DNA of 64,000 nucleotides from Candidatus Peregrinibacteria bacterium (GTDB taxonomy: Bacteria; Patescibacteriota; Gracilibacteria; UBA1369; LOWO2-01-FULL-3). Below are positions 1 to 64,000 of this stretch, one piece after another. The position numbers were made by a program, and so were the translations under genes. Position 1 is the first letter of the stretch. The number at the start of each line of letters is the position of its first letter. The stretch lies in the NCBI GenBank assembly GCA_043810515.1, contig JBDRNZ010000001.1, positions 1,064-65,063 of the forward strand, in the 5' to 3' direction. The notes below the pieces were generated by a model. The model was not told the origin of the DNA. It made no database searches and saw only the letters and a program-made list of their open reading frames with translations.

Positions 1-340
1 CCGTCTTCCCGTCGACAGCGCACTCGCTGTAGAGATACGCTGCGGCTTCGACAATGCTCGAGGACATCGAAGCGTGGTCCGTGAACTGGTGGTTCGACGG
101 CCTGTTGCAGTTGGTGTTGAGCGGACAGTCCGGCAGGTTGCCGCAGCCCGCCTCGGCCCAGCCGTTCTCCGGATCGCTACCTCCGCCGAACTCTCCCTGA
201 GTTCCGAAAGGCGGACTCTCTCCGGGGATCTCCGCCCATGAGAGCCCCGAGCCGGAGCCCGGAAGAAGGAGCTCATCCTGGCAGCCTTCCGTCAGGACGG
301 CCGCCAGCGACATGAAGATCAGGCACCACTTCTTGCTCAT
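1..340 (-). CDS. 5' part of a secreted/lipoprotein-like hypothetical protein (gene continues past the left window edge)
   Basis: ATG at 340-338 with GGAG 7 nt upstream. My translation is MSKKWCLIFMSLAAVLTEGCQDELLLPGSGSG..., a signal peptide plus Cys. The frame stays open to position 1. Visibly GC-richer than the rest of the window. Confidence 0.6.
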   Translation of the reverse strand, partial: MSKKWCLIFMSLAAVLTEGCQDELLLPGSGSGLSWAEIPGESPPFGTQGEFGGGSDPENGWAEAGCGNLPDCPLNTNCNRPSNHQFTDHASMSSSIVEAAAYLYSECAVDGKT

Positions 341-394
341 GACAATTCTCCTTTTTTTTCGCACCGTTTGAAAAACCCAAAACTTATATCTAGA

Positions 395-418
395 ACGAGA
401 TGTCAAGGAACATCTCGT
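395..418. promoter_or_regulatory. Perfect 9-bp inverted repeat (ACGAGATGT-caagga-ACATCTCGT) upstream of the GC-rich edge gene
   Basis: Read directly from the sequence. It lies 55-78 nt upstream of the minus-strand ATG at 340. Operator or hairpin function is unknown. Confidence 0.3.
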
Positions 419-700
419 GAATTATTCTTCTCAAATATTCACGGGAATAAGCCGGATTCCGGGGACACGAAGGCATCATTCCTGATCCTTGAGCCCACTT
501 CGGAATCTTCGTTGCAGAAAAATTTTACTGATGAATTTCAGAATAAATTAACAAAAACCCCACCTCCCAAAAAGTTTGTTTTAACCAACCCGAAACATCC
601 CCCTTTTTCTGTTGACGAGAACTTTTCAACACAAAAAATTGCAAGGTAGCCGAAAAGGAGTTATAAATATATCAACAAATATCCTTAACCAAAGGAAAGT

Positions 701-943
701 ATGAAAACGAAATTACTCGTGTTAGCGGGCTTTGTGCTTGCAATCGCAGGATGCAGCTCGACAAGCACCGAATCAAGCCTGGCTGATTGTGAAGCAATGG
801 ATGCCGGAGCCGCTCAGAATGAATGTTACTGGGAACTTGCTATGTCATCAGCCGATGTAACGGTTTGCGACTGGCTTCCACTGGAAAATCCGGACAATCC
901 TGAACACAACGGTACGACTTGCAGAGACGAATTGAATAAATAA
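701..943 (+). CDS. Small lipoprotein, hypothetical
   Basis: 80 aa. Lipobox-type signal MKTKLLVLAGFVLAIAGCSS. Confidence 0.6.
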   Translation: MKTKLLVLAGFVLAIAGCSSTSTESSLADCEAMDAGAAQNECYWELAMSSADVTVCDWLPLENPDNPEHNGTTCRDELNK

Positions 944-963
944 ATCCCGTTTTTTAGATAAAA

Positions 964-1530
964 CTAAAACGCGATCATCATTTGAGACATATCGTCTATT
1001 TCTGATGCGATGCTGTTTGGACCGTTAATATCCAGGTTATACCCGTCAAAAGCGTTTGGTACAAAAAAGCTTAAGCTGTCCACACCGTCACGCGTATAGT
1101 GGACTCTTATACCGCGCACTCCATAGACGTGTACCTTTCGCAGATTGAAAGAATCTGAGGCCAGGCCTGTTTCTTCAGCAAAAGCAGTTACGAGATTCTC
1201 TTCCGGCAGTTCCGGAATAATGCAGTCAAAACAAAAACCATCTTCGCTGTCCGTGGATATATAGGAAATTTCCGGACTTACGGCATCGCCGTCAAAAGAA
1301 ACAGTCACTTTTCCCTCTTCCGCTGTTCCCGAAACAACCGGCATTCCCCATTCTTCTTTGTAGCAGAATTTTAAGGTAGAATCCGGAACCTCATAAAGAA
1401 CGCTGTTACCAAAACAGTCAGCGCTTGTTAATTCCGGCATTTCTGGAGGAGCAACGGTAGTTGTCGTTGAAGTGCTGCACGCTGTAAGGAACAGCGACAA
1501 GCCCATCATTACCAAAGCAATTTTTTTCAT
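964..1530 (-). CDS. Lipoprotein, hypothetical
   Basis: 188 aa. Signal plus lipobox MKKIALVMMGLSLFLTACSTS. Confidence 0.65.
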   Translation of the reverse strand: MKKIALVMMGLSLFLTACSTSTTTTVAPPEMPELTSADCFGNSVLYEVPDSTLKFCYKEEWGMPVVSGTAEEGKVTVSFDGDAVSPEISYISTDSEDGFCFDCIIPELPEENLVTAFAEETGLASDSFNLRKVHVYGVRGIRVHYTRDGVDSLSFFVPNAFDGYNLDINGPNSIASEIDDMSQMMIAF

Positions 1531-1556
1531 ATAATGAAAATTAAAAAATAAATATT

Positions 1557-3968
1557 TTACTTAACCACAAATCCCACTATCCTTCCCGGAACATAAATTT
1601 CCTTCACGACTTTTCCCGCGGACAGATATTTCATCACATTTGCATTCTCCCGCGCAAGTTTCAAAGCTTCCTCTTTTACCGCGTCTATTGAAATTTCTAT
1701 TTCCCCGCGGACTTTTCCGTTTACCTGCACTCCGATTTTAATACTTTCATCAATCACAAGTTTTTTATCAAATTCCGGCCATCCGCAGTCAATAACACTG
1801 TATTTTTCACCGATGATCTCCCAGCATTCCTCTGCAAGATGTGGTGCCAGCGGTGCGATAAGCGAAACCAAAACCTTTTTAGCGCCTTTATCGATTCCGT
1901 TTTTCACCGCAAAATTTAAAAATCCCATAAACGCCGCGACAGCGGTATTAAAATGCATTTTTTCAATATCGCCGGTAATTTTTTTGATAAGTTTGTGCAG
2001 ATTTTTCTCCAGAACTGCGGAATCCAAAATCTTTCCGGAATCGTTCTTTATAAGATTCCAGAACTTGTCGACAAACCGCGCGATGCCGGTTATGCCGCTG
2101 TCATTCCAGTCGCCACCGTCGGTAAAAGGCCCCATAAACATGAGATACATCCTAAAAACATCACTTCCATATTTTTCGACGAAAGAATCCGGACTCACGA
2201 CATTTCCTTTTGATTTACTCATTTTTGCACCATCTTTCGTGATCATTCCCTGATGCACAAGTTTTGTGAAAGGCTCTTTAAAATCAATAAATCCAAGATC
2301 GTTCAGCACCATATTTATGAATCTCGCGTACAAAAGATGCATGCACGCGTGTTCCGGCCCGCCGATATACATGTCTACCGGAAGCCATTTTTTTGTGATT
2401 TTTTTGTCGAATGGTTTGTCGGTTAGTGTGTTTGATGGGTAACGCAAAAAATACCAGCTGCTGCATACAAAAGTGTCCATTGTGTCCGCTTCGCGCACGG
2501 CCTTGCCGCCGCATTTCGGGCATTTGCAGTTCAAAAACTTCTCATGACTCGCGAGAGGGGACTTCCCATCATTGCGCGGCTTCAAATCAACATTTTCAGG
2601 CAGCTTAACAGGAAGGTCTTTCTCGTCCACCGCAACTTCACCGCATTTTTCACAATAAACAATCGGAATCGGCGCGCCCCAATATCTCTGCCTGCTCACA
2701 AGCCAGTCGCGCAGTTTATAATTTATCGTGGCTCGGCCATGATGAGTTCCTTCAATCCATTTTATCATTTCAGGTAGTGCTTTTCGGTTATTCATTCCGC
2801 TGAAACCTCCGGAATTAAACAAAATCCCGTCAGCCGTGTACGCGCCTTCAAAGTCGGCAGGGTCAATTTCCTCGCCATTCTCGGAGATCACAAATTTTAA
2901 AGGAATATTATATTTCCTAGCGAACTCAAAATCGCGCTCATCATGCGCATCGGCCATCACAACGCCCGTGCCGTACATCAGCACGAAATTCGCCATATAC
3001 ACTGGGATTTTTTCGTTCGTGGCCGGATTTATTACATATTTGCCAAGAAAACAGCCGATCTTATCTTTTCCGCCCTCGGAAGTTCTTTCTATAAGTGTTT
3101 GTTTGTTAATTGTGTTTCTGGCCTTTTTTACCTCGGCTTCGTATTTTGTTCCTTTCACAAATTCATCGACCAGAGGATGCTCCGGCGCGATAACCATAAA
3201 AGTGACGCTATAAATAGTGTCCGGCCTTGTCGTGTAGCAGATCAGCAGGTCACTGCCATCCTCAAGCGGGAAATCAATTTCACATCCGTGGCTTTTGCCT
3301 ATCCAGTTTTCCTGCATCGCAATCGTTTTTTCCGGCCAGTCGAGACTTTCATAATCAAGCAGTTTCTCGGCATAATCGCTTATTTTGAAAAACCACTGAC
3401 TCAGGTCTTTTTTTGTAATTTCGCTGTGGCATCTTTCGCATGTGCCGTCCTGAACCTGCTCGTTTGCAAGAACGGTCTTGCAGCTCGGACACCAATTCAC
3501 GGGCGCCATTTTTTTATATGCCAGGCCGTTTTTGTAAAGCTGGAGAAAAATCCATTGTGTCCATTTGTAATATTCCGGATCCGAAGTTGTAACGGATTTA
3601 TCCCAGTCGTACATTGCGCCCATCGCGCCAAGCTGTTTTTTCATGTACGCGACATTTTTTGAAATGCTTTCGGCAGGCGGAACGCCTGTTTTTATCGCGT
3701 AATTTTCGGCCGGCAAACCAAAGCTGTCAAAGCCCATCGGTTCAAATACATTGTGTCCTCTCATTCTCATATATCTGCCCCAGCTGTCTGCCTGCCCGAA
3801 ATTGTACCAGTGTCCGACATGCAGCTTGTCTCCCGAAGGATACGGAAACATCACGAGATTGTAATATTTCTCGCGCTTCCCGTCGTTTAAATCCGCTTTA
3901 TAAAGACCGGTTTTCGACCATTTCTTCTGCCATTTTTTTTCGGTCTCGCCCGCCTGATATCGTGGCAT
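1557..3968 (-). CDS. leuS: Leucine--tRNA ligase
   Basis: 803 aa. Class I aaRS HIGH-type motif (PYPSGDKLHVGH) and KMSKS (GAKMSKSKGN). LeuRS-like overall sequence. Confidence 0.97.
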   Translation of the reverse strand: MPRYQAGETEKKWQKKWSKTGLYKADLNDGKREKYYNLVMFPYPSGDKLHVGHWYNFGQADSWGRYMRMRGHNVFEPMGFDSFGLPAENYAIKTGVPPAESISKNVAYMKKQLGAMGAMYDWDKSVTTSDPEYYKWTQWIFLQLYKNGLAYKKMAPVNWCPSCKTVLANEQVQDGTCERCHSEITKKDLSQWFFKISDYAEKLLDYESLDWPEKTIAMQENWIGKSHGCEIDFPLEDGSDLLICYTTRPDTIYSVTFMVIAPEHPLVDEFVKGTKYEAEVKKARNTINKQTLIERTSEGGKDKIGCFLGKYVINPATNEKIPVYMANFVLMYGTGVVMADAHDERDFEFARKYNIPLKFVISENGEEIDPADFEGAYTADGILFNSGGFSGMNNRKALPEMIKWIEGTHHGRATINYKLRDWLVSRQRYWGAPIPIVYCEKCGEVAVDEKDLPVKLPENVDLKPRNDGKSPLASHEKFLNCKCPKCGGKAVREADTMDTFVCSSWYFLRYPSNTLTDKPFDKKITKKWLPVDMYIGGPEHACMHLLYARFINMVLNDLGFIDFKEPFTKLVHQGMITKDGAKMSKSKGNVVSPDSFVEKYGSDVFRMYLMFMGPFTDGGDWNDSGITGIARFVDKFWNLIKNDSGKILDSAVLEKNLHKLIKKITGDIEKMHFNTAVAAFMGFLNFAVKNGIDKGAKKVLVSLIAPLAPHLAEECWEIIGEKYSVIDCGWPEFDKKLVIDESIKIGVQVNGKVRGEIEISIDAVKEEALKLARENANVMKYLSAGKVVKEIYVPGRIVGFVVK

Positions 3969-4004
3969 AGTAAAAGTTACAAGCGAGCACGATTTTACCC
4001 CCGT

Positions 4005-4622
4005 TTATATAATTTTGTCCACCATCAGCCTGGAGTCGGGATAAATATGTTTAATCCACGCCGGACCGGGGTCGTTGTCAGTATTTTTATTCAATTCCTC
4101 AACCTGTTCCGTCAGATCTTTCGCGGAAAAAATAATCTCAATAACTTTATTTTTTTTGTTGAGAACGGGATAGGCGCTGAGCATTACAAGCAGCTCACCG
4201 TCATTTCCTGAAATTCTGTACGGACCGATACCTTCAAGTTTTTCACCTTCGCTTATAAGTTTGGAATGACTCGAAACAAATTCCGCCATATCTTTGCTGT
4301 TTATATGGTCAAACAGCGAGTGTCCGGTAAGAGCATCGCATTTTACAGACAGCATTGAGCAAAAGTCCGCGCTCGCGTATTTTACTTTTCCTTCAACATC
4401 AATCACGACCATTGGAGCGTCCTTGTCGCTCAAATATTCTCTGTAGGCCGCTTCCAGACTGGCCTCAGCAATGGAGGATTCATTCACGTGAACAGCATCC
4501 GTTTGTATCGTTGTAGTTTGAATTCCGCCGGTTTCAAGAAAAAACAGCATAAACATAAACGATACTGCAAATATAGCTATAGCCGAGATAGCAATCTTTT
4601 TGTTTTGTGAAAGTGTAAGCAT
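4005..4622 (-). CDS. Membrane-anchored PAS-like sensor domain protein
   Basis: The ORF track gives 4005..4853. I prefer the internal ATG at 4622 (MLTLSQNKKIAISAIAIFAV...) because the upstream part overlaps the divergent gene at 4738. One TM helix followed by a PAS-like region (VVIDVEGKVKYASADFCSMLSV...). Confidence 0.55.
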   Translation of the reverse strand: MLTLSQNKKIAISAIAIFAVSFMFMLFFLETGGIQTTTIQTDAVHVNESSIAEASLEAAYREYLSDKDAPMVVIDVEGKVKYASADFCSMLSVKCDALTGHSLFDHINSKDMAEFVSSHSKLISEGEKLEGIGPYRISGNDGELLVMLSAYPVLNKKNKVIEIIFSAKDLTEQVEELNKNTDNDPGPAWIKHIYPDSRLMVDKII

Positions 4623-4737
4623 GCGTAATTTATGATTTGTTTTATTATAACACAAAACCGCCAAAGCGTCAATGTGCGACTTGGGCAGGACAAGCCAAAA
4701 AGTGGTATAATTCTTTTGAAAAAATAACCAATTTTCT

Positions 4738-5187
4738 ATGGAAAACAAAAACGTGGATGTTTCGGCCATATTGGCCATTCTCAAAAAAATACCTTTATTT
4801 AAGGATCTTGATGAAAATTCCCACAGAGAAATTATCCAGAAAATAGTTCTCATGTATTATCCCGCAAATTACATGCTTTTTAAGGAAGGGGACGAGGGAG
4901 ACGCCCTTTATATAGTAAAGAAAGGCATGGTCGAGATTTTTCATTCCGCGCCGGAAGGGGAATTGCCCAAGACTGTTGCGCAGATAAATGCTGACGGATT
5001 TTTTGGCGAAATGGCTCTGGTTTCCGATGAACACAGAAATGCTTCCGCAAAAACGCTCGCGGACAGCGAAATATTTATTCTCTCAAAAGACGATTTTAAG
5101 AAACTTCTTGCGACAAACACGACACTCGCGGAGCAGATAAGCGCAACAATGGTTTCAAGAATAAATGAAAATACCAAGCCTAACTGA
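4738..5187 (+). CDS. Stand-alone cyclic-nucleotide-binding domain protein
   Basis: 149 aa. cNMP-binding signature ...GDALYIVKKGMVEIF...FFGEMALVSDEHRNASAKT... Confidence 0.85.
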   Translation: MENKNVDVSAILAILKKIPLFKDLDENSHREIIQKIVLMYYPANYMLFKEGDEGDALYIVKKGMVEIFHSAPEGELPKTVAQINADGFFGEMALVSDEHRNASAKTLADSEIFILSKDDFKKLLATNTTLAEQISATMVSRINENTKPN

Positions 5188-5193
5188 TAAATA

Positions 5194-5538
5194 ATGATAC
5201 TGGTTTATCTTATACTCGCGCATCTTGCAGGCGATTTTATATTTCAGCCGAAATCTCTTGTTAAATGGAAGATGAGAAGCAAAAAAGGGCTTCTAGTACA
5301 CGTTTTTATTCATTTTGTAATAATACTGCTGGTGCTTATACCATATCTGCTGAAAGGATTTTTATGGCCGCTTGCGGTCGCATTCGCAATAAGCACGACA
5401 CATTTTTTCATTGATCTTGCGAAAATAACCTATATAAAACGTCATACGTCAGGACCGAAGCCTTTCTTTCTCGATCAGGCAGCGCACCTTGCGGTTATTT
5501 TTCTGATTTTCATTCTGATAACAGCGATAGCGCCTTAA
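5194..5538 (+). CDS. DUF3307-like small membrane protein
   Basis: 114 aa, 3-4 hydrophobic helices. N-terminal LAHLAGDFIFQP motif. Confidence 0.55.
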   Translation: MILVYLILAHLAGDFIFQPKSLVKWKMRSKKGLLVHVFIHFVIILLVLIPYLLKGFLWPLAVAFAISTTHFFIDLAKITYIKRHTSGPKPFFLDQAAHLAVIFLIFILITAIAP

Positions 5539-6533
5539 AGATTTGCATGCTCGCCTTCGGTATCCTTATCTTCCTTGTTTTCCTCTTCTTTCTGTTCCTC
5601 TTCCGGAAGTCCTCTTGCTGTATGAATTTTTTGGGATGTCAATTCAAGAAAAGTGAAAGTCCATACGGTATATGAAAAAATATCGACAATTCCATTAAGA
5701 TAAGCCGCAATAATCAGCGCAACAAACCCCACGAGTCCCCCAACGATTACACTGGTCACCGGAAGCGTAACCGTGGCGATATATCCTGTAATAAGCACGA
5801 TCAGCGCGGGAATCAGAAAAACAAGTATTACCTGAATTACGATTCTGATGCCGATAATCAACATTAGAATTGTTACGAGAAATGTATGTTTAAGGTTCAT
5901 TACCACAAGTTTCGCGCTCTTTTTCATGGATTCAAAAACACCATCATCATCAACCACGATAAAAAAGTCCGCATAAGTGAAAAGAATCGTCAAAACAAGA
6001 CTTATGATTACGAAAATTATAAAAACGGGCAAAAACAGCTTGAATATAACAGGTCCGAGATTCCTCAAAACAAAAGCCATTTCAATAATTATGGAAAAAA
6101 ACGCAAAGGTTTTTATCAGCAAATGATATTCAAGAAGCGGCAAGAAAGACATTATCCCATGCCTAAGACCCGTGCCAACACCAGCCGGCTGATTGTTCCT
6201 GTTTCTTGCAATCATCTGAATTGAGGACGCTTTCGCGAGGGTCGGAAATAACAGATAAACAATTGCAAAAATTGCCGCAACAATTACAAGCGGAACTGTT
6301 AGGGACACATGATCCCGTATAAATGTCCATATAAAAGCAGCGACCTCGTGCAGAAAACTTTCGTCGGAATCATCGAACAAATAGGATTTTTTAAAGGCGA
6401 AAAACTGATATGCAAGATAGCCGACGCTAAATGTTGTTGTGAATAAAGCAGGAAGAAAGCCAAACCATAATATAAGTTTTTTATTTTTCTGAGTATAAAG
6501 CCAGGATTCCGCAATTATCTTCCGATAGTTCAT
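5535..6533 (-). CDS. Polytopic membrane protein, hypothetical
   Basis: 332 aa, multiple long hydrophobic segments, acidic C-terminal tail. No motif recognised. Confidence 0.6.
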   Translation of the reverse strand: MNYRKIIAESWLYTQKNKKLILWFGFLPALFTTTFSVGYLAYQFFAFKKSYLFDDSDESFLHEVAAFIWTFIRDHVSLTVPLVIVAAIFAIVYLLFPTLAKASSIQMIARNRNNQPAGVGTGLRHGIMSFLPLLEYHLLIKTFAFFSIIIEMAFVLRNLGPVIFKLFLPVFIIFVIISLVLTILFTYADFFIVVDDDGVFESMKKSAKLVVMNLKHTFLVTILMLIIGIRIVIQVILVFLIPALIVLITGYIATVTLPVTSVIVGGLVGFVALIIAAYLNGIVDIFSYTVWTFTFLELTSQKIHTARGLPEEEQKEEENKEDKDTEGEHANL

Positions 6534-6590
6534 AAGAAGTATTTTACTGTAGGGCTTGCTAAAGTCAACAGACGCAATTATATTTTACAC

Positions 6591-7529
6591 ATGATCACGG
6601 AATCAAAAATTGAAAAAATTAAAAGCAGAAAAGCTCCTTTTACATGGATATCAATAACTAATCCGGACACGCGGGCCACGGCTTATTTGAAAAAAACATA
6701 TAAATTTCATCACCTCGACCTGGAGGATTGTTTGTCGAAAGAAAGCGAAAGGTCAAAAATCGACGAATATGAAAATTATCTTTTCATAGTCCTGCACATA
6801 CCTGTCGTACAGGGTCGGAAAAAAACAGTAAAATCATCAGAAATATATATTTTCATAGGACAGAATTTTGTTGTGACGATCCACAGAAACGATCCGATCA
6901 TAGAAAAACTTTTCGAAACCTGCAAAAAAAAGAAAAAAATCAGGGAAAATTACATGGACAAGGGAAGCGGATATTTTCTTTACATGATTATTGATGACCT
7001 TTTTGAATCGGGATTTCCAACTCTGGACGATCTCGGAAAACAACTGAATGAACTTGAGGTAGATGTTTTTGAAAGCGATTATTCGAAGGACAGACTCAAG
7101 GATATTTTAATGTTGAAAAAAGACATTATCAATTTCAGACGCATAATCATGCCGCAGCGTGCGATAATTGCCCAGCTCGAGCACAAAAACAAGAAATTTC
7201 TGCCTGAAAATCTGGATGTTTATTTCGATGATATAGTGGATAAAATAGAGAAAATCTGGAACAGACTGGAAAACCTGCAGGAACTGGCGGTTTCTCTTCA
7301 GGATACAAACGAATCGATTCTGTCCCACAATACAAATAATGTCATAAAAATCCTGACTATTTTTTCGGTAATTATGCTTCCGCTGACCTTTATTACAGGG
7401 TTTTATGGAATGAATATAATAAACCTGCCGCTTGCGGAGCATCCGCTGGCTTTTCCTGTAATAACAGGTATTTTAATAGGAATAGTGGTGACGATGATAA
7501 GCTATTTTAGATATAAAAGGTGGATATAA
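6591..7529 (+). CDS. corA: CorA-family magnesium/cobalt transporter
   Basis: 312 aa. YGMN motif (FYGMNIINLP) between two C-terminal TM helices. Confidence 0.9.
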   Translation: MITESKIEKIKSRKAPFTWISITNPDTRATAYLKKTYKFHHLDLEDCLSKESERSKIDEYENYLFIVLHIPVVQGRKKTVKSSEIYIFIGQNFVVTIHRNDPIIEKLFETCKKKKKIRENYMDKGSGYFLYMIIDDLFESGFPTLDDLGKQLNELEVDVFESDYSKDRLKDILMLKKDIINFRRIIMPQRAIIAQLEHKNKKFLPENLDVYFDDIVDKIEKIWNRLENLQELAVSLQDTNESILSHNTNNVIKILTIFSVIMLPLTFITGFYGMNIINLPLAEHPLAFPVITGILIGIVVTMISYFRYKRWI

Positions 7530-7608
7530 GCCGATTTTCACTCTTGCCAAAAATCAGATTTTTGTGTAAACTTACGCCTGCAAATTTTTTTCCCAAAAAT
7601 ACTATATT

Positions 7609-7878
7609 ATGGAACGAACCAAAAAAAAGAAAGTAATGACAAAATACGGAACCCATGAAAAAGACACGGGTTCGTCACAGGTGCAGGTTGCAATCCTTAC
7701 GGAAAGGATAAACGATCTTTCAAAACACCTTGAAACGCATCCGAAGGATGACCATTCAAGAAAAGGCCTTTTGAAATTGGTGGGAAAAAGGAGAAAACAT
7801 CTGAATTATCTGAAAATGCACAAAAAAGATAATTACGAAAAGCTTCTTGGAGAACTTAAGCTGAGAAAATTAAAATAG
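7609..7878 (+). CDS. rpsO: 30S ribosomal protein S15
   Basis: 89 aa. DTGSSQVQVAILTERINDLSKHL...HSRKGLLKLVGKRRKHLNYL matches the S15 pattern. Located upstream of pnp, as in many bacteria. Confidence 0.95.
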   Translation: MERTKKKKVMTKYGTHEKDTGSSQVQVAILTERINDLSKHLETHPKDDHSRKGLLKLVGKRRKHLNYLKMHKKDNYEKLLGELKLRKLK

Positions 7879-7918
7879 CGCTCTTTTAAATATTTTTCCG
7901 CCGGCCACAGGAGGAAAC

Positions 7919-7980
7919 TCTTAAGTAACAGGCTTGAAAGAACTAAGAAAGTTTAGTTCTTTAAATCTTGTCACTTGAGA
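7919..7980 (+). promoter_or_regulatory. Long imperfect hairpin in the rpsO-pnp spacer (about 28 bp, 3 mismatches, perfect 10-bp apical stem 7937-7946/7953-7962)
   Basis: Pairing worked out by hand. Its position is analogous to the RNase III-processed pnp leader hairpin of E. coli. It may also act as the rpsO terminator. Confidence 0.6.
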
Positions 7981-8030
7981 CGGTTTTGGTTCCTGTTTAC
8001 CGGCTGTAATTCCTAACAATTAAGTAAACT

Positions 8031-10223
8031 ATGGAACCAAAAATTGCGAAAATGACCCTCGCGGGACGGGAATTTAGTATCACGAACTCCCCGATTTCTT
8101 CCTACGCAAACGGTTATGCGACGGTATCACTGGGAGATACTGTAATTATGGCGAATGCGTTGATTTCCGAAAAAGGAAAAGAAGGCGCGGATTTTTTCCC
8201 GATGACGGTGGATTATGAGGAGAATATGTATGCCGCCGGAAAAATCAAAGGCAGCCGTTTTATCAAACGTGAAGGTCGTCCTTCCGAAAATGCCATTTTG
8301 ATATCGCGTATGATAGACAGGCCGATACGTCCGCTTTTTCCGAAAGGAGCGACAAATGAAGTTCAGATTATCTGCACGGCTTTGTCAGCTGATCTGGAAG
8401 TGGAACCGAGTACAACCGCTTTAAACGCCGCATCCGTGGCGCTGATGTTAACCGGCGCGCCGTTTGATGGCCCTATTGGAGCTGTGCGAATGGGATACAA
8501 AGATGAAAAATTGATTGTAAATCCAACATATAAGGAATGTGACGAAGGAAAATTGAACCTTGTTGTAGCTGGAACTATTGATGCAATCACAATGGTTGAG
8601 GCATCCGCCGATGAAGTAAGCGAGGACATTATAATTCAGGCGCTCGACATGGCCCACAAGCATATAAAAGAGATATGCCAGCTTCAGCTTGATTACGTCA
8701 AACAGTTCGAAATTGATAAAATGGAAATGACCGTAGTGAAACCTTCAGCGGAAACTGTTGAAAAAGTAAAAGAATTCGTTACGGACGACATGCTCGCGAA
8801 AATTAAAGGAAAAACAAAAAAAGATGTAAAGGCGGAGCTCCACAAACTCGAAGAAGCTCTTCTTGAGCATTTTGCGGCTGAAATCGAAAATGAAAGTTTG
8901 TCCGAACGCGAACTGAAAGAAGTTCTCAATAACCTTTTAGAGACCGGCATGAGAAAAAGAGTTCTTGAAAAAGAGGAACGTATTGACGGCAGAAAACTCG
9001 ATGAAATACGTCCGATTACGGTGATAATGGATGTTTTACCCAGAACTCACGGCTCCGCAATTTTCCAGCGCGGCGAAACAATGGCTTTGACGGTCACAAC
9101 GCTTGGCGGCCCCGGCGATGCTCAGATGATAGACACGATGGATAGGGACATTACTAAGAGATACATGCATCATTATCATTTTCCGCCATTTGCAACGGGC
9201 GACATAAAACCGCTCCGCGGCCCCGGCCGACGTGAAATCGGTCATGGAGATCTTGCGGAACGTGCGCTCAAGCCCGTTCTTCCAACGGAAGAGGAATTTC
9301 CATACACGATGTGGCTCGTTTCCGAAATCGTAAGATGTAACGGATCAAGCTCTATGGCTTCCGTATGCGGATCAACGCTCTCACTAATGTGCGCGGGCGT
9401 GCCGATAACGCGTCCGGTTGCCGGAATCGCGATGGGTCTTATCACGGACAAAGAAAATACTTCAAATTATAAAATTTTAAGTGACATCCAGGGACTGGAG
9501 GATTTTGCAGGAGACATGGATTTCAAAGTTACAGGAACAGCTGACGGAATCACCGCGCTTCAGATGGACATAAAAGTGAAGGGACTTTCTCTCTCTATCA
9601 TGAGGGAAGCTCTTTCAAAAGCCAAAGAAGGACGGGATTTTATCATGGCGAAAATGCTTGAAGTCATCCCCGAGCCAAGAAAAGAGCTTTCAAAATACGC
9701 GCCGCTTATTATGACCATCAAGATTCATCCCGACATGATCAGGGTTGTTATCGGCAAAGGCGGCGAAACCATTCAGGAAATCACCGCAAAATGCAATGTT
9801 GAAATCGACATAAACGATGATGGAATAGTCACAATCACCGCTCCCGACCAGGAAAGCGGCAAAAAGGCCGTGGACTGGGTCAAAAGAATCACATACGTTC
9901 CAAAGGCCGGTGAAGTTTTTGAAGGAAAGGTGACCCGTATCCTTGATTTCGGAGCGATGGTCGAATTTCTTCCCGGAAAAGAAGGACTTGTACACGTTTC
10001 ACAATTGGCAAAAGAAAGAGTGAACAAGGTCGAAGATGTAGTTACCGAAGGCGACATTTTGAAAGTAAAATTGATGGAAGTTGATAGAATGGGAAGATAT
10101 AATCTTTCACACAAGGCCACTCTTGAAGGAGCCGCAGCTCAGCCACAGATGCCATCAAGCAGCCAGATCGGCGGTGAAAAAGGCAAAAAGGTGGACGGCA
10201 CTTCCTCCGTAAGGGAAGTCTAA
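8031..10223 (+). CDS. pnp: Polyribonucleotide nucleotidyltransferase (PNPase)
   Basis: 730 aa. Two RNase PH-like halves, a KH region (VIGKGGETIQEI) and a C-terminal S1 region (GEVFEGKVTRILDFGAMVEF). Confidence 0.97.
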   Translation: MEPKIAKMTLAGREFSITNSPISSYANGYATVSLGDTVIMANALISEKGKEGADFFPMTVDYEENMYAAGKIKGSRFIKREGRPSENAILISRMIDRPIRPLFPKGATNEVQIICTALSADLEVEPSTTALNAASVALMLTGAPFDGPIGAVRMGYKDEKLIVNPTYKECDEGKLNLVVAGTIDAITMVEASADEVSEDIIIQALDMAHKHIKEICQLQLDYVKQFEIDKMEMTVVKPSAETVEKVKEFVTDDMLAKIKGKTKKDVKAELHKLEEALLEHFAAEIENESLSERELKEVLNNLLETGMRKRVLEKEERIDGRKLDEIRPITVIMDVLPRTHGSAIFQRGETMALTVTTLGGPGDAQMIDTMDRDITKRYMHHYHFPPFATGDIKPLRGPGRREIGHGDLAERALKPVLPTEEEFPYTMWLVSEIVRCNGSSSMASVCGSTLSLMCAGVPITRPVAGIAMGLITDKENTSNYKILSDIQGLEDFAGDMDFKVTGTADGITALQMDIKVKGLSLSIMREALSKAKEGRDFIMAKMLEVIPEPRKELSKYAPLIMTIKIHPDMIRVVIGKGGETIQEITAKCNVEIDINDDGIVTITAPDQESGKKAVDWVKRITYVPKAGEVFEGKVTRILDFGAMVEFLPGKEGLVHVSQLAKERVNKVEDVVTEGDILKVKLMEVDRMGRYNLSHKATLEGAAAQPQMPSSSQIGGEKGKKVDGTSSVREV

Positions 10224-10242
10224 AACCAGCCTTAAAAATTCA

Positions 10243-10316
10243 GCGGGTATCGTATAACGGCATTACATCGCCTTGCCATGGCGAAGACACGGGTTCAATT
10301 CCCGTTACCCGCTCCA
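10243..10316 (+). tRNA. tRNA-Gly (anticodon GCC), CCA encoded
   Basis: Cloverleaf by hand: acceptor GCGGGTA/TACCCGC, anticodon stem TCGCC/GGCGA with loop TTGCCAT, T arm ACGGG-TTCAATT-CCCGT, then TCCA. Confidence 0.93.
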
Positions 10317-10601
10317 TTAATTTATGCCCAGATCGTAAAGATCTTTTAGATAAGGTCCATATAAATGAGTGCCGCCCTTCTTGCCTTTGTCGGAACGCTT
10401 TTTTATTAACCATTTTGCGAAGAGCCTGCACAGATCATCATCACCGACATAAAATCCCACGCCTCTCTGGCTTACAAACGCTTTTAAAAAAACCTTTATA
10501 AGAGGGCTCAAACCAATCCCAAATTGGCCATAACATTTATCCTGAGCCATTTGATACAGTCCGGCATCCATGCGAACAGTTAATTGCTTTTGTTTATTCA
10601 T
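10317..10601 (-). CDS. RelB/DinJ-like ribbon-helix-helix (antitoxin-like) protein with no toxin partner seen
   Basis: 94 aa. The N-terminus LTVRMDAGLYQMAQDKC...GIGLSPLIKVFLKAFVSQRGVGF resembles the DinJ/RelB RHH pattern. The stop codon abuts the tRNA-Gly 3' end. Confidence 0.45.
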   Translation of the reverse strand: MNKQKQLTVRMDAGLYQMAQDKCYGQFGIGLSPLIKVFLKAFVSQRGVGFYVGDDDLCRLFAKWLIKKRSDKGKKGGTHLYGPYLKDLYDLGIN

Positions 10602-10731
10602 AAATTTTAAGGTTAAGGAAAGATATATCCATTACGCTTTCCCTGTCCGAAAGTACAGCAAAAAGACAGCAAAATGGACAAGGCCGCAAATTAACAACCG
10701 TAATCCAAAAACAAAGGAGCCGGGAGCAGAA

Positions 10732-10760
10732 TTGACGCCCCGTCACTTTTATTGTATAAT
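10732..10760 (+). promoter_or_regulatory. Sigma70-type promoter TTGACG-17-TATAAT
   Basis: Hexamers read directly. The -10 element ends 26 nt before the ATG at 10787. Confidence 0.6.
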
Positions 10761-10786
10761 ACAATCAAAGCAAAAACAAAAACAAA

Positions 10787-12241
10787 ATGTCAAAAAAAGT
10801 TACAAATCTCTTTCTCGTAGCCATTTTTACATTTTTAATGGTGGGGTTTGGCGCGGGACTTGGAAAAGTTATGCACACTCAGGTTATAAGTACCGATGAG
10901 AAACCGCGCATTTCCGAACTTTACAAATTCGAGATTGTCGAGCAGGAAAGCGAGGTTATTCATGTTAAGCCGGGGGGGACAAAAGAACTCAAGGTTATTC
11001 TGAAAAATACCGGCAAAGCCCAGTGGGATCTTGCGGAAAATTCCGAAAACAGATTTGTTTTGGGAACTTATCTGCCCCGCGAACGGGAAAGTGCTTTTTA
11101 CAGTGCCGGCCTGGATAAATGGAAAAATTCGTCACAGATTTATATTGAAGATGAAAATGGAAAAACAGTCATAGCTCCGGACGAAACGACAACATTCAAA
11201 TTCGAGATAAAAGCGCCGGCTGCCGCAGGTTTTTACAGAGAAAATTTTGCGCCGGTGGTCACCGGAATAAAAGGTCTCAACAACGCCATACTGACTTTCG
11301 ACATCGTCGTTGATGGGGATTTTGCCAAAAACTACGATTATGAAATTGTTGAAAAAACCGAAAAGGAAAGCCTGCCTTTAAACGGCACGGCGGAAATCAG
11401 CATGAAATTAAAAAACACAGGAAGTGTGCCGTGGTACGGCGACGGCCCGTTCCCGATAAAACTTGCCGCGACGGACACCCAGACCGCGGAATTATTCTCA
11501 CCGGAAGGCGGGATGATCGGAGCGCTTGAGGTTTTGCCCGGAGAAACAGCCAATTTTACATTTAAAATTTTATCTCCGGTAGCAGCCGGTACTTACGAAA
11601 TGCGCCTGCAGCTCGCGGCTGAAAACCTTTTTGTGTTTGAATCAAGTCCTTTGATTTGGAACATAAATGTTGCCGCAAAACGCGTGGCGCTGACTTTTGA
11701 TGACGGATACGGCGATATAAACGGTTTTCTGGACGTGCTGAAGGAACAGGATGTAAAAGCAACTTTCTTTATGCTCGGATGTGTGGCCCAGAACAGACCG
11801 GAGGAAATGAAAAGAATTGTTGAGGAGGGTCATCTTCTGGCGAGCCACAGTTATAATCATCCGGATTTTAGAACGCTTGGCGCGGACACGATCCGCTGGC
11901 AGCTGAACACCACGAGGGACATCATGAAAGAAATAACGGGACTCGATGTGTATCCGTATTTCCGTTACCCGTACGGCGCGCGCAATGCCAGCACGGACGC
12001 GGTTTTGGCACAGGACGGCTGGAAATATTTCCATTGGACAAACGGTACCGGCGACTGGAAATTTCATGAAAATTCAGCGGCCGGCCGTCAGCACATTTAT
12101 CATTACGCAACATCAAATCCTCCGGATCAGGCTATTGTCCTGATGCATGTTATAAGCCGGTCAACCCTCGCGGTTCTGCCAAACATAATCGAATGGTATC
12201 GCAATCACGGCTACTCTTTTGTCACAGTCGACGAACTTTAA
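10787..12241 (+). CDS. Secreted polysaccharide/peptidoglycan deacetylase (NodB domain) with two N-terminal Ig-like repeat modules
   Basis: 484 aa. N-terminal TM/signal. NodB motifs VALTFDDGY and HSYNHPDF. Confidence 0.85.
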
Positions 12242-12348
12242 AGAATTTACTATTCGAAAAGTTTGGGCTATTATCAACACCGTCTTTTAAAAAAATAAAT
12301 TTTTATATATGGACGATAAAAAAGGCGGATGCTGCTAATAAAAATTTT

Positions 12349-12960
12349 ATGAATAAAAAACCTTACACACTACCGGCTTTGCCGTACGATTTTAACGCAC
12401 TCGAGCCATACATTTCGGCGCAGCAGCTTCAAATTCATCACGATAAACACCATCAGGGCTACGTAAACGGAGCGAATGCAGTTTTTGAAAAACTCGAAAC
12501 CGCGCGCAAAGAAGGAGCGGAGCTTGATATGAAATCCGTATTGAAAAATCTGTCTTTCAATGTGGGCGGACATATTCTCCATTCTCTTTTTTGGGCGAAT
12601 ATGGCGCCGGCAGGAAATGGTGGTGGCGGCGAGCCGCAGGGAGCTCTGGCAGAAAGCATTACCACTGAATTCGGAAGTTTTGCACGTTTCAAGACAGAAT
12701 TTTCCGCAGCCGCGGCAAGCGTCGAAGGATCCGGCTGGGCCGCGCTTTTTCTCGACAAAATGACAAACCGCCCAGTCATCATGCAGATTGAAAAACATAA
12801 TGTAAACATCGCGCCCGGTTTACCTTTGCTTTTGGTGATCGACGTTTGGGAACATGCCTACTATCTCGATTACAAAAATGAAAGAGGAAAATTTATCGAA
12901 GCCTTCTGGAATATCGTGAACTGGGAGGAGGTCGGGAAAAGTCTTGAACTTCACGGTTGA
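12349..12960 (+). CDS. sod: Fe/Mn-family superoxide dismutase
   Basis: Start chosen at [23 protein letters not shown], which is 53 codons into ORF 12193..12960. Motifs HHDKHH and [11 protein letters not shown]. Confidence 0.93.
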
Positions 12961-12985
12961 CATCATTATTAAAATATACTATAAT
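12957..12985 (+). promoter_or_regulatory. Consensus sigma70 promoter TTGACA-17-TATAAT with no ORF behind it
   Basis: TTGACA at 12957-12962 overlaps the sod stop codon. 17-nt spacer, then TATAAT at 12980-12985. Confidence 0.6.
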
Positions 12986-12991
12986 GTAAGT

Positions 12992-13576
12992 GTTAAAGGT
13001 TTTCGAAAAACAAAAACAAAAGATCATTTACATCATCGGCCAAAAATTTTCTCCGGAGCGAGCTGTGCTCGCAAAGATTACAAGACTCCAGCTTCTATCT
13101 CACGATTCTTGTTGTGAGTAGTGTACTCTTTCTGAGCGCAGCTCCCTCTGGAGAAGTATCTGTCTGCTTTTGCAGACAACATACTCGCAGTAGTTATGCG
13201 TTGTGAGACTCATAACTAAAAGCATTTCTATCTGTAAACGGGGCGGTGCCCGCTTGCGGTATAAATGATGTGAGTTTCTCTTCAAAGGGATAGTATCTTC
13301 CTGAGTATGCTTTGCATGGATAGATCGCAAGATCCATTCAGTAAGCTTTGTGTACTGTTCTCGTCGTAATATGGCGGTGACGTCGTATTGTTATGAGGGT
13401 GGCGGATTCGACTTCGGTCGGGCTGTCATGGAATCTCAAATCTCGTCCTTATAGTCTTGTTTTTTTCAGGTTCTTTAAGAAGAGGTACTTATGCAGTCGG
13501 GTTTTTTGCCCGGAGTGTGTCTTGGTATTTCTCCAGGGTAGCACCTCTTGCCACCCGCGATTCGTGGCTTTTTTTT
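12992..13576 (+). ncRNA. Candidate structured non-coding transcript (or very long mnmA leader), about 585 nt, family unknown
   Basis: Bounded by the promoter at 12957 and the hairpin+U8 at 13550-13576. No convincing sense ORF. Perfect stems at 13058-13072, 13155-13185, 13191-13218 and 13316-13337. The start coordinate is only inferred from the -10 position. Confidence 0.4.
13550..13576 (+). terminator. Putative intrinsic terminator (GCCAC-9 nt-GTGGC followed by T8)
   Basis: Short 5-bp stem plus an 8-T run, read directly. Lies 41 nt upstream of the mnmA ATG. Confidence 0.5.
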
Positions 13577-13616
13577 GTGTTTTCGGATACAATCAACGAC
13601 CGCAAATATATTATTT

Positions 13617-14681
13617 ATGAAAATTGCAGTGCTCGTTTCAGGAGGTGTGGACAGCGCGGTCGCGCTTAGAATTTTAAAAGATCAGGGACACGATCTCACT
13701 GCATTTTATCTGAAAATCTGGCTTGAGGATGAATTGTCTTTTCTTGGGAATTGTCCATGGGAGGAGGATTTAAAATTTGTCCGCAAAATTTGCAAAGACA
13801 TAAATGTTCCGCTGAAAATTATTCCGCTTCAGAAGGAATATTTTGAAACGGTTGTGGAATATACAATCTCGGAGGTTTCGGCCGGCAGAACGCCGAATCC
13901 CGATATTATGTGCAACAGCCGGATCAAGTTCGGGCTTTTTTTGGACAAAATTGATAAAAGTTACGAAAAGGTGTCAACCGGCCATTACGCGCAGATCGAA
14001 GAACACGATGGTATTTTTTTTCTGAAATGTTCTCCGGATCCTATGAAAGACCAAACATATTTTCTTTCAAATCTGAATCAGGAACAGCTTTGCAAACTTA
14101 TTTTTCCGATCGGCCATCTCACAAAAAAATCAGTCAGAAAACTTGCGGCGGATTTCGATCTTCCCAACAAAGACAGAAAAGACAGCCAGGGAATTTGTTT
14201 TCTCGGAAAAATTCCATATGCCCAGTTTGTTAAACATTATCTTGGTGAAAAGCCCGGGGATATTATCGAATTTGAAACGGGCCGCCGTCTCGGAGAACAC
14301 GAAGGCTATTGGTATTACACGATAGGGCAGAGGAAAGGCATAAAACTTTCCGGCGGCCCTTACTTTGTCGTAAAAAAAGACATTCCCAAAAACATAATTT
14401 ACGTTTCGGCCAGTTACCACGCACCCGACAAAAAAAGAAACCTGCTCACGGTAGAAAATTTCAACTGGTTTGCCGACAGAGCACCGGCGCGCAAAAACCT
14501 GAAAGTCAAACTCCGCCACGGTCCCTATTTCCACAACGCCGCCTTAAACTTCATTTCCGAAAACAAAGCAGAGGTCACTCTCGATTCAGACGATCAGGGC
14601 ATCGCGCCGGGCCAGTTCGCGGCCTTCTACGACGGCGAAATATGCCTCGGCTCCGCCACGATTGCCGACCGCAAACTTTAA
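13617..14681 (+). CDS. mnmA: tRNA-specific 2-thiouridylase
   Basis: Start at MKIAVLVSGGVDSAVAL (PP-loop SGGVDS), 24 codons into ORF 13548..14681. MnmA-like throughout (GICFLG, YTIGQRKG). Confidence 0.95.
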   Translation: MKIAVLVSGGVDSAVALRILKDQGHDLTAFYLKIWLEDELSFLGNCPWEEDLKFVRKICKDINVPLKIIPLQKEYFETVVEYTISEVSAGRTPNPDIMCNSRIKFGLFLDKIDKSYEKVSTGHYAQIEEHDGIFFLKCSPDPMKDQTYFLSNLNQEQLCKLIFPIGHLTKKSVRKLAADFDLPNKDRKDSQGICFLGKIPYAQFVKHYLGEKPGDIIEFETGRRLGEHEGYWYYTIGQRKGIKLSGGPYFVVKKDIPKNIIYVSASYHAPDKKRNLLTVENFNWFADRAPARKNLKVKLRHGPYFHNAALNFISENKAEVTLDSDDQGIAPGQFAAFYDGEICLGSATIADRKL

Positions 14682-16264
14682 GCTGTCATATATTCCTTTA
14701 TCAGCTTCGCGGCTTTCTGAAGATTTGAAAAAGTCAGATTTGGAAGAGAACCGCGCGCGTAAGTCCGATAATCCTTCTTTTTTCTTTCCTCCTCGGAGAA
14801 AAACAGATTCGCGGGAATAAGCACAACGCCTTTTTCGGCCAGCCCGACAAAAAGCTCCTCGGCCTCAAGTCCGGCTCTCGTATTTCCGGGAATATCCATA
14901 AGATCAAAACACGAATAATAAAGATTTTTGTTGTACGGCATGCCCAGAATTTCATAAAAAGTTTCCATATTCACGCGGATTCTTTTTAAGTATTCGGCTC
15001 TGTCTTCATCCCCGAAAATCATGTGCGAAATTCCCAGAAACTGCGAAGGCCCCGTCACGAAAGTCACATGCTGAAACTCACCGCGTATTCCGCCCGGCGC
15101 TTTCGCGAAAATCAGCAGCTGCATCAGGTCGGAAGCGATATCCAGTTTTCCTTTGAGAATATTTTCCGGAATATATTTCTGGGCTTCTTTTGAAATGACA
15201 AATTCCCCGAAACGCAGTCCCGTGCTTCGCTCAATTTTGCTCCTTCCGCAAATCACGATACTTCTGTTCCGCGCGAAACTCATAATATTTTTCTTTCTTT
15301 CCATAAAGAAATCGCTGTAAACCTCATCAGAAACGATCAAGGCGTTTCGTTCCTCAGCAAACTTCGCTATTTTCTGTAAGAATTCCTCATCATTCATAAA
15401 ACCTGTCGGATTGTTTGGATCAATAAGACAAATCAATTTCAGGTTTTCCGGCGCGTTTTTCAAAATTTCATCTATATCTCCGACAACCTTGCCCGTCGCC
15501 GGATCAACCGGAATAGAAAAAGCCTTCAGCCCGCGGTTTTCAAGAATCGTATTGTACGGCGCATAAACCGGCGAATTCAGCATCACATAATCGCCTTTGC
15601 TCAGAAAATCCACGTTTTCATCGCACAAAACCTTGAAAATCGTCCCGATGCCGTGCGAAACGCCCTGCAAAAAAATCAGATCTTTGTAATCAAGCCCAAG
15701 CCCGAGTTTTTTATTATAATGATCGGCCACCACAAGCCTTGCAAGAGTTTCGCCCTGCGGATCAAGATAACTTCCACCGGTCGCCGCCGAATATTTGAAA
15801 ATCTCAAAAATAATTTTGTGTTTATCCCACTCAAGCCCCTGCTCCTTCGCGTATTTCTCAATTCTTGTAAGAAAAAAATAAAAATCCTTCGTCAGCCTCT
15901 CCGCCTTTTTTTCATTGTATGTTTTTCTTGCGTGATCCTGAATTTTTTCCCACAAAGTCTCAAAATCATCATGATTATCGGAAACAAAATGCTCGCCCGG
16001 ATTATTTAAAATCTGATCAATCTCAAGCAGAAAAGCATAAAACTCGCGTCCGTGAACCGAAGGCGAAAACCCGTAACCCGGGTCACCTCTCGAAAGATCC
16101 ACTATATTTTCCTCACCATTTTTCTCTATAGCTACCTCGCGCAAAACCCTGAAAATCCTGAAAGGATTGTCCAGACTTAGGTCAAAACCCCATTTGTTGT
16201 CGCGCAATTTCATTTTGGTAATTAAAATCTGCCAAACTCTATCAAAAAATTGATGAAACGGCAA
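14678..16264 (-). CDS. PLP-dependent aminotransferase (class I/II fold)
   Basis: 528 aa. PLP-lysine region GRSKIERSTGLRFGEF and NPNNPTG motif. An alternative start at 16213 (MKLRDNKW) is possible. The 3' end overlaps mnmA by 4 nt. Confidence 0.85.
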   Translation of the reverse strand: MPFHQFFDRVWQILITKMKLRDNKWGFDLSLDNPFRIFRVLREVAIEKNGEENIVDLSRGDPGYGFSPSVHGREFYAFLLEIDQILNNPGEHFVSDNHDDFETLWEKIQDHARKTYNEKKAERLTKDFYFFLTRIEKYAKEQGLEWDKHKIIFEIFKYSAATGGSYLDPQGETLARLVVADHYNKKLGLGLDYKDLIFLQGVSHGIGTIFKVLCDENVDFLSKGDYVMLNSPVYAPYNTILENRGLKAFSIPVDPATGKVVGDIDEILKNAPENLKLICLIDPNNPTGFMNDEEFLQKIAKFAEERNALIVSDEVYSDFFMERKKNIMSFARNRSIVICGRSKIERSTGLRFGEFVISKEAQKYIPENILKGKLDIASDLMQLLIFAKAPGGIRGEFQHVTFVTGPSQFLGISHMIFGDEDRAEYLKRIRVNMETFYEILGMPYNKNLYYSCFDLMDIPGNTRAGLEAEELFVGLAEKGVVLIPANLFFSEEERKKKDYRTYARGSLPNLTFSNLQKAAKLIKEYMTA

Positions 16265-16299
16265 AAATGTATTAACATTCCCATGCGCACATTCTCAAT

Positions 16300-16869
16300 A
16301 TGAAAATAAAAATAACATTTGCACTGATAATAATTGCTCTCGGGGTGGGGGCATTTTGGCTCTTCAAAGTCACCGGAGATAGCGCACCTATTCCACCACC
16401 GATCGAAAAATTTCCTATCTCAATAACTATGAAAATCTCAAGTCCGGCTTTTAATTTTAATGAAGCCATCCCGTCAAAATACACATGCGACGGCGAAAGC
16501 ATCTCTCCGCCTCTGCAAGTAAGCGAACTTCCGGAAAATACAAAAAGCCTAGCGCTGGTTGTAGACGATCCTGATGCCCTATCAGGCACATGGATTCACT
16601 GGCTCGTCTGGAATATCGATCCGCAAACAACCGAAATAAAAGAGAATTCCGTTCCGCAAGGAGCAGTTCAGGGCACGACAAGTTCCGGAAAAACGGCCTA
16701 TGGGCCTCCATGTCCGCCTTCGGGAACGCACAGGTATAATTTCAGGATTTATGCGCTGGACTCAACGCTGGATCTCACACCTTCCGCCAACATCAGTGAT
16801 TTTTACGATGCCATAAAACCGCACATCCTCAATTCGGCTGAACTAATGGGCGTTTACAGTAGAGAATAA
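16300..16869 (+). CDS. YbhB/YbcL (PEBP/Raf-kinase-inhibitor-like) family protein, secreted or anchored
   Basis: 189 aa. N-terminal TM. Motifs YTCDGESISPPL, DDPDA and GTHRYNFRIYALD. Confidence 0.85.
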   Translation: MKIKITFALIIIALGVGAFWLFKVTGDSAPIPPPIEKFPISITMKISSPAFNFNEAIPSKYTCDGESISPPLQVSELPENTKSLALVVDDPDALSGTWIHWLVWNIDPQTTEIKENSVPQGAVQGTTSSGKTAYGPPCPPSGTHRYNFRIYALDSTLDLTPSANISDFYDAIKPHILNSAELMGVYSRE

Positions 16870-16870
16870 T

Positions 16871-17152
16871 TTACATTCCCTCAATTGTCACATCGCCGTT
16901 TATAACGCATTGGCACGCAAGCCTGTATTGACCATCGTCCATGCTCATTACGGAAAGAGTTTGCTTTTCCTTTTCCGCCATCGGGGTGAGATTTTCTTTT
17001 CCTTCAATAATTTTGACGATGCACGTTCCGCACATGCCATCTTCGCATCCGTAAGCGATGGGCCAGCCGTTTTTTCTGGTGACGTCCATTAACGGAGTTC
17101 CAACTTCAACTTCGGCTTCCGCGCCTGTATTTTGAAATTTTACTTTTGGCAT
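16871..17152 (-). CDS. 2Fe-2S ferredoxin
   Basis: 93 aa. Cys pattern CEDGMCGTC...C typical of plant-type 2Fe-2S domains. Confidence 0.85.
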   Translation of the reverse strand: MPKVKFQNTGAEAEVEVGTPLMDVTRKNGWPIAYGCEDGMCGTCIVKIIEGKENLTPMAEKEKQTLSVMSMDDGQYRLACQCVINGDVTIEGM

Positions 17153-17174
17153 GGTAAGAGAATATCATAATAAT

Positions 17175-18347
17175 ATGAGAATAAAAACACCGCAGGTAAA
17201 AATAGGGAGCATAAAGATCGGTGGGAATAATCCGGTTGCAATCCAGTCTATGACAAACACCGATACCGCTGATGCACTTGCTACAGCTTTGCAGTGTATG
17301 GAATTGGCTGACGCGGGATCTGAAATTATCCGTATTTCTGTGAATGGGGAATCGGCCGCCGCGGCCGTGCCGGAAATAAGAAAAATTCTGGATGCAAGAG
17401 GCTACAAATCCCTCCCCTTAATTGGCGATTTTCATTTTAACGGCCATGAGCTTCTGGCTGCCTTTCCACTCTGCGCAAAAACGCTTGATAAATACCGCAT
17501 AAATCCCGGAAACGTGGATTACGGCACCGCTGGCACTAAAAATTTCCAAAAAATAATCCGTCTCGCAATAAAATACAAAAAACCTGTGAGAATAGGAATA
17601 AACCGCGGTTCAATACCCGGCTCCAAGTCTCTGACATCTCTAGCCGCCCTCGCGCTTTCCTCGGCGAAACTTGCTGAAAAAACAGGACTCCCGCAAAACC
17701 GAATCGTTCTCAGTATAAAAACATCTGATCTGCAGGATCTCATCGCAGTTCACGAAATTCTTGTCAAAAAAATGAAAAAACAACGACATTTTTACGCCCT
17801 TCATATCGGGCTTACGGAAGCCGGAAGCAGCATGCAGGGAATCGTTTCAAGCACAGCGGCTCTTGCCATTATTCTGCAAAAAGGAATAGGGGACACGATC
17901 CGCATTTCGCTCACGCCTGCTCCCGGCCAGCCACGCACACGGGAGGTGGAAGCCTGCAAAACACTGCTACAGTCCCTAAATCTCAGAAATTTTTCACCGA
18001 AAATCATAAGCTGTCCCGGCTGCGGAAGAACCGACAATGCGTTTTTTCAGAAACTCGCGCAGGAAATAAATTCGCACATAAACATCCATCTTTCCGTCTG
18101 GCTCAAAAAATACCCCAAAATCGCACAGCTTAAAATTGCTGTAATGGGCTGCGTCGTAAACGGCCCCGGCGAGTCACGCCACGCTGATATTTCCATTTCC
18201 CTTCCCGGGAAAAACGAATCTCACCTGGCAACAGTCTTCATCAAAGGAAAATTTCTGAAAAATCTTGCCGGCAACAACATTCCAAAAGAGTTCATAAAAA
18301 TTCTGGAAAACTATATAATGAAAACCGCCCATAAAATCTCAAAATGA
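17175..18347 (+). CDS. ispG: 4-hydroxy-3-methylbut-2-en-1-yl diphosphate synthase (GcpE)
   Basis: Start chosen at MRIKTPQVKIG (the ORF track starts at 17151). The C-terminal 4Fe-4S ligand region has CPGCGRT and GCVVNGPGE. Confidence 0.93.
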   Translation: MRIKTPQVKIGSIKIGGNNPVAIQSMTNTDTADALATALQCMELADAGSEIIRISVNGESAAAAVPEIRKILDARGYKSLPLIGDFHFNGHELLAAFPLCAKTLDKYRINPGNVDYGTAGTKNFQKIIRLAIKYKKPVRIGINRGSIPGSKSLTSLAALALSSAKLAEKTGLPQNRIVLSIKTSDLQDLIAVHEILVKKMKKQRHFYALHIGLTEAGSSMQGIVSSTAALAIILQKGIGDTIRISLTPAPGQPRTREVEACKTLLQSLNLRNFSPKIISCPGCGRTDNAFFQKLAQEINSHINIHLSVWLKKYPKIAQLKIAVMGCVVNGPGESRHADISISLPGKNESHLATVFIKGKFLKNLAGNNIPKEFIKILENYIMKTAHKISK

Positions 18348-18880
18348 TTCTCTCGGACAAAACCATCAAATCTATGCTCGAAACAGGCATTCTCACGATT
18401 GACCCGATAGATGAGCACTCCATCCAGCCCGCGTCCGTCGACTGCAGGCTTGGAAGCCATTTTCTGATAATGGAGGAAAATCAGATGTCGCTCCTTACAC
18501 TCGATTCGGAAATCCATTACCGCGAAATGGAAAGTGACAGCATCACTATCCCGCCGCACTCTTTTATTCTTGCAACAACCCGCGAGTACGTGAAGCTCCC
18601 GCACGATCTTACTGCTTTTGTGGAAGGGCGGAGCTCGATTGGAAGAATGGGTCTTTTTATACAAAACGCCGGCTGGGTTGATCCGGGATTTGAGGGGAAA
18701 ATCACGCTGGAGCTTTATAACGCCAGCTCCCTTCCGATAAAACTTCAGTCCGGAAAACGCGTATGCCAGCTTGTTTTCTGCAAAATGGACCAAAAAGCGC
18801 AGTCTCCCTACAAAGGCAAGTATCAGGGGCAGACTCAATCGGTTGGCAGCAGAATTTTCATGGATAAAGACAAAATATAA
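18344..18880 (+). CDS. dcd: dCTP deaminase
   Basis: 178 aa. [15 protein letters not shown]... and [12 protein letters not shown] motif. The ATGA overlaps the ispG stop. Confidence 0.93.
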
Positions 18881-18890
18881 ATTTGAAAAA

Positions 18891-19706
18891 ATGAAACAAT
18901 ATCTCGAACTAGTACGTGAAGTCATGGAAAACGGAGTTGAGCGTCATGACAGAACCGGCACCGGCACGATTTCGATTTTCGGCGCACAGAAAAAATACGA
19001 CCTGCGCGAAGGCTTTCCGATGGTGACAACAAAAAAAGTCAGCTACGCCGGGATTTTGCGGGAACTTTTATGGTTTTTGAAAGGCTCCACAAACATAAAC
19101 GACGGCCTAAAGGAGTACACACCGATTTGGAATCCATGGGCCGACGAAAACGGCGAGCTTGGACCGGTTTACGGCTATCAATGGAGAAAATGGGAAAAAT
19201 TTGACTGGAATGAGGCCAAAAAAAGCTATGAAAAAGGGCATATTGATCAGGTGAAACAGGCAATCGACATGATCAAAAACAATCCGTATTCCAGAAGAAT
19301 ACTTGTGACCGCCTGGAATGTTGCGGACATCGATAAGATGGCTCTGCCGCCCTGCCATATGTTTTTCCAGTTTTACGTCGCCGGCGATAGTCTCGACCTG
19401 CAGATGTATCAGCGCAGCGCCGACATCGCGCTCGGCGTACCTTATAATATCGCGAGTTACTCGACTCTGCTTCAGATGGTCGCGCAGGAGTGCAACCTCA
19501 AGCCAAGATATTTTGTGCATACTTTGGGCGACGCGCACATTTATCTGAATCACATTGACGGCCTGAAGCGCCAGCTCGAACGCACTCCTCACCCTCTTCC
19601 TCACTTAAAAATTGCCAAAAAACCTTTTGACGAATTGAAATTTGAGGATTTTGAACTCACGGGCTACGAACACGACGATTTTATAAAATTTGAAATAGCG
19701 GTATGA
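18891..19706 (+). CDS. thyA: Thymidylate synthase (ThyA type)
   Basis: Start at [15 protein letters not shown]. Active-site region [20 protein letters not shown] motif. Confidence 0.97.
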
Positions 19707-20224
19707 ACAAACACAAAGTCTACATTATAGTCGCCGTCGAGAAGAATTTTGGAATAGGGAAGGAAGGCGGCATTCCATGGCATTTCAAAAAAGAAATGAA
19801 ATTTTTCAAAGAAACCACGACAAAAACCGCCGATCCCGATAAACAAAACATTGTCATAATGGGCCGCACCACCTGGGAATCCTTAACTCCCAAATTTAAA
19901 CCTCTCGCAAACCGCAAAAACATAGTCTTAACGACAAATCCCGATTACAAAGCTCACGGCGCGGAAATTTGCGATTCGCTCTCAAAAGCGATTGATTCGG
20001 CGGACGACAGCATTGAAACAATTTTCATAATCGGCGGCACAAGCGTATACAATGAAGCCATAAAAAATTCAAAAACAGACGGCATTTACATCACAAAGCT
20101 CGACGCCCCATACGACTGCGACACTTTTTTTCCGCAAATTCCTGAAGAATTCAAAAAGCATACATCCCTCGGGAAAGACGAGGAAGACGGCGTGAATTTC
20201 GAATATTTACTCTACGAAAAGTAA
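19703..20224 (+). CDS. folA: Dihydrofolate reductase
   Basis: 173 aa. [21 protein letters not shown] and IIGGTSVY motifs. Overlaps the thyA stop (ATGA). Confidence 0.92.
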
Positions 20225-20977
20225 TTATTTCGCCAGAGCGCCCTCAATAATACTTTCAAACTCGGAATAGGGAAACGCCCCAACAACGAGCTCGCCGTTT
20301 ATAACAAATGACGGCGTGCCGCTTATGCCAACACTTTGTCCGGCGGCTATATCGCTTTCAATTTCATCTTTATATTTATCACTCGCAATACACGAATTGT
20401 ACTTCGTCATATTTGCGCCGACCTTTTTTGCCAATGCTGCCAGATCATCTTTTATAGAACTTTCATCGCCGCTCAATATCGAATTGTCGTCAAAAATCGC
20501 GTCATGCATCGCGAAAAACATCTCATTCCCGCCCTGTTCACGAACACATTCCGTAGCCAAAGCTGCCGGATACGCCCCCGCGTGAAAGCCTAAAGGAAAA
20601 TGTTTAAAAACTATTTTTACCTTACCGCTTTCAACATAATTTGTCTTTATATCCTGATATGCCGCTGAATAAAACTTTTCGCAGTAAGGACACTGAAATT
20701 CCGAAAATTCAACGATCGTAACAGGCGCATTCTCATCGCCAAGTACAGCGTCATCGTCATTAATAATTTTTTCCATATCTACAACCGGAGTTTCAGCATT
20801 AGCAGCAGAATCATCTGCCACAGCCTGATCCGGCGCACTCACAAATTCATTAAGCCCGGCAATAACCGCCGCCTTGATATCATCATTTGATGCGGTTCTC
20901 AAACCATTAAAAACCAAACCTCCCGCCACCAGCACCGCGCCCACAATTATCGCTGCAATTATTCCTTTATTATTCAT
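20225..20977 (-). CDS. Membrane-anchored DsbA-like thiol:disulfide oxidoreductase
   Basis: 250 aa. N-terminal TM. Thioredoxin-fold CPYC motif (FSEFQCPYCEKF). Confidence 0.85.
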   Translation of the reverse strand: MNNKGIIAAIIVGAVLVAGGLVFNGLRTASNDDIKAAVIAGLNEFVSAPDQAVADDSAANAETPVVDMEKIINDDDAVLGDENAPVTIVEFSEFQCPYCEKFYSAAYQDIKTNYVESGKVKIVFKHFPLGFHAGAYPAALATECVREQGGNEMFFAMHDAIFDDNSILSGDESSIKDDLAALAKKVGANMTKYNSCIASDKYKDEIESDIAAGQSVGISGTPSFVINGELVVGAFPYSEFESIIEGALAK

Positions 20978-21074
20978 AATGTAAAAATTAATGATAGTGC
21001 GAAAACTATAGTAAACTCACACCCAAAAGTAAACCGTTTTCCTACAAGCCTCCAGTAAAAAGAAGTCTGTCAAC

Positions 21075-21102
21075 TTGACAAAAATCAAAACATCTCTATA
21101 AT
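21075..21102 (+). promoter_or_regulatory. Sigma70-type promoter TTGACA-16-TATAAT with a leader of about 155 nt
   Basis: Hexamers read directly. It precedes the SLH-protein gene at 21263. Confidence 0.5.
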
Positions 21103-21262
21103 TAGCTTCTATTATCATAAACAGACCAAAAACAGGTTGAAATGCGACTAATTAAACTGTAACATTCGACTAGTCAAACAGTACTATAAAGAGGAAAAAG
21201 GGCGCTTTAATCATTGCAACGTACAACTTTACATATTTATTCAAAATTCTAACCAAAAAATA

Positions 21263-23647
21263 ATGAGAAAATATGCTCTAATGTTGAAATCAGGCCTTTC
21301 AAGGCTTGCAATTGGCGTTTTACTGACGCAATTGATATTCATGGGTTCAATCTCAGCGATGCAGGCAACTGTATTTGCCGCACCTGCCGGTGAATACATC
21401 GCAAACCTCATGATCACGCCTTCCACCTTCGATCCAGCATCTGAAAGCTCAGAAATAACTTTTGATCTGCTTCAGGACGCGGTAGTTACTGTTTATGTAA
21501 TGGACGGTGATTTTAACAGGGTTGCGACCATGACAGAGGATGAAGACATGCTGGCAGGAAGCAAAAGCTATACATGGTACGGAACTGATACAAACAATCC
21601 TACGAACGATCCTTTGCCAAACGGAGATTACACTGTTTTCGTTTTCGCACTTGAACATACAGGCGGAAGTTTAACGGTAAGAGAATCTCAGACGGTTGAC
21701 GCGACCCTAGCTGCCCCTATTCAAAGCACATATACCTTGGATGTTGATGACCTCACGGACATTGTTACGGGAGATATAAGACCGACTGAAATTGAGATAG
21801 CATACGAAGAACCGGGCGGAGATATCGGATATGATAATGTGAAAATAAAATTGACGGTTGATTCAGCGCCTGGTGATTTTGACCTGACAATGGTATCACC
21901 TGACGACGGTACACTTTATCATCTTGAAGATGTCGGATACTACGGACCGACAGTCGGATTTACACTGGACGCGCTGTACCACAATATATTGCCGGTCGCG
22001 GCTGTATTTTATGCGGAAGGCGACTATGTGCTGACTTTCGCGCTTGTTGATATGGATAATACTGAGAATGTAATCGTTTCAAGACAAGAAACATTCTCTG
22101 TGACTGAGGCTGAGGAAGTACCGCCTGAACCCGTTTTGAGCACATATGCCATCGATCTGAATCCTGCGGACGACGAGCCTGTATACATTGAAAATGAATA
22201 CGACGCAACGATAGATATCGCGAACATTGAACCCGCTGGAGACACAGGCTATGACAATGTAAAAGTTAAGGTAACGGTAAATGATACGCCGAGTGAAACG
22301 CCGACGGTTGATCTTGGCGAACTCGAACTTATGGTTGATCCATATGAAGGTGGAACTCCTTACGATCTTACCGAAGCTGGAAATGAATATTGGGGACCCG
22401 CTGATGGATTTGCAGTTACACCAGCTTACACGAATGCGATCCCTCTCAAGGTAACATTCCACTCTGGAGGAATTTATGAAATCCTTGTGGAATTGGTTGA
22501 TATGAATAACAGTGAGGCTGTAATAACGTCATCAACGATGTATTACAGAGCGAGCAACGCAGAGCTCACAGCTCCTATATACAGTACTTATACGATTGAC
22601 GTTGCGGACCAGGGCGATATTACTGTTGGAACATCTGTACCTGACGTAAATATGACTTTTGGAAATGAAGAACCTGCCGGCGACACCGGATATGAACATG
22701 TTAAAGTAAAATTCACGGAAGTAACTGCTCCTGGCACTTATTCCGTTTCAGCACATTCCGCCGATGATGACAGCGTTTACAGCCTAAATGAAGCCGGATA
22801 TTGGGGCCCTGCTGCTGACGGATTTAGCATGGAGCCGGCTGATTACAGCCAGACAGTCCCTCTAACATTTGTTTTCAATACAGAAGGCACATACAGCTTT
22901 ACATTTGAACTTGTAGATCTTGATAATGAAGAAGCGGTAATCGCTTCGACAACAGAAACATACACAATTGTTCCGGTTCCTCCGGTTGATGACGACGGCG
23001 GAAATTCCGGAGGGGGAGGAGGCGGAGGATCTCCTATAAGACCACGACCACCTGTAAATAATCCGACCACTCCGTCTGAAGGATCAGTTATTCTGCAGTC
23101 TGAAGACGTAGTTGGCCCATTCTGCGATACTGACAATCATTGGGCGGCAGATTACATTGATGAATTAAGATTAATGGGAATTGTCCAGGGAACAGGAGAA
23201 TGCAACTTTAACCCTGATGGTACATTCACAAGAGCCGAAGCAACAAAAGTATCACTTGGAGTTTTTGGAATATCACTTATGTCGCTGACTGTTGATGTAA
23301 AACCTTTCCCGGACGTAAATGTAACTCACTGGGCTGCTCCATACCTTGCCACAGGAAAATCATACATGATAGTAAACGGCTATGGAGACGGTTTGTTCAG
23401 ACCTGACCAGGGAATAACCCGCGCCGAAGCGCTCAGAATTATTCTTGAATCATCCGGTGTAAGCATATCCGAAGGATCTCTGCCTTATTCTGACATAGAG
23501 TCTTACGCATGGTACGGAAAATACGTTTCCACAGGAACAGAGCTCGGTCTTGTTGAAGGCTACGCTGACGGAACGTTCAGACCTTACCAGCTTGTAACCC
23601 GCGCCGAATTCGCAAAAATGGCAGTTATGATGCTGGACATGATTTAA
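21263..23647 (+). CDS. Large secreted cell-wall protein: FlgD-Ig-like module, three repeats of about 140 aa, Gly/Pro linker, three C-terminal SLH domains
   Basis: 794 aa. Signal peptide present. SLH-like segments (HWAADYIDELRLMGIVQG..., THWAAPYLATGKSYMIVNGYGDGLFRPDQGITRAEA..., YADGTFRPYQLVTRAEFAKM). Confidence 0.85.
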   Translation: MRKYALMLKSGLSRLAIGVLLTQLIFMGSISAMQATVFAAPAGEYIANLMITPSTFDPASESSEITFDLLQDAVVTVYVMDGDFNRVATMTEDEDMLAGSKSYTWYGTDTNNPTNDPLPNGDYTVFVFALEHTGGSLTVRESQTVDATLAAPIQSTYTLDVDDLTDIVTGDIRPTEIEIAYEEPGGDIGYDNVKIKLTVDSAPGDFDLTMVSPDDGTLYHLEDVGYYGPTVGFTLDALYHNILPVAAVFYAEGDYVLTFALVDMDNTENVIVSRQETFSVTEAEEVPPEPVLSTYAIDLNPADDEPVYIENEYDATIDIANIEPAGDTGYDNVKVKVTVNDTPSETPTVDLGELELMVDPYEGGTPYDLTEAGNEYWGPADGFAVTPAYTNAIPLKVTFHSGGIYEILVELVDMNNSEAVITSSTMYYRASNAELTAPIYSTYTIDVADQGDITVGTSVPDVNMTFGNEEPAGDTGYEHVKVKFTEVTAPGTYSVSAHSADDDSVYSLNEAGYWGPAADGFSMEPADYSQTVPLTFVFNTEGTYSFTFELVDLDNEEAVIASTTETYTIVPVPPVDDDGGNSGGGGGGGSPIRPRPPVNNPTTPSEGSVILQSEDVVGPFCDTDNHWAADYIDELRLMGIVQGTGECNFNPDGTFTRAEATKVSLGVFGISLMSLTVDVKPFPDVNVTHWAAPYLATGKSYMIVNGYGDGLFRPDQGITRAEALRIILESSGVSISEGSLPYSDIESYAWYGKYVSTGTELGLVEGYADGTFRPYQLVTRAEFAKMAVMMLDMI
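21710..22972 (+). repeat. Three divergent in-frame repeats of about 140 aa inside the SLH protein
   Basis: Recurrent blocks: STYT(L/I)DV...EEPGGD(I/T)GY(D/E)NVK(I/V)K...Y.L.E.GYWGP...LVD(M/L)DN.E.VI. Confidence 0.8.
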
Positions 23648-23670
23648 AACTTCAAAAATTCTATATAAAA

Positions 23671-23703
23671 AACCACTCAACCGTAAGGAAGGGTGGTTTT
23701 TTT
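23671..23703 (+). terminator. Intrinsic terminator after the SLH gene
   Basis: AACCACTC-12 nt-GGGTGGTT (8 bp including one G.U) followed by a T-run. Confidence 0.7.
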
Positions 23704-23766
23704 CGTGCATGAGGGTTTAAAAAACCTCTGAAAAATGCTATAATTAGGACAAATAAAAACAAAAAC

Positions 23767-24993
23767 ATGAAAAAGAAAAATAAAGCTATCTCTCTGCTTG
23801 TGGGAATATTACTCGCGGGAGGAATAATGGCTATTGTGTTTAACAGACTTGAAAATTCAAACGAGCAGTCAATAGCCGAACTGAATCAGCTCAACTTAAA
23901 GTACGGACTTACTTCATTGGAAACATTAGAAAGCAACGGTACGGCACGTTACATAAGCTCGATTTTTCAGGCTGATTCGTTAAAGACGGACACGGTGGAC
24001 CTGCTTAAGCCCGAAAAAGACATCATACTTAAACTCGACAAGCCGGCTCAGTCCGGCGATGAAGATTTGCGAAATATAGTTTTTCTCGAACTTCACAGCT
24101 TTGCGGACATAGAAAAGATAGCGGAAGAATATGAAAATCTCGATGTTGTCCAGTATGCTGAGCCGGATTTTGGAATAGAACTGTCAGCTGGTACGGAAAA
24201 AACAATTCCTCAAACCAAAGCGGATATAAATTTGCAGAACGAACCGGACACATCCGACAAAGAAATTACGGTTGCGGTAATCGATTCCGGTGTGGATAGC
24301 GATCATCCTGATTTGAAAGACAGGCTGAAAAAAGGCTGGAATACGATAAGTAACTCCCGCGATGTTGAGGATGAAGCGGGACACGGCACCCATATTACCG
24401 GAATAGTTCTTGCGAATTCTTCCGCGGTAAAAGTAATGCCGTTAAAGTTTACGAATGGAATGGAGGGTAAAATGAAAAACCTGATAAAAGCCATAAAATA
24501 TGCGGCTGATAACGGTGCTGACGTAATAAATCTAAGCCTCGGAATAGAACAGTATTCAAAAACCTTGAAAGAAGCTATAGATTACGCAGAAAAAAAAGAC
24601 GTAATTGTCGTTGCGGCGGCCGGAAATTATAAAAGTGAAGACAAATACTATCCTGCCGCACTCGAAAACGTGATCAGCGTTGCCGGCCTTCAGAAAGACG
24701 GAAAAAAGCTGTACATCAGCAATTACGGCGAATGGGTCGATTTTTCCACAACCGCCCAGGACATCTACAGCACCTACCCAAATGACGGTTATGGATACGG
24801 AACGGGCACTTCCCAGGCCGCACCTGTCATAAGCGCGGTTATAGCCGATGAAATTATAAAATTCTCACAAGAAAACGGCGAAGAGCCTGACTTTGACGAT
24901 ATTTATGATTACCTTAAAGAAATTTCCACCAAAGCGGTAGGCAAGTACGCAGACAAACTTGGAGGCCGAATTCCAAACAGCTATGACAAGTAG
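23767..24993 (+). CDS. Subtilisin-like serine protease (peptidase S8), anchored or secreted
   Basis: 408 aa. Catalytic triad motifs VAVIDSGVDSDHPDL, HGTHITG and GTSQAAPVISA. Confidence 0.9.
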   Translation: MKKKNKAISLLVGILLAGGIMAIVFNRLENSNEQSIAELNQLNLKYGLTSLETLESNGTARYISSIFQADSLKTDTVDLLKPEKDIILKLDKPAQSGDEDLRNIVFLELHSFADIEKIAEEYENLDVVQYAEPDFGIELSAGTEKTIPQTKADINLQNEPDTSDKEITVAVIDSGVDSDHPDLKDRLKKGWNTISNSRDVEDEAGHGTHITGIVLANSSAVKVMPLKFTNGMEGKMKNLIKAIKYAADNGADVINLSLGIEQYSKTLKEAIDYAEKKDVIVVAAAGNYKSEDKYYPAALENVISVAGLQKDGKKLYISNYGEWVDFSTTAQDIYSTYPNDGYGYGTGTSQAAPVISAVIADEIIKFSQENGEEPDFDDIYDYLKEISTKAVGKYADKLGGRIPNSYDK

Positions 24994-25073
24994 ATCGGAG
25001 CAGACCGGAAAAATAAAGATTGATTTAATACAACCTTATCTTTAAAATCTTTTTGTAAACTTTTAATTTTTAC

Positions 25074-25148
25074 GCCGGGGTAGCTCAGTGGTAGAGCAAT
25101 GGATTGAAAATCCATGTGTCGGCAGTTCAATCCTGCCCCCCGGCACCA
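25074..25148 (+). tRNA. tRNA-Phe (anticodon GAA), CCA encoded
   Basis: Acceptor GCCGGGG/CCCCGGC, D arm GCTC-AGTGGTA-GAGC, anticodon stem ATGGA/TCCAT with loop TTGAAAA, T arm GGCAG-TTCAATC-CTGCC, then ACCA. Confidence 0.95.
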
Positions 25149-25155
25149 GAAACCC

Positions 25156-26082
25156 CTAATTCGAATATTTCTTCAGCTGTTTGTCGAAAAATTCTTTCAG
25201 TTCCTTGGCCGTAAAAATACCCTCATTTGTAACGATTTTTGAGAATAGTTCCGTCGGAACGCGATCATGGGAGTATTTTATGCGTTCGTATTCAATCGGC
25301 TTATAAAAATGTTTTTTCATGTTTTTATGAATAAATACGCCGCCGGCACGTTCTTTTGATTTCCACAGACTGAATTTCATAGTGTTTATAAACATGTACG
25401 CCGGAATGTGGGCTACATGGAATTCGGAAATAACACTGTGAGTACCCGGAGCCATAACAAAATCCATCGTATCTTTGAGGGTTAAAGCTCCAAAAAACAA
25501 CAGATCAATCTGTTTATGAATATGTGAAAGCATATATGACGGAACAACCTGAAAAGGTATGCCGGCACTGTACATTCTCTCGATATTATCGTGTGTTTTA
25601 TAAAAATCCTGTTCCGCAATGATCACTTTAAAATGCTTCCCCATGCCCTTGTAATGAACCAATATATCCTGAACAGAATGGCTATGGTCATGAATTAAGA
25701 TAGTTTTCCCTTCAACATCTATTTTTTCGGCATACTGTCGGAGCTGTTCATCCTTCTTTCTGCCTTCTTTGAGGATTTCTTTGATTCTTTTTTCAACGGT
25801 CCTTTTCCATTTTTTCTCTACCATTTCGGAACACAGAACACTTTTAAACTCCTTGCTGAGTTTGACAAAATGATAATTCAAAATTCCGAATTTAGGCTCT
25901 GTATTGGAGATAACTTCAACAAGTTCCTCAAACTGGGCGCAAAAATCAGAAGGGGTTTTTGATTTAAATGCCTTTGTAGCCTCAATCAAAGCATTAAGAA
26001 TCAGTGTAGCTACATCACGAGTGCCTATTTCAGCCTCAAGTTCCCTTAATAATTGCGAAAAAATATCAATTCTGGATTCCAT
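25156..26082 (-). CDS. Divergent eIF-2B alpha/beta/delta-like (IF-2B family sugar-phosphate isomerase-like) protein
   Basis: 308 aa. Family-like pattern ILIHDHSHSV...KVIIAEQD...GIPFQVVPSYM...FFGALTL...GTH...IPAYMF. Assigned by pattern only. Confidence 0.5.
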   Translation of the reverse strand: MESRIDIFSQLLRELEAEIGTRDVATLILNALIEATKAFKSKTPSDFCAQFEELVEVISNTEPKFGILNYHFVKLSKEFKSVLCSEMVEKKWKRTVEKRIKEILKEGRKKDEQLRQYAEKIDVEGKTILIHDHSHSVQDILVHYKGMGKHFKVIIAEQDFYKTHDNIERMYSAGIPFQVVPSYMLSHIHKQIDLLFFGALTLKDTMDFVMAPGTHSVISEFHVAHIPAYMFINTMKFSLWKSKERAGGVFIHKNMKKHFYKPIEYERIKYSHDRVPTELFSKIVTNEGIFTAKELKEFFDKQLKKYSN

Positions 26083-26087
26083 ATTTA

Positions 26088-27395
26088 TTATGTTCTAAAA
26101 AACAGATAAACGCTGCAGATAGCAAGAACGCCCAGAGTCACGGGCAGCCCGAATTTGAGATATTCAATAAACGTAATATGTTCTCCTTCCTTCCTGGCCA
26201 GATCGACAGAGATTACATTTGCCGATGCGCCAATCAACGTTCCGTTGCCGCCCAGACAGGCGCCCAGTGAAAGGGCCCACCACAAAATCGAGGTATCCGT
26301 GCCCGGCAACTGTGTCTGTATGCCCATAATGACGGGAATCATCACTGTAACAAAAGGAATGTTATCGAGAATCATCGAAACAATGCCCGAAACCCATAAA
26401 ATTAACAGCGAAAGATAAAATATATTGGATGTGGAATTGGCGATAACAAGGCTCAGCTGCTGGAGAAGTCCTGTTTTTTCAATAGCGGCAACCATAATAA
26501 AAAGTCCGGCAAAGAAAAATAGAGTGGTCCATTCAACAGATCGGAAAGCCTCATGAATATTGCTTCTTTTTGAGGTTATAAGTGCCAGCACAACTGCCGC
26601 CGTAAACGCGATCACATAGTTTGGAAGCCCGATATAGCTTTGCATCAAAAATCCCACAATGGTAAGGATCAGAACGGCTATGACCTTTATAACAAAATCC
26701 TTATGAAGGGTTTTTTTGACGAATTTATTCTTAATTTTTTTGATGATTACATTTGCAACGAAAAGCTCAACAAGATCCTTTGAAATCGGTTTTAATTTTT
26801 TCCAGCGCAAAACTATAAAAACCAGAAAGACAAAGATGCTCGCCAGAAGTATCGGGAACCACAGATTTGTGACAAAGGCCAGGAAATTAAGCCCCGTGGC
26901 ACCACCTATGATGATATTCGGCGGATCACCGATAAGAGTCAAAGTTCCGCCGATATTTGAAAATATTATTTCCGCGAAGATATACGGCTTCGGATCTTTT
27001 CCCATTCCTCTGACGAGTTCAATAGTCAAAGGAACTATAAGGATCACAGTTGTTACATTATCCAAAAAAGCGGAAAAAACCGCCGTCAGTAAAGAGAAAA
27101 ACAGAAAAATCGCAAGGGGATTCCCTTTTGTAAGCGCGGCGATTTTTACGTTCAGCCATTCGAAAATACCGCTTTTTGATGCGATATTCACAAGAATCAT
27201 CATTGCAAGCAAAAGAAGAATTGTTTCGAATTCTATAGCCTCAATAGCTTCTTCCGGCGAAAGTATACCGAGAATAACCATCGCAAGAGCCCCGATAAGC
27301 GCAATGAGGGATTTGTCAAAAACCTCGAAAACAATCAGGCCAAAAGCTAAAACGAAGATTCCAATAGCTAAATATGCATCCATAAATATGCTCAA
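26088..27395 (-). CDS. ArsB/NhaD-superfamily (citrate-transporter-like) permease
   Basis: 435 aa, about 10-12 TM helices. GDPPNIIIG motif typical of this permease superfamily. Confidence 0.75.
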   Translation of the reverse strand: MSIFMDAYLAIGIFVLAFGLIVFEVFDKSLIALIGALAMVILGILSPEEAIEAIEFETILLLLAMMILVNIASKSGIFEWLNVKIAALTKGNPLAIFLFFSLLTAVFSAFLDNVTTVILIVPLTIELVRGMGKDPKPYIFAEIIFSNIGGTLTLIGDPPNIIIGGATGLNFLAFVTNLWFPILLASIFVFLVFIVLRWKKLKPISKDLVELFVANVIIKKIKNKFVKKTLHKDFVIKVIAVLILTIVGFLMQSYIGLPNYVIAFTAAVVLALITSKRSNIHEAFRSVEWTTLFFFAGLFIMVAAIEKTGLLQQLSLVIANSTSNIFYLSLLILWVSGIVSMILDNIPFVTVMIPVIMGIQTQLPGTDTSILWWALSLGACLGGNGTLIGASANVISVDLARKEGEHITFIEYLKFGLPVTLGVLAICSVYLFFRT

Positions 27396-27519
27396 AATAA
27401 ATTTCTAGAGAATTCTACTCCTGGAATTGTTAATGTCCAGGAAAAAGCAAGTGGAAAAAGTGGCCGGTTTTTGAAAAATGGGATAATATGAAAACACAAA
27501 ACTTTGTAACCACTCTTAT

Positions 27520-27885
27520 ATGCAGGTAACATTCTTCCAGAAGAATCTTTCCAAGCAGGAGGAGAGCGCTTTTGCCGACTACGTGAATCAGAAAACGGAT
27601 GCGTTTGAAGGTCTGTTAAAGAAGTTTGCACCAGAGGCACAGCTGCTCAAAGCCTCGATTGAAAAATTTGACAAGCACGACGCCTACGAAGTGGAGTTTT
27701 ACCTTACGTTGCCGATAAAATCTATGATTGCTCAGGAAGCGAGCCACACTATCAGAAAAGCAGTCGATCTTGCGGCGGACAGGCTTACGATTCAGATAAA
27801 AAAACACAAAGCTCACCTTACAAAAAATCGAACGCACAAATCAATCCGTCAGGTTGAAGCGATGGAAAAGGAGAAAGTTTATTAA
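27520..27885 (+). CDS. hpf: Ribosome hibernation-promoting factor / RaiA family (S30EA)
   Basis: 121 aa. Pattern MQVTF..KN...EESAFADYVNQK...YEVEFYLTLP...IRKAVDLAADRLTIQIKKHK. Confidence 0.8.
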   Translation: MQVTFFQKNLSKQEESAFADYVNQKTDAFEGLLKKFAPEAQLLKASIEKFDKHDAYEVEFYLTLPIKSMIAQEASHTIRKAVDLAADRLTIQIKKHKAHLTKNRTHKSIRQVEAMEKEKVY

Positions 27886-27905
27886 AGTCGCTACGCATAC
27901 AACAA

Positions 27906-27939
27906 AAAGCGAAGCCAGGATATCCTAAGGCTTCGCTTT
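27906..27939. terminator. Bidirectional intrinsic terminator between convergent genes
   Basis: Perfect 11-bp stem AAAGCGAAGCC / GGCTTCGCTTT with a 12-nt loop, flanked by A-run and T-run. Confidence 0.7.
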
Positions 27940-27958
27940 AATGTTTTATATTTGCTGA

Positions 27959-28174
27959 TTACTCTGCGTCTTCAGCAGTTTCGTCGACAGCTTCATCAGA
28001 AGCACTGTCGTCAGTGACAGCTGCATCCACAGCGGCGTCTGTCATTTCAGGCTCAACAACTGTTTCATCAGTAGTTGTGTCGGTTGCCTCTTCATCGCTC
28101 TTATCAAGCATGGAACATCCTGCGAATAGCAGAGTCATGCTGACCAGAGTCAATGTCAGGAATAGCTTTTTCAT
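27959..28174 (-). CDS. Small acidic lipoprotein, hypothetical
   Basis: 71 aa. Lipobox MKKLFLTLTLVSMTLLFAGCS, followed by a D/E/T-rich tail. Confidence 0.55.
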   Translation of the reverse strand: MKKLFLTLTLVSMTLLFAGCSMLDKSDEEATDTTTDETVVEPEMTDAAVDAAVTDDSASDEAVDETAEDAE

Positions 28175-28256
28175 AAAATATTTACGTTAAAAAATACATA
28201 TGTGTTAGCTACACGAAGCCCAGTATAGTTATTTTAGAAAAATTGTAAAGCAAAAA

Positions 28257-29501
28257 TTGCTTGTTTCGGCCAAAAATAATACAATGATCACCATGAATAA
28301 TAAATCCTTGATCGAAGGTGAAAAAATCGCAAGGAACTCGATCATTAAGCTGGTGGGGCTGGGAGCTATAAAACTCATAGCCGGTATAATAACCGGAATG
28401 CACGTTATGATCGCGGACTCGATAAGCACTTTTGCTGATACGCTAGGTGTTTTCGCGTCATACTTCGGCCTTAGAATGTCGCGAAAAAGTGCCACGCAGG
28501 GGTTCGAATATGGCTTTTATAAGATAGAAACATTTGCGGCTTTGCTAATTTCAGTCGGAACAATTTACGCGGGATACGCGATTTTAAAGGATGGCATAAC
28601 AACTTTTTACTCTCCGTCTCAGGGGGAATATCGATATTTCGCCATTACGGCAACGATTCTGGCAATCATCCATTCGGCAAAACTTGCCAAAAAACTCGAA
28701 ATTGCCGGTAAAAAGGTTAATTCATTGTCTTTGATGGCAAATGCAAAGGATAAAAAAATGGACGTTTTTGCAGGTTTTATAATCCTTGTTTCAATAATTG
28801 CAAATTACAAACAAATACCCTACATAGAAGGAGTGGTCACTATATTAATAGCGATATTGATCCTCAAAGTCGGCTTTTCCAGCAGCAAGGAATCATTATT
28901 TTTCCTGCTGGATTATTGGGACGACCCGCGTCTTATAAAAAGGATACGCATGGTTTTTGCGAAAGAGAAGGATCTGGTGCGCGGAGTCAAAAAACTTCGT
29001 CTTCGCCGTGCGGGAACATTTATCTTTGGAGAAGCATTTATTGAGGTGGATCCATACAGCGGAATCGAGGATTTAAGGGAGGAACTGGAAATTTTGAAAA
29101 GAAATATTCTTGAACTGAATCCTTACATCAAGGATTTTTCCATTTACACGCATATTTCAAAAGTAAATAAAGTAAAAATAGGCTTTCCTGTAAAAAAAGG
29201 AAAAGCTCTCTCCGCGCGTCTTGCATCGAATTTAAGGCAGACAAAAGCATACGTTTTCGCTGACATCCGCAAAGGAAAGGTAAAGGCGTGGCATACGATT
29301 TCGCTGAAACCCGAGCTTAAAACCCCCGTAAAACTGGCTGAATTCCTAAAGAATCAAAAAGCCAAAATAATAATCAACAGCAGACTCAATTCATTGATAT
29401 ATTATAATCTGAGAAAAGTTCATCACATTCTGATCTACCCCAATTTTTCCGACGCAAAAACGGTGGAACAAGCGTTAAAATTATTATTGATTGATATTTA
29501 A
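28257..29501 (+). CDS. Cation-diffusion-facilitator transporter fused to a C-terminal NifX/NifB-like (DUF/PF02579-like) domain
   Basis: 414 aa. CDF-like TM core (ADSISTFADTLGVFASYFGLRMSRK...GFEYGFYKIETFAAL). The C-terminal 110 aa (KIGFPVKKGKALSARLASNLRQTKAYVFADIRKGKV...AKIIINSRLNSLIYYNL) resemble the dinitrogenase FeMo-cofactor-binding fold. The exact start is uncertain. Confidence 0.7.
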   Translation: MLVSAKNNTMITMNNKSLIEGEKIARNSIIKLVGLGAIKLIAGIITGMHVMIADSISTFADTLGVFASYFGLRMSRKSATQGFEYGFYKIETFAALLISVGTIYAGYAILKDGITTFYSPSQGEYRYFAITATILAIIHSAKLAKKLEIAGKKVNSLSLMANAKDKKMDVFAGFIILVSIIANYKQIPYIEGVVTILIAILILKVGFSSSKESLFFLLDYWDDPRLIKRIRMVFAKEKDLVRGVKKLRLRRAGTFIFGEAFIEVDPYSGIEDLREELEILKRNILELNPYIKDFSIYTHISKVNKVKIGFPVKKGKALSARLASNLRQTKAYVFADIRKGKVKAWHTISLKPELKTPVKLAEFLKNQKAKIIINSRLNSLIYYNLRKVHHILIYPNFSDAKTVEQALKLLLIDI

Positions 29502-30127
29502 TGATTTGTGTACCTGTTAAGAAAAGGGAAATCAATCTACTTTTGAAAAATCTCAAATCCGCCGGAAAGCTGGGCGACATCGTTGAGATATGGTTTGACA
29601 GGCTTGAAAACCTTGATGATTCGAACTTAAAAAAAATCTTTGCACGCAAACACACTCCGTTCATTTATAAACTTGAAAATCCTTCAAATATTAAAAAAAT
29701 ACTTCCGTACGGCGTGGAATTTATCGATCTGGACATCTCGACCAAGCCCGAAATAATCAGATTGATTCGAAAAACAAGCCCTTCAACAAAAATCATCATG
29801 TCCTTTCACGACTTTAAGGCAACGCCGCCCTCTCAGGTTCTGAAAAAAATTGCAAAAAAGATGATTGAGGCCGGTGCGGATATTGTTAAAATCGCAGCTT
29901 ATGCGAAAACTTTCCAAAACAGCCTGACAATGCTCGAATTTCTCTCGCATTTGTCGGAAAAAAACATAAAAGCGATTTGTCTCTGCATGGGAAAAGAGGG
30001 AAGAATAACAAGAGCCACTGGACACCTCTTTGGAAATTATCTAATGTATGCTCCGGTCCGTCTTTCCGATAGAACTGCGGAAGGGCAGATAACCGCCGAA
30101 AAATTAAAAAAGATAATATGGCTCTAA
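29501..30127 (+). CDS. aroD: Type I 3-dehydroquinate dehydratase
   Basis: 208 aa. MICVPV..., SFHDFKATP, and the active-site Lys region GADIVKIAAYA. Confidence 0.8.
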   Translation: MICVPVKKREINLLLKNLKSAGKLGDIVEIWFDRLENLDDSNLKKIFARKHTPFIYKLENPSNIKKILPYGVEFIDLDISTKPEIIRLIRKTSPSTKIIMSFHDFKATPPSQVLKKIAKKMIEAGADIVKIAAYAKTFQNSLTMLEFLSHLSEKNIKAICLCMGKEGRITRATGHLFGNYLMYAPVRLSDRTAEGQITAEKLKKIIWL

Positions 30128-31212
30128 AAATTGGAATAGTAGGCCTGCCGAATGTTGGAAAATCAACGCTTTTCAATGCCTTGACGCGAACCAGGCTGGC
30201 CGAAGCCAAAAATTATCCGTTTTGCACCATCGAACCGAACGTCGGAGTTGTAGAAGTACCGGATCCGAGGCTCGATAAACTCGCGCAGACATCAAGCTCG
30301 GAAAAAGTAATTCCGGCCGCCATAGAATTCGTGGACATAGCGGGTCTGGTTGAGGGCGCGCATAAGGGAGAGGGGCTTGGTAATAAATTTTTGTCGAACA
30401 TAAGAGAATGTGATGCCATAGGGCACGTGGTCAGAGCTTTTGAAGAGCCGAATGTGACGCACGTACACAGTCATATTGATCCAAAATTTGACAGGGAAAT
30501 TATAGAATCGGAACTGCTTTTGGCCGATATTCAAACGCTTGAAAAACGGCTGGAAAAAGCTATATCGGATGCGAAATCAGGCGAAGCTGAGAAAAAAGAG
30601 TACGCAACTCTTTTGGGATATGTTATGGATAATCTCAAAAAAGGCGTGCTCGCCCACGACATTTCGTTGTCGGAAGAGGAAAAGGGACTGCTCAAAGACC
30701 TTCATCTTCTGACAATGAAGCCACATCTTTATATAATAAATCTGCACGAAAGCGCCGTTGGCGACGTTGATAAACAGAAATTTGCGGAAATGATAGGAGT
30801 TGATAATCCTGAAAAAATAATACCGATCTGTGCAAAAGTGGAGGAGGAGCTCGGCGATTTCGACAGCGTCGAGGCCGCCGAATATCTGAAAACGCTCGGA
30901 CTTAAGGAAACCGGCTTAAACGCGCTAATCCGCGCAGCCTACGACAACCTCGGCCTGATTACGTTTTTTACATCCGGCGCCCAGGAAACCCGCGCCTGGA
31001 CCGTCAACAAAGGACACTTTGCTCCAAAAGCGGCCGGCCGCATCCACACCGACTTCGAAAAAGGATTTATAAAAGCCGAAGTCATTAATTGGGATGATTT
31101 TGTCAGTTCGGGCGGCGAAACAAAAGCTAAAGAAAAAGGGCTTATCCGACTTGAAGGAAAAGATTACGAAGTCAAAGACGGTGACGTGATGCATTTCAAG
31201 TTTTCAACCTAG
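30118..31212 (+). CDS. ychF: Ribosome-binding ATPase YchF
   Basis: 364 aa. G1 motif GLPNVGKST. C-terminal TGS-like region GFIKAEV...YEVKDGDVMHFKF. Confidence 0.95.
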   Translation: MALKIGIVGLPNVGKSTLFNALTRTRLAEAKNYPFCTIEPNVGVVEVPDPRLDKLAQTSSSEKVIPAAIEFVDIAGLVEGAHKGEGLGNKFLSNIRECDAIGHVVRAFEEPNVTHVHSHIDPKFDREIIESELLLADIQTLEKRLEKAISDAKSGEAEKKEYATLLGYVMDNLKKGVLAHDISLSEEEKGLLKDLHLLTMKPHLYIINLHESAVGDVDKQKFAEMIGVDNPEKIIPICAKVEEELGDFDSVEAAEYLKTLGLKETGLNALIRAAYDNLGLITFFTSGAQETRAWTVNKGHFAPKAAGRIHTDFEKGFIKAEVINWDDFVSSGGETKAKEKGLIRLEGKDYEVKDGDVMHFKFST

Positions 31213-33524
31213 CTTATTTTTTTGAAAGTTAAAAAACTTTTGCCAAGAAACAGATAAAGAATCAAAACTTCAATTAAAATCGCCAGCCAGCTCAATTGAA
31301 AATTAAAGTAAAAATGTTCAAAAAGAAGCATTGAAACGGCAAGAACCGGAAGCCCGAAAACTATAATCCAGAAAAGTTTCTTTTTCCGCACAAACGGAAG
31401 ATAATTTTTCACTATGTGGGTCGTGAAAAGAACAAGAAAAAAAATCACAAACAGCCCCGAATATATGACCACATCGGAAAAAATGCCGTTATCACCGATA
31501 ACTCCCGTTTGTATAAGCCACCTGAATATTAACGGGTGAAAAATCCACGCAAAAATTGTAAAGGCCACGAGGGCGTATGAAATATACATCGCGCGGTTGG
31601 GAATTCTGTAAACGTACAAAATGCCGTCAATCTGCTCAAGCTCATCAAAGATATGTCCGACATTTTCAATATCACTCACAAAAACCTGCACATTAAAATA
31701 CGCCTCCTTTTGTTTGGAATGGCTCCAGCCTTTAAGATACGTCATATCGATGGAATGTTTGTAAAAAACCTCCGAAACATCTCTGAGCAATCCAAAACGG
31801 TTCCTTGCTGCAACCTTTACGTTAACCTTTACGCCACGCTCCGAAGTGTCGCCTTGTTTCTTGATTGCTTTTGCGACATCTACCGCACGTATGTCGCCTT
31901 CCGCGATGTAAACATACAATTCCTCATAACCGCTGAACGTTTTTCTGAAGTTTTTAGTGAGCTGGGCGGAAATTTTTTTGAACGGAGTGTTCCCGATAAG
32001 TCCAAGACCTGATATGTCGAATTCTTTTTGTAGAATATTTCGACCCTCCTTTATCTTCTCGTTTTTATCCATCTTTTTCAGGTAGTCGTGAATAGTGTTC
32101 TTTGCAAGACTGGTTTTAGCGAAATTCATCCAGGAAATTGAAGGATTGAGGTCTTTATCTGTGATTATTTTTATAACATCCCCGGTTTTAAGAGGAGTAT
32201 TTATGGGCATAACATTTCCGTTTATCTCTGATTTTGAAGCGTGGTTTCCGATATCGGCATTAATTACGTACGCAAAATCTATAACGGTCGCGCCTCTTGG
32301 AAGATCCACGGTTTCACCTTTTGGCGTAAAAACAAAAATTCTGTCCTGAAAAACATCATGTTTTAAATCCTCAAGAAAATCCCCGGAAGTTTTTTCCATT
32401 TTTTCCATTTCTATAATCTTATCAACCCAGGGAAGTCTGGTAGCATTGTCAATTTTCCCTTTATCCTTATTAAAGAAATTTGCAACAATTCCATATATTG
32501 ACTCAAGATCCATTTCTTTTGTACGTATCTGGATATCAGTCAGAACGCCATCGATTCCAAAAACCATCGTATGCAGACTCTGGTACTTGTTGACTTTCGG
32601 ACTTGCTATATAATCCTTAAATTTGTGGAGCTTTGGCGTAAAAAGTCCATGAACAACTCCAAGCGCTTCGTAGCAGTACGGAATGGTAGTCATAATAATT
32701 CTCACTGCGATCCTGGCTTCGAGCTCATTCGGCGTTTTACCTTTTGATAACAATTTTTTATGAATGGTATAAAGATTTTGTTTCCTCTCGGTAACCTCTG
32801 CTTTCAATCCTATTTTTTTGAATGATTGGGTGAGAATATTTATAAATTTTATCAGAGCCGGCTTATTCTTTTCGTTTTTTAAATCGACAGCGGCTTTGAA
32901 TTGGTTATATTCATCCGGGAAAAGGTACATAAAACAGAGATCTTCGAGTTCGGATTTGAGATCCTGAATTCCAAGCAGATTTGCCAGAGGAACGAAGATT
33001 TCGAGCGTTTCCCGCGCGATTCTAAGCCGCTTTTCTTCTTCCGGAACATACTGAAGGGTGCGCATGTTGTGAAGACGGTCGGCAAGTTTGATTATGATGA
33101 CGCGCAAATCTTTCGCGCTGTGCAGAAAAAGCTTTTTAAGGGATTCGATCTGCCTTTCCGGCATATTATTTTGATACTGGACTTTTGACAATTTAGTAAT
33201 TCCATCAATCAAAAAAGCGACATCTTCGCCAAATACGCTTCTTACCTCATTTAAATCATGTTCGGTATCTTCAGGAACATCATGAAGCAGAGCGGCTATT
33301 AAAATATCCTCATCCGCGTGCAGTTTTGACAGAATTTCCACTACCTTGACCGGATGAACCACGTAGGGAGTTTTACCATCCTTTCGGAGCTGGTTCCTGT
33401 GCGCGTTTTCCGAGAATTCAAAGGCTTTTCTGAACCTTTTTTTATCAAAATTAGGCAGATATTTACGTATTTCGCGTATAAGAGCCTCAATATCGAAATA
33501 GTTTTTGTAAATGGATTTTTCCAT
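31209..33524 (-). CDS. Long RelA/SpoT homologue (HD hydrolase, synthetase-like, TGS, ACT) with four C-terminal TM helices
   Basis: Start chosen at MEKSIYKNY (the ORF track starts at 33554). HD motifs HPVKV...LLHDVPEDT and KLADRLHNMRTL. YQSLHT and IQIRT present. The C-terminal 150 aa are strongly hydrophobic. Confidence 0.9.
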   Translation of the reverse strand: MEKSIYKNYFDIEALIREIRKYLPNFDKKRFRKAFEFSENAHRNQLRKDGKTPYVVHPVKVVEILSKLHADEDILIAALLHDVPEDTEHDLNEVRSVFGEDVAFLIDGITKLSKVQYQNNMPERQIESLKKLFLHSAKDLRVIIIKLADRLHNMRTLQYVPEEEKRLRIARETLEIFVPLANLLGIQDLKSELEDLCFMYLFPDEYNQFKAAVDLKNEKNKPALIKFINILTQSFKKIGLKAEVTERKQNLYTIHKKLLSKGKTPNELEARIAVRIIMTTIPYCYEALGVVHGLFTPKLHKFKDYIASPKVNKYQSLHTMVFGIDGVLTDIQIRTKEMDLESIYGIVANFFNKDKGKIDNATRLPWVDKIIEMEKMEKTSGDFLEDLKHDVFQDRIFVFTPKGETVDLPRGATVIDFAYVINADIGNHASKSEINGNVMPINTPLKTGDVIKIITDKDLNPSISWMNFAKTSLAKNTIHDYLKKMDKNEKIKEGRNILQKEFDISGLGLIGNTPFKKISAQLTKNFRKTFSGYEELYVYIAEGDIRAVDVAKAIKKQGDTSERGVKVNVKVAARNRFGLLRDVSEVFYKHSIDMTYLKGWSHSKQKEAYFNVQVFVSDIENVGHIFDELEQIDGILYVYRIPNRAMYISYALVAFTIFAWIFHPLIFRWLIQTGVIGDNGIFSDVVIYSGLFVIFFLVLFTTHIVKNYLPFVRKKKLFWIIVFGLPVLAVSMLLFEHFYFNFQLSWLAILIEVLILYLFLGKSFLTFKKIS

Positions 33525-33593
33525 ATGCCCACTCAAAAAGAATGAGAAAAGCATGACATAAATTTTCCATTAAGTCAATTAGATGCTTCGCTA

Positions 33594-33622
33594 TTGATAA
33601 AATGGCAAAAAACCGCTATAAT
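33594..33622 (+). promoter_or_regulatory. Sigma70-type promoter TTGATA-17-TATAAT
   Basis: Hexamers read directly. The -10 element ends 16 nt before the sortase ORF start. Confidence 0.6.
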
Positions 33623-33638
33623 TTAAGGAAAAAATAAG

Positions 33639-34424
33639 TTGAGCGATATGCCCGAAGGGGAAAAAAGAAATATAAAAACAGTACTAAAAGATGCCTCAAG
33701 ACAGATAATTGTGAGTGCGATCATTCTTGTGGTGGGTTTTTTGTTGCTGAATTGGTCCGCATATTACAAAATCATAAAAAACAAATACGAGGAATTTCGT
33801 GGCATCGAGAACCAAAGTCCCATGGAGGAGCTTGTTGAAGACAAAAAAATATCTTACGATGAAAAAAATCTGGAGGCGAGCAGCAATCCCGAAATTCAGA
33901 AAAAAAATATTCCGCCTCTCGATATTGATATCGCGCCTAGCGATAATAGAATCATAATTCCGCGAATTGACCAGAATATACCAATCGTGAGAATAAGCAG
34001 TGAGAACCTTTTAAGACGCGATTTTAGTGCGCTTGAGAAAGAAATGCAGGAAGCGCTTAGAAGCGGCGTTGTGCATTATCCTGGGACAGCTTTACCCGGC
34101 CAAACGGGAAATGTCGTTATAACCGGCCATAGTTCGTATTTCCCATGGGATTCGGGAAGATTTAAAGACGTTTTTGCACTTCTGCACAACGTGGTTGAAG
34201 GCGACAGGATTGTTGTTTATAACGAACAAAAAAAACACGTTTACGAAGTCACGGAAATAAAAATCGTCCTGCCCTCGGATATTGATATATTAAAGCAGAC
34301 GCCTGACGACAGACTTACTCTTGTCACCTGTACGCCGGTCGGAACAAATCTAAAAAGGCTTATAGTTATAGCAAAGCCGATCGATACAAGTTCAGTGGCC
34401 GCTGCACCAAAAATTCCAAGATAA
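33639..34424 (+). CDS. Sortase-family transpeptidase
   Basis: 261 aa. N-terminal TM. VITGHSSYF and the catalytic TLVTCTP motif. The start may be TTG at 33639 or ATG at 33648. Confidence 0.85.
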   Translation: MSDMPEGEKRNIKTVLKDASRQIIVSAIILVVGFLLLNWSAYYKIIKNKYEEFRGIENQSPMEELVEDKKISYDEKNLEASSNPEIQKKNIPPLDIDIAPSDNRIIIPRIDQNIPIVRISSENLLRRDFSALEKEMQEALRSGVVHYPGTALPGQTGNVVITGHSSYFPWDSGRFKDVFALLHNVVEGDRIVVYNEQKKHVYEVTEIKIVLPSDIDILKQTPDDRLTLVTCTPVGTNLKRLIVIAKPIDTSSVAAAPKIPR

Positions 34425-34425
34425 A

Positions 34426-34908
34426 TTAAAGATTTTTAAGATTTTGAAGAAGGGCTTCCTCCTCGGATTCTTCAGTTTTATTGCTTTCGGTTTCTTCTTT
34501 ACGGATTTCCTGAATTTTTTCTTTGAGCCGGGATTCGTCGATCTCTTTGACCGCTTTTGCTCCCATTTTTGAGACCTCGCTTTCGTATTCACTATCAAGA
34601 CGGCTTAGCTGTTCTTTCTCATTTACAAGAATATTTCTGAATTTTACTATCTGCTCTTCAGTCATAATAGGCATTATCTGAAGCCAGTATTCACGCTCTT
34701 CTGCGTTCATGGACTCGGTTTCATAAATAAGTTTCACAAGATCCGGAAATTTTTCCCTGACAAGCCGGGGGACTATATACTTCGCCTCCGCTTCTTTCAT
34801 GTATTGCTCGGCGGATTTGTTTTTATCTACAACAACTCCCCCTGCCGATACCCCCCCGGTAGCTGTGGTCCCCGTGATTTGTGTTATTGGATCTGCCATT
34901 ACTGCCAT
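34426..34908 (-). CDS. Hypothetical protein with a helical, acidic C-terminus
   Basis: 160 aa. Its central module (EEREYWLQIMPIMTEEQIVKFRNILVNEKEQL) resembles the C-terminal module of the protein at 48258..49052. Confidence 0.55.
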   Translation of the reverse strand: MAVMADPITQITGTTATGGVSAGGVVVDKNKSAEQYMKEAEAKYIVPRLVREKFPDLVKLIYETESMNAEEREYWLQIMPIMTEEQIVKFRNILVNEKEQLSRLDSEYESEVSKMGAKAVKEIDESRLKEKIQEIRKEETESNKTEESEEEALLQNLKNL

Positions 34909-34920
34909 TATATTGTTTTT

Positions 34921-35316
34921 CTAAATTATAAACAAATCTCCCGTGCTGTCTTCAAGTCTTTCTTTTGTGTTGCGGACTCTCTCAAGAAGATTCTGCATCT
35001 GGTACGTTTCGCTGAAGCCGGACTCAAAAAGATATTTTATTTCTTTTATCGCAAAAAGCAGATTTACAGCCTCAAGATCAGCCTTGCCGCGCTCAGGTTC
35101 GGGAAGATTGTCGTAAACCGCATGATTTATAAGGGTATCGGGTTTTAGTAGATCAATTTTCCCCTCATTTATCAGATTCATGACCATTTTCAGAAATTCA
35201 CGATTTTTATCGCTCACGCCCTCTGGATTAGGAAGAGGGGTGTTGAGCGTCTCCTGTGTTTCAGGATCATGAAAGATCGCCTTTTGGGACTTTTCGTCTT
35301 TTGTTGAATTATTCAT
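34921..35316 (-). CDS. Hypothetical protein
   Basis: 131-aa ORF in apparent operon with 34426..34908. No motif recognised. Confidence 0.5.
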   Translation of the reverse strand: MNNSTKDEKSQKAIFHDPETQETLNTPLPNPEGVSDKNREFLKMVMNLINEGKIDLLKPDTLINHAVYDNLPEPERGKADLEAVNLLFAIKEIKYLFESGFSETYQMQNLLERVRNTKERLEDSTGDLFII

Positions 35317-35363
35317 GGTATGCTTGAATTAATCCCTAAATTATAGCAAAATTAGGCATATAA

Positions 35364-38947
<3,584 letters not shown>

Positions 38948-39000
38948 GACAAATTTCTTAAGGGTTCCAATACTAACACGACTGTCGGGTGTCGAAAAGT

Positions 39001-40092
39001 TTATTTTGTTCTGCGGATTTTTGCTTTTATTTTTTTTTCGAATATTTCCGGCGAAAAATTTCTCGAATGTCTGCGGATTGTGTGGGGTTTATAAAATTTT
39101 TCATTGTATAACAGGCGAGCCAGGCCGTCTTCCATCGATTCAACCGTATTTTCAAAGAAGAACTCACCGGTTTTTCCGGAAATCAGACTCTCGGTGACGC
39201 CGCCCCTGCCATATGCCAGAACTGGCTTGCCGCAGGCCATAGCCTCGACAGGTGTTATTCCGAAATCATCTTCTCCCGGAAAAATAAATGCACGGCAATT
39301 CTGCATATATTCGCTGACGGTTTCATCATCTTTAAATCCAAGAAAATCTATGTTGTCACCGGCAATGCTTTCAAGATAACGGCGGTGCGGACCGTCGCCT
39401 ATAATCACAAGCCTGCGACCGAGCTTATTAAAAAGAGCTACCGCAAGTTCAATTTTTTTGTACGGAGTTAAGGTCGACACGATCAAAAAATAATTGGAAT
39501 TTTTTTCGCTTAATTTAAACCTGTCGACGGAAACGGGAGGATAAATCACTTCGCTGTCCTTGCGGTAATATTTTTTCAGCCGTTTCTGAACATTTCTGGA
39601 ATTTGCAATATAGGCCGTCGGCCTGTCGGAAGCTATATAATCCCATTCCCGTAAATATTTCATAAGCGGCGCATAAAAAAGCATTTTAAGGCCGGTAATA
39701 TTATTTTCTTCGCGATACTCGTTTACCCAGTCCCAGGCATATCTCATGGGGGAATGACAATAACAGATATGTTTCGTCTCGAGCGGAACTAAAATTCCAT
39801 GTCCAAAAGCCGTACTTGAACTTATAACAAGGTCATATCCTTCGAAATCAAATTCTTCAATTGCTCTTGGTAATTTTTTTACGAAATACCTGGATCTGCC
39901 TTTTGAAAGCTCAAAATATTTTTGCAGAGAGGATGTTTTTATGCGTTCTTTCGGAAAAACCTTCCCGACATTTTCCTCGTCATAAAACATGGTATATATG
40001 GGGGCGTCTTTGTACATGTCTGACAGAGCCTTAAGAACACGCTCCGCTCCGCCTAGCTTGGTGAGAAAATCATGTACAAGTGCAATTTTCAT
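39001..40092 (-). CDS. Glycosyltransferase family 4 (GT-B)
   Basis: Start chosen at MKIALVHDFL. C-terminal E-x7-E-like region FPGEDDFGITPVEAMACGKPV. Confidence 0.85.
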   Translation of the reverse strand: MKIALVHDFLTKLGGAERVLKALSDMYKDAPIYTMFYDEENVGKVFPKERIKTSSLQKYFELSKGRSRYFVKKLPRAIEEFDFEGYDLVISSSTAFGHGILVPLETKHICYCHSPMRYAWDWVNEYREENNITGLKMLFYAPLMKYLREWDYIASDRPTAYIANSRNVQKRLKKYYRKDSEVIYPPVSVDRFKLSEKNSNYFLIVSTLTPYKKIELAVALFNKLGRRLVIIGDGPHRRYLESIAGDNIDFLGFKDDETVSEYMQNCRAFIFPGEDDFGITPVEAMACGKPVLAYGRGGVTESLISGKTGEFFFENTVESMEDGLARLLYNEKFYKPHTIRRHSRNFSPEIFEKKIKAKIRRTK

Positions 40093-40149
40093 GGGAAAAA
40101 TAAAGGGCGGCACATTAGTGCCGCCCTTACTCTAAACAATTTTGCTTCC

Positions 40150-40611
40150 TTATTCAACAACTTCTTCAGTTGCCTCGGTAGCTTCAGGCTGTTCAACATC
40201 GCCTGTGTCTTCAGTAGCCTCGACATCCTCAGCCCCTTCCACATCTTCAACTGCCTCAACATCTCCCTCCAGATTAAGATCATCTCCCATTCCTTCAACG
40301 GCCTTCATGAAATCACCCGCACATTCATTAAGAGCACCTTCAATAGCTGCGCTTACGTCAACATCATCCTGATATTTTTCAGTCAACGCCTGCATTGCAG
40401 CATCATCGTCAGCATCAAATCCATAGTCTCTGTATATCTTCTTTGCCTGTTCCTCCAGAGCCGGATCAAAAATATTATCAGACTGAAAAACCAGACAGGT
40501 CGCCTCAATAGTGGCGTCTATAAATCTGTCTTTCTCGCTTCCGGTGGCTTTGCTGCAGCCGAACAGGAAAAGAGAGGAAATAACAAGAATGCTTGTGATA
40601 AACTTTTTCAT
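40150..40611 (-). CDS. Acidic lipoprotein, hypothetical
   Basis: 153 aa. Lipobox MKKFITSILVISSLFLFGCS. D/E-rich C-terminal repeats (VE.VE). Confidence 0.6.
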   Translation of the reverse strand: MKKFITSILVISSLFLFGCSKATGSEKDRFIDATIEATCLVFQSDNIFDPALEEQAKKIYRDYGFDADDDAAMQALTEKYQDDVDVSAAIEGALNECAGDFMKAVEGMGDDLNLEGDVEAVEDVEGAEDVEATEDTGDVEQPEATEATEEVVE

Positions 40612-40644
40612 GGTAAATGAGTTAAATGATAAGCATTAGGGCTA

Positions 40645-42375
40645 TTATATATTTTTAAGCAGCTCTGTCAAACTCTTGGTGTTTATAACATCGTTTTTTT
40701 CAAGCCAGCCGCGCCGAGCTACTCCGATGCCGTATTCCATAAAACTTTGCTGGTCTATCGTATGCGCGTCGGTCGCTATAGAAAACTTTGCGCCTCTGTC
40801 TTTCGCGATTTTTACATATCTGTCCAGCAGATCCAGCCTCAGCGGATTTGAATTGATCTCAATAACCACATTGTTTGCAACGCACGCGTCAATCACCTTA
40901 TTTACATCAAATTCCATAGAAGGCCGCCTGTTTATAAGTCTTCCGGTCGGATGCGCCAGAATAGTGGAATAAGGATTTTCTATCGCGGCAATAAGTCTTT
41001 TTGTCTGCTCCTTTTCGGACAGCCGGTGATACAGATGCGCGGCAATAATGACCAGATCAAGCTCCTTAAGAACATCATCCTCAAAATCGAGCGACCCGTC
41101 TTTCAAAATATCAACTTCCGAGGCTTTCAGGATCCGGATTTTTCCTTTGAATTTTTTGTTCAGAGCGTCGACCTCACGCCATTGTTTTTTTATATCTTTT
41201 TTTCCCATTCCTCCGGTCACGCCCATGACAGACGAATGATCAGCAATCGCGAAATATTCATATCCTTTATCCATAAATCCATGAGCCATTTCCTCAATTG
41301 TGTACTTGCCGTCGCTGTAAATACTGTGTGTGTGCAGATCGCCTCTTATATCTTTAAGTTCGATAAATTTCGGGAATTTTTTATGTTTGAGCCCGTACTC
41401 TATTTCACCTTCATCCCTTCTGATTTCAGGAATGATGTATGGAAGTCCGACGGCTTTAAAAACCTCTTCCTCAGTTTTTCCGGCAATTGTTTTTTTGCCT
41501 TTAAAGACACCGTATTCGCTCACTTTCAGGCCTTTCTTTTTCGCCATGTCACGTACCCTGATATTGTGAGCCTTGTTTCCGGTGAAATAATGCAGCGCCG
41601 CGCCGAAATTGTCGTCATCGACAACTCTTAAGTCCACGTGCATGCCGCTCTCAAGAAGAATCGTTGATTTTGTGTCCCCGAGTGCCATGATACTGATAGC
41701 GTCATCGTATTTGACAAAATATTTCATCACTTTTTCTCCGCTTTTCTCCGGATCTTTGACCGTTATAAGAATATCAATGTCTCCGATTGTCTCTTTTTGT
41801 CTCCTCAGACTTCCGGCATATTGAATATGTCTGACATCTGGACATTTTTTCATGTAATCGATAATGCGCAGAGCTTCCTGTTTTGCCTCGCTGATGAGCC
41901 TGCGTTCAATTGGAAATTTTGAAAACTCCTCAATCGCTTTCAGAATTTCCTGCTCGCTTTTCTCGCCCATACTTTCAAGCTTCTGAATTTTGTGCGCCTG
42001 CGCGGCGGCCTTTAATTCTTTGATGCTTTTAATTTTCAGTTTTGAATAGAGAAGTTTGACTTTTTTCGGTCCGAGCCCGCGAATATTAAGCATGTCCAAA
42101 AGGCCGGACGGAAAACCCTTTTTAAGTCTTTCGTGTTCTTTGCAGGAGCCGGTTTGGACAAGCTCCACTATTTTTTTTGCAAGATGCTCTCCGATTCCCG
42201 GAATTTTGGGAAGATCGCGCGGATTTTTGTCCACAACAACTCTCAGATCCGTAGGAAGATTGTAAATATTCAAAGCAGCTTTTTTGTATGCGTTCACTCG
42301 AAAAAAATCAGCACCTTTTATTTCGAGAATATCACCCATCTCCTCAAAAACCCTGGCTATTGCTTTATTGTCCAT
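40645..42375 (-). CDS. polX: Family X DNA polymerase with C-terminal PHP domain (PolX)
   Basis: 576 aa. N-terminal HhH/pol-beta-like region (GIGEHLAKKI, GSLRRQKETIGDIDIL). PHP motif GDLHTHSIYSDG. Confidence 0.9.
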   Translation of the reverse strand: MDNKAIARVFEEMGDILEIKGADFFRVNAYKKAALNIYNLPTDLRVVVDKNPRDLPKIPGIGEHLAKKIVELVQTGSCKEHERLKKGFPSGLLDMLNIRGLGPKKVKLLYSKLKIKSIKELKAAAQAHKIQKLESMGEKSEQEILKAIEEFSKFPIERRLISEAKQEALRIIDYMKKCPDVRHIQYAGSLRRQKETIGDIDILITVKDPEKSGEKVMKYFVKYDDAISIMALGDTKSTILLESGMHVDLRVVDDDNFGAALHYFTGNKAHNIRVRDMAKKKGLKVSEYGVFKGKKTIAGKTEEEVFKAVGLPYIIPEIRRDEGEIEYGLKHKKFPKFIELKDIRGDLHTHSIYSDGKYTIEEMAHGFMDKGYEYFAIADHSSVMGVTGGMGKKDIKKQWREVDALNKKFKGKIRILKASEVDILKDGSLDFEDDVLKELDLVIIAAHLYHRLSEKEQTKRLIAAIENPYSTILAHPTGRLINRRPSMEFDVNKVIDACVANNVVIEINSNPLRLDLLDRYVKIAKDRGAKFSIATDAHTIDQQSFMEYGIGVARRGWLEKNDVINTKSLTELLKNI

Positions 42376-43469
42376 AATGTCTTTTTAGCGGCATCTTTCC
42401 ACGAAAACAATTTTAACCTTTCTTGCCCCAGCTTAACAAGGTTTTCAACATATTCGTCATCGGCAACAATTCTTTCAATGCCAAGAGAAATCGCTTCAAC
42501 ATCATACGGATCAACATAATACGCCGCGTCCCCGGCGACTTCCGGCAGACATGAAACGTGTGACGTCAAAACGGGTTTCTTGTAATAAAACGCTTCAAAT
42601 ATCGGCAGGCCGAATCCTTCATAAAGTGACGGAAACAAAAACCCCTTGCAGTGCGCGTACAAAGCGGCCTTTTCCGCTTCGGTCACATATCCGGGCATAA
42701 TAACTTTGTCCATAAGATCTAGATGTTTCACGACTTTCAGAAGCTGTTCAAATCCCACTCCGCGTTTACCCGCCAGAATAAGCCGGTATTCCGGGTATTT
42801 TTTGCTGAAATCTTTAAAAGCCTCAACCAGCCTCACAAGATTTTTTTTGTTTTCAAGCCGCCCGATAAAAAAGAAGTATTTGGAACTTTTTATTATTTCA
42901 AAATATTTAAAAATATGAGAATTCTCAAATGCCCGCTCAATTTCCGCATCCGTGATTTCCGGCGGCGAAAAGCCATGGGGGATCACGACGATTTTTTCTT
43001 CCGGACAGTCGTAAAATTTTTTAAGATCACGTTTTGTCGCTTTACTCGGCACGACAATTTTCCCCGCATGTTTTACGGCAAATTTCGTACTCCAGTCCAG
43101 ATATTTATACTGAAAATATGAATACGATTTTTTTAAATGCCTGAACGCCACGTCATGAATAGTAATTACGCTTTTTTTCGGCAGCCGCAGCGGCAAAACA
43201 TGCGATGGCACAAAAAGCACATCCGGCGGATTTTTTTTCATTTCCCGGGAAAGTTTCCATATAGTCCACAGCCTCCTCGCCGGCAGAAACTTCACTTCAA
43301 TTCCGTCTTTATGCTTAATTTTCAGGTGCTCCCGCGAATAAAGAACCACGCTGTCTTCTTTGTTTTTCGAAACAAGCTCCAGTAAATGATTTATTATATT
43401 AAAACTGTACCACTCCACTCCCGTGGCTTCTTTATGCGCATATCTGGATGCATCAATTCCAATAATCAT
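42357..43469 (-). CDS. Glycosyltransferase family 4 (GT-B)
   Basis: 370 aa. FPSLYEGFGLPIFEAFYYKKPV motif. Confidence 0.85.
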   Translation of the reverse strand: MIIGIDASRYAHKEATGVEWYSFNIINHLLELVSKNKEDSVVLYSREHLKIKHKDGIEVKFLPARRLWTIWKLSREMKKNPPDVLFVPSHVLPLRLPKKSVITIHDVAFRHLKKSYSYFQYKYLDWSTKFAVKHAGKIVVPSKATKRDLKKFYDCPEEKIVVIPHGFSPPEITDAEIERAFENSHIFKYFEIIKSSKYFFFIGRLENKKNLVRLVEAFKDFSKKYPEYRLILAGKRGVGFEQLLKVVKHLDLMDKVIMPGYVTEAEKAALYAHCKGFLFPSLYEGFGLPIFEAFYYKKPVLTSHVSCLPEVAGDAAYYVDPYDVEAISLGIERIVADDEYVENLVKLGQERLKLFSWKDAAKKTLWTIKQ

Positions 43470-43481
43470 GTTTTGATCTTA

Positions 43482-44207
43482 TCACCGCCCTCTTGCCAGA
43501 ACAAGTCCGCACACATATCCGGCTCCGGCCTCTTTCAAAACTTTGCCGCACTCATTCATAGTGCTTCCGGTAGTCGCGACATCGTCGATCAGCAGCACCA
43601 CGCCGCTTTTCAAAATTTCCCCAAATCCTTCACAAATCCCGACCGCTCCGCACAGATTTTTCATTCTTTCAGTTTTGTGCAGTTTAGCCTGATCCGCGTG
43701 ATATTCATGCCTTTTTAGGCAATCGCACAGTCGCAGTTTCTCCGCCCCGCGCACGAGAATTTCAGCGAGCAGTTTCGTCTGGTTGAAGCCCCTGATTTTT
43801 AATTTTTTTTTGTGAATGGGAACAGGTACGACAAAAATTTTTCCCGACAGAGGCGGCAGAAGGCTTTGGAATTCGGAAAATCTATCCGCCATAATTTTTC
43901 CCAAAAAATCCTTAAGTTCCCTCGAAAATTTATATTTAAATCTGACCATAAGTTTCTGAAAAAGTCCGCCCCGCCTATATTCCAGACACACCAACAGCTG
44001 ATCAAAACAAAATTCTTCCGCGCACATCCCTGAGCAAAACCTCCCGTTCAGATTTATTTTTCTGCACGACGGACAAACCTGATATTTTAAAATCCGGATT
44101 TTCTTAAGACATTTTTCGCATATATGATCGCCTTCCGCCCCGCACCCGGCGCAAAATTTCGGAAAAACCAGATCCAGTAAAAATTTTTTAATTCCAATAT
44201 TTCCCAT
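43482..44207 (-). CDS. comF: ComF-family phosphoribosyltransferase-domain protein
   Basis: 241 aa. N-terminal Cys-rich Zn finger. PRPP-binding loop VVLLIDDVATTGSTM. Confidence 0.8.
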   Translation of the reverse strand: MGNIGIKKFLLDLVFPKFCAGCGAEGDHICEKCLKKIRILKYQVCPSCRKINLNGRFCSGMCAEEFCFDQLLVCLEYRRGGLFQKLMVRFKYKFSRELKDFLGKIMADRFSEFQSLLPPLSGKIFVVPVPIHKKKLKIRGFNQTKLLAEILVRGAEKLRLCDCLKRHEYHADQAKLHKTERMKNLCGAVGICEGFGEILKSGVVLLIDDVATTGSTMNECGKVLKEAGAGYVCGLVLARGR

Positions 44208-44322
44208 ACCATACCGATATCAGAAAAATTTTAAAAAAACCTAAAATTTTCCTAAAATCATCTTGGAAAATCTCCGGAATTGTAAAAACAAATCCGATTT
44301 GCTAGATTGGCAACACGATTAT

Positions 44323-44880
44323 ATGTCTCATATATACCTGATTTTAATAGCAGTAGGCTTGTCCATCGATTCTTTTGCGGTGTCGATAAGCTGTGGCGTG
44401 CGAACGAAAAATTTACGCTTTGGGAATATTACAAAGACGGCTTTAATTTTTGGAATTTTTCAGGGAATCATGCCGGTAATCGGCTGGCTGACCGGCAATG
44501 GCCTTAAAAGCATAATCACCGGAATCGATCACTGGATTGCATTCTCATTGCTTTTGATTATAGGTTTGAAAATGATTTATCCCATGGGAAAACAATGCGA
44601 AGAAATAAAAGAAGATGTGTCTTTTAAAATTCCGACACTTCTCATCCTCGGATTGGCAACAAGCATCGATGCTCTGGCAGTCGGAATAAGCTTTGCGTTC
44701 CTTAAAACTCCCATTTTGCAACCAGCCCTGATTATCGCGGGCGTAACTGCCTTATTTTCAATAATAGGTCTGATAATCGGCAACAAAATAGGCCATTTTT
44801 TTGAAAAACATATCCAGATATTGGGTGGAATAGTTTTAATTGGAATCGGAATAAAAATTCTAATTGAACATTTAAGCTGA
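44323..44880 (+). CDS. mntP: Manganese efflux pump MntP (DUF204)
   Basis: Start chosen at MSHIYLILIAVGLSIDSFAVS. Duplicated SIDxxAVG motif, 6 TM helices. Confidence 0.85.
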   Translation: MSHIYLILIAVGLSIDSFAVSISCGVRTKNLRFGNITKTALIFGIFQGIMPVIGWLTGNGLKSIITGIDHWIAFSLLLIIGLKMIYPMGKQCEEIKEDVSFKIPTLLILGLATSIDALAVGISFAFLKTPILQPALIIAGVTALFSIIGLIIGNKIGHFFEKHIQILGGIVLIGIGIKILIEHLS

Positions 44881-44949
44881 AAAAGCTCCTTGCAGCCGGA
44901 CGGTTTTGTGTGTAGACTCTGCCGGATTCCATATTTTTAATATTTAGGA

Positions 44950-46758
44950 ATGGAAATCAGAAATATTGCCATAATAGCTCACGTCGACCACGGAAAAACA
45001 ACTCTTGTCGATGCGCTTTTAAAAGCGGGCGGTGCGTTCAAAAATTACCAGCACGTAGAAGAACGCGTTATGGACAGCAACGATCTTGAAAAAGAACGCG
45101 GCATTACGATCTACGCGAAAAACGCGGCAATCACATACAAAGACACTAAAATCAACATAGTGGACACGCCCGGACACGCGGATTTTGGATCCGAGGTGGA
45201 ACGCGTGCTTAGAACCGTTGACGCGACAATCTTGCTCGTCGACGCGTTTGAAGGCCCGATGCCGCAGACAAAATTCGTCCTTAAAAAATCCCTCGAACTG
45301 GGTCTGAAAGTTCTTGTTGTAATAAACAAAATCGATCGTCCGATGTCCAGGCCGGACAAAGTTGTTGATATGGTTTTTGACCTTTTTGTGACGCTTGGCG
45401 CGAGTGAACAGCAGCTTGATTTTCCATACATGTACACAATTGCCAAAGAGGGGATAGCCATAAAGAAATTAACGGATGAAAAGAAAGACATAACACCTCT
45501 TCTGGATTTTATTCTTGAAAATGTGAAGCCTGCGAACGGGGATACGGATGCGGATTTTCGAATGCAGCCGGCCACTCTTAATTACGATAATTTTTTGGGA
45601 AGAATTGCTATTGGAAGAGTATATGAAGGAAAATTAAAAGCCGGACAAAATGTTTTTGTAATAAACCCGGATAACGAAAAACGCGCCGAAAAAATTACGA
45701 AAATTTTTACATTTCAGGGGCTTTTACGAATGGAAACCGCAGAAGCCGTCGCGGGAGACATTGTGGCTCTTGCCGGTATACCGGATATTTATGTCGGGGA
45801 AACGATCACGACCTCCGAAAAAGCTGAAGCCCTGCCTGCAATTAAAATTGATCCGCCGGCTCTTGCAATGGAATTTATGGTGAACACATCGCCGTTTGCC
45901 GGACGCGAAGGTAAATACGTGACAAGCCGTCATATTCGCGCAAGACTGGAAAAGGAACTCGAAACAAACGTCGGCTTAAAAGTGGAGGAAACATCGTCGG
46001 GCGGAGAGTGCTTCAAGGTTTACGGCAGAGGCGAAATGCATTTAACGGTATTAATTGAAAACATGAGACGTGAAGGCTTTGAACTTCAGGTTTCCCAGCC
46101 CAAAATCATCACGGAAAAAAGAGACGGCGAAATCTACGAACCAATCGAATTCGCTGTCATAAACGTACCTGACGAAATGAGTGGACGCGTCATTGAGGCC
46201 TTGAATAAAAGACGCGGCGAAATGCAGAATATGAAGTCCGAAAACGGAAATACCACGCTCGAATTTGAAGTCCCGACACGCGGCCTTCTTGGCTTCCGGT
46301 CAACGTTTATCCTTCTCACGCACGGCGAAGGCACGCTTTATCATTCATTTGATAGATTTGATAAATACAGAGGAGACATCGAAAAACGCGGCGTCGGATC
46401 CATGATATCTGGAGAAAACGGCTCAACAATGGCTTATTCCTTATGGAAACTTCAGGAAAGAGGCCCGTTGTTTGTTCATCCCGCGACGGAGGTTTATGAA
46501 GGAATGATTATTGGCGAACACAACCGCGGAAAAGACCTTATTGTTAATCCGATAAAAAACAAACAGCTTACAAATGTCCGTGCCTCCGGCTCAGACGAAG
46601 CGCTTACCCTAAGCCCCATAACGAAAATGACGCTGGAAAAAGCTGTCGAATATATTCAGGATGACGAATTTGTTGAAATCACCCCGAAAAGCATCCGTCT
46701 CCGCAAAAAATTCCTCACGGAAAACGAAAGAAAAAGAAATCGCCGCGATGAAGATTAA
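44950..46758 (+). CDS. typA: Translational GTPase TypA/BipA
   Basis: 602 aa. [17 protein letters not shown] and NKID motifs. BipA-like C-terminus. Confidence 0.96.
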
Positions 46759-46769
46759 AAGCCGGCATA

Positions 46770-46798
46770 TTGACATACGGAAGGATTTATTGTAGAAT
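46770..46798 (+). promoter_or_regulatory. Sigma70-type promoter TTGACA-17-TAGAAT
   Basis: Hexamers read directly, 45 nt upstream of the helicase ATG. Confidence 0.55.
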
Positions 46799-46843
46799 AA
46801 GCGTTCTAGTCAAAGTCATCCTTTATTTTATTTCAAACTTATC

Positions 46844-48064
46844 ATGACATTCGAAAATTTAAATATCATTCCCGAAATCCTTGATGCGGTCAAAAGGGAG
46901 AACTACACCGAACCCACTCCGATCCAGGAGCAAGCGATTCCGGCCGTTCTGGAGGGAAAAGACCTCATAGGATGCGCGCAGACGGGAACTGGAAAAACAG
47001 CGGCTTTTGCCATTCCAATTTTGCAAATCATTAAACAGAAACAGGGTTTTACGCCTGGAAGAAGGATAATTCGCGCCCTGATCTTATCGCCGACCCGCGA
47101 ACTCGCGATGCAGATTGGTGAAAGGTTTTCGGCTTACGGAAAATTCACCGGTTTGAGGCACGCTGTAATTTACGGCGGCGTTAGGCAGCATTCACAGGTG
47201 AGAAGTTTACGGGAGGGCGTGGACATTTTGATTGCAACTCCGGGCAGGCTGCTGGATTTGATGAATCAGAAATTTGTAAATCTCAGCCAGCTGAAAATAT
47301 TAACGCTGGACGAGGCCGATCGGATGCTTGATATGGGATTTATTCATGACGTGAAAAAAATAATTGCAAAAGTGCCCGTTGATCGCCAGACACTCTTTTT
47401 CTCGGCAACAATGCCAACCGCAATAGTGGAGCTTAGCCGTAGCATTCTGAAAGATCCGGTAAAAGTTTCGGTTTCGCCGGTCAATCCTTCCGCTGAGAAT
47501 GTTACTCAGGAATTATATTATGTGGAAAAAGGGGATAAGGGCGCGCTTTTGATTCATATATTGCAAAAAAAATCGGTTTCCTCAGCTCTGGTTTTTACAC
47601 GCACCAAGCATGGAGCGGACAAAGTCGCAAAAAAAATAAAAATGTCCGGAATCGCCTCCGAAGCCATTCATGGAAATAAATCGCAAAACGCCAGACAAAG
47701 AGCGCTCTCGAATTTCAAAACCGGAAAAACCACAGTTCTCGTGGCCACGGACATTGCTTCAAGAGGAATTGATATAGACGATTTATCACATGTAATCAAT
47801 TACGAAATTCCAAACGAACCGGAAACATATATTCATAGAATCGGCAGAACCGGAAGAGCCGGAGCAAGCGGAATAGCTATCTCTTTCTGCGACCGCGAAG
47901 AACAATTTTTCATCAAAGACATAAACCGCCTCATCCTAAAACCAATCCCGATTGTAGAGGATCACCCGTTCCGTATCACTGACCTGCGTCCACCCGAAAA
48001 CTTTTCCCGAAAACCTTCAAATCAAAACGGCCGAAGACGCTTCCACCGAAACAGGAATAGATAA
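46844..48064 (+). CDS. DEAD-box ATP-dependent RNA helicase
   Basis: 406 aa. Q motif, AQTGTGKT, DEAD, SAT and HRIGRTGR motifs. Confidence 0.93.
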   Translation: MTFENLNIIPEILDAVKRENYTEPTPIQEQAIPAVLEGKDLIGCAQTGTGKTAAFAIPILQIIKQKQGFTPGRRIIRALILSPTRELAMQIGERFSAYGKFTGLRHAVIYGGVRQHSQVRSLREGVDILIATPGRLLDLMNQKFVNLSQLKILTLDEADRMLDMGFIHDVKKIIAKVPVDRQTLFFSATMPTAIVELSRSILKDPVKVSVSPVNPSAENVTQELYYVEKGDKGALLIHILQKKSVSSALVFTRTKHGADKVAKKIKMSGIASEAIHGNKSQNARQRALSNFKTGKTTVLVATDIASRGIDIDDLSHVINYEIPNEPETYIHRIGRTGRAGASGIAISFCDREEQFFIKDINRLILKPIPIVEDHPFRITDLRPPENFSRKPSNQNGRRRFHRNRNR

Positions 48065-48071
48065 AAATCTC

Positions 48072-48148
48072 TGGTGGGCGATAGTGGATTCGAACCACTG
48101 ACCTTCCGCAAGTCAAGCGGACACTCTAGCCAACTGAGCTAATCGCCC
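48072..48148 (-). tRNA. tRNA-Val (anticodon GAC), CCA encoded
   Basis: Reverse complement: GGGCGAT-TA-GCTC-AGTTGGCTA-GAGT-G-TCCGC-TTGACTT-GCGGA-AGGTC-AGTGG-TTCGAAT-CCACT-ATCGCCC-ACCA. Confidence 0.95.
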
Positions 48149-48257
48149 ATATGTTTTAAGCTTAGACATTTTATAAACAATCGACGGAAATGTCTATAAA
48201 TTCCTTGAAGTATCTGAATTATATGATTAAAATAGGCCTGTTATAAACAATTTTAAA

Positions 48258-49052
48258 ATGAATGATCAAGACGACAAAAAAATAAATCCACAACAGGGAG
48301 GATCAACGCCGCCACCAGCAGGAGGCACACCGCCACCTGGAGGAGCAACACCAACTCCGCCAACTCCGCCAACCCCGCCGAGCCCACCGACTCCACCACC
48401 GCAAGGCCCACCGACTCCACCGCCGCAAGGCCCACCAACCCCGCCACCCGGAGGCTACCCGCCGCCGGGAAATTATCCGCCACCCGGAGGCTATCCGCCG
48501 CCCGGAGGCTATCCGCCGCCCGGAGGCTATCCGCCGCCCGGAAATTATCCGCCACCCGGAGCCTATCCGCCGCCCGGAGGCTATCCGCCACCTGGAGGCT
48601 ATGCCCCACAAGGAGGCTATCCGCCGCCAACAGGCATGCCGCCAGCCGGGACTCCGCAGCCGGAGGACACTACTCCCGCAAATTTTCAGCTGGGAACAAA
48701 ATTCCCGCCACAGCTTAAAATTCACGCTCCAAAAAGCGAACTAAAATACGATGATGAACATTTTATCCGACTGCTCGCCGGCTCGATTTCCCTTTCAAAA
48801 GACGAAAAAAAGAAAATCATCCAGACAATTCCAAAGCTGAAACAGAGTCAGGTAGACGAACTTATAAGAATTTTTGAAGAGGAAAAACAGAAATTTGCCG
48901 CGCTGTCGCAGAAACATGTTCCACAGCTCGAAAAACTCGCACAGCAGCATTTCAACGACTGGGTCGATCTTGAATCTGAAATGGAGCAGGAAGGGAAGAA
49001 AAAAGCGGACGAAGGAAAAGCTGATGAAATCAGAAAAAATCTGGGACTTTAA
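48258..49052 (+). CDS. Pro/Gly-rich repeat protein with a conserved helical C-terminal module
   Basis: 264 aa. N-terminal 130 aa of PPTPP and G(G/N/A)YPPP repeats. The C-terminus (LSKDEKKKIIQTIPKLKQSQVDELIRIFEEEKQKF) is similar to the module in 34426..34908. Confidence 0.65.
   Translation: MNDQDDKKINPQQGGSTPPPAGGTPPPGGATPTPPTPPTPPSPPTPPPQGPPTPPPQGPPTPPPGGYPPPGNYPPPGGYPPPGGYPPPGGYPPPGNYPPPGAYPPPGGYPPPGGYAPQGGYPPPTGMPPAGTPQPEDTTPANFQLGTKFPPQLKIHAPKSELKYDDEHFIRLLAGSISLSKDEKKKIIQTIPKLKQSQVDELIRIFEEEKQKFAALSQKHVPQLEKLAQQHFNDWVDLESEMEQEGKKKADEGKADEIRKNLGL
48450..48629 (+). repeat. About ten tandem 18-nt (G-x-Y-P-P-P) coding repeats
   Basis: Units ggaggctatccgccgccc and close variants, read directly in frame. 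Confidence 0.85.
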
Positions 49053-49108
49053 AAAATAAGCCCGATATAATAATCTTGTAAGACTATCTCATTCCTTAAT
49101 AAAAAATC

Positions 49109-49684
49109 ATGAAAAAAACAGCAATACTTATTTTTGCGCTGGCGTCTGCCCTGACGGTTTTGACGGCATGTTCACAGTCGGAACCGGTAACTCCAAGCGC
49201 GGACAGCATCCTTGACGATCAGATTTTTACCACGGCAACCGGTGCGCAGGACTTGGAAAAATGCTCGGAAATACTGAGCTCCACCAAAAAGGACGAATGT
49301 AAAATGGTGGTGGAGAGCCTGAACGTAACGGACGAAGCGGTAAAAAACGTAGACAAATCAGCCTGCAACGCCATCACCGATGAGCGCTACAAAGACAACT
49401 GCATCAACAGCGTCGAGGCACAGCTCGCATACCAGAATCGGGCTGAAACATATCAGGAAGACATTCAAAAACAGCAGGAAGAAAATGCTTCTATCCAATC
49501 GAGGGCAACGGCAAAAAAAGACGCGGACATTTGCAATGAAATGAAAGATGATAATCAAAAATATTCCTGCCGATACAACGTGCTTGCAGATCAGGCAATA
49601 GAGAAGAAAGATGCCTCAATATGCGAAGATATCGATGAATCAATATTTATTGAGAAATGCAAAGAAGCGGTAAACAGCTTATAA
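49109..49684 (+). CDS. Cys-containing lipoprotein, hypothetical
   Basis: 191 aa. Lipobox LTVLTACSQS. Recurring K(D/K)..C motifs. Confidence 0.6.
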   Translation: MKKTAILIFALASALTVLTACSQSEPVTPSADSILDDQIFTTATGAQDLEKCSEILSSTKKDECKMVVESLNVTDEAVKNVDKSACNAITDERYKDNCINSVEAQLAYQNRAETYQEDIQKQQEENASIQSRATAKKDADICNEMKDDNQKYSCRYNVLADQAIEKKDASICEDIDESIFIEKCKEAVNSL

Positions 49685-50515
49685 ACCCATCGGATCTAGG
49701 CACAAAGCATAGAGAGTAACAGTAAGAGAACCTGCTGTGGTGTTTTTTAATGCTGACCAACAGGTATTACTGGAGGGATAAAGTGCCAAAACATCAACAG
49801 CCCCTGCGATATACCCACAACTTACAAGATATTCCCCTGCATTGCATACGGTGGATTTAGATACAAGTGCCCCAGCTGATATTGAATTTGAAGTAAATCG
49901 GCGATTATAAGTTCCGAATTTAGTTGCCTGGACATTGCCGGTCACGACCAGATTTGCGTCACTGACTGTTACCTGGTTTAAATAAGCAAAAGTAGCAGAA
50001 TGATTAACCGAATCAAGAGTTAGAGTGGGATCTTCCCCGCTACCCATTGAGGTTAAATGTAGTGCCGAATTATTAGGTGATGACACATTTGTTATTTTTG
50101 ATAAAACCAAACTTGTAACAGGATTTAAAGTGTTTACATTCACCGTACCGCCAAAAGTAACACTATTTAAAAATGTAGTAGCTCCATTAACATTCATACC
50201 TCCCGTTACTTCCACTCTCGCACCTGAAACATCTATACTTGAACTGTAAGGATCAGATCCTGAGACAGTACCGTCAACAGTCATATTTCCACCGACATTA
50301 ACGTCATCGCTCACATCAGCAGTATTTACGGTCAATCCGCCGTTTACACCGGCACTTCCTGTAACAGTTAAACCTGTAAAGGTCGGAGCGACTCCTGGTC
50401 CAGGAGGCTCATAAGTGGGCGCGCCGACTGCGGCATTCATCCCAAATATTAAAACTCCCGCAAGTACGGCAAGCCCTCCTGTAACTAAAGCGACTTTGAG
50501 TCCTTTATTTTTCAT
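49679..50515 (-). CDS. Secreted or anchored repeat (beta-helix-like) protein with a Cys-containing C-terminal domain
   Basis: 278 aa. N-terminal TM. G/T/V/N-rich short repeats (GLTVTGSAGVNGGLTVNTADVSDDVNVGGNMTVDGTVSG). No family recognised. Confidence 0.55.
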   Translation of the reverse strand: MKNKGLKVALVTGGLAVLAGVLIFGMNAAVGAPTYEPPGPGVAPTFTGLTVTGSAGVNGGLTVNTADVSDDVNVGGNMTVDGTVSGSDPYSSSIDVSGARVEVTGGMNVNGATTFLNSVTFGGTVNVNTLNPVTSLVLSKITNVSSPNNSALHLTSMGSGEDPTLTLDSVNHSATFAYLNQVTVSDANLVVTGNVQATKFGTYNRRFTSNSISAGALVSKSTVCNAGEYLVSCGYIAGAVDVLALYPSSNTCWSALKNTTAGSLTVTLYALCLDPMGL

Positions 50516-50684
50516 TTTTATTTTTGTTAAATTTAATTACATTCTAACATAAAAACGTTTCCCTGACAAGCCCCCTGTGGCCAGTCAGTCCGACATGTCC
50601 GGACCTGTTCTTCCATTCGCAAATGTAAAAAAGTAAAAAATAAAGCATACACCCGCCTCGCCCCCAAGATTCCCGCAAGCAAAA

Positions 50685-50712
50685 GCCAAACCCCAATCGC
50701 CGGCGATGAATC
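50685..50712 (+). repeat. Copy 1 of the GC-palindrome motif (GCCAAACCCCAATCGCCGGCGATGAATC)
   Basis: 26/28 identical to 55882-55909. The core ATCGCCGGCGAT is a 12-nt palindrome. Confidence 0.9.
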
Positions 50713-50740
50713 AAAAAATAATCTCTAGATATAGCAACCC

Positions 50741-50856
50741 GCCGCCAAGCCCCGCCGCCAAGCCCCGCCGCCAAGCCCCGCCGCCAAAACCCGCCGCCAA
50801 AACCCGCCGCCAAAACCCGCCGCCAAAACCCGCCGCCAAAACCCGCCGCCAAAATC
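50741..50856. repeat. 13-nt tandem repeat: 3 x GCCGCCAAGCCCC, then 5 x GCCGCCAAAACCC, then a partial unit
   Basis: Units counted base by base. Intergenic, lying between the stop of 50869..52692 and the promoter region of 49679..50515. Confidence 0.95.
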
Positions 50857-50868
50857 TGTATCCGGTCC

Positions 50869-52692
50869 CTATTCCACCATCACCGCGTCCCTGATCTCAA
50901 ATTTTATATTATCAGTAATACTTGGAATAGTTGGCGACCAAACCGGCCAGGCCTCTATTTCGACTTTGTTTATTTCCGGAAGATTTTGGATATAAAGCTT
51001 GGCGTCCTCGATGTTTTTACCGGCGATATGTTCCTTGATTTTGTTCAGCAGCTGCTGGCCGTTCTCTTTTTTGGGATCAATGGAGAACTGCTCGATTCCT
51101 TTTATGTTTGCGGTAATTTTGATTTTTCCGGTGCGTTCGTCCCATTCAAAAATTCTATAGGAAGTGGAATCCTCGTTTATTTTTAAAAGATCTTTCTGTG
51201 GGCTTTTTTTCAACAAAAGTTCGCTTTTCAAAATTTCCAGCATCGCATCGTGATCGTAATAAACCCCGCTTACATCTATATCTCCTGTGATGGTGAACTC
51301 GGAGACGTCTTTTTCGAGAAGATCCGAAGGAACGTCAATGTGAGCTTCTCCTATTTTTATAGCGCCTTCGCCTTCAAGCAGGGTATAAAGCTCCGGACTT
51401 CCAACAAGTTCGCTTTTCGACACAACTGCGTCCTTAAGTTCGTCTACTGCGCTTTTATAAAGTTCGTCATTCAGCCGCGACTTCGCGGCTTCAATATCCT
51501 GTTCTGAAATAAAGGTGGTGTAATCGGTCACGCCGCCTGTCATCGGCTCATAGCTTTCAGCGTAAAGTTTTGACTGGCTGTCGCCTTTAAGCCCGGGAAG
51601 AGTAAATCTCTCAGGCCCGACATTGCCTCTTTCACCCACGATAGCGCCGTAAGCATCCACCTGATCCGCTATTACAAAAGCCTCAAGTTTGCCAGGCCCG
51701 TCATTTGTGGCTGCCGGAACGGTAACGGAACTATTGATTCTGAAAACAATACCGTCATCTGTTTGAAATCTCGTCTGGGCCATAAGAGGCCACGCGTTGC
51801 CCACGGTGTTGATGATTGTAAGTTTTCCGCTGGAGTTTGCGCCATTTTCTGAAAACTTTTTACCGGTCGCAAAATGGGTGATTGTTTTTGTGACATCCGT
51901 TTCAATCGGATAACTGGCGATCATGTGCGGCGGCCTGCTTTCGAGCTCGGACCGGTTTTTTTGATAATCGGCCAGCGTGATATTTACGGACTTTTCGAGA
52001 ACACTTGCGGAGGGCGTAAGATAAACGGTGACGCCGGGTAGTGCAATATATATGATGATAAGCAAAATAAAAACACTCGCGACAACAAGCCCGATCAGGG
52101 CATGGCGGTTCGGCGCGACAAGAACAAATTTTGTTTTTTCTTTCTTTTTCTGTGGAGTCGCTGAGGAACTGATTTTGGAAATATCCACGGTTTTTTTTGA
52201 ATTTTTCTTACCGAGAATCTCACCTATTGAAAGTTTACGTTCGGTAAGGCGTGTCGGAGCCTGCTCCTCAACAGAATTCACAGTCGCTTTTAGAGGAGTT
52301 ATGCGAAGCTGCTCGTCCTCCGTTTCAGTTGAAAAAAGTGCCGGCCCTTCGCCGGTTGATTTGTTATAAACCTCCATCCCGACCTGCTGGGCGAGATGAA
52401 TTCCATTTTTGTCATTTGTAATGAGGTAAACGGTTTTGTTGTCGTCTTCGGCTTTCCTTTTGAGAATTTTAAGGTTTACGATGCTCTGAAAAACAATAGC
52501 CCTTTTCGGAATAACGATGTAGACGTTTTTTGCCCTGACCGCACGCACTTTGTCATAAACTTCCGTGACTTCCTCGTCTATTTCGGCATAGACAACTTTT
52601 TTTGTTGGAATGACCTCGGTTTTTGTTGAAACTTCCTCGCTTTCCGCGCTTTTTTCAGGTTTTTTATCTTCTTTTTTCTTTTTTGGAGGCAT
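50869..52692 (-). CDS. Bitopic membrane protein, hypothetical, co-oriented directly downstream of ftsA
   Basis: 607 aa. Lys-rich N-terminus, one TM (LIGLVVASVFILLIIIYIALPGV), large extracytoplasmic domain. No FtsZ GGGTG(S/T)G motif. Confidence 0.65.
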   Translation of the reverse strand: MPPKKKKEDKKPEKSAESEEVSTKTEVIPTKKVVYAEIDEEVTEVYDKVRAVRAKNVYIVIPKRAIVFQSIVNLKILKRKAEDDNKTVYLITNDKNGIHLAQQVGMEVYNKSTGEGPALFSTETEDEQLRITPLKATVNSVEEQAPTRLTERKLSIGEILGKKNSKKTVDISKISSSATPQKKKEKTKFVLVAPNRHALIGLVVASVFILLIIIYIALPGVTVYLTPSASVLEKSVNITLADYQKNRSELESRPPHMIASYPIETDVTKTITHFATGKKFSENGANSSGKLTIINTVGNAWPLMAQTRFQTDDGIVFRINSSVTVPAATNDGPGKLEAFVIADQVDAYGAIVGERGNVGPERFTLPGLKGDSQSKLYAESYEPMTGGVTDYTTFISEQDIEAAKSRLNDELYKSAVDELKDAVVSKSELVGSPELYTLLEGEGAIKIGEAHIDVPSDLLEKDVSEFTITGDIDVSGVYYDHDAMLEILKSELLLKKSPQKDLLKINEDSTSYRIFEWDERTGKIKITANIKGIEQFSIDPKKENGQQLLNKIKEHIAGKNIEDAKLYIQNLPEINKVEIEAWPVWSPTIPSITDNIKFEIRDAVMVE

Positions 52693-52701
52693 TTATTGCA
52701 A

Positions 52702-53955
52702 TTACATTTGCATTAGACGAACCACCTTTTTAAGGACTTTTGGCAAAAGCTGTTCCTCATTGATAAATGTCAGGGCAAGATTTGCAAGCGCCATTGGTAC
52801 TATATTCTGCTGGTCTTTAATAAGCTTTGTTTCGTCATGTAAATTTGTAACCATTTTTGGATTGAGAAAATTAATCTGGGGTTTTTTTGTGAATGGTAAC
52901 GACTTAACCCATTCACGGCTTTCCAGAGCCTCCTTTATTTCCGGAAGATGACTTCCGCCGCCAGAAAGAAGAATTTTTGAAGGAAGAACATCTATGTCAT
53001 CAAATTCCTCCAGCGTTAAAACAACGCCGCTAAGCCATACATCACTGTCGGTTTTCATTGTTTCCCGGACAATTTTATTGGATTGTCTTTCAAGATTATC
53101 ATTGCTGTATGCAAGTTTTATTTCCTCAGCTTCCTGAAAAGAAATATTTAAAGTCTGAGCGATGCGTTTTGTAAAAGTGCGTCCTCCAAGCGTGAACATT
53201 TTTGTGCCTTCGACAGCGCCGTTTCTTACAACCGCGATATCGGTAGTGCCGCCGCCGATATCAATAAAAATTGCGCCGAACTGGCCGCTGTCCTCATGTC
53301 CCAGGCAGCGCGTCAAAGCGTAAGGCTCCGCCGTAATCGACAAAAGTTCCTTATCTATTTCGGCCGCTATGGTCTGCAGAGAGCCGTAATGCACAAGCGG
53401 CGCAAAAGCGTTGAATATACTCAAAGTCACTTCTTTTCCCTGAAAACCGATTGGGTTTGTGACTTTATAACCATCAATTCTCACGTCGACAATTGCGGCA
53501 TTCACAAGTTTTACGTCAATCTCATTATATCCGGTTTCATAAGCCAGTTGCGTCCTCACGCTGTCAAAAGCCCGCCACTGCACTTTATGGACAATATTTT
53601 TGAGTTCCGCCAGATCAATTTTGCTGTTTGCGTCCCTGCGGACATAACTTGTCGTGTTTGTCGCGCCTTTCACAAGTTCCCCGGAAATTCCAAGTATCAT
53701 TTTTGAAGTGGAAACGCCGGCCATGTTTTCAGCCTCCTTTATCGCGCTATGGCAATTCGCAATAACAGACGCGATATCAGTAACAACGCCGCTCTGCATA
53801 TCGCCAAGCTTTTGTTGCTTTCGTCCGACACCCAAAATACGGCCTTTTTGCCCGGCGGCTTCGCACACCAGTGCCTTCACACAGTCCGTGCCAATATCGA
53901 GAGCAAGAAAATAAGCGTCGCTGGATCTTTTTTTAATTCTGCGAAAAAGTCTCAT
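52702..53955 (-). CDS. ftsA: Actin-like ATPase, FtsA (or PilM)-type cell-division protein
   Basis: Start chosen at MRLFRRIKK. Phosphate-binding motifs FLALDIGTDCVKALV, IFIDIGGGTTDIAV and LSGGGSHLPEIKE. Lies next to ddl. Confidence 0.75.
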   Translation of the reverse strand: MRLFRRIKKRSSDAYFLALDIGTDCVKALVCEAAGQKGRILGVGRKQQKLGDMQSGVVTDIASVIANCHSAIKEAENMAGVSTSKMILGISGELVKGATNTTSYVRRDANSKIDLAELKNIVHKVQWRAFDSVRTQLAYETGYNEIDVKLVNAAIVDVRIDGYKVTNPIGFQGKEVTLSIFNAFAPLVHYGSLQTIAAEIDKELLSITAEPYALTRCLGHEDSGQFGAIFIDIGGGTTDIAVVRNGAVEGTKMFTLGGRTFTKRIAQTLNISFQEAEEIKLAYSNDNLERQSNKIVRETMKTDSDVWLSGVVLTLEEFDDIDVLPSKILLSGGGSHLPEIKEALESREWVKSLPFTKKPQINFLNPKMVTNLHDETKLIKDQQNIVPMALANLALTFINEEQLLPKVLKKVVRLMQM

Positions 53956-54015
53956 GAAAATTTTTACAGCAATGGGAAATATAAGGAAAATACGCCCAAA
54001 AAGCAAGCAGCCTGA

Positions 54016-55119
54016 TTATTTATACCAGTTGCTTCCGCTGTCAAAAGCAGTCTTGTTCCTGCTTCGGTCTTTATATCTCTCGAATCCGAGTTCGATAAGC
54101 CTGTCCACGAGTTCATTATAAGAGATTCCATTATGCGCTATCATCTTCGGATACATGCTTATGGAAGTAAAACCCGGCATTGTGTTGAGTTCGTTTAGAT
54201 AAATCTCTCCGCTGTCGCGGTCGAGAAAACTGTCCACGCGCGCAAGCCCGCTGCAGTCCAGCAGCTTGTAGGCCTTTATACTTATTTCCCGGATTTTTTC
54301 GGAACTTTCCTTCGCAATATCTGCAGGAACCTGTGTCGTGGACACGCCGTTAACATATTTATCAAAAAAATCATAAAATTCCCCGCCAACGATAATTTCA
54401 CCAACCTCAGCCGCAATCGGGTCATCATTCCCAAGCACGGCGCACTCGATCTCTCTCGCATTCACAGCTTTCTCAACCAGTATCCGCCTGTCAAAACCCG
54501 CGGCAAGTTCAATAGCTTTTGCGAGATCGTTTTTATCTTTGACTTTCGAAATTCCCACGGACGAACCCATATTTGCGGGCTTCACAAAGCAGGGGATTCC
54601 TATATTTTTCTCAATATGGGACATAATTGCATCTTTCTCGGTAGCCCACGAGCCGCGGTTAAAACCCACATAAGGAACAACCGGCAGACCAGCGGATCCC
54701 CACACAGCTTTGCACTGCAGCTTGTCCATAGCCGTGGACGAAGCCAAAACCCCGCATCCGACATAAGCGATATTCATCATTTCAAACATTCCCTGAATCG
54801 TCCCGTCCTCGCCGAAAGGCCCATGTAGAACCGGGAAAAATATGTCGATTTTTGCGAATTTTCCCTCGTCGTCAATAAAGCCTTTCTTTTCCGGATCGGT
54901 CGAAGCGAAAACCTGTTTCAGGCCCTCGTAATTTTGCTTTTTGAATTTTTCCAGGCAATTTTCCCCGATCAGCCATTTGCCGTCCCGGGTGATGCCGATT
55001 TCGAGAATGTCATATTTTTCTTTGTCCAGCGCTTTGATAACGCTCGCCGCGGATACAAGCGAAACTTCATGCTCACCGCTGCGCCCGCCAAAAATAACTC
55101 CGACATTGATTTTTTCCAT
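54016..55119 (-). CDS. ddl: D-alanine--D-alanine ligase
   Basis: 367 aa. [18 protein letters not shown] start. ATP-grasp motifs ([27 protein letters not shown]). Confidence 0.95.
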
Positions 55120-55367
55120 GACTGGAAATTACCAAAAATTACGGATTTTCTCAATACTTATGTGTTATATAAACTTCTCGGCATATATGCTTCAGCCCTT
55201 CACGCACTTATATGAACTTCTCCGCGCTCGCCGTGGTTTCCGGAATTTTTTGTCGCACTTTCGTACTCCTTACGCCAGCACATCCCGCCACGCTTTCGGA
55301 TTTTTTTAGGAAAATTTTAAGTTTTTTTAACAAAAATTTAATCTTTGTTTGATAATCTTCATCTGCA

Positions 55368-56549
55368 ATGCTGAAATACAAAATTCAAAATTCCACAGAT
55401 TCAAGGCCTGCCGACCCGAAAAAGCCTGTCGACCCGAAAGCACTTTCGGATGCGGAACTTTATGACCTCTGCCAGGAGTACGGCCTTAACGCGAAAGTCT
55501 GGCTGAGGCGCTTCGCGGGGCTTCTGCCTGAGGTAAACCGGCGCATGCTTTATCGTAAAAAAGGATTTATTTCGATTTTTGAATTTGCGAAAAAACTTTG
55601 TGGGATGAACGAATTTACGGTTGAAAGAATTCTCAATCTTTCGAACCGACTGTCGGACAAGCCGGCTCTCCGCGCCCAGTTTGAATCCGGTCTCCAGGGC
55701 TGGAGCAAAATAGAAGCCGTCTCATTCATCGCAACCCCAAAAACCGAAAAAGACTGGGCGGAAAAAGTGGAAAAAATGCCAAGACGTGTTCTCGAAACTT
55801 ATGTAAGTCGTTACAGAAAAGAAATTCTCTCAAAATCAACTTCCGGATCTCAATTGCAGAGCTTAAACACGGTATTAGGCAGCCAACTCCCAATCGCCGG
55901 CGATGAATCGCAGATCATCGCCGCGATAAGTCAAGGGTTTAGATTTCAAGACCTTAAATTTCTGTCATTTCAGGTAAGCCGAGAAATCGAACATAAATTA
56001 AGACTGTTCAAGCAAAAACTTGAAAAACAAAAAAAGGGGCCTCTCAGCTGGAACGAGGTTTTTGAGGCTCTGCTCGAATACACTCCACTTTCACCAGTCG
56101 TTCCTCCTGCCGCCAAATCCACCGCGCCGCCTGCCATCATTCCTTCCACCACAAAATCCACCGCGCCTACATCCGCAAAGTCAGCCATTCCCACCTCCAC
56201 CGCGTCGCCCGCCGCCCCTCTAATTCCACCAAAACCCTCCGCATCCGGCAGGGCAATTCCCGCGGCTATCAAAAATTTTCTTCAGAAAAAATACGGCACT
56301 TCATGTGCCTACCCAAATTGTAACAAGCCTCTCGAGGTCTATCACCATACAAAAAGATTCGCGATCACCCGCAGTCACGACCCGAAATTTATAGTCCCGC
56401 TCTGCGGCTTGCATCACAGTCTTGCGCACACTGGCCTGATCGAAAACGAGCAGGACCCGCCGGAAAACTGGCGCATCAAAGAGAAAGTCGACAAAACATC
56501 GCTCACCGAACTTATCGACAAAAGAATGCGCGATTTTAAGCCCGATTAA
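55368..56549 (+). CDS. HNH endonuclease-domain protein (DUF222-like N-terminus, Pro/Ala/Thr-rich linker)
   Basis: 393 aa. C-terminal HNH region CAYPNCNKPLEVYHHTKRF...VPLCGLHHSLAH. Contains copy 2 of the GC-palindrome motif at 55882-55909. Confidence 0.75.
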   Translation: MLKYKIQNSTDSRPADPKKPVDPKALSDAELYDLCQEYGLNAKVWLRRFAGLLPEVNRRMLYRKKGFISIFEFAKKLCGMNEFTVERILNLSNRLSDKPALRAQFESGLQGWSKIEAVSFIATPKTEKDWAEKVEKMPRRVLETYVSRYRKEILSKSTSGSQLQSLNTVLGSQLPIAGDESQIIAAISQGFRFQDLKFLSFQVSREIEHKLRLFKQKLEKQKKGPLSWNEVFEALLEYTPLSPVVPPAAKSTAPPAIIPSTTKSTAPTSAKSAIPTSTASPAAPLIPPKPSASGRAIPAAIKNFLQKKYGTSCAYPNCNKPLEVYHHTKRFAITRSHDPKFIVPLCGLHHSLAHTGLIENEQDPPENWRIKEKVDKTSLTELIDKRMRDFKPD

Positions 56550-56576
56550 GTTTCAGGCCTGACCAAAAATCCAGCT

Positions 56577-57722
56577 TTATATATACATTCTCGGAATCCG
56601 CTCATTTACGCGTGTCGGGATCTCGTAGTTGATCGTGTCGGCCCACTGCGCGAAAAGCTCGGCGCTGATATTTTCATCGCCATCGCGGCCAATGAGCACG
56701 ACCTCGTCTTCGAGAGAGGCATTTGGTATATCCGTAACGTCGGCCATTATTATATTCATGCAGACCCTGCCGCAAAGCGGAGCCCTCTTGCCTTGAATGA
56801 GCACATGTGCGCGCCCGCTTACCCCGCGGTCATATCCGTCATAATAACCTACAGGAATAATCGCAACCCGCGTCTGGCGCGTTGTTTTGTAGGTGCAGCC
56901 GTAACCAATGCACTCACCGGCGGGGACGGTTTTGACCTGCGCTACTTTTGCTTTCCAGGTAAAAGCGGGGGAGAACTGAGCGCTGCCGCCGACCTCTTTT
57001 GTATATGATAAATGGGTTTCTTTCGACGGCCACATGCCATAGCAGGAAATTCCCGGACGGACCATATCAAAGTGCGTTTCCGGAAAAATAAGGGTCGCCG
57101 CCGAATTCCCGCAGTGTTTTATAGGAACTTTTATTCCGGATTTTTCAAGAATGGAAACGGCTTTGTTAAACCTGGCAAGCTGAATCTCCGCGTAGCCGTG
57201 ATCGGTTGTATCCTCGATATTTGCGAAATGAGTGGAAAGTCCCTCGAGTTCTATCCGATCAAAACTTCTTATATACTCTGCCATCTCAACCAGATCATCA
57301 ATTGCGACACCCTGCCTATTGTTTCCGGTCTCAATTTTTAAATGAACTTTAGTTCTTTTTCCGCCTTCACCGGCCGCCTCCGCCAGTCGGGAAATGGTTT
57401 CTTTATTATAAACAACCATCCTTAAATCCAGCGCAATAGCCTCGGCGAGTTCATCAAAAGGCACATATCCGAGAACATAAATCGGCGAAAAAATCCCAGC
57501 CTCCCGAAGCGCCCGCGCCTCATATACGGCATTTACCGCAAGCCAATCCGCGCCTGCGTCCAGAAAAGTTTTCGCGCACTCAATAAGTCCGTGCCCGTAG
57601 GCATTTGCCTTCACGCACGGACACAGAATCCGGTCCGCACCTATAACTTCACGAAACTGGCGTATATTTTTACGCAGGGCCTCTCTGGAAATTTCTACCC
57701 AAGTTAATTCTGTTGTGACCAT
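56577..57722 (-). CDS. alr: Alanine racemase
   Basis: 381 aa. PLP-lysine motif CPCVKANAYGHG. The C-terminal Tyr region is Alr-like. Confidence 0.95.
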   Translation of the reverse strand: MVTTELTWVEISREALRKNIRQFREVIGADRILCPCVKANAYGHGLIECAKTFLDAGADWLAVNAVYEARALREAGIFSPIYVLGYVPFDELAEAIALDLRMVVYNKETISRLAEAAGEGGKRTKVHLKIETGNNRQGVAIDDLVEMAEYIRSFDRIELEGLSTHFANIEDTTDHGYAEIQLARFNKAVSILEKSGIKVPIKHCGNSAATLIFPETHFDMVRPGISCYGMWPSKETHLSYTKEVGGSAQFSPAFTWKAKVAQVKTVPAGECIGYGCTYKTTRQTRVAIIPVGYYDGYDRGVSGRAHVLIQGKRAPLCGRVCMNIIMADVTDIPNASLEDEVVLIGRDGDENISAELFAQWADTINYEIPTRVNERIPRMYI

Positions 57723-57790
57723 AACTCAGAGCTTATCATGAACCAGAGCTTAGATAAATCTGTTTAAAAATCAACCCCATTACGACGCGA

Positions 57791-57819
57791 TTGACGAAAG
57801 GCCCACTCCCTTATATAAT
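57791..57819 (+). promoter_or_regulatory. Consensus sigma70 promoter TTGACG-17-TATAAT
   Basis: Hexamers read directly, 32 nt upstream of the ATG at 57852. Confidence 0.6.
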
Positions 57820-57851
57820 CTAATTCCGCTTCCACAAATAACCCTAAAAAT

Positions 57852-58583
57852 ATGTTTGAAAATAACCCGCACAGCCCTCATAACAGCCCTCATAATCCCA
57901 ACGAATCACACGCGACCGCGGCCGCCATCCCGCGCACCGGCATAGAGGCCACTTTTTTCGGCAAAGTAATGGCGTTTTTCGCGCTCGCGGTATTTACGTC
58001 CGCGCTCGGCACTTTCGTCGCATACAATTATTTCATAGATGTTTTTATAAACACGCCGGCACTTATGTACCTGCTTTTCGCAGGAGAACTCGCAATAATT
58101 TTCACATCAAGACTCTGGAGGACACACAGTCCGTTAAATAAACTTATGTTCGCATTATTTGCGTTTATAACCGGAGTAACTCTTGCCCCGATTCTCTGGG
58201 TGCTCGCAAGTTCGCCGGGCGGAACCGCAATAGTGACAAAAGCCTTACTGGCGACCGGTCTCACGTTTACAGCCACGGGAGTCCTGGGCTGGACGACCAA
58301 GCGAAATCTCGCAAGCCTCGGCGGATTTTTGATGATGGCTCTTTTTGGAATGATAACAGTCGGTGTTATAGGAATTTTTATACCGTGGGGCAACGCATTT
58401 GAAATGATATTTTCGGGAGTCGGCGTTTTACTGTTCAGCGGCTTTATCGTCGTCGATTTTAACAGGCTGAAACATTATCCGCAGGACGCGTACATCGACG
58501 CGGCAATGGCGCTATATCTCGATATATTCAACCTTTTCCTTTATATTTTGAGATTTGTCATGTCCCTTTCCGGGCGGAATTAA
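57852..58583 (+). CDS. Bax-inhibitor-1/YccA-family membrane protein
   Basis: 243 aa, 7 TM helices. C-terminal ...ALYLDIFNLFLYILRF typical of the family. Confidence 0.85.
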   Translation: MFENNPHSPHNSPHNPNESHATAAAIPRTGIEATFFGKVMAFFALAVFTSALGTFVAYNYFIDVFINTPALMYLLFAGELAIIFTSRLWRTHSPLNKLMFALFAFITGVTLAPILWVLASSPGGTAIVTKALLATGLTFTATGVLGWTTKRNLASLGGFLMMALFGMITVGVIGIFIPWGNAFEMIFSGVGVLLFSGFIVVDFNRLKHYPQDAYIDAAMALYLDIFNLFLYILRFVMSLSGRN

Positions 58584-58598
58584 TAAACACACTTTAAA

Positions 58599-59174
58599 AT
58601 GAAAAGTCCCCTTATTTTTGATATATCTCACCTGATTTCGGCGCCAACCGGAGAAAATGAAACATATTCTTTCGAAGGACCGGCCGTTTTTGACGGAATC
58701 GATCTTGCGTCTGACGTATCGGGAAAAATTGAAATTATGAGAATTGAGAATGGTGTGAATGTTGCGGCGCGTGATATTAAGGCAAAAGCGAACCTGCGGT
58801 GTGAAAAATGCCTGGGCTCCTTCACCGAGGAGATTGAGGTTAAATTTGCGGAAAGACAGTTCCTTTTGGAAAAACCCGAAGAAATAACTGATCCGAACGA
58901 TACTTATTTTGTCGACAAAATACATCTGACGATAGATTTGACAGAAATGCTGAGGCAGGAATTAATCTTGCATTTCCCTGTAATTCTAGTATGCTCTACC
59001 CGCTGTAAGGGAATTTGTCCGTATTGCGGAAAGAACCAAAATGCAGACAAATGCGGCTGCAAAGAAGAAAAACCGGCCGCTTACCACCCCCTTGCAGGAC
59101 TTAAAAATTTATTAGACTCAAAAAATGGCAAAACACCCGGTACCAAAAAAGAAAACCCCAAAGTCAAAAGGTAA
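58599..59174 (+). CDS. yceD: YceD/DUF177 family protein
   Basis: 191 aa. CEKCL...[13 protein letters not shown] Cys motifs. Conserved position immediately upstream of rpmF, overlapping it by 50 nt. Confidence 0.75.
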
Positions 59175-59364
59175 AAAACGCTACGGCGCCTTTAAGACAA
59201 GAACGCTGAAAGCTCTTACCGACAGAGTGAAACTGACAACCTGCAAAAATTGCGGGGCGGCGGCTCTGGCTCACACGGCATGTCCGCAGTGCGGCCAGTA
59301 TAAAGGCAGACAGGTCATTGATAAACAGAAAGCATTAGAAAAAATCACGAAAATAAAAGCTTAG
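59125..59364 (+). CDS. rpmF: 50S ribosomal protein L32
   Basis: 79 aa. [19 protein letters not shown]... and a CxxC...CPQCG zinc ribbon. Confidence 0.9.
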
Positions 59365-59368
59365 CAAC

Positions 59369-59785
59369 ATGGCTAGCAACAGGCATCTTGCCAGAACCTG
59401 CGTAATGCAAACTCTATTTTCAGTGGAGTTTAAAAAAAAGGAGGATCCACTTATTGTTCTTGAAAATATTCTTTCCGAATTCGCGCCGAAGCTGAAAGGA
59501 GGGGATTTTGCATTCGAAACGCTCAAAGGTATTATCAAACATAAAAAAGAAATTCACACACTGATTCGTAAGTTTGCGCCGCAATGGCCGCTGGAAAAAA
59601 TCGCGGGAATTGACAGAGCGGTTTTGGAAATTGGAATTTATGAATTAAGGTATAATAAGGAAGTGCCGCCGGTTGTCGCGATAAACGAAGCCATCGAAAC
59701 CGCGAAGCATTTCGGCGATGAAAACAGCCCAAAATTCGTAAATGGGGTTTTAAGCAGTATAATGAACGCGAATAAAAAAAATTGA
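59369..59785 (+). CDS. nusB: Transcription antitermination factor NusB
   Basis: 138 aa. R..AR..V.Q.LF start and the ...[24 protein letters not shown] motif. Confidence 0.9.
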
Positions 59786-59792
59786 AATTCTT

Positions 59793-60473
59793 ATGAAAAA
59801 GCTCGAAAAAAAAATTGGGATTTCCTTTAAAGACAAGGATCTCCTAAAAACGGCATTCGTTCACAAATCCTACGTAAACGAACATAGAAAAGAAAGCGTC
59901 ACGGACAATGAAAGGCTCGAATTTTTGGGGGACGCGGTTTTGGAACTTGTTTCGACTAAACATTTATTTGAGAAATGTCCTGACAAATCCGAAGGCGAAA
60001 TGACATCTTTCAGATCCGCCCTTGTGAAAGGCAAAACTCTTGCGGAAATTGCTGAAGAACTTGATCTGGGGGAATATTTATTTCTTAGCCGCGGAGAGGA
60101 GCAGTCGGGTGGAAGAGAAAAAAATTACATACTCGCGAACACGCTTGAAGCGCTTATTGGAACAATTTATCTCGATCAGGGATACGGCGCCGCGGAAAAA
60201 TTCATTGAAAAATTTATTCTGGCCCGTCTTGATGAAATAATAGAAAAAGGCCTTCATATTGATGCGAAATCACGTTTTCAGGAAGCCTGCCAGGAAATCC
60301 TCGAGGTGACGCCGCATTATGAGATTGTAAAAGAGGAGGGGCCTGATCATGAAAAAGAATTTACAATGGGCGCGTATATCGGCGAGGAATTGGTTGCGAC
60401 CGGCATGGGGTCGAGCAAGCAAAAAGCCGAGGACGAAGCGGCAAAAAACGCTTTAAAAACAAAAGGATGGTAG
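59793..60473 (+). CDS. rnc: Ribonuclease III
   Basis: 226 aa. Signature NERLEFLGDAVLE. C-terminal dsRBD (GPDHEKEFTMGAYIGEELVATGMGSSKQKAEDEAAKNAL). Confidence 0.95.
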   Translation: MKKLEKKIGISFKDKDLLKTAFVHKSYVNEHRKESVTDNERLEFLGDAVLELVSTKHLFEKCPDKSEGEMTSFRSALVKGKTLAEIAEELDLGEYLFLSRGEEQSGGREKNYILANTLEALIGTIYLDQGYGAAEKFIEKFILARLDEIIEKGLHIDAKSRFQEACQEILEVTPHYEIVKEEGPDHEKEFTMGAYIGEELVATGMGSSKQKAEDEAAKNALKTKGW

Positions 60474-60901
60474 AAGCAAAATACGACGAAAAATCCTGTG
60501 GAATAGTTGTTTTTCGTGAAAGCGGTGGGGTAAGAATGTATCTGGTATTGAAATATCCCGGCGGACATTTTGATTTTCCAAAAGGCCATGTCGAGGCGGA
60601 CGAAACGGAACACGAAACAGCTCTGCGCGAATTGGCCGAGGAAACCGGAATTACCGATGTGGAATTTGTAGAAGGCTTCAGAAAGCAGATTTCCTATATT
60701 TACAATAAAAAGGGAAAACGTTCGGATAAAGAGGTGATATTTTTTCTTGGAAAAACCCAGGCCCAAAACGTGCGGCTTTCCCACGAGCATCGTGATTTTG
60801 TCTGGCTGGAATATGACATGGCTTTTAATAAAGTTACGTTTGATAACGCGAAAAATCTCCTTCGCGCCGCGGAAAAACTGCTGGGCCCGTCGCATGGGTG
60901 A
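60467..60901 (+). CDS. NUDIX hydrolase
   Basis: 144 aa. Nudix box GHFDFPKGHVEADETEHETALRELAEETG. Confidence 0.88.
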   Translation: MVEAKYDEKSCGIVVFRESGGVRMYLVLKYPGGHFDFPKGHVEADETEHETALRELAEETGITDVEFVEGFRKQISYIYNKKGKRSDKEVIFFLGKTQAQNVRLSHEHRDFVWLEYDMAFNKVTFDNAKNLLRAAEKLLGPSHG

Positions 60902-60941
60902 AATGTCGCATGGGTGACGGCCTGCCATACCGCATATACTC

Positions 60942-60958
60942 ATTCATCGCCGGCGATT
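60942..60958 (-). repeat. Copy 3 (inverted) of the GC-palindrome motif (reverse complement AATCGCCGGCGATGAAT)
   Basis: 17/17 match to the core plus flank of copies 1 and 2. Intergenic between the NUDIX gene and pepA. Confidence 0.85.
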
Positions 60959-61078
60959 AAAATTTTCTTAAAATTTTTCTAAAATCCACCCGTCGGCCTC
61001 CGCGATAAAAAATAAAAATTTCTGAAAACAAAAAAACTTTGTTATTATAAAATCCTCTTAATAAATAAATCTCCATTC

Positions 61079-62560
61079 ATGAAAATTAAAATTCTGACGG
61101 ATCTGAAATCAAAAAACGGCCTTCTTGTCGCGCCGCTTTTTAAGGAAGACATTTCCATTCCGCCAAAATTTTATCCGGAACCGGTAAGAAATTTCATAAA
61201 AACTCTTAAAAAAACTGGGGATATAAAAGGAGCGAGAGGCAAGACTTATGCCACGTACATAGGCAAAGCCGACGTTCCGAAAAAAGCTCTTGTGATCTGC
61301 CTCGGTGAAAAAAATAAAATGACATGCGCCCGCGCGAGAGTGATTGGCGCGAAAATCGGAAAACACGCGGCAGCGGTAAAAGAAAAAGAGGTGAACGTAT
61401 TTCTGCCGGTGCAGCTTGTGGCATTTTCGCAGGAGTTTATAGAGGGAATGCTTATGTCGCAATACGATATTGGAAAATTCAAAACAGCAAAATCTAAAAA
61501 TTCCAAAAAACATTCTCTTGAGGAAATAAATATCATAGTGGCGCGTCCGGAAAAATCACTTAAAGCCGCATTCGAAAAAGCCGAGATTATAAACGAAGGG
61601 GCGAATTACGTAAAAGATCTAATAAATGGGCCTTCAAACATGGTCGATTCGGATTATTTGTCAAAAGAAGCCAAAGATCTCTCCAGAAAAAACAAATACG
61701 GATTGAAAATTTTTGGCACCAGAGAATTGAAAAAAGAAGGATGGGGCGCGCTCCTGGCTGTAAACATGGGATCCGGCAAAGACGCAAAATGTATCGTCTT
61801 GCAATATCTCGGCGCAAAAAAAAGAAATGAAAAACCGATAGTTATAGTCGGAAAAGGAATAGTTTTTGACAGCGGGGGATACAATCTAAAACCCGCGAAT
61901 TTTATAGAAACAATGCACCAGGACAAAGCGGGAGGATGCGTTGTGTTGGGACTTTTTAAAATTCTCAAAAAACTTGCAATCAGAAAAAATGTTATTGGGA
62001 TAATCCCGATTGCGGAAAACATGATAAGCGCCAAAGCATACAGGCCGTCTGATGTAATAACTTCATTGTCGGGAAAAACGATTGAAATTACAAATACTGA
62101 CGCGGAAGGGCGCCTGATTCTTGCGGACGCCATAACATACGGAACAAAATTTAAACCGCAGTACCTCATAACAATCGCAACCTTAACCGGCGCCGTCATA
62201 ATCGCGCTCGGCGACAGATTTTCCGGACTGATGGCGAATGACAGAGTTTTAAGGAACAATCTGCAAAAAGCAGGAAGAGAAACTGACGACCTTGGCTGGC
62301 CTCTACCCATGCACAGGGACTACAACCAAAAAATTGACAGCGAGATCGCGGACATACGAAATCTGGACACTTCATCCGGCCGCAAAGCCGGCGCCTCAAA
62401 AGGCGCGGCATTCCTTGAGAGATTTGTCGAAAAAAACAAATGGTGCCACATCGACATCGGCGGCACGGCCTTCACCGACGATCCGAAAGAGTACGAATCA
62501 AAAGGAGCCACATCCCACGGATTGCAGATGCTTTTGAGATTTTTGGAGAACGAAGTCTAG
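61079..62560 (+). CDS. pepA: Leucyl aminopeptidase (M17)
   Basis: 493 aa. NTDAEGRL signature and VGKGIVFDSGGYNLKP. Confidence 0.93.
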   Translation: MKIKILTDLKSKNGLLVAPLFKEDISIPPKFYPEPVRNFIKTLKKTGDIKGARGKTYATYIGKADVPKKALVICLGEKNKMTCARARVIGAKIGKHAAAVKEKEVNVFLPVQLVAFSQEFIEGMLMSQYDIGKFKTAKSKNSKKHSLEEINIIVARPEKSLKAAFEKAEIINEGANYVKDLINGPSNMVDSDYLSKEAKDLSRKNKYGLKIFGTRELKKEGWGALLAVNMGSGKDAKCIVLQYLGAKKRNEKPIVIVGKGIVFDSGGYNLKPANFIETMHQDKAGGCVVLGLFKILKKLAIRKNVIGIIPIAENMISAKAYRPSDVITSLSGKTIEITNTDAEGRLILADAITYGTKFKPQYLITIATLTGAVIIALGDRFSGLMANDRVLRNNLQKAGRETDDLGWPLPMHRDYNQKIDSEIADIRNLDTSSGRKAGASKGAAFLERFVEKNKWCHIDIGGTAFTDDPKEYESKGATSHGLQMLLRFLENEV

Positions 62561-62637
62561 GACGCGCTAGCCTTTTCTCGCACGCCTCTTGTCCCTGGCC
62601 CTCGCGCCTTTCGCCTCTCGCGCAAACTTCGCATATG

Positions 62638-63561
62638 CTAGAAATTCGCGTCCTCCTTGCAGACATGATATGCGTAGTACGCCGCGGTCACGCCTTCCGC
62701 TGAGCCGGTTATGGCTTGTTTGAATTCCGTGTCGCAGCAGTCGCCCGCGGCAAAAACGCCCCGCACGTTTGTTTCCGTTTTGCGGTTTATTTTGATCTCG
62801 CCTCTTTCGTTTAACTCGACACCGAGGGGTTTCGCGAGTTCGGTCTGGGCGATATGTCCGATTGCGAGAAATACACCATCTATTTCGATTTCCTCCCCGG
62901 CGCGTTTGCCGCCTGTGCCTTCTTTGAATTTTATTTTTTCAACTTTGTCAGTTCCTATAATCTCCTCGATTTCCGTTTTATAGAGAACTTCGATTTTGTC
63001 GTTTTTTTGAATTTTTTCCGCGTTGATTGGCTCCGCGCGCAAAACATCGCGTCTCACTATCAGATAAACTTTACTTGCGTGTTCGCTCAAAAAAAGCGCT
63101 TCCTTGGCGGCACTATCGCCACCGCCCACCACGCATACTGTTTTGTTTTTATAAAACGCCCCGTCGCACAGTGCGCAATACGAGACACCTTTGTTCTCAA
63201 GTTCTTTTTCTCCCGCGACATCGAGTTTTTTATGTTTTGTGCCGGTGGAAATGAGAATGCTTTTGCCGGTATATTCGCCGGAACCTGTTTTTACTTTGAA
63301 TTTTTCCTCTTCTTTTTCAATTTTTTGAACCCGTTCGCTTTTTATCTCGGCTCCGCTAGCAACGGCGTGTTCATAGAGTGCGGTTGCCAGATCCGGCCCC
63401 GAAATACTTTTTATACCGGGCCAGTTCTCAACAATATTTGTTGTCGTAATAAGCCCGCCCGGAAGTTCTGCGATAACAAGAGTCTTCAGCCCCAGCCTGG
63501 TCGCATACATCGCTGAGCTAAGCCCGCTGCAACCACCTCCGATAACTATAAAATCATACAT
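62638..63561 (-). CDS. trxB: Thioredoxin-disulfide reductase
   Basis: 307 aa. GGGCSG FAD motif, redox CALCDG, NADPH motif GGGDSAAKEA. Confidence 0.95.
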   Translation of the reverse strand: MYDFIVIGGGCSGLSSAMYATRLGLKTLVIAELPGGLITTTNIVENWPGIKSISGPDLATALYEHAVASGAEIKSERVQKIEKEEEKFKVKTGSGEYTGKSILISTGTKHKKLDVAGEKELENKGVSYCALCDGAFYKNKTVCVVGGGDSAAKEALFLSEHASKVYLIVRRDVLRAEPINAEKIQKNDKIEVLYKTEIEEIIGTDKVEKIKFKEGTGGKRAGEEIEIDGVFLAIGHIAQTELAKPLGVELNERGEIKINRKTETNVRGVFAAGDCCDTEFKQAITGSAEGVTAAYYAYHVCKEDANF

Positions 63562-63604
63562 ATTGAAAAATTTTAAATATCAAACATTCACATACTATCA
63601 AAAA

Positions 63605-64000
63605 TCCCCAAGACCTGAAAGTAAAGGGAATGACTCGCACCAGATTTGAAATTCCCGTCCGGAGTTCCGCATGACGCCGCGCTTTTAAAAGTGCACGACA
63701 CGCAAGACCGGAGGAAAATGGTGCTTTAAGGAAGGGTAGGCGGGGCGGGGAGGCGACGGACCTTCCGTCGCTCCCCGCCCTCACCCGAGTAGCGGATGAT
63801 TGAAAGGAAAAAGAGCAGAACTTTGGCCGGAACTGGAGGGAAGAACGGGAAGAAGCCCGCCCTTATCGTTCCGACCGAAAGGAGGGGACGGCCCGGGGGG
63901 TAGGGGCCGCCTTGGGACGAAAGAATGGGACAGGCGGGGGCTGAGACCTTGACGAGGGGGAGGAGGCCCCTTCGTTTTTCCCCGCTGTCCCAACTGAGAT
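63605..64000 (+). other. G-rich, highly self-complementary non-coding block (probable structured RNA or leader, running off the window); family unknown
   Basis: All frames contain stops. Hairpins: 63743-63780 (16 bp plus 1 bulge), 63889-63909, 63952-63975 (9 bp, followed by a T-run), and an enclosing helix 63927-63939/63980-63991. The strand assignment rests on G/A skew and G.U-compatible pairing and is tentative. Confidence 0.35.

Follow-up and report, generated by a model that had tools for sequence, protein, structure and literature searches.

A promoter-to-terminator interval upstream of mnmA

Does the long stretch upstream of mnmA, which follows an exact consensus promoter and carries no credible gene, encode a large RNA of its own, act as a regulatory leader, or represent degraded sequence? 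In the 64-kb window (the whole stretch of DNA analyzed here), the sequence TTGACA-17-TATAAT at 12957 to 12985 on the plus strand is an exact match and the sole 12/12 site, against 0.01 expected. Sites with no more than one mismatch number seven in the window (0.4 expected), and these include the promoters at 10732, 33594, 46770, and 57791 to which an earlier note on this DNA had likened it. The note had also described the region as the longest noncoding gap, with no credible sense ORF ahead of mnmA. This description holds: the segment from 12961 to 13547 is the longest in the window that no ORF of 90 aa or more covers, the ORFs local to the RNA region do not exceed 76 aa, and a Pfam search with the six longest of them returned no match. 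The GCCAC/GTGGC hairpin followed by T8, in which the note saw the end of the region, is an intrinsic terminator, and a terminator lies at the equivalent place, after a conserved 3' element, in all eleven homologues read to their 3' end. The RNA region folds with a minimum free energy (MFE) of -209 kcal/mol, corresponding to z = -7.08 for the plus strand and z = -5.65 for the minus strand. Together with the comparative evidence given below, these data indicate that the region is very probably an independent gene for a structured noncoding RNA of a new family, found in Peregrinibacteria/Peribacteria/Gracilibacteria-type CPR bacteria. The start and end of the RNA are predicted from the positions of the promoter and terminator (Table 1). 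The product of the adjoining mnmA gene shares 100% identity with a protein from a Candidatus Peregrinibacteria metagenome-assembled genome, and the note was thus right to look for relatives among the Patescibacteria.

Table 1. Predicted features of the RNA gene (positions are those of the window)
Feature	Position	Strand	Description
Sigma-70-type promoter	-35 TTGACA 12957-12962; 17-nt spacer; -10 TATAAT 12980-12985	+	Exact match
Predicted transcription start	12990-12994	+	From promoter geometry, ~7 nt past the -10
Predicted RNA gene	12992-13576	+	~585 nt, promoter to terminator
Single-stranded 5' tail	13006-13033	+	A5-C-A5-C-A4, then GATCATTTACAT; conserved
P1 long rod hairpin	13048-13156	+	From the fold and comparison of 17 P1 hairpins
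H1 hairpin	13161-13178	+	CTGTCTGC-TTTT-GCAGACA; compensatory changes across nine sequences
H2 long-range helix	13179-13186 (ACATACTC) with 13513-13520 (GAGTGTGT)	+	Surrounds most of the 3' domain; 90% of cells paired; double changes in 2 of 8 pairs
H3 hairpin	13191-13218	+	TAGTTATG...CATAACTA; at least 4 pairs with double changes
H4 hairpin	13223-13267	+	19 pairs, 7 with double changes
H5 long-range helix	13269-13283 (TGTGAGTTTCTCTTC) with 13479-13493 (GAAGAGGTACTTATG)	+	14 pairs, 95.7% of cells paired
Inner subdomain	13284-13478	+	Helices 6-12; GCAA-capped hairpin 13316-13337; conserved strings ATGGCGGA and GTCATGGAATCTCAA
H13 hairpin	13497-13513	+	TCGGG-TTTTTT-GCCCGG; 5 pairs, 3 with double changes
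Conserved 3' element	13524-13536	+	GGTATTTCTCCAG
Small hairpin (helix 14)	13536-13546	+	GGGT-AGC-ACCT; one pair with a double change
Intrinsic terminator	13550-13576	+	GCCAC...GTGGC, then T8

Homologues in related genomes

Homologues were found in at least 10 other Peregrinibacteria/Peribacteria/Gracilibacteria contigs, and these relatives keep the region from promoter to terminator; the earlier note had proposed such a conservation check. The match to locus L102 reached E = 5e-72. Queried with the window, L113 and L114/L115 gave about E = 1e-48, and the match to L002 spans the full length (nhmmer, E = 1e-34). Further matches were obtained at L108, L111, L112, L001, L092, and L095, and the members at L106/L107 were recognized by eye and with a covariance model. 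A near-consensus promoter is equally spaced from the 5' motif in L102, L002, L113, L114, L111, L092, L095, L001, and L112; L108 has an extra ~110 nt between the two.

The members range from 0.33 to 1.06 kb and have in common an A-rich 5' tail, one or more P1 rods, a multihelix 3' domain, and the conserved 3' element. The full set of parts of the proposed family (promoter, tail with G(A/T)TCATT, P1 base TTTCTCCNGAGNGAGCTG/CAGCTCCCTCNGGAGAA, GTATTTCTC..AGCAC, and terminator) is complete in the window and is shared with L102, L002, L113, L114, L108, and L111. Partial members are L106/L107, which have no tail, and L092/L095 and L001/L112, in which the 3' part is divergent. The RNA is absent from the mnmA neighborhood in about 10 similarly related genomes and hence is not universal in the group. 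The search of the genome collection was baited with mnmA and thus covers members near that gene, whereas a pattern scan of metagenomes by motif gave 2 true homologues among 21 matches. Pattern scans of IMG/VR gave chance matches alone and no true viral homologue, and a phage origin was rejected on these grounds.

The 5' tail

The tail is A-rich and unstructured, with the family consensus A5CA5CA4-GAUCAUUUACAU; the segment from 13006 to 13047 has an MFE of 0 kcal/mol. It is the most sequence-conserved single-stranded segment of the RNA and is nearly invariant across 10 homologues, in which the length of the A tract shifts in 1-nt steps (13, 14, 15, 16, or 19 nt). In most members it lies 10 to 20 nt from the predicted 5' end. 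Self-dimerization through the GATC palindrome of the tail was considered and rejected, since the palindrome is not conserved and L001, L112, and L108 have GTTC.

A segment of this kind could be the seed of a trans-acting base-pairing RNA, with the invariant tail (AAAACAAAAACAAAAGAUCAUUUACAU) directed at U-rich target mRNAs and the remainder providing stability. Its conservation, its single-stranded state, and its location near the predicted 5' end, as in many small RNA seeds, agree with such a role. However, the search of the 64-kb window for targets of the tail gave no convincing site: with up to three mismatches allowed, the tail complement has a single further 17-mer match, as many as chance would give. 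Moreover, the RNA exceeds typical base-pairing small RNAs 5- to 10-fold in size and is far more structured, L106/L107 lack the tail, and about 110 nt precede it in L108. We therefore regard a base-pairing RNA as unlikely.

The P1 rod and the 3' domain

P1 is built from a base helix of ~11 bp, a 1x1 mismatch, a helix of ~12 bp, a GAUUACA/UGUACUC helix, and a variable apex. Across the 17 P1 hairpins that were folded, the only internal loops are 1x1 and 2 to 3 nt, and 16 of the 22 pairs of the base show compensatory changes. A covariance model scored P1 at 54.5 bits on the plus strand and 40.5 bits on the minus strand; with model R1, the plus strand scored 8 to 16 bits above the minus strand in every member. 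The unit, a double-stranded rod of 60 to 240 nt, occurs in one to four tandem copies (one in the window, four in L102, three in L001, and two in L112).

The 3' domain has two long-range helices as its framework and 14 predicted helices in all. In the alignment, its 131 pairs have 94.9% of cells paired, and double changes are found at 41 of them, compared with 19.2 ± 3 in shuffles (0/500) and 3 to 9 in slid controls. In the outer scaffold, 19 of 28 pairs are compensatory (nine sequences). All these covariation counts, that for the P1 base included, come from the window and about 10 distinct sequences, some of which are closely related. The many compensatory changes in the 3' domain, the P1 base, and the outer scaffold bear on the covariation check suggested in the earlier note and indicate that the helices have been maintained. 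The stems that the note had read by eye are all present in the sequence, and those at 13191 to 13218 and 13316 to 13337 are conserved, covarying helices. The stem at 13155 to 13185 was correct in part: its core hairpin (13161 to 13178) is conserved, but homologues do not keep the outer AGTAT/ATACT pairs. The stem at 13058 to 13072 exists as a local palindrome but sits within the 5' strand of the longer P1, which the comparative data favor.

The inner subdomain is present in the window, L102, L002, L113, and L114 and is reduced or replaced in L108, L111, L106, L092, and L001. A tetraloop of the GNRA type with an 11-nt receptor (CCTAAG/TATGG), seen in L002-type members, is retained in neither the window nor L102 and was set aside as a family feature. 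The Shine-Dalgarno-like AAGAAGAGG would be sequestered in a helix because TGTGAGTTTCTCTTC pairs with GAAGAGGTACTTATG in H5. A small ORF that this motif could serve (ATG at 13491, 16 codons) was likewise rejected: its ATG is absent in L002, the hairpin downstream covaries, and AAGAAGAGG itself is paired.

The 3' element, with the consensus GUAUUUCUCC..AGCAC, is conserved in the window, L102, L002, L113, L114, L108, L111, and L106. Its sequence is similar to the P1 base on the 5' side and has a 13-bp complement in the P1 3' strand plus GTATC (13148 to 13160); RNAalifold predicts the element to be paired once the 5' strand of P1 is omitted. No double changes were found among homologues for this pairing, which is an unproven candidate for an alternative pairing or a domain-closing helix.

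These comparisons also bear on three further readings of the region, namely a decayed pseudogene, a mobile palindromic repeat, and a nonfunctional spacer. The region is unannotated and several short ORFs overlap it, as might be seen in a decayed gene. Nevertheless, the six longest local ORFs are without Pfam matches, the helix substitutions are compensatory, the indels are not multiples of three, and relatives keep both promoter and terminator. Hairpins like P1 occur at the RNA locus and nowhere else in the 64-kb window or in ~0.5 Mb of related loci, which rejects a mobile palindromic repeat, and the scanned viral contigs have no homologues. Degraded or inert sequence is thus refuted for practical purposes, its probability being close to nil.

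Relation to mnmA

All known members lie upstream of mnmA and on the same strand. In six lineages the RNA is within 28 to 323 nt of the mnmA start (40 nt in the window and in L102, 28 nt in L114, 38 nt in L106, ~140 nt in L092, and ~320 nt in L113). The interval between the RNA and mnmA holds three opposite-strand genes in L108 and L111, and in L002, L001, and L112 the two are 1 to 3 kb and several genes apart. The window and L113 are syntenic (corA-rpsO-pnp-tRNA ... RNA-mnmA-aminotransferase). No good -35 was found between the terminator and mnmA in the window, in agreement with the earlier remark that no strong separate mnmA promoter follows the terminator. In L113, L114, L106, and L102, a -10-like hexamer lies past the terminator, 7 to 8 nt before the mnmA ATG.

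MnmA thiolates the tRNAs for Glu, Lys, and Gln, which decode GAA, AAA, and CAA. The RNA might be a cis-acting leader or attenuator, in which transcripts from the strong promoter extend through the structured region, regulated termination at the U8 hairpin sets mnmA expression, and the tail, with its GAA/AAA/CAA triplets, is a possible sensor. The direct same-strand adjacency in the window, L102, L114, L106, L092, and L113 fits this proposal, as does the window's lack of a good -35 ahead of mnmA. Two members found by motif without the mnmA bait also adjoin mnmA, and the tail of the window can be read as E-K-Q-K-Q-K in a 43-codon ORF from a GTG at 12990; L102 and L001 have ATG-GTT-TT starts. An attenuator and its gene should share one transcription unit everywhere, however, and the genes that intervene in L108, L111, L002, L001, and L112 break that arrangement. 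The single-nucleotide differences in the A tract, and the lack of a start codon in L002 and L092, leave no conserved frame, so that a leader peptide sensing MnmA-dependent codons was rejected; no conserved leader peptide ORF with the sensed codons is present. No conserved antiterminator alternative was found, the GTGGC at 13400 of the window not being conserved in homologues. The -10-like hexamers just before mnmA also argue against a leader, a 14-helix domain far exceeds the needs of an attenuator, and the adjacency may be inherited gene order, given the synteny of the window and L113. For these reasons we judge a cis-acting leader to be distinctly improbable.

Because opposite-strand genes intervene in two lineages and 1-nt indels rule out a leader peptide, the sequence data favor a stand-alone RNA gene over an mnmA leader. 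The earlier note had left two options, a large RNA standing alone and a 630-nt leader of mnmA. The former is supported; the latter, taken as a general description, is not supported in view of the intervening genes and the terminators. Read-through into mnmA may nevertheless occur in this window, where 40 nt separate the two and no good -35 is seen, and the constant upstream, same-strand position may leave room for a cis or read-through link with mnmA.

Comparison with known RNA classes

A cmscan search with Rfam 15 gave no family match in the window (E <= 10) or in six homologous loci (E <= 1). The matches that were seen are chance-level microRNAs and long noncoding RNAs, far below the gathering scores. 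Thus, no covariance-model match was obtained for OLE, GOLLD, ROOL, HEARO, raiA, or other Rfam 15 families, and neither the RNase P RNA core, with CR-I to CR-V and P4, nor the domain IV motifs of SRP RNA were matched at the same thresholds. ARAGORN detected no tRNA or transfer-messenger RNA (tmRNA) in the region. These results agree with the failure of the earlier note to match the region by eye to RNase P, SRP, 6S, or tmRNA. A literature search on CPR/Peregrinibacteria RNA or mnmA-associated RNA returned nothing relevant except 6S-mnmA synteny in Lactobacillales.

Such searches could miss a divergent housekeeping RNA, such as a 6S/Ms1-like RNA that binds RNA polymerase, a tmRNA, or an RNase P RNA, and Ms1 and similar lineage-specific analogues long escaped homology models (PMC9130861). 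The strong promoter, the terminator, a length in the range of tmRNA and RNase P RNA, and the long P1 rod are compatible with this, and some families of the Lactobacillales have their 6S RNA gene close to mnmA (PMC8414754). The window also contains a tmRNA-like GGATTCGAC, and its GGGTGGC (13398 to 13404) complements GCCACCC (13551 to 13557). Yet both of these features are missing in homologues, which read ATGGCGGAC..., and the complementarity in the window has G3:C where the acceptor stem in the tRNA-like domain of tmRNA has G3:U70. The alignment shows no conserved T arm, which in tmRNA has a GUUCRA loop, and no conserved acceptor stem, and the 1-nt indels in the tail, the sole mRNA-like segment, leave no conserved tag frame; with the negative ARAGORN and Rfam results, tmRNA was rejected. 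A 6S-like rod was rejected as well, because P1 has no large central bubble of the 6S type, which mimics an open promoter, the 5' end of the RNA is single stranded, and cmscan gave no match. The divergent housekeeping RNA is therefore largely refuted and, in our estimate, very improbable.

The stand-alone RNA nevertheless shares traits with several known systems. The new RNA is similar to OLE RNA (ornate, large, extremophilic; RF01071; PMC3413148) in its size of ~600 nt, its many conserved helices between invariant stretches, its narrow range, and its fixed neighborhood; like OLE, it is presumably abundant, transcribed on its own, and active together with partners. The new RNA differs in having no sequence or structure match to OLE, a CPR rather than a Firmicutes host, and no oapA-like neighbor that we could see, and it carries a repeated rod unit and a tail rich in A, both of which OLE lacks. 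GOLLD and ROOL are alike in size class (0.5 to 0.8 kb), in their complex multihelix folds, and in having been found by comparative genomics; in contrast to them, the new RNA has no Rfam match and, with no true homologue in IMG/VR, is not phage associated, and a tRNA gene adjoins only the L113 member.

CrcZ carries AAnAAnAA motifs, and CsrB and RsmZ carry GGA hairpins. The new RNA follows a similar logic of repeated modules (P1 in one to four copies), its tail fits AAnAAnAA, and it runs from a strong promoter to a terminator of its own. Its repeat, however, is a double-stranded rod rather than a short single-stranded motif, each RNA has one A-rich tail, and there is no homology. With 6S and Ms1 it shares a long rod hairpin, a strong promoter, a stand-alone gene and, in some Lactobacillales, the proximity to mnmA; unlike theirs, its ends form no rod, and it has a large 3' domain and a 5' tail in addition. 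The trp and his attenuators and the T-box present the same order of promoter, structured RNA, terminator, and gene, and the codons of the tail fit the substrates of MnmA. The new RNA is much larger than these elements, has no conserved leader ORF, and is not contiguous with mnmA in several lineages; cmscan gave no T-box match (RF00230), and an AGGGTGG resembling the T-box core is specific to the window.

Proposed role and significance

The explanation that we find best overall, and probably correct, is a stand-alone structured RNA gene of ~585 nt, with a trans-acting scaffold or decoy included in the proposal. Under it, the RNA would act in trans and not as a leader of mnmA. The 5' tail and the P1 rod, the parts with a conserved sequence and a varying copy number, could be docking sites for a cellular partner (a protein or, for the tail, an RNA). 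The whole would be comparable to the 6S, CrcZ/CsrB, and OLE RNAs as a ribonucleoprotein scaffold or decoy, with the inner 3' subdomain as a lineage-variable accessory. Taken by itself, this mechanism is tentative, and we would put it at somewhat below an even chance. A broader form, in which the RNA represents a large modular class of the Gracilibacteria/Peregrinibacteria CPR branch that serves as a scaffold or global decoy and recruits a cellular factor through its tail and rods, comes close to even. In this broader form, the 14-helix domain would be an accessory domain comparable in complexity to OLE or RNase P RNA. It is speculative, and highly doubtful, that the persistent linkage to mnmA reflects a tie to thiolation of tRNA U34, for example through engagement of the anticodons of tRNA-Lys, tRNA-Gln, and tRNA-Glu by AAA/CAA/GAA in the tail.

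Few bacterial noncoding RNAs combine a length above ~400 nt with many conserved helices; those known are the rRNAs, RNase P RNA, tmRNA, self-splicing introns, OLE, GOLLD, ROOL, and HEARO. To our knowledge, nearly all known large structured bacterial RNAs have proved biochemically unusual. The CPR/Patescibacteria have reduced genomes, are mostly episymbiotic, and have an RNA biology that is almost unexplored; our literature search found no report of a large structured RNA class for them. Since its promoter is the strongest promoter-like site in 64 kb of a streamlined genome, the 0.6-kb RNA is probably abundant and expensive to make, and hence of importance to the cell. The new family provides an alignable target for CPR-wide searches with covariance models, for structure determination, and for phylogenetic profiling aimed at a partner protein. 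For annotators, it means that the long "intergenic" region before mnmA in these genomes is to be treated as a gene. In the window, the -35 of its promoter overlaps the TGA stop codon of the superoxide dismutase gene upstream.

Promoter, terminator, and coding content of the RNA locus

The predicted RNA lies between a superoxide dismutase gene (stop codon, positions 12958 to 12960) and mnmA (ATG at 13617). The perfect TTGACA-17-TATAAT promoter that an earlier note had reported at 12957 to 12985 is present and is the sole perfect match in the 64-kb window, against 0.01 expected. The other promoters cited there are among seven window sites with at most one mismatch (Table), against 0.4 expected; judging from these sites, near-consensus sigma-70 promoters are evidently widely used by this organism. 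The TGA stop of the superoxide dismutase ORF (12193 to 12960) is embedded in the -35 TTGACA of the RNA promoter (12957 to 12962), and the two genes thus abut with zero spacer.

The region had also been described as the longest noncoding gap, and 12961 to 13547 is indeed the window's longest stretch without an ORF of at least 90 amino acids. Local ORFs reach 76 amino acids at most, and a Pfam search with the six longest returned no matches. The proposed terminator, a hairpin plus T8 at 13550 to 13576, was found as well. When 12992 to 13576 was folded, the MFE was -209 kcal/mol, with folding z-scores of -7.08 (+ strand) and -5.65 (- strand).

Homologues and their distribution

Genome contigs were retrieved with mnmA as bait, metagenomes were scanned with a single DNA pattern containing the 5' motif of the RNA, and contigs encoding close mnmA relatives were looked up. 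Because the genome-collection scan was baited with mnmA, sampling was weighted to mnmA neighborhoods. The window's mnmA product has 100% identity to a protein of a Candidatus Peregrinibacteria MAG, and the closest genome-collection relatives by mnmA (57 to 65% identity) are labeled mostly Peribacteria, Gracilibacteria, or Peregrinibacteria. Conservation in relatives, which the earlier note had set as a check, was observed: the noncoding region is homologous in the related loci L002, L102, L113, and others, and the homologues recovered amount to about ten distinct sequences, some of which are close relatives of one another.

Members with the 5' tail have a near-consensus promoter, followed a few nucleotides later by the predicted RNA start; in L108, about 110 additional nt separate start from tail. 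Wherever a member was read through its 3' end, an intrinsic terminator was found there. The shortest predicted RNA is about 330 nt (L106) and the longest about 1,060 nt (L102). Profiles and a covariance model did not detect the RNA in the mnmA neighborhoods of about ten further related loci. In four of these (L103, L104, L109, and L159) and in RNA-positive L001, mnmA is immediately preceded by a same-strand ORF of 121 to 149 amino acids. The viral contigs searched contained no true homologues; with these absent and no other copies in the window or related loci, a dispersed repeat or phage element was rejected.

Features of the RNA, its homologues, and their neighborhoods
Feature	Locus	Position	Remark
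TTGACA-17-TATAAT sites, at most 1 mismatch	Window	4644-4672(-), 10732, 30709, 33594, 46770, 57791	Plus RNA promoter
5' tail	Window	13006-13033	A5CA5CA4, then GAUCAUUUACAU
P1 rod hairpin	Window	13048-13156	
Tandem P1 arrays	L102; L001; L112	2958-3534; 7373-7612; 1608-1768	
3' domain	Window	13157-13548	
Long-range helix	Window	13179-13186 with 13513-13520	RNAalifold
Long-range helix	Window	13269-13283 with 13479-13493	RNAalifold
3' element	Window	13524-13536	GGUAUUUCUCCAG, then small hairpin, then terminator
Homologue	L002		Full-length match, nhmmer E = 1e-34
Homologue	L102		E = 5e-72; mnmA 75% identical
Homologues	L113, L114/L115		About E = 1e-48, window as query
Homologues	L108, L111		3' domain short
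Homologues	L106/L107		Short, without 5' tail; spotted by eye and covariance model
Homologues	L092, L095		Recovered by motif alone
Homologues	L001, L112		3' part short and different
RNA-negative mnmA loci	L003-L007, L016, L103-L105, L109, L110, L159		Profiles and covariance model
ORF of 121-149 aa	L103; L104; L109; L001; L159	3632-3997; 3567-3983; 3643-4008; 9606-9992; 9533-9982	Without Pfam domain
mnmA upstream stretches	Window; L102; L106; L113; L114	13577-13619; 3961-4003; 2582-2621; 4975-5003; 3309-3338	
Copper-related genes	L108; L111; L112; L103	2564-3946; 3590-4844; 1957-4985; 561-2885	Cupredoxin, VKOR, CsoR-like repressor, HMA/E1-E2 copper ATPase
corA-rpsO-pnp-tRNA block	Window; L113	6591-10316; 236-4020	
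ORF of ~32 codons	L092; L095	770-895; 1190-1060(-)	

Structure of the RNA

The base of the P1 rod hairpin is predicted to comprise a helix of about 11 bp, a 1x1 mismatch, and a helix of about 12 bp; above it come a GGUUACAG/CUGUAAUC-type helix and, last, a variable apex. Across 17 P1 hairpins, compensatory double changes were found in 16 of the 22 conserved-base pairs. The stem noted earlier at 13058 to 13072 exists as a local palindrome but lies within the P1 5' strand, and the comparative data favor P1. The window has a single copy of the hairpin, L112 two, L001 three, and L102 a tandem array of four, which includes a short 56-nt version; the predicted L102 RNA is about 1.06 kb. Matches to a covariance model of the P1 base were confined to RNA loci, with the + strand outscoring the - strand by 8 to 16 bits in every case.

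For the 3' domain, RNAalifold on five full-length members gave 14 helices. Pair counts were taken from the same alignment, in which 94.9% of cells are standard pairs of the structure predicted on it. Changes on both sides were seen in 41 of 131 pairs, compared with 19.2 ± 3.0 after shuffling (0/500 reached 41) and 3 to 9 when the 3' partner was slid. The outer scaffold (helices H1, H3, and H4) is common to nine sequences, with 19 of its 28 pairs compensatory; the inner subdomain, containing the invariant strings AUGGCGGA and GUCAUGGAAUCUCAA, is limited to five lineages. Two stems picked out by eye (13191 to 13218 and 13316 to 13337) proved to be covarying helices, and what stands of a third (13155 to 13185) is its conserved hairpin core.

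The 3' element resembles the 5' strand of the P1 base and could form 13 bp with the P1 3' strand plus GUAUC (13148 to 13160), the strand with which RNAalifold paired it when the P1 5' strand was omitted. The pairing may be a competing one, or it may form a short helix that closes the domain and stacks under P1; no double changes that would prove it were seen. In tandem arrays, (A/G)UAC matching GUAU of the 3' element follows the last P1 copy only.

The 5' tail has no predicted structure (MFE 0) and is near-invariant in sequence among ten members. Since its A tract varies by member (13, 14, 15, 16, or 19 nt) and two members lack a start codon there, a conserved reading frame was ruled out.

Comparison with known RNA classes

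The Rfam check named in the earlier note, run against Rfam 15, yielded no window matches at gathering thresholds and only chance-level miRNA/lncRNA matches at E ≤ 10. Six homologous loci likewise had no Rfam matches, and ARAGORN detected no tRNA or tmRNA at the RNA locus. A tmRNA was rejected, as the tRNA-like domain and tag frame are absent and neither GGAUUCGAC nor the GGGUGGC/GCCACCC complementarity is conserved. The window-specific GGGTGGCGGATTCGAC (13398 to 13416) resembles a tmRNA 5' end, and GGGTGGC is complementary to GCCACCC (13551 to 13557) just before the terminator; both features are missing from every homologue and were therefore treated as coincidence. A 6S/Ms1 RNA was rejected for lack of a central bubble, and RNase P RNA, SRP RNA, T-box, OLE, GOLLD, ROOL, and HEARO were rejected for lack of model matches. 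A pseudogene was rejected on the basis of compensatory helix changes, indels that are not multiples of three, and empty Pfam results. As there is no Rfam 15 family match and our search of the published literature found no description of it, the RNA is treated as a new family.

Relationship to mnmA and putative function

The earlier note had offered a stand-alone large RNA or a giant mnmA leader, and we conclude in favor of an independent RNA gene. All members do precede mnmA on its own strand, 28 to 323 nt from its start in six lineages, and both members found without mnmA bait (L092 and L095) adjoin it too. However, three minus-strand genes (encoding a 121- to 125-amino-acid protein, VKOR, and cupredoxin) separate RNA from mnmA in L108 and L111; a same-strand CsoR-like gene, a 119-amino-acid ORF, and a copper ATPase do so in L112; and the distance grows to 1.0 kb in L002 and 2.3 kb in L001, with other ORFs in between. 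The terminators, together with a -10-like hexamer 7 to 8 nt before the mnmA ATG in L113, L114, L106, and L102, also argue against a leader. The window block corA-rpsO-pnp-tRNA-Gly ... RNA-mnmA-aminotransferase is syntenic with L113, so a gene order inherited from a common ancestor can account for the adjacency. A cis link to mnmA is improbable; read-through into mnmA in the window is possible and dispensable for explaining the RNA element.

The universal parts conserved in sequence, and not in pairing alone, are the single-stranded A-rich tail and the P1 rod base. P1 also differs in copy number between members, a combination typical of RNAs that dock or sequester partners, such as 6S, CrcZ, CsrB, and OLE. 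By this analogy we tentatively favor a role in which the RNA would act in trans as a ribonucleoprotein scaffold or decoy. The main alternative, that the tail serves as a base-pairing seed, appears unlikely, and we infer that it ranks below the scaffold or decoy and above the cis link.

Gene neighborhood

mnmA lacks a Shine-Dalgarno sequence in the window, L102, L106, L113, and L114. The hexamer preceding it in the last four is TACAAT, TATAAT, or TAAAAT; in the window, 5 nt separate the end of a TATATT from the ATG, and there is a TACAAT 22 nt upstream. Together, the nearby -10-like hexamers and missing Shine-Dalgarno sequences suggest that mnmA mRNAs may be leaderless or near-leaderless in this group.

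Copper-related genes recurrently sit between RNA and mnmA and, in L103, just upstream of mnmA; this position resembles an insertion hot spot for a copper-resistance cassette. Ahead of the RNA in the window and L113 is the corA-rpsO (S15)-pnp (PNPase)-tRNA block. L113 has this tRNA immediately before the RNA promoter; the window has two genes in between, one polysaccharide-deacetylase-like (484 amino acids) and the other for superoxide dismutase. The two metagenome members, L092 and L095, have a short ORF (about 32 codons) after the RNA terminator and before mnmA; its predicted product is hydrophobic and probably membrane spanning.
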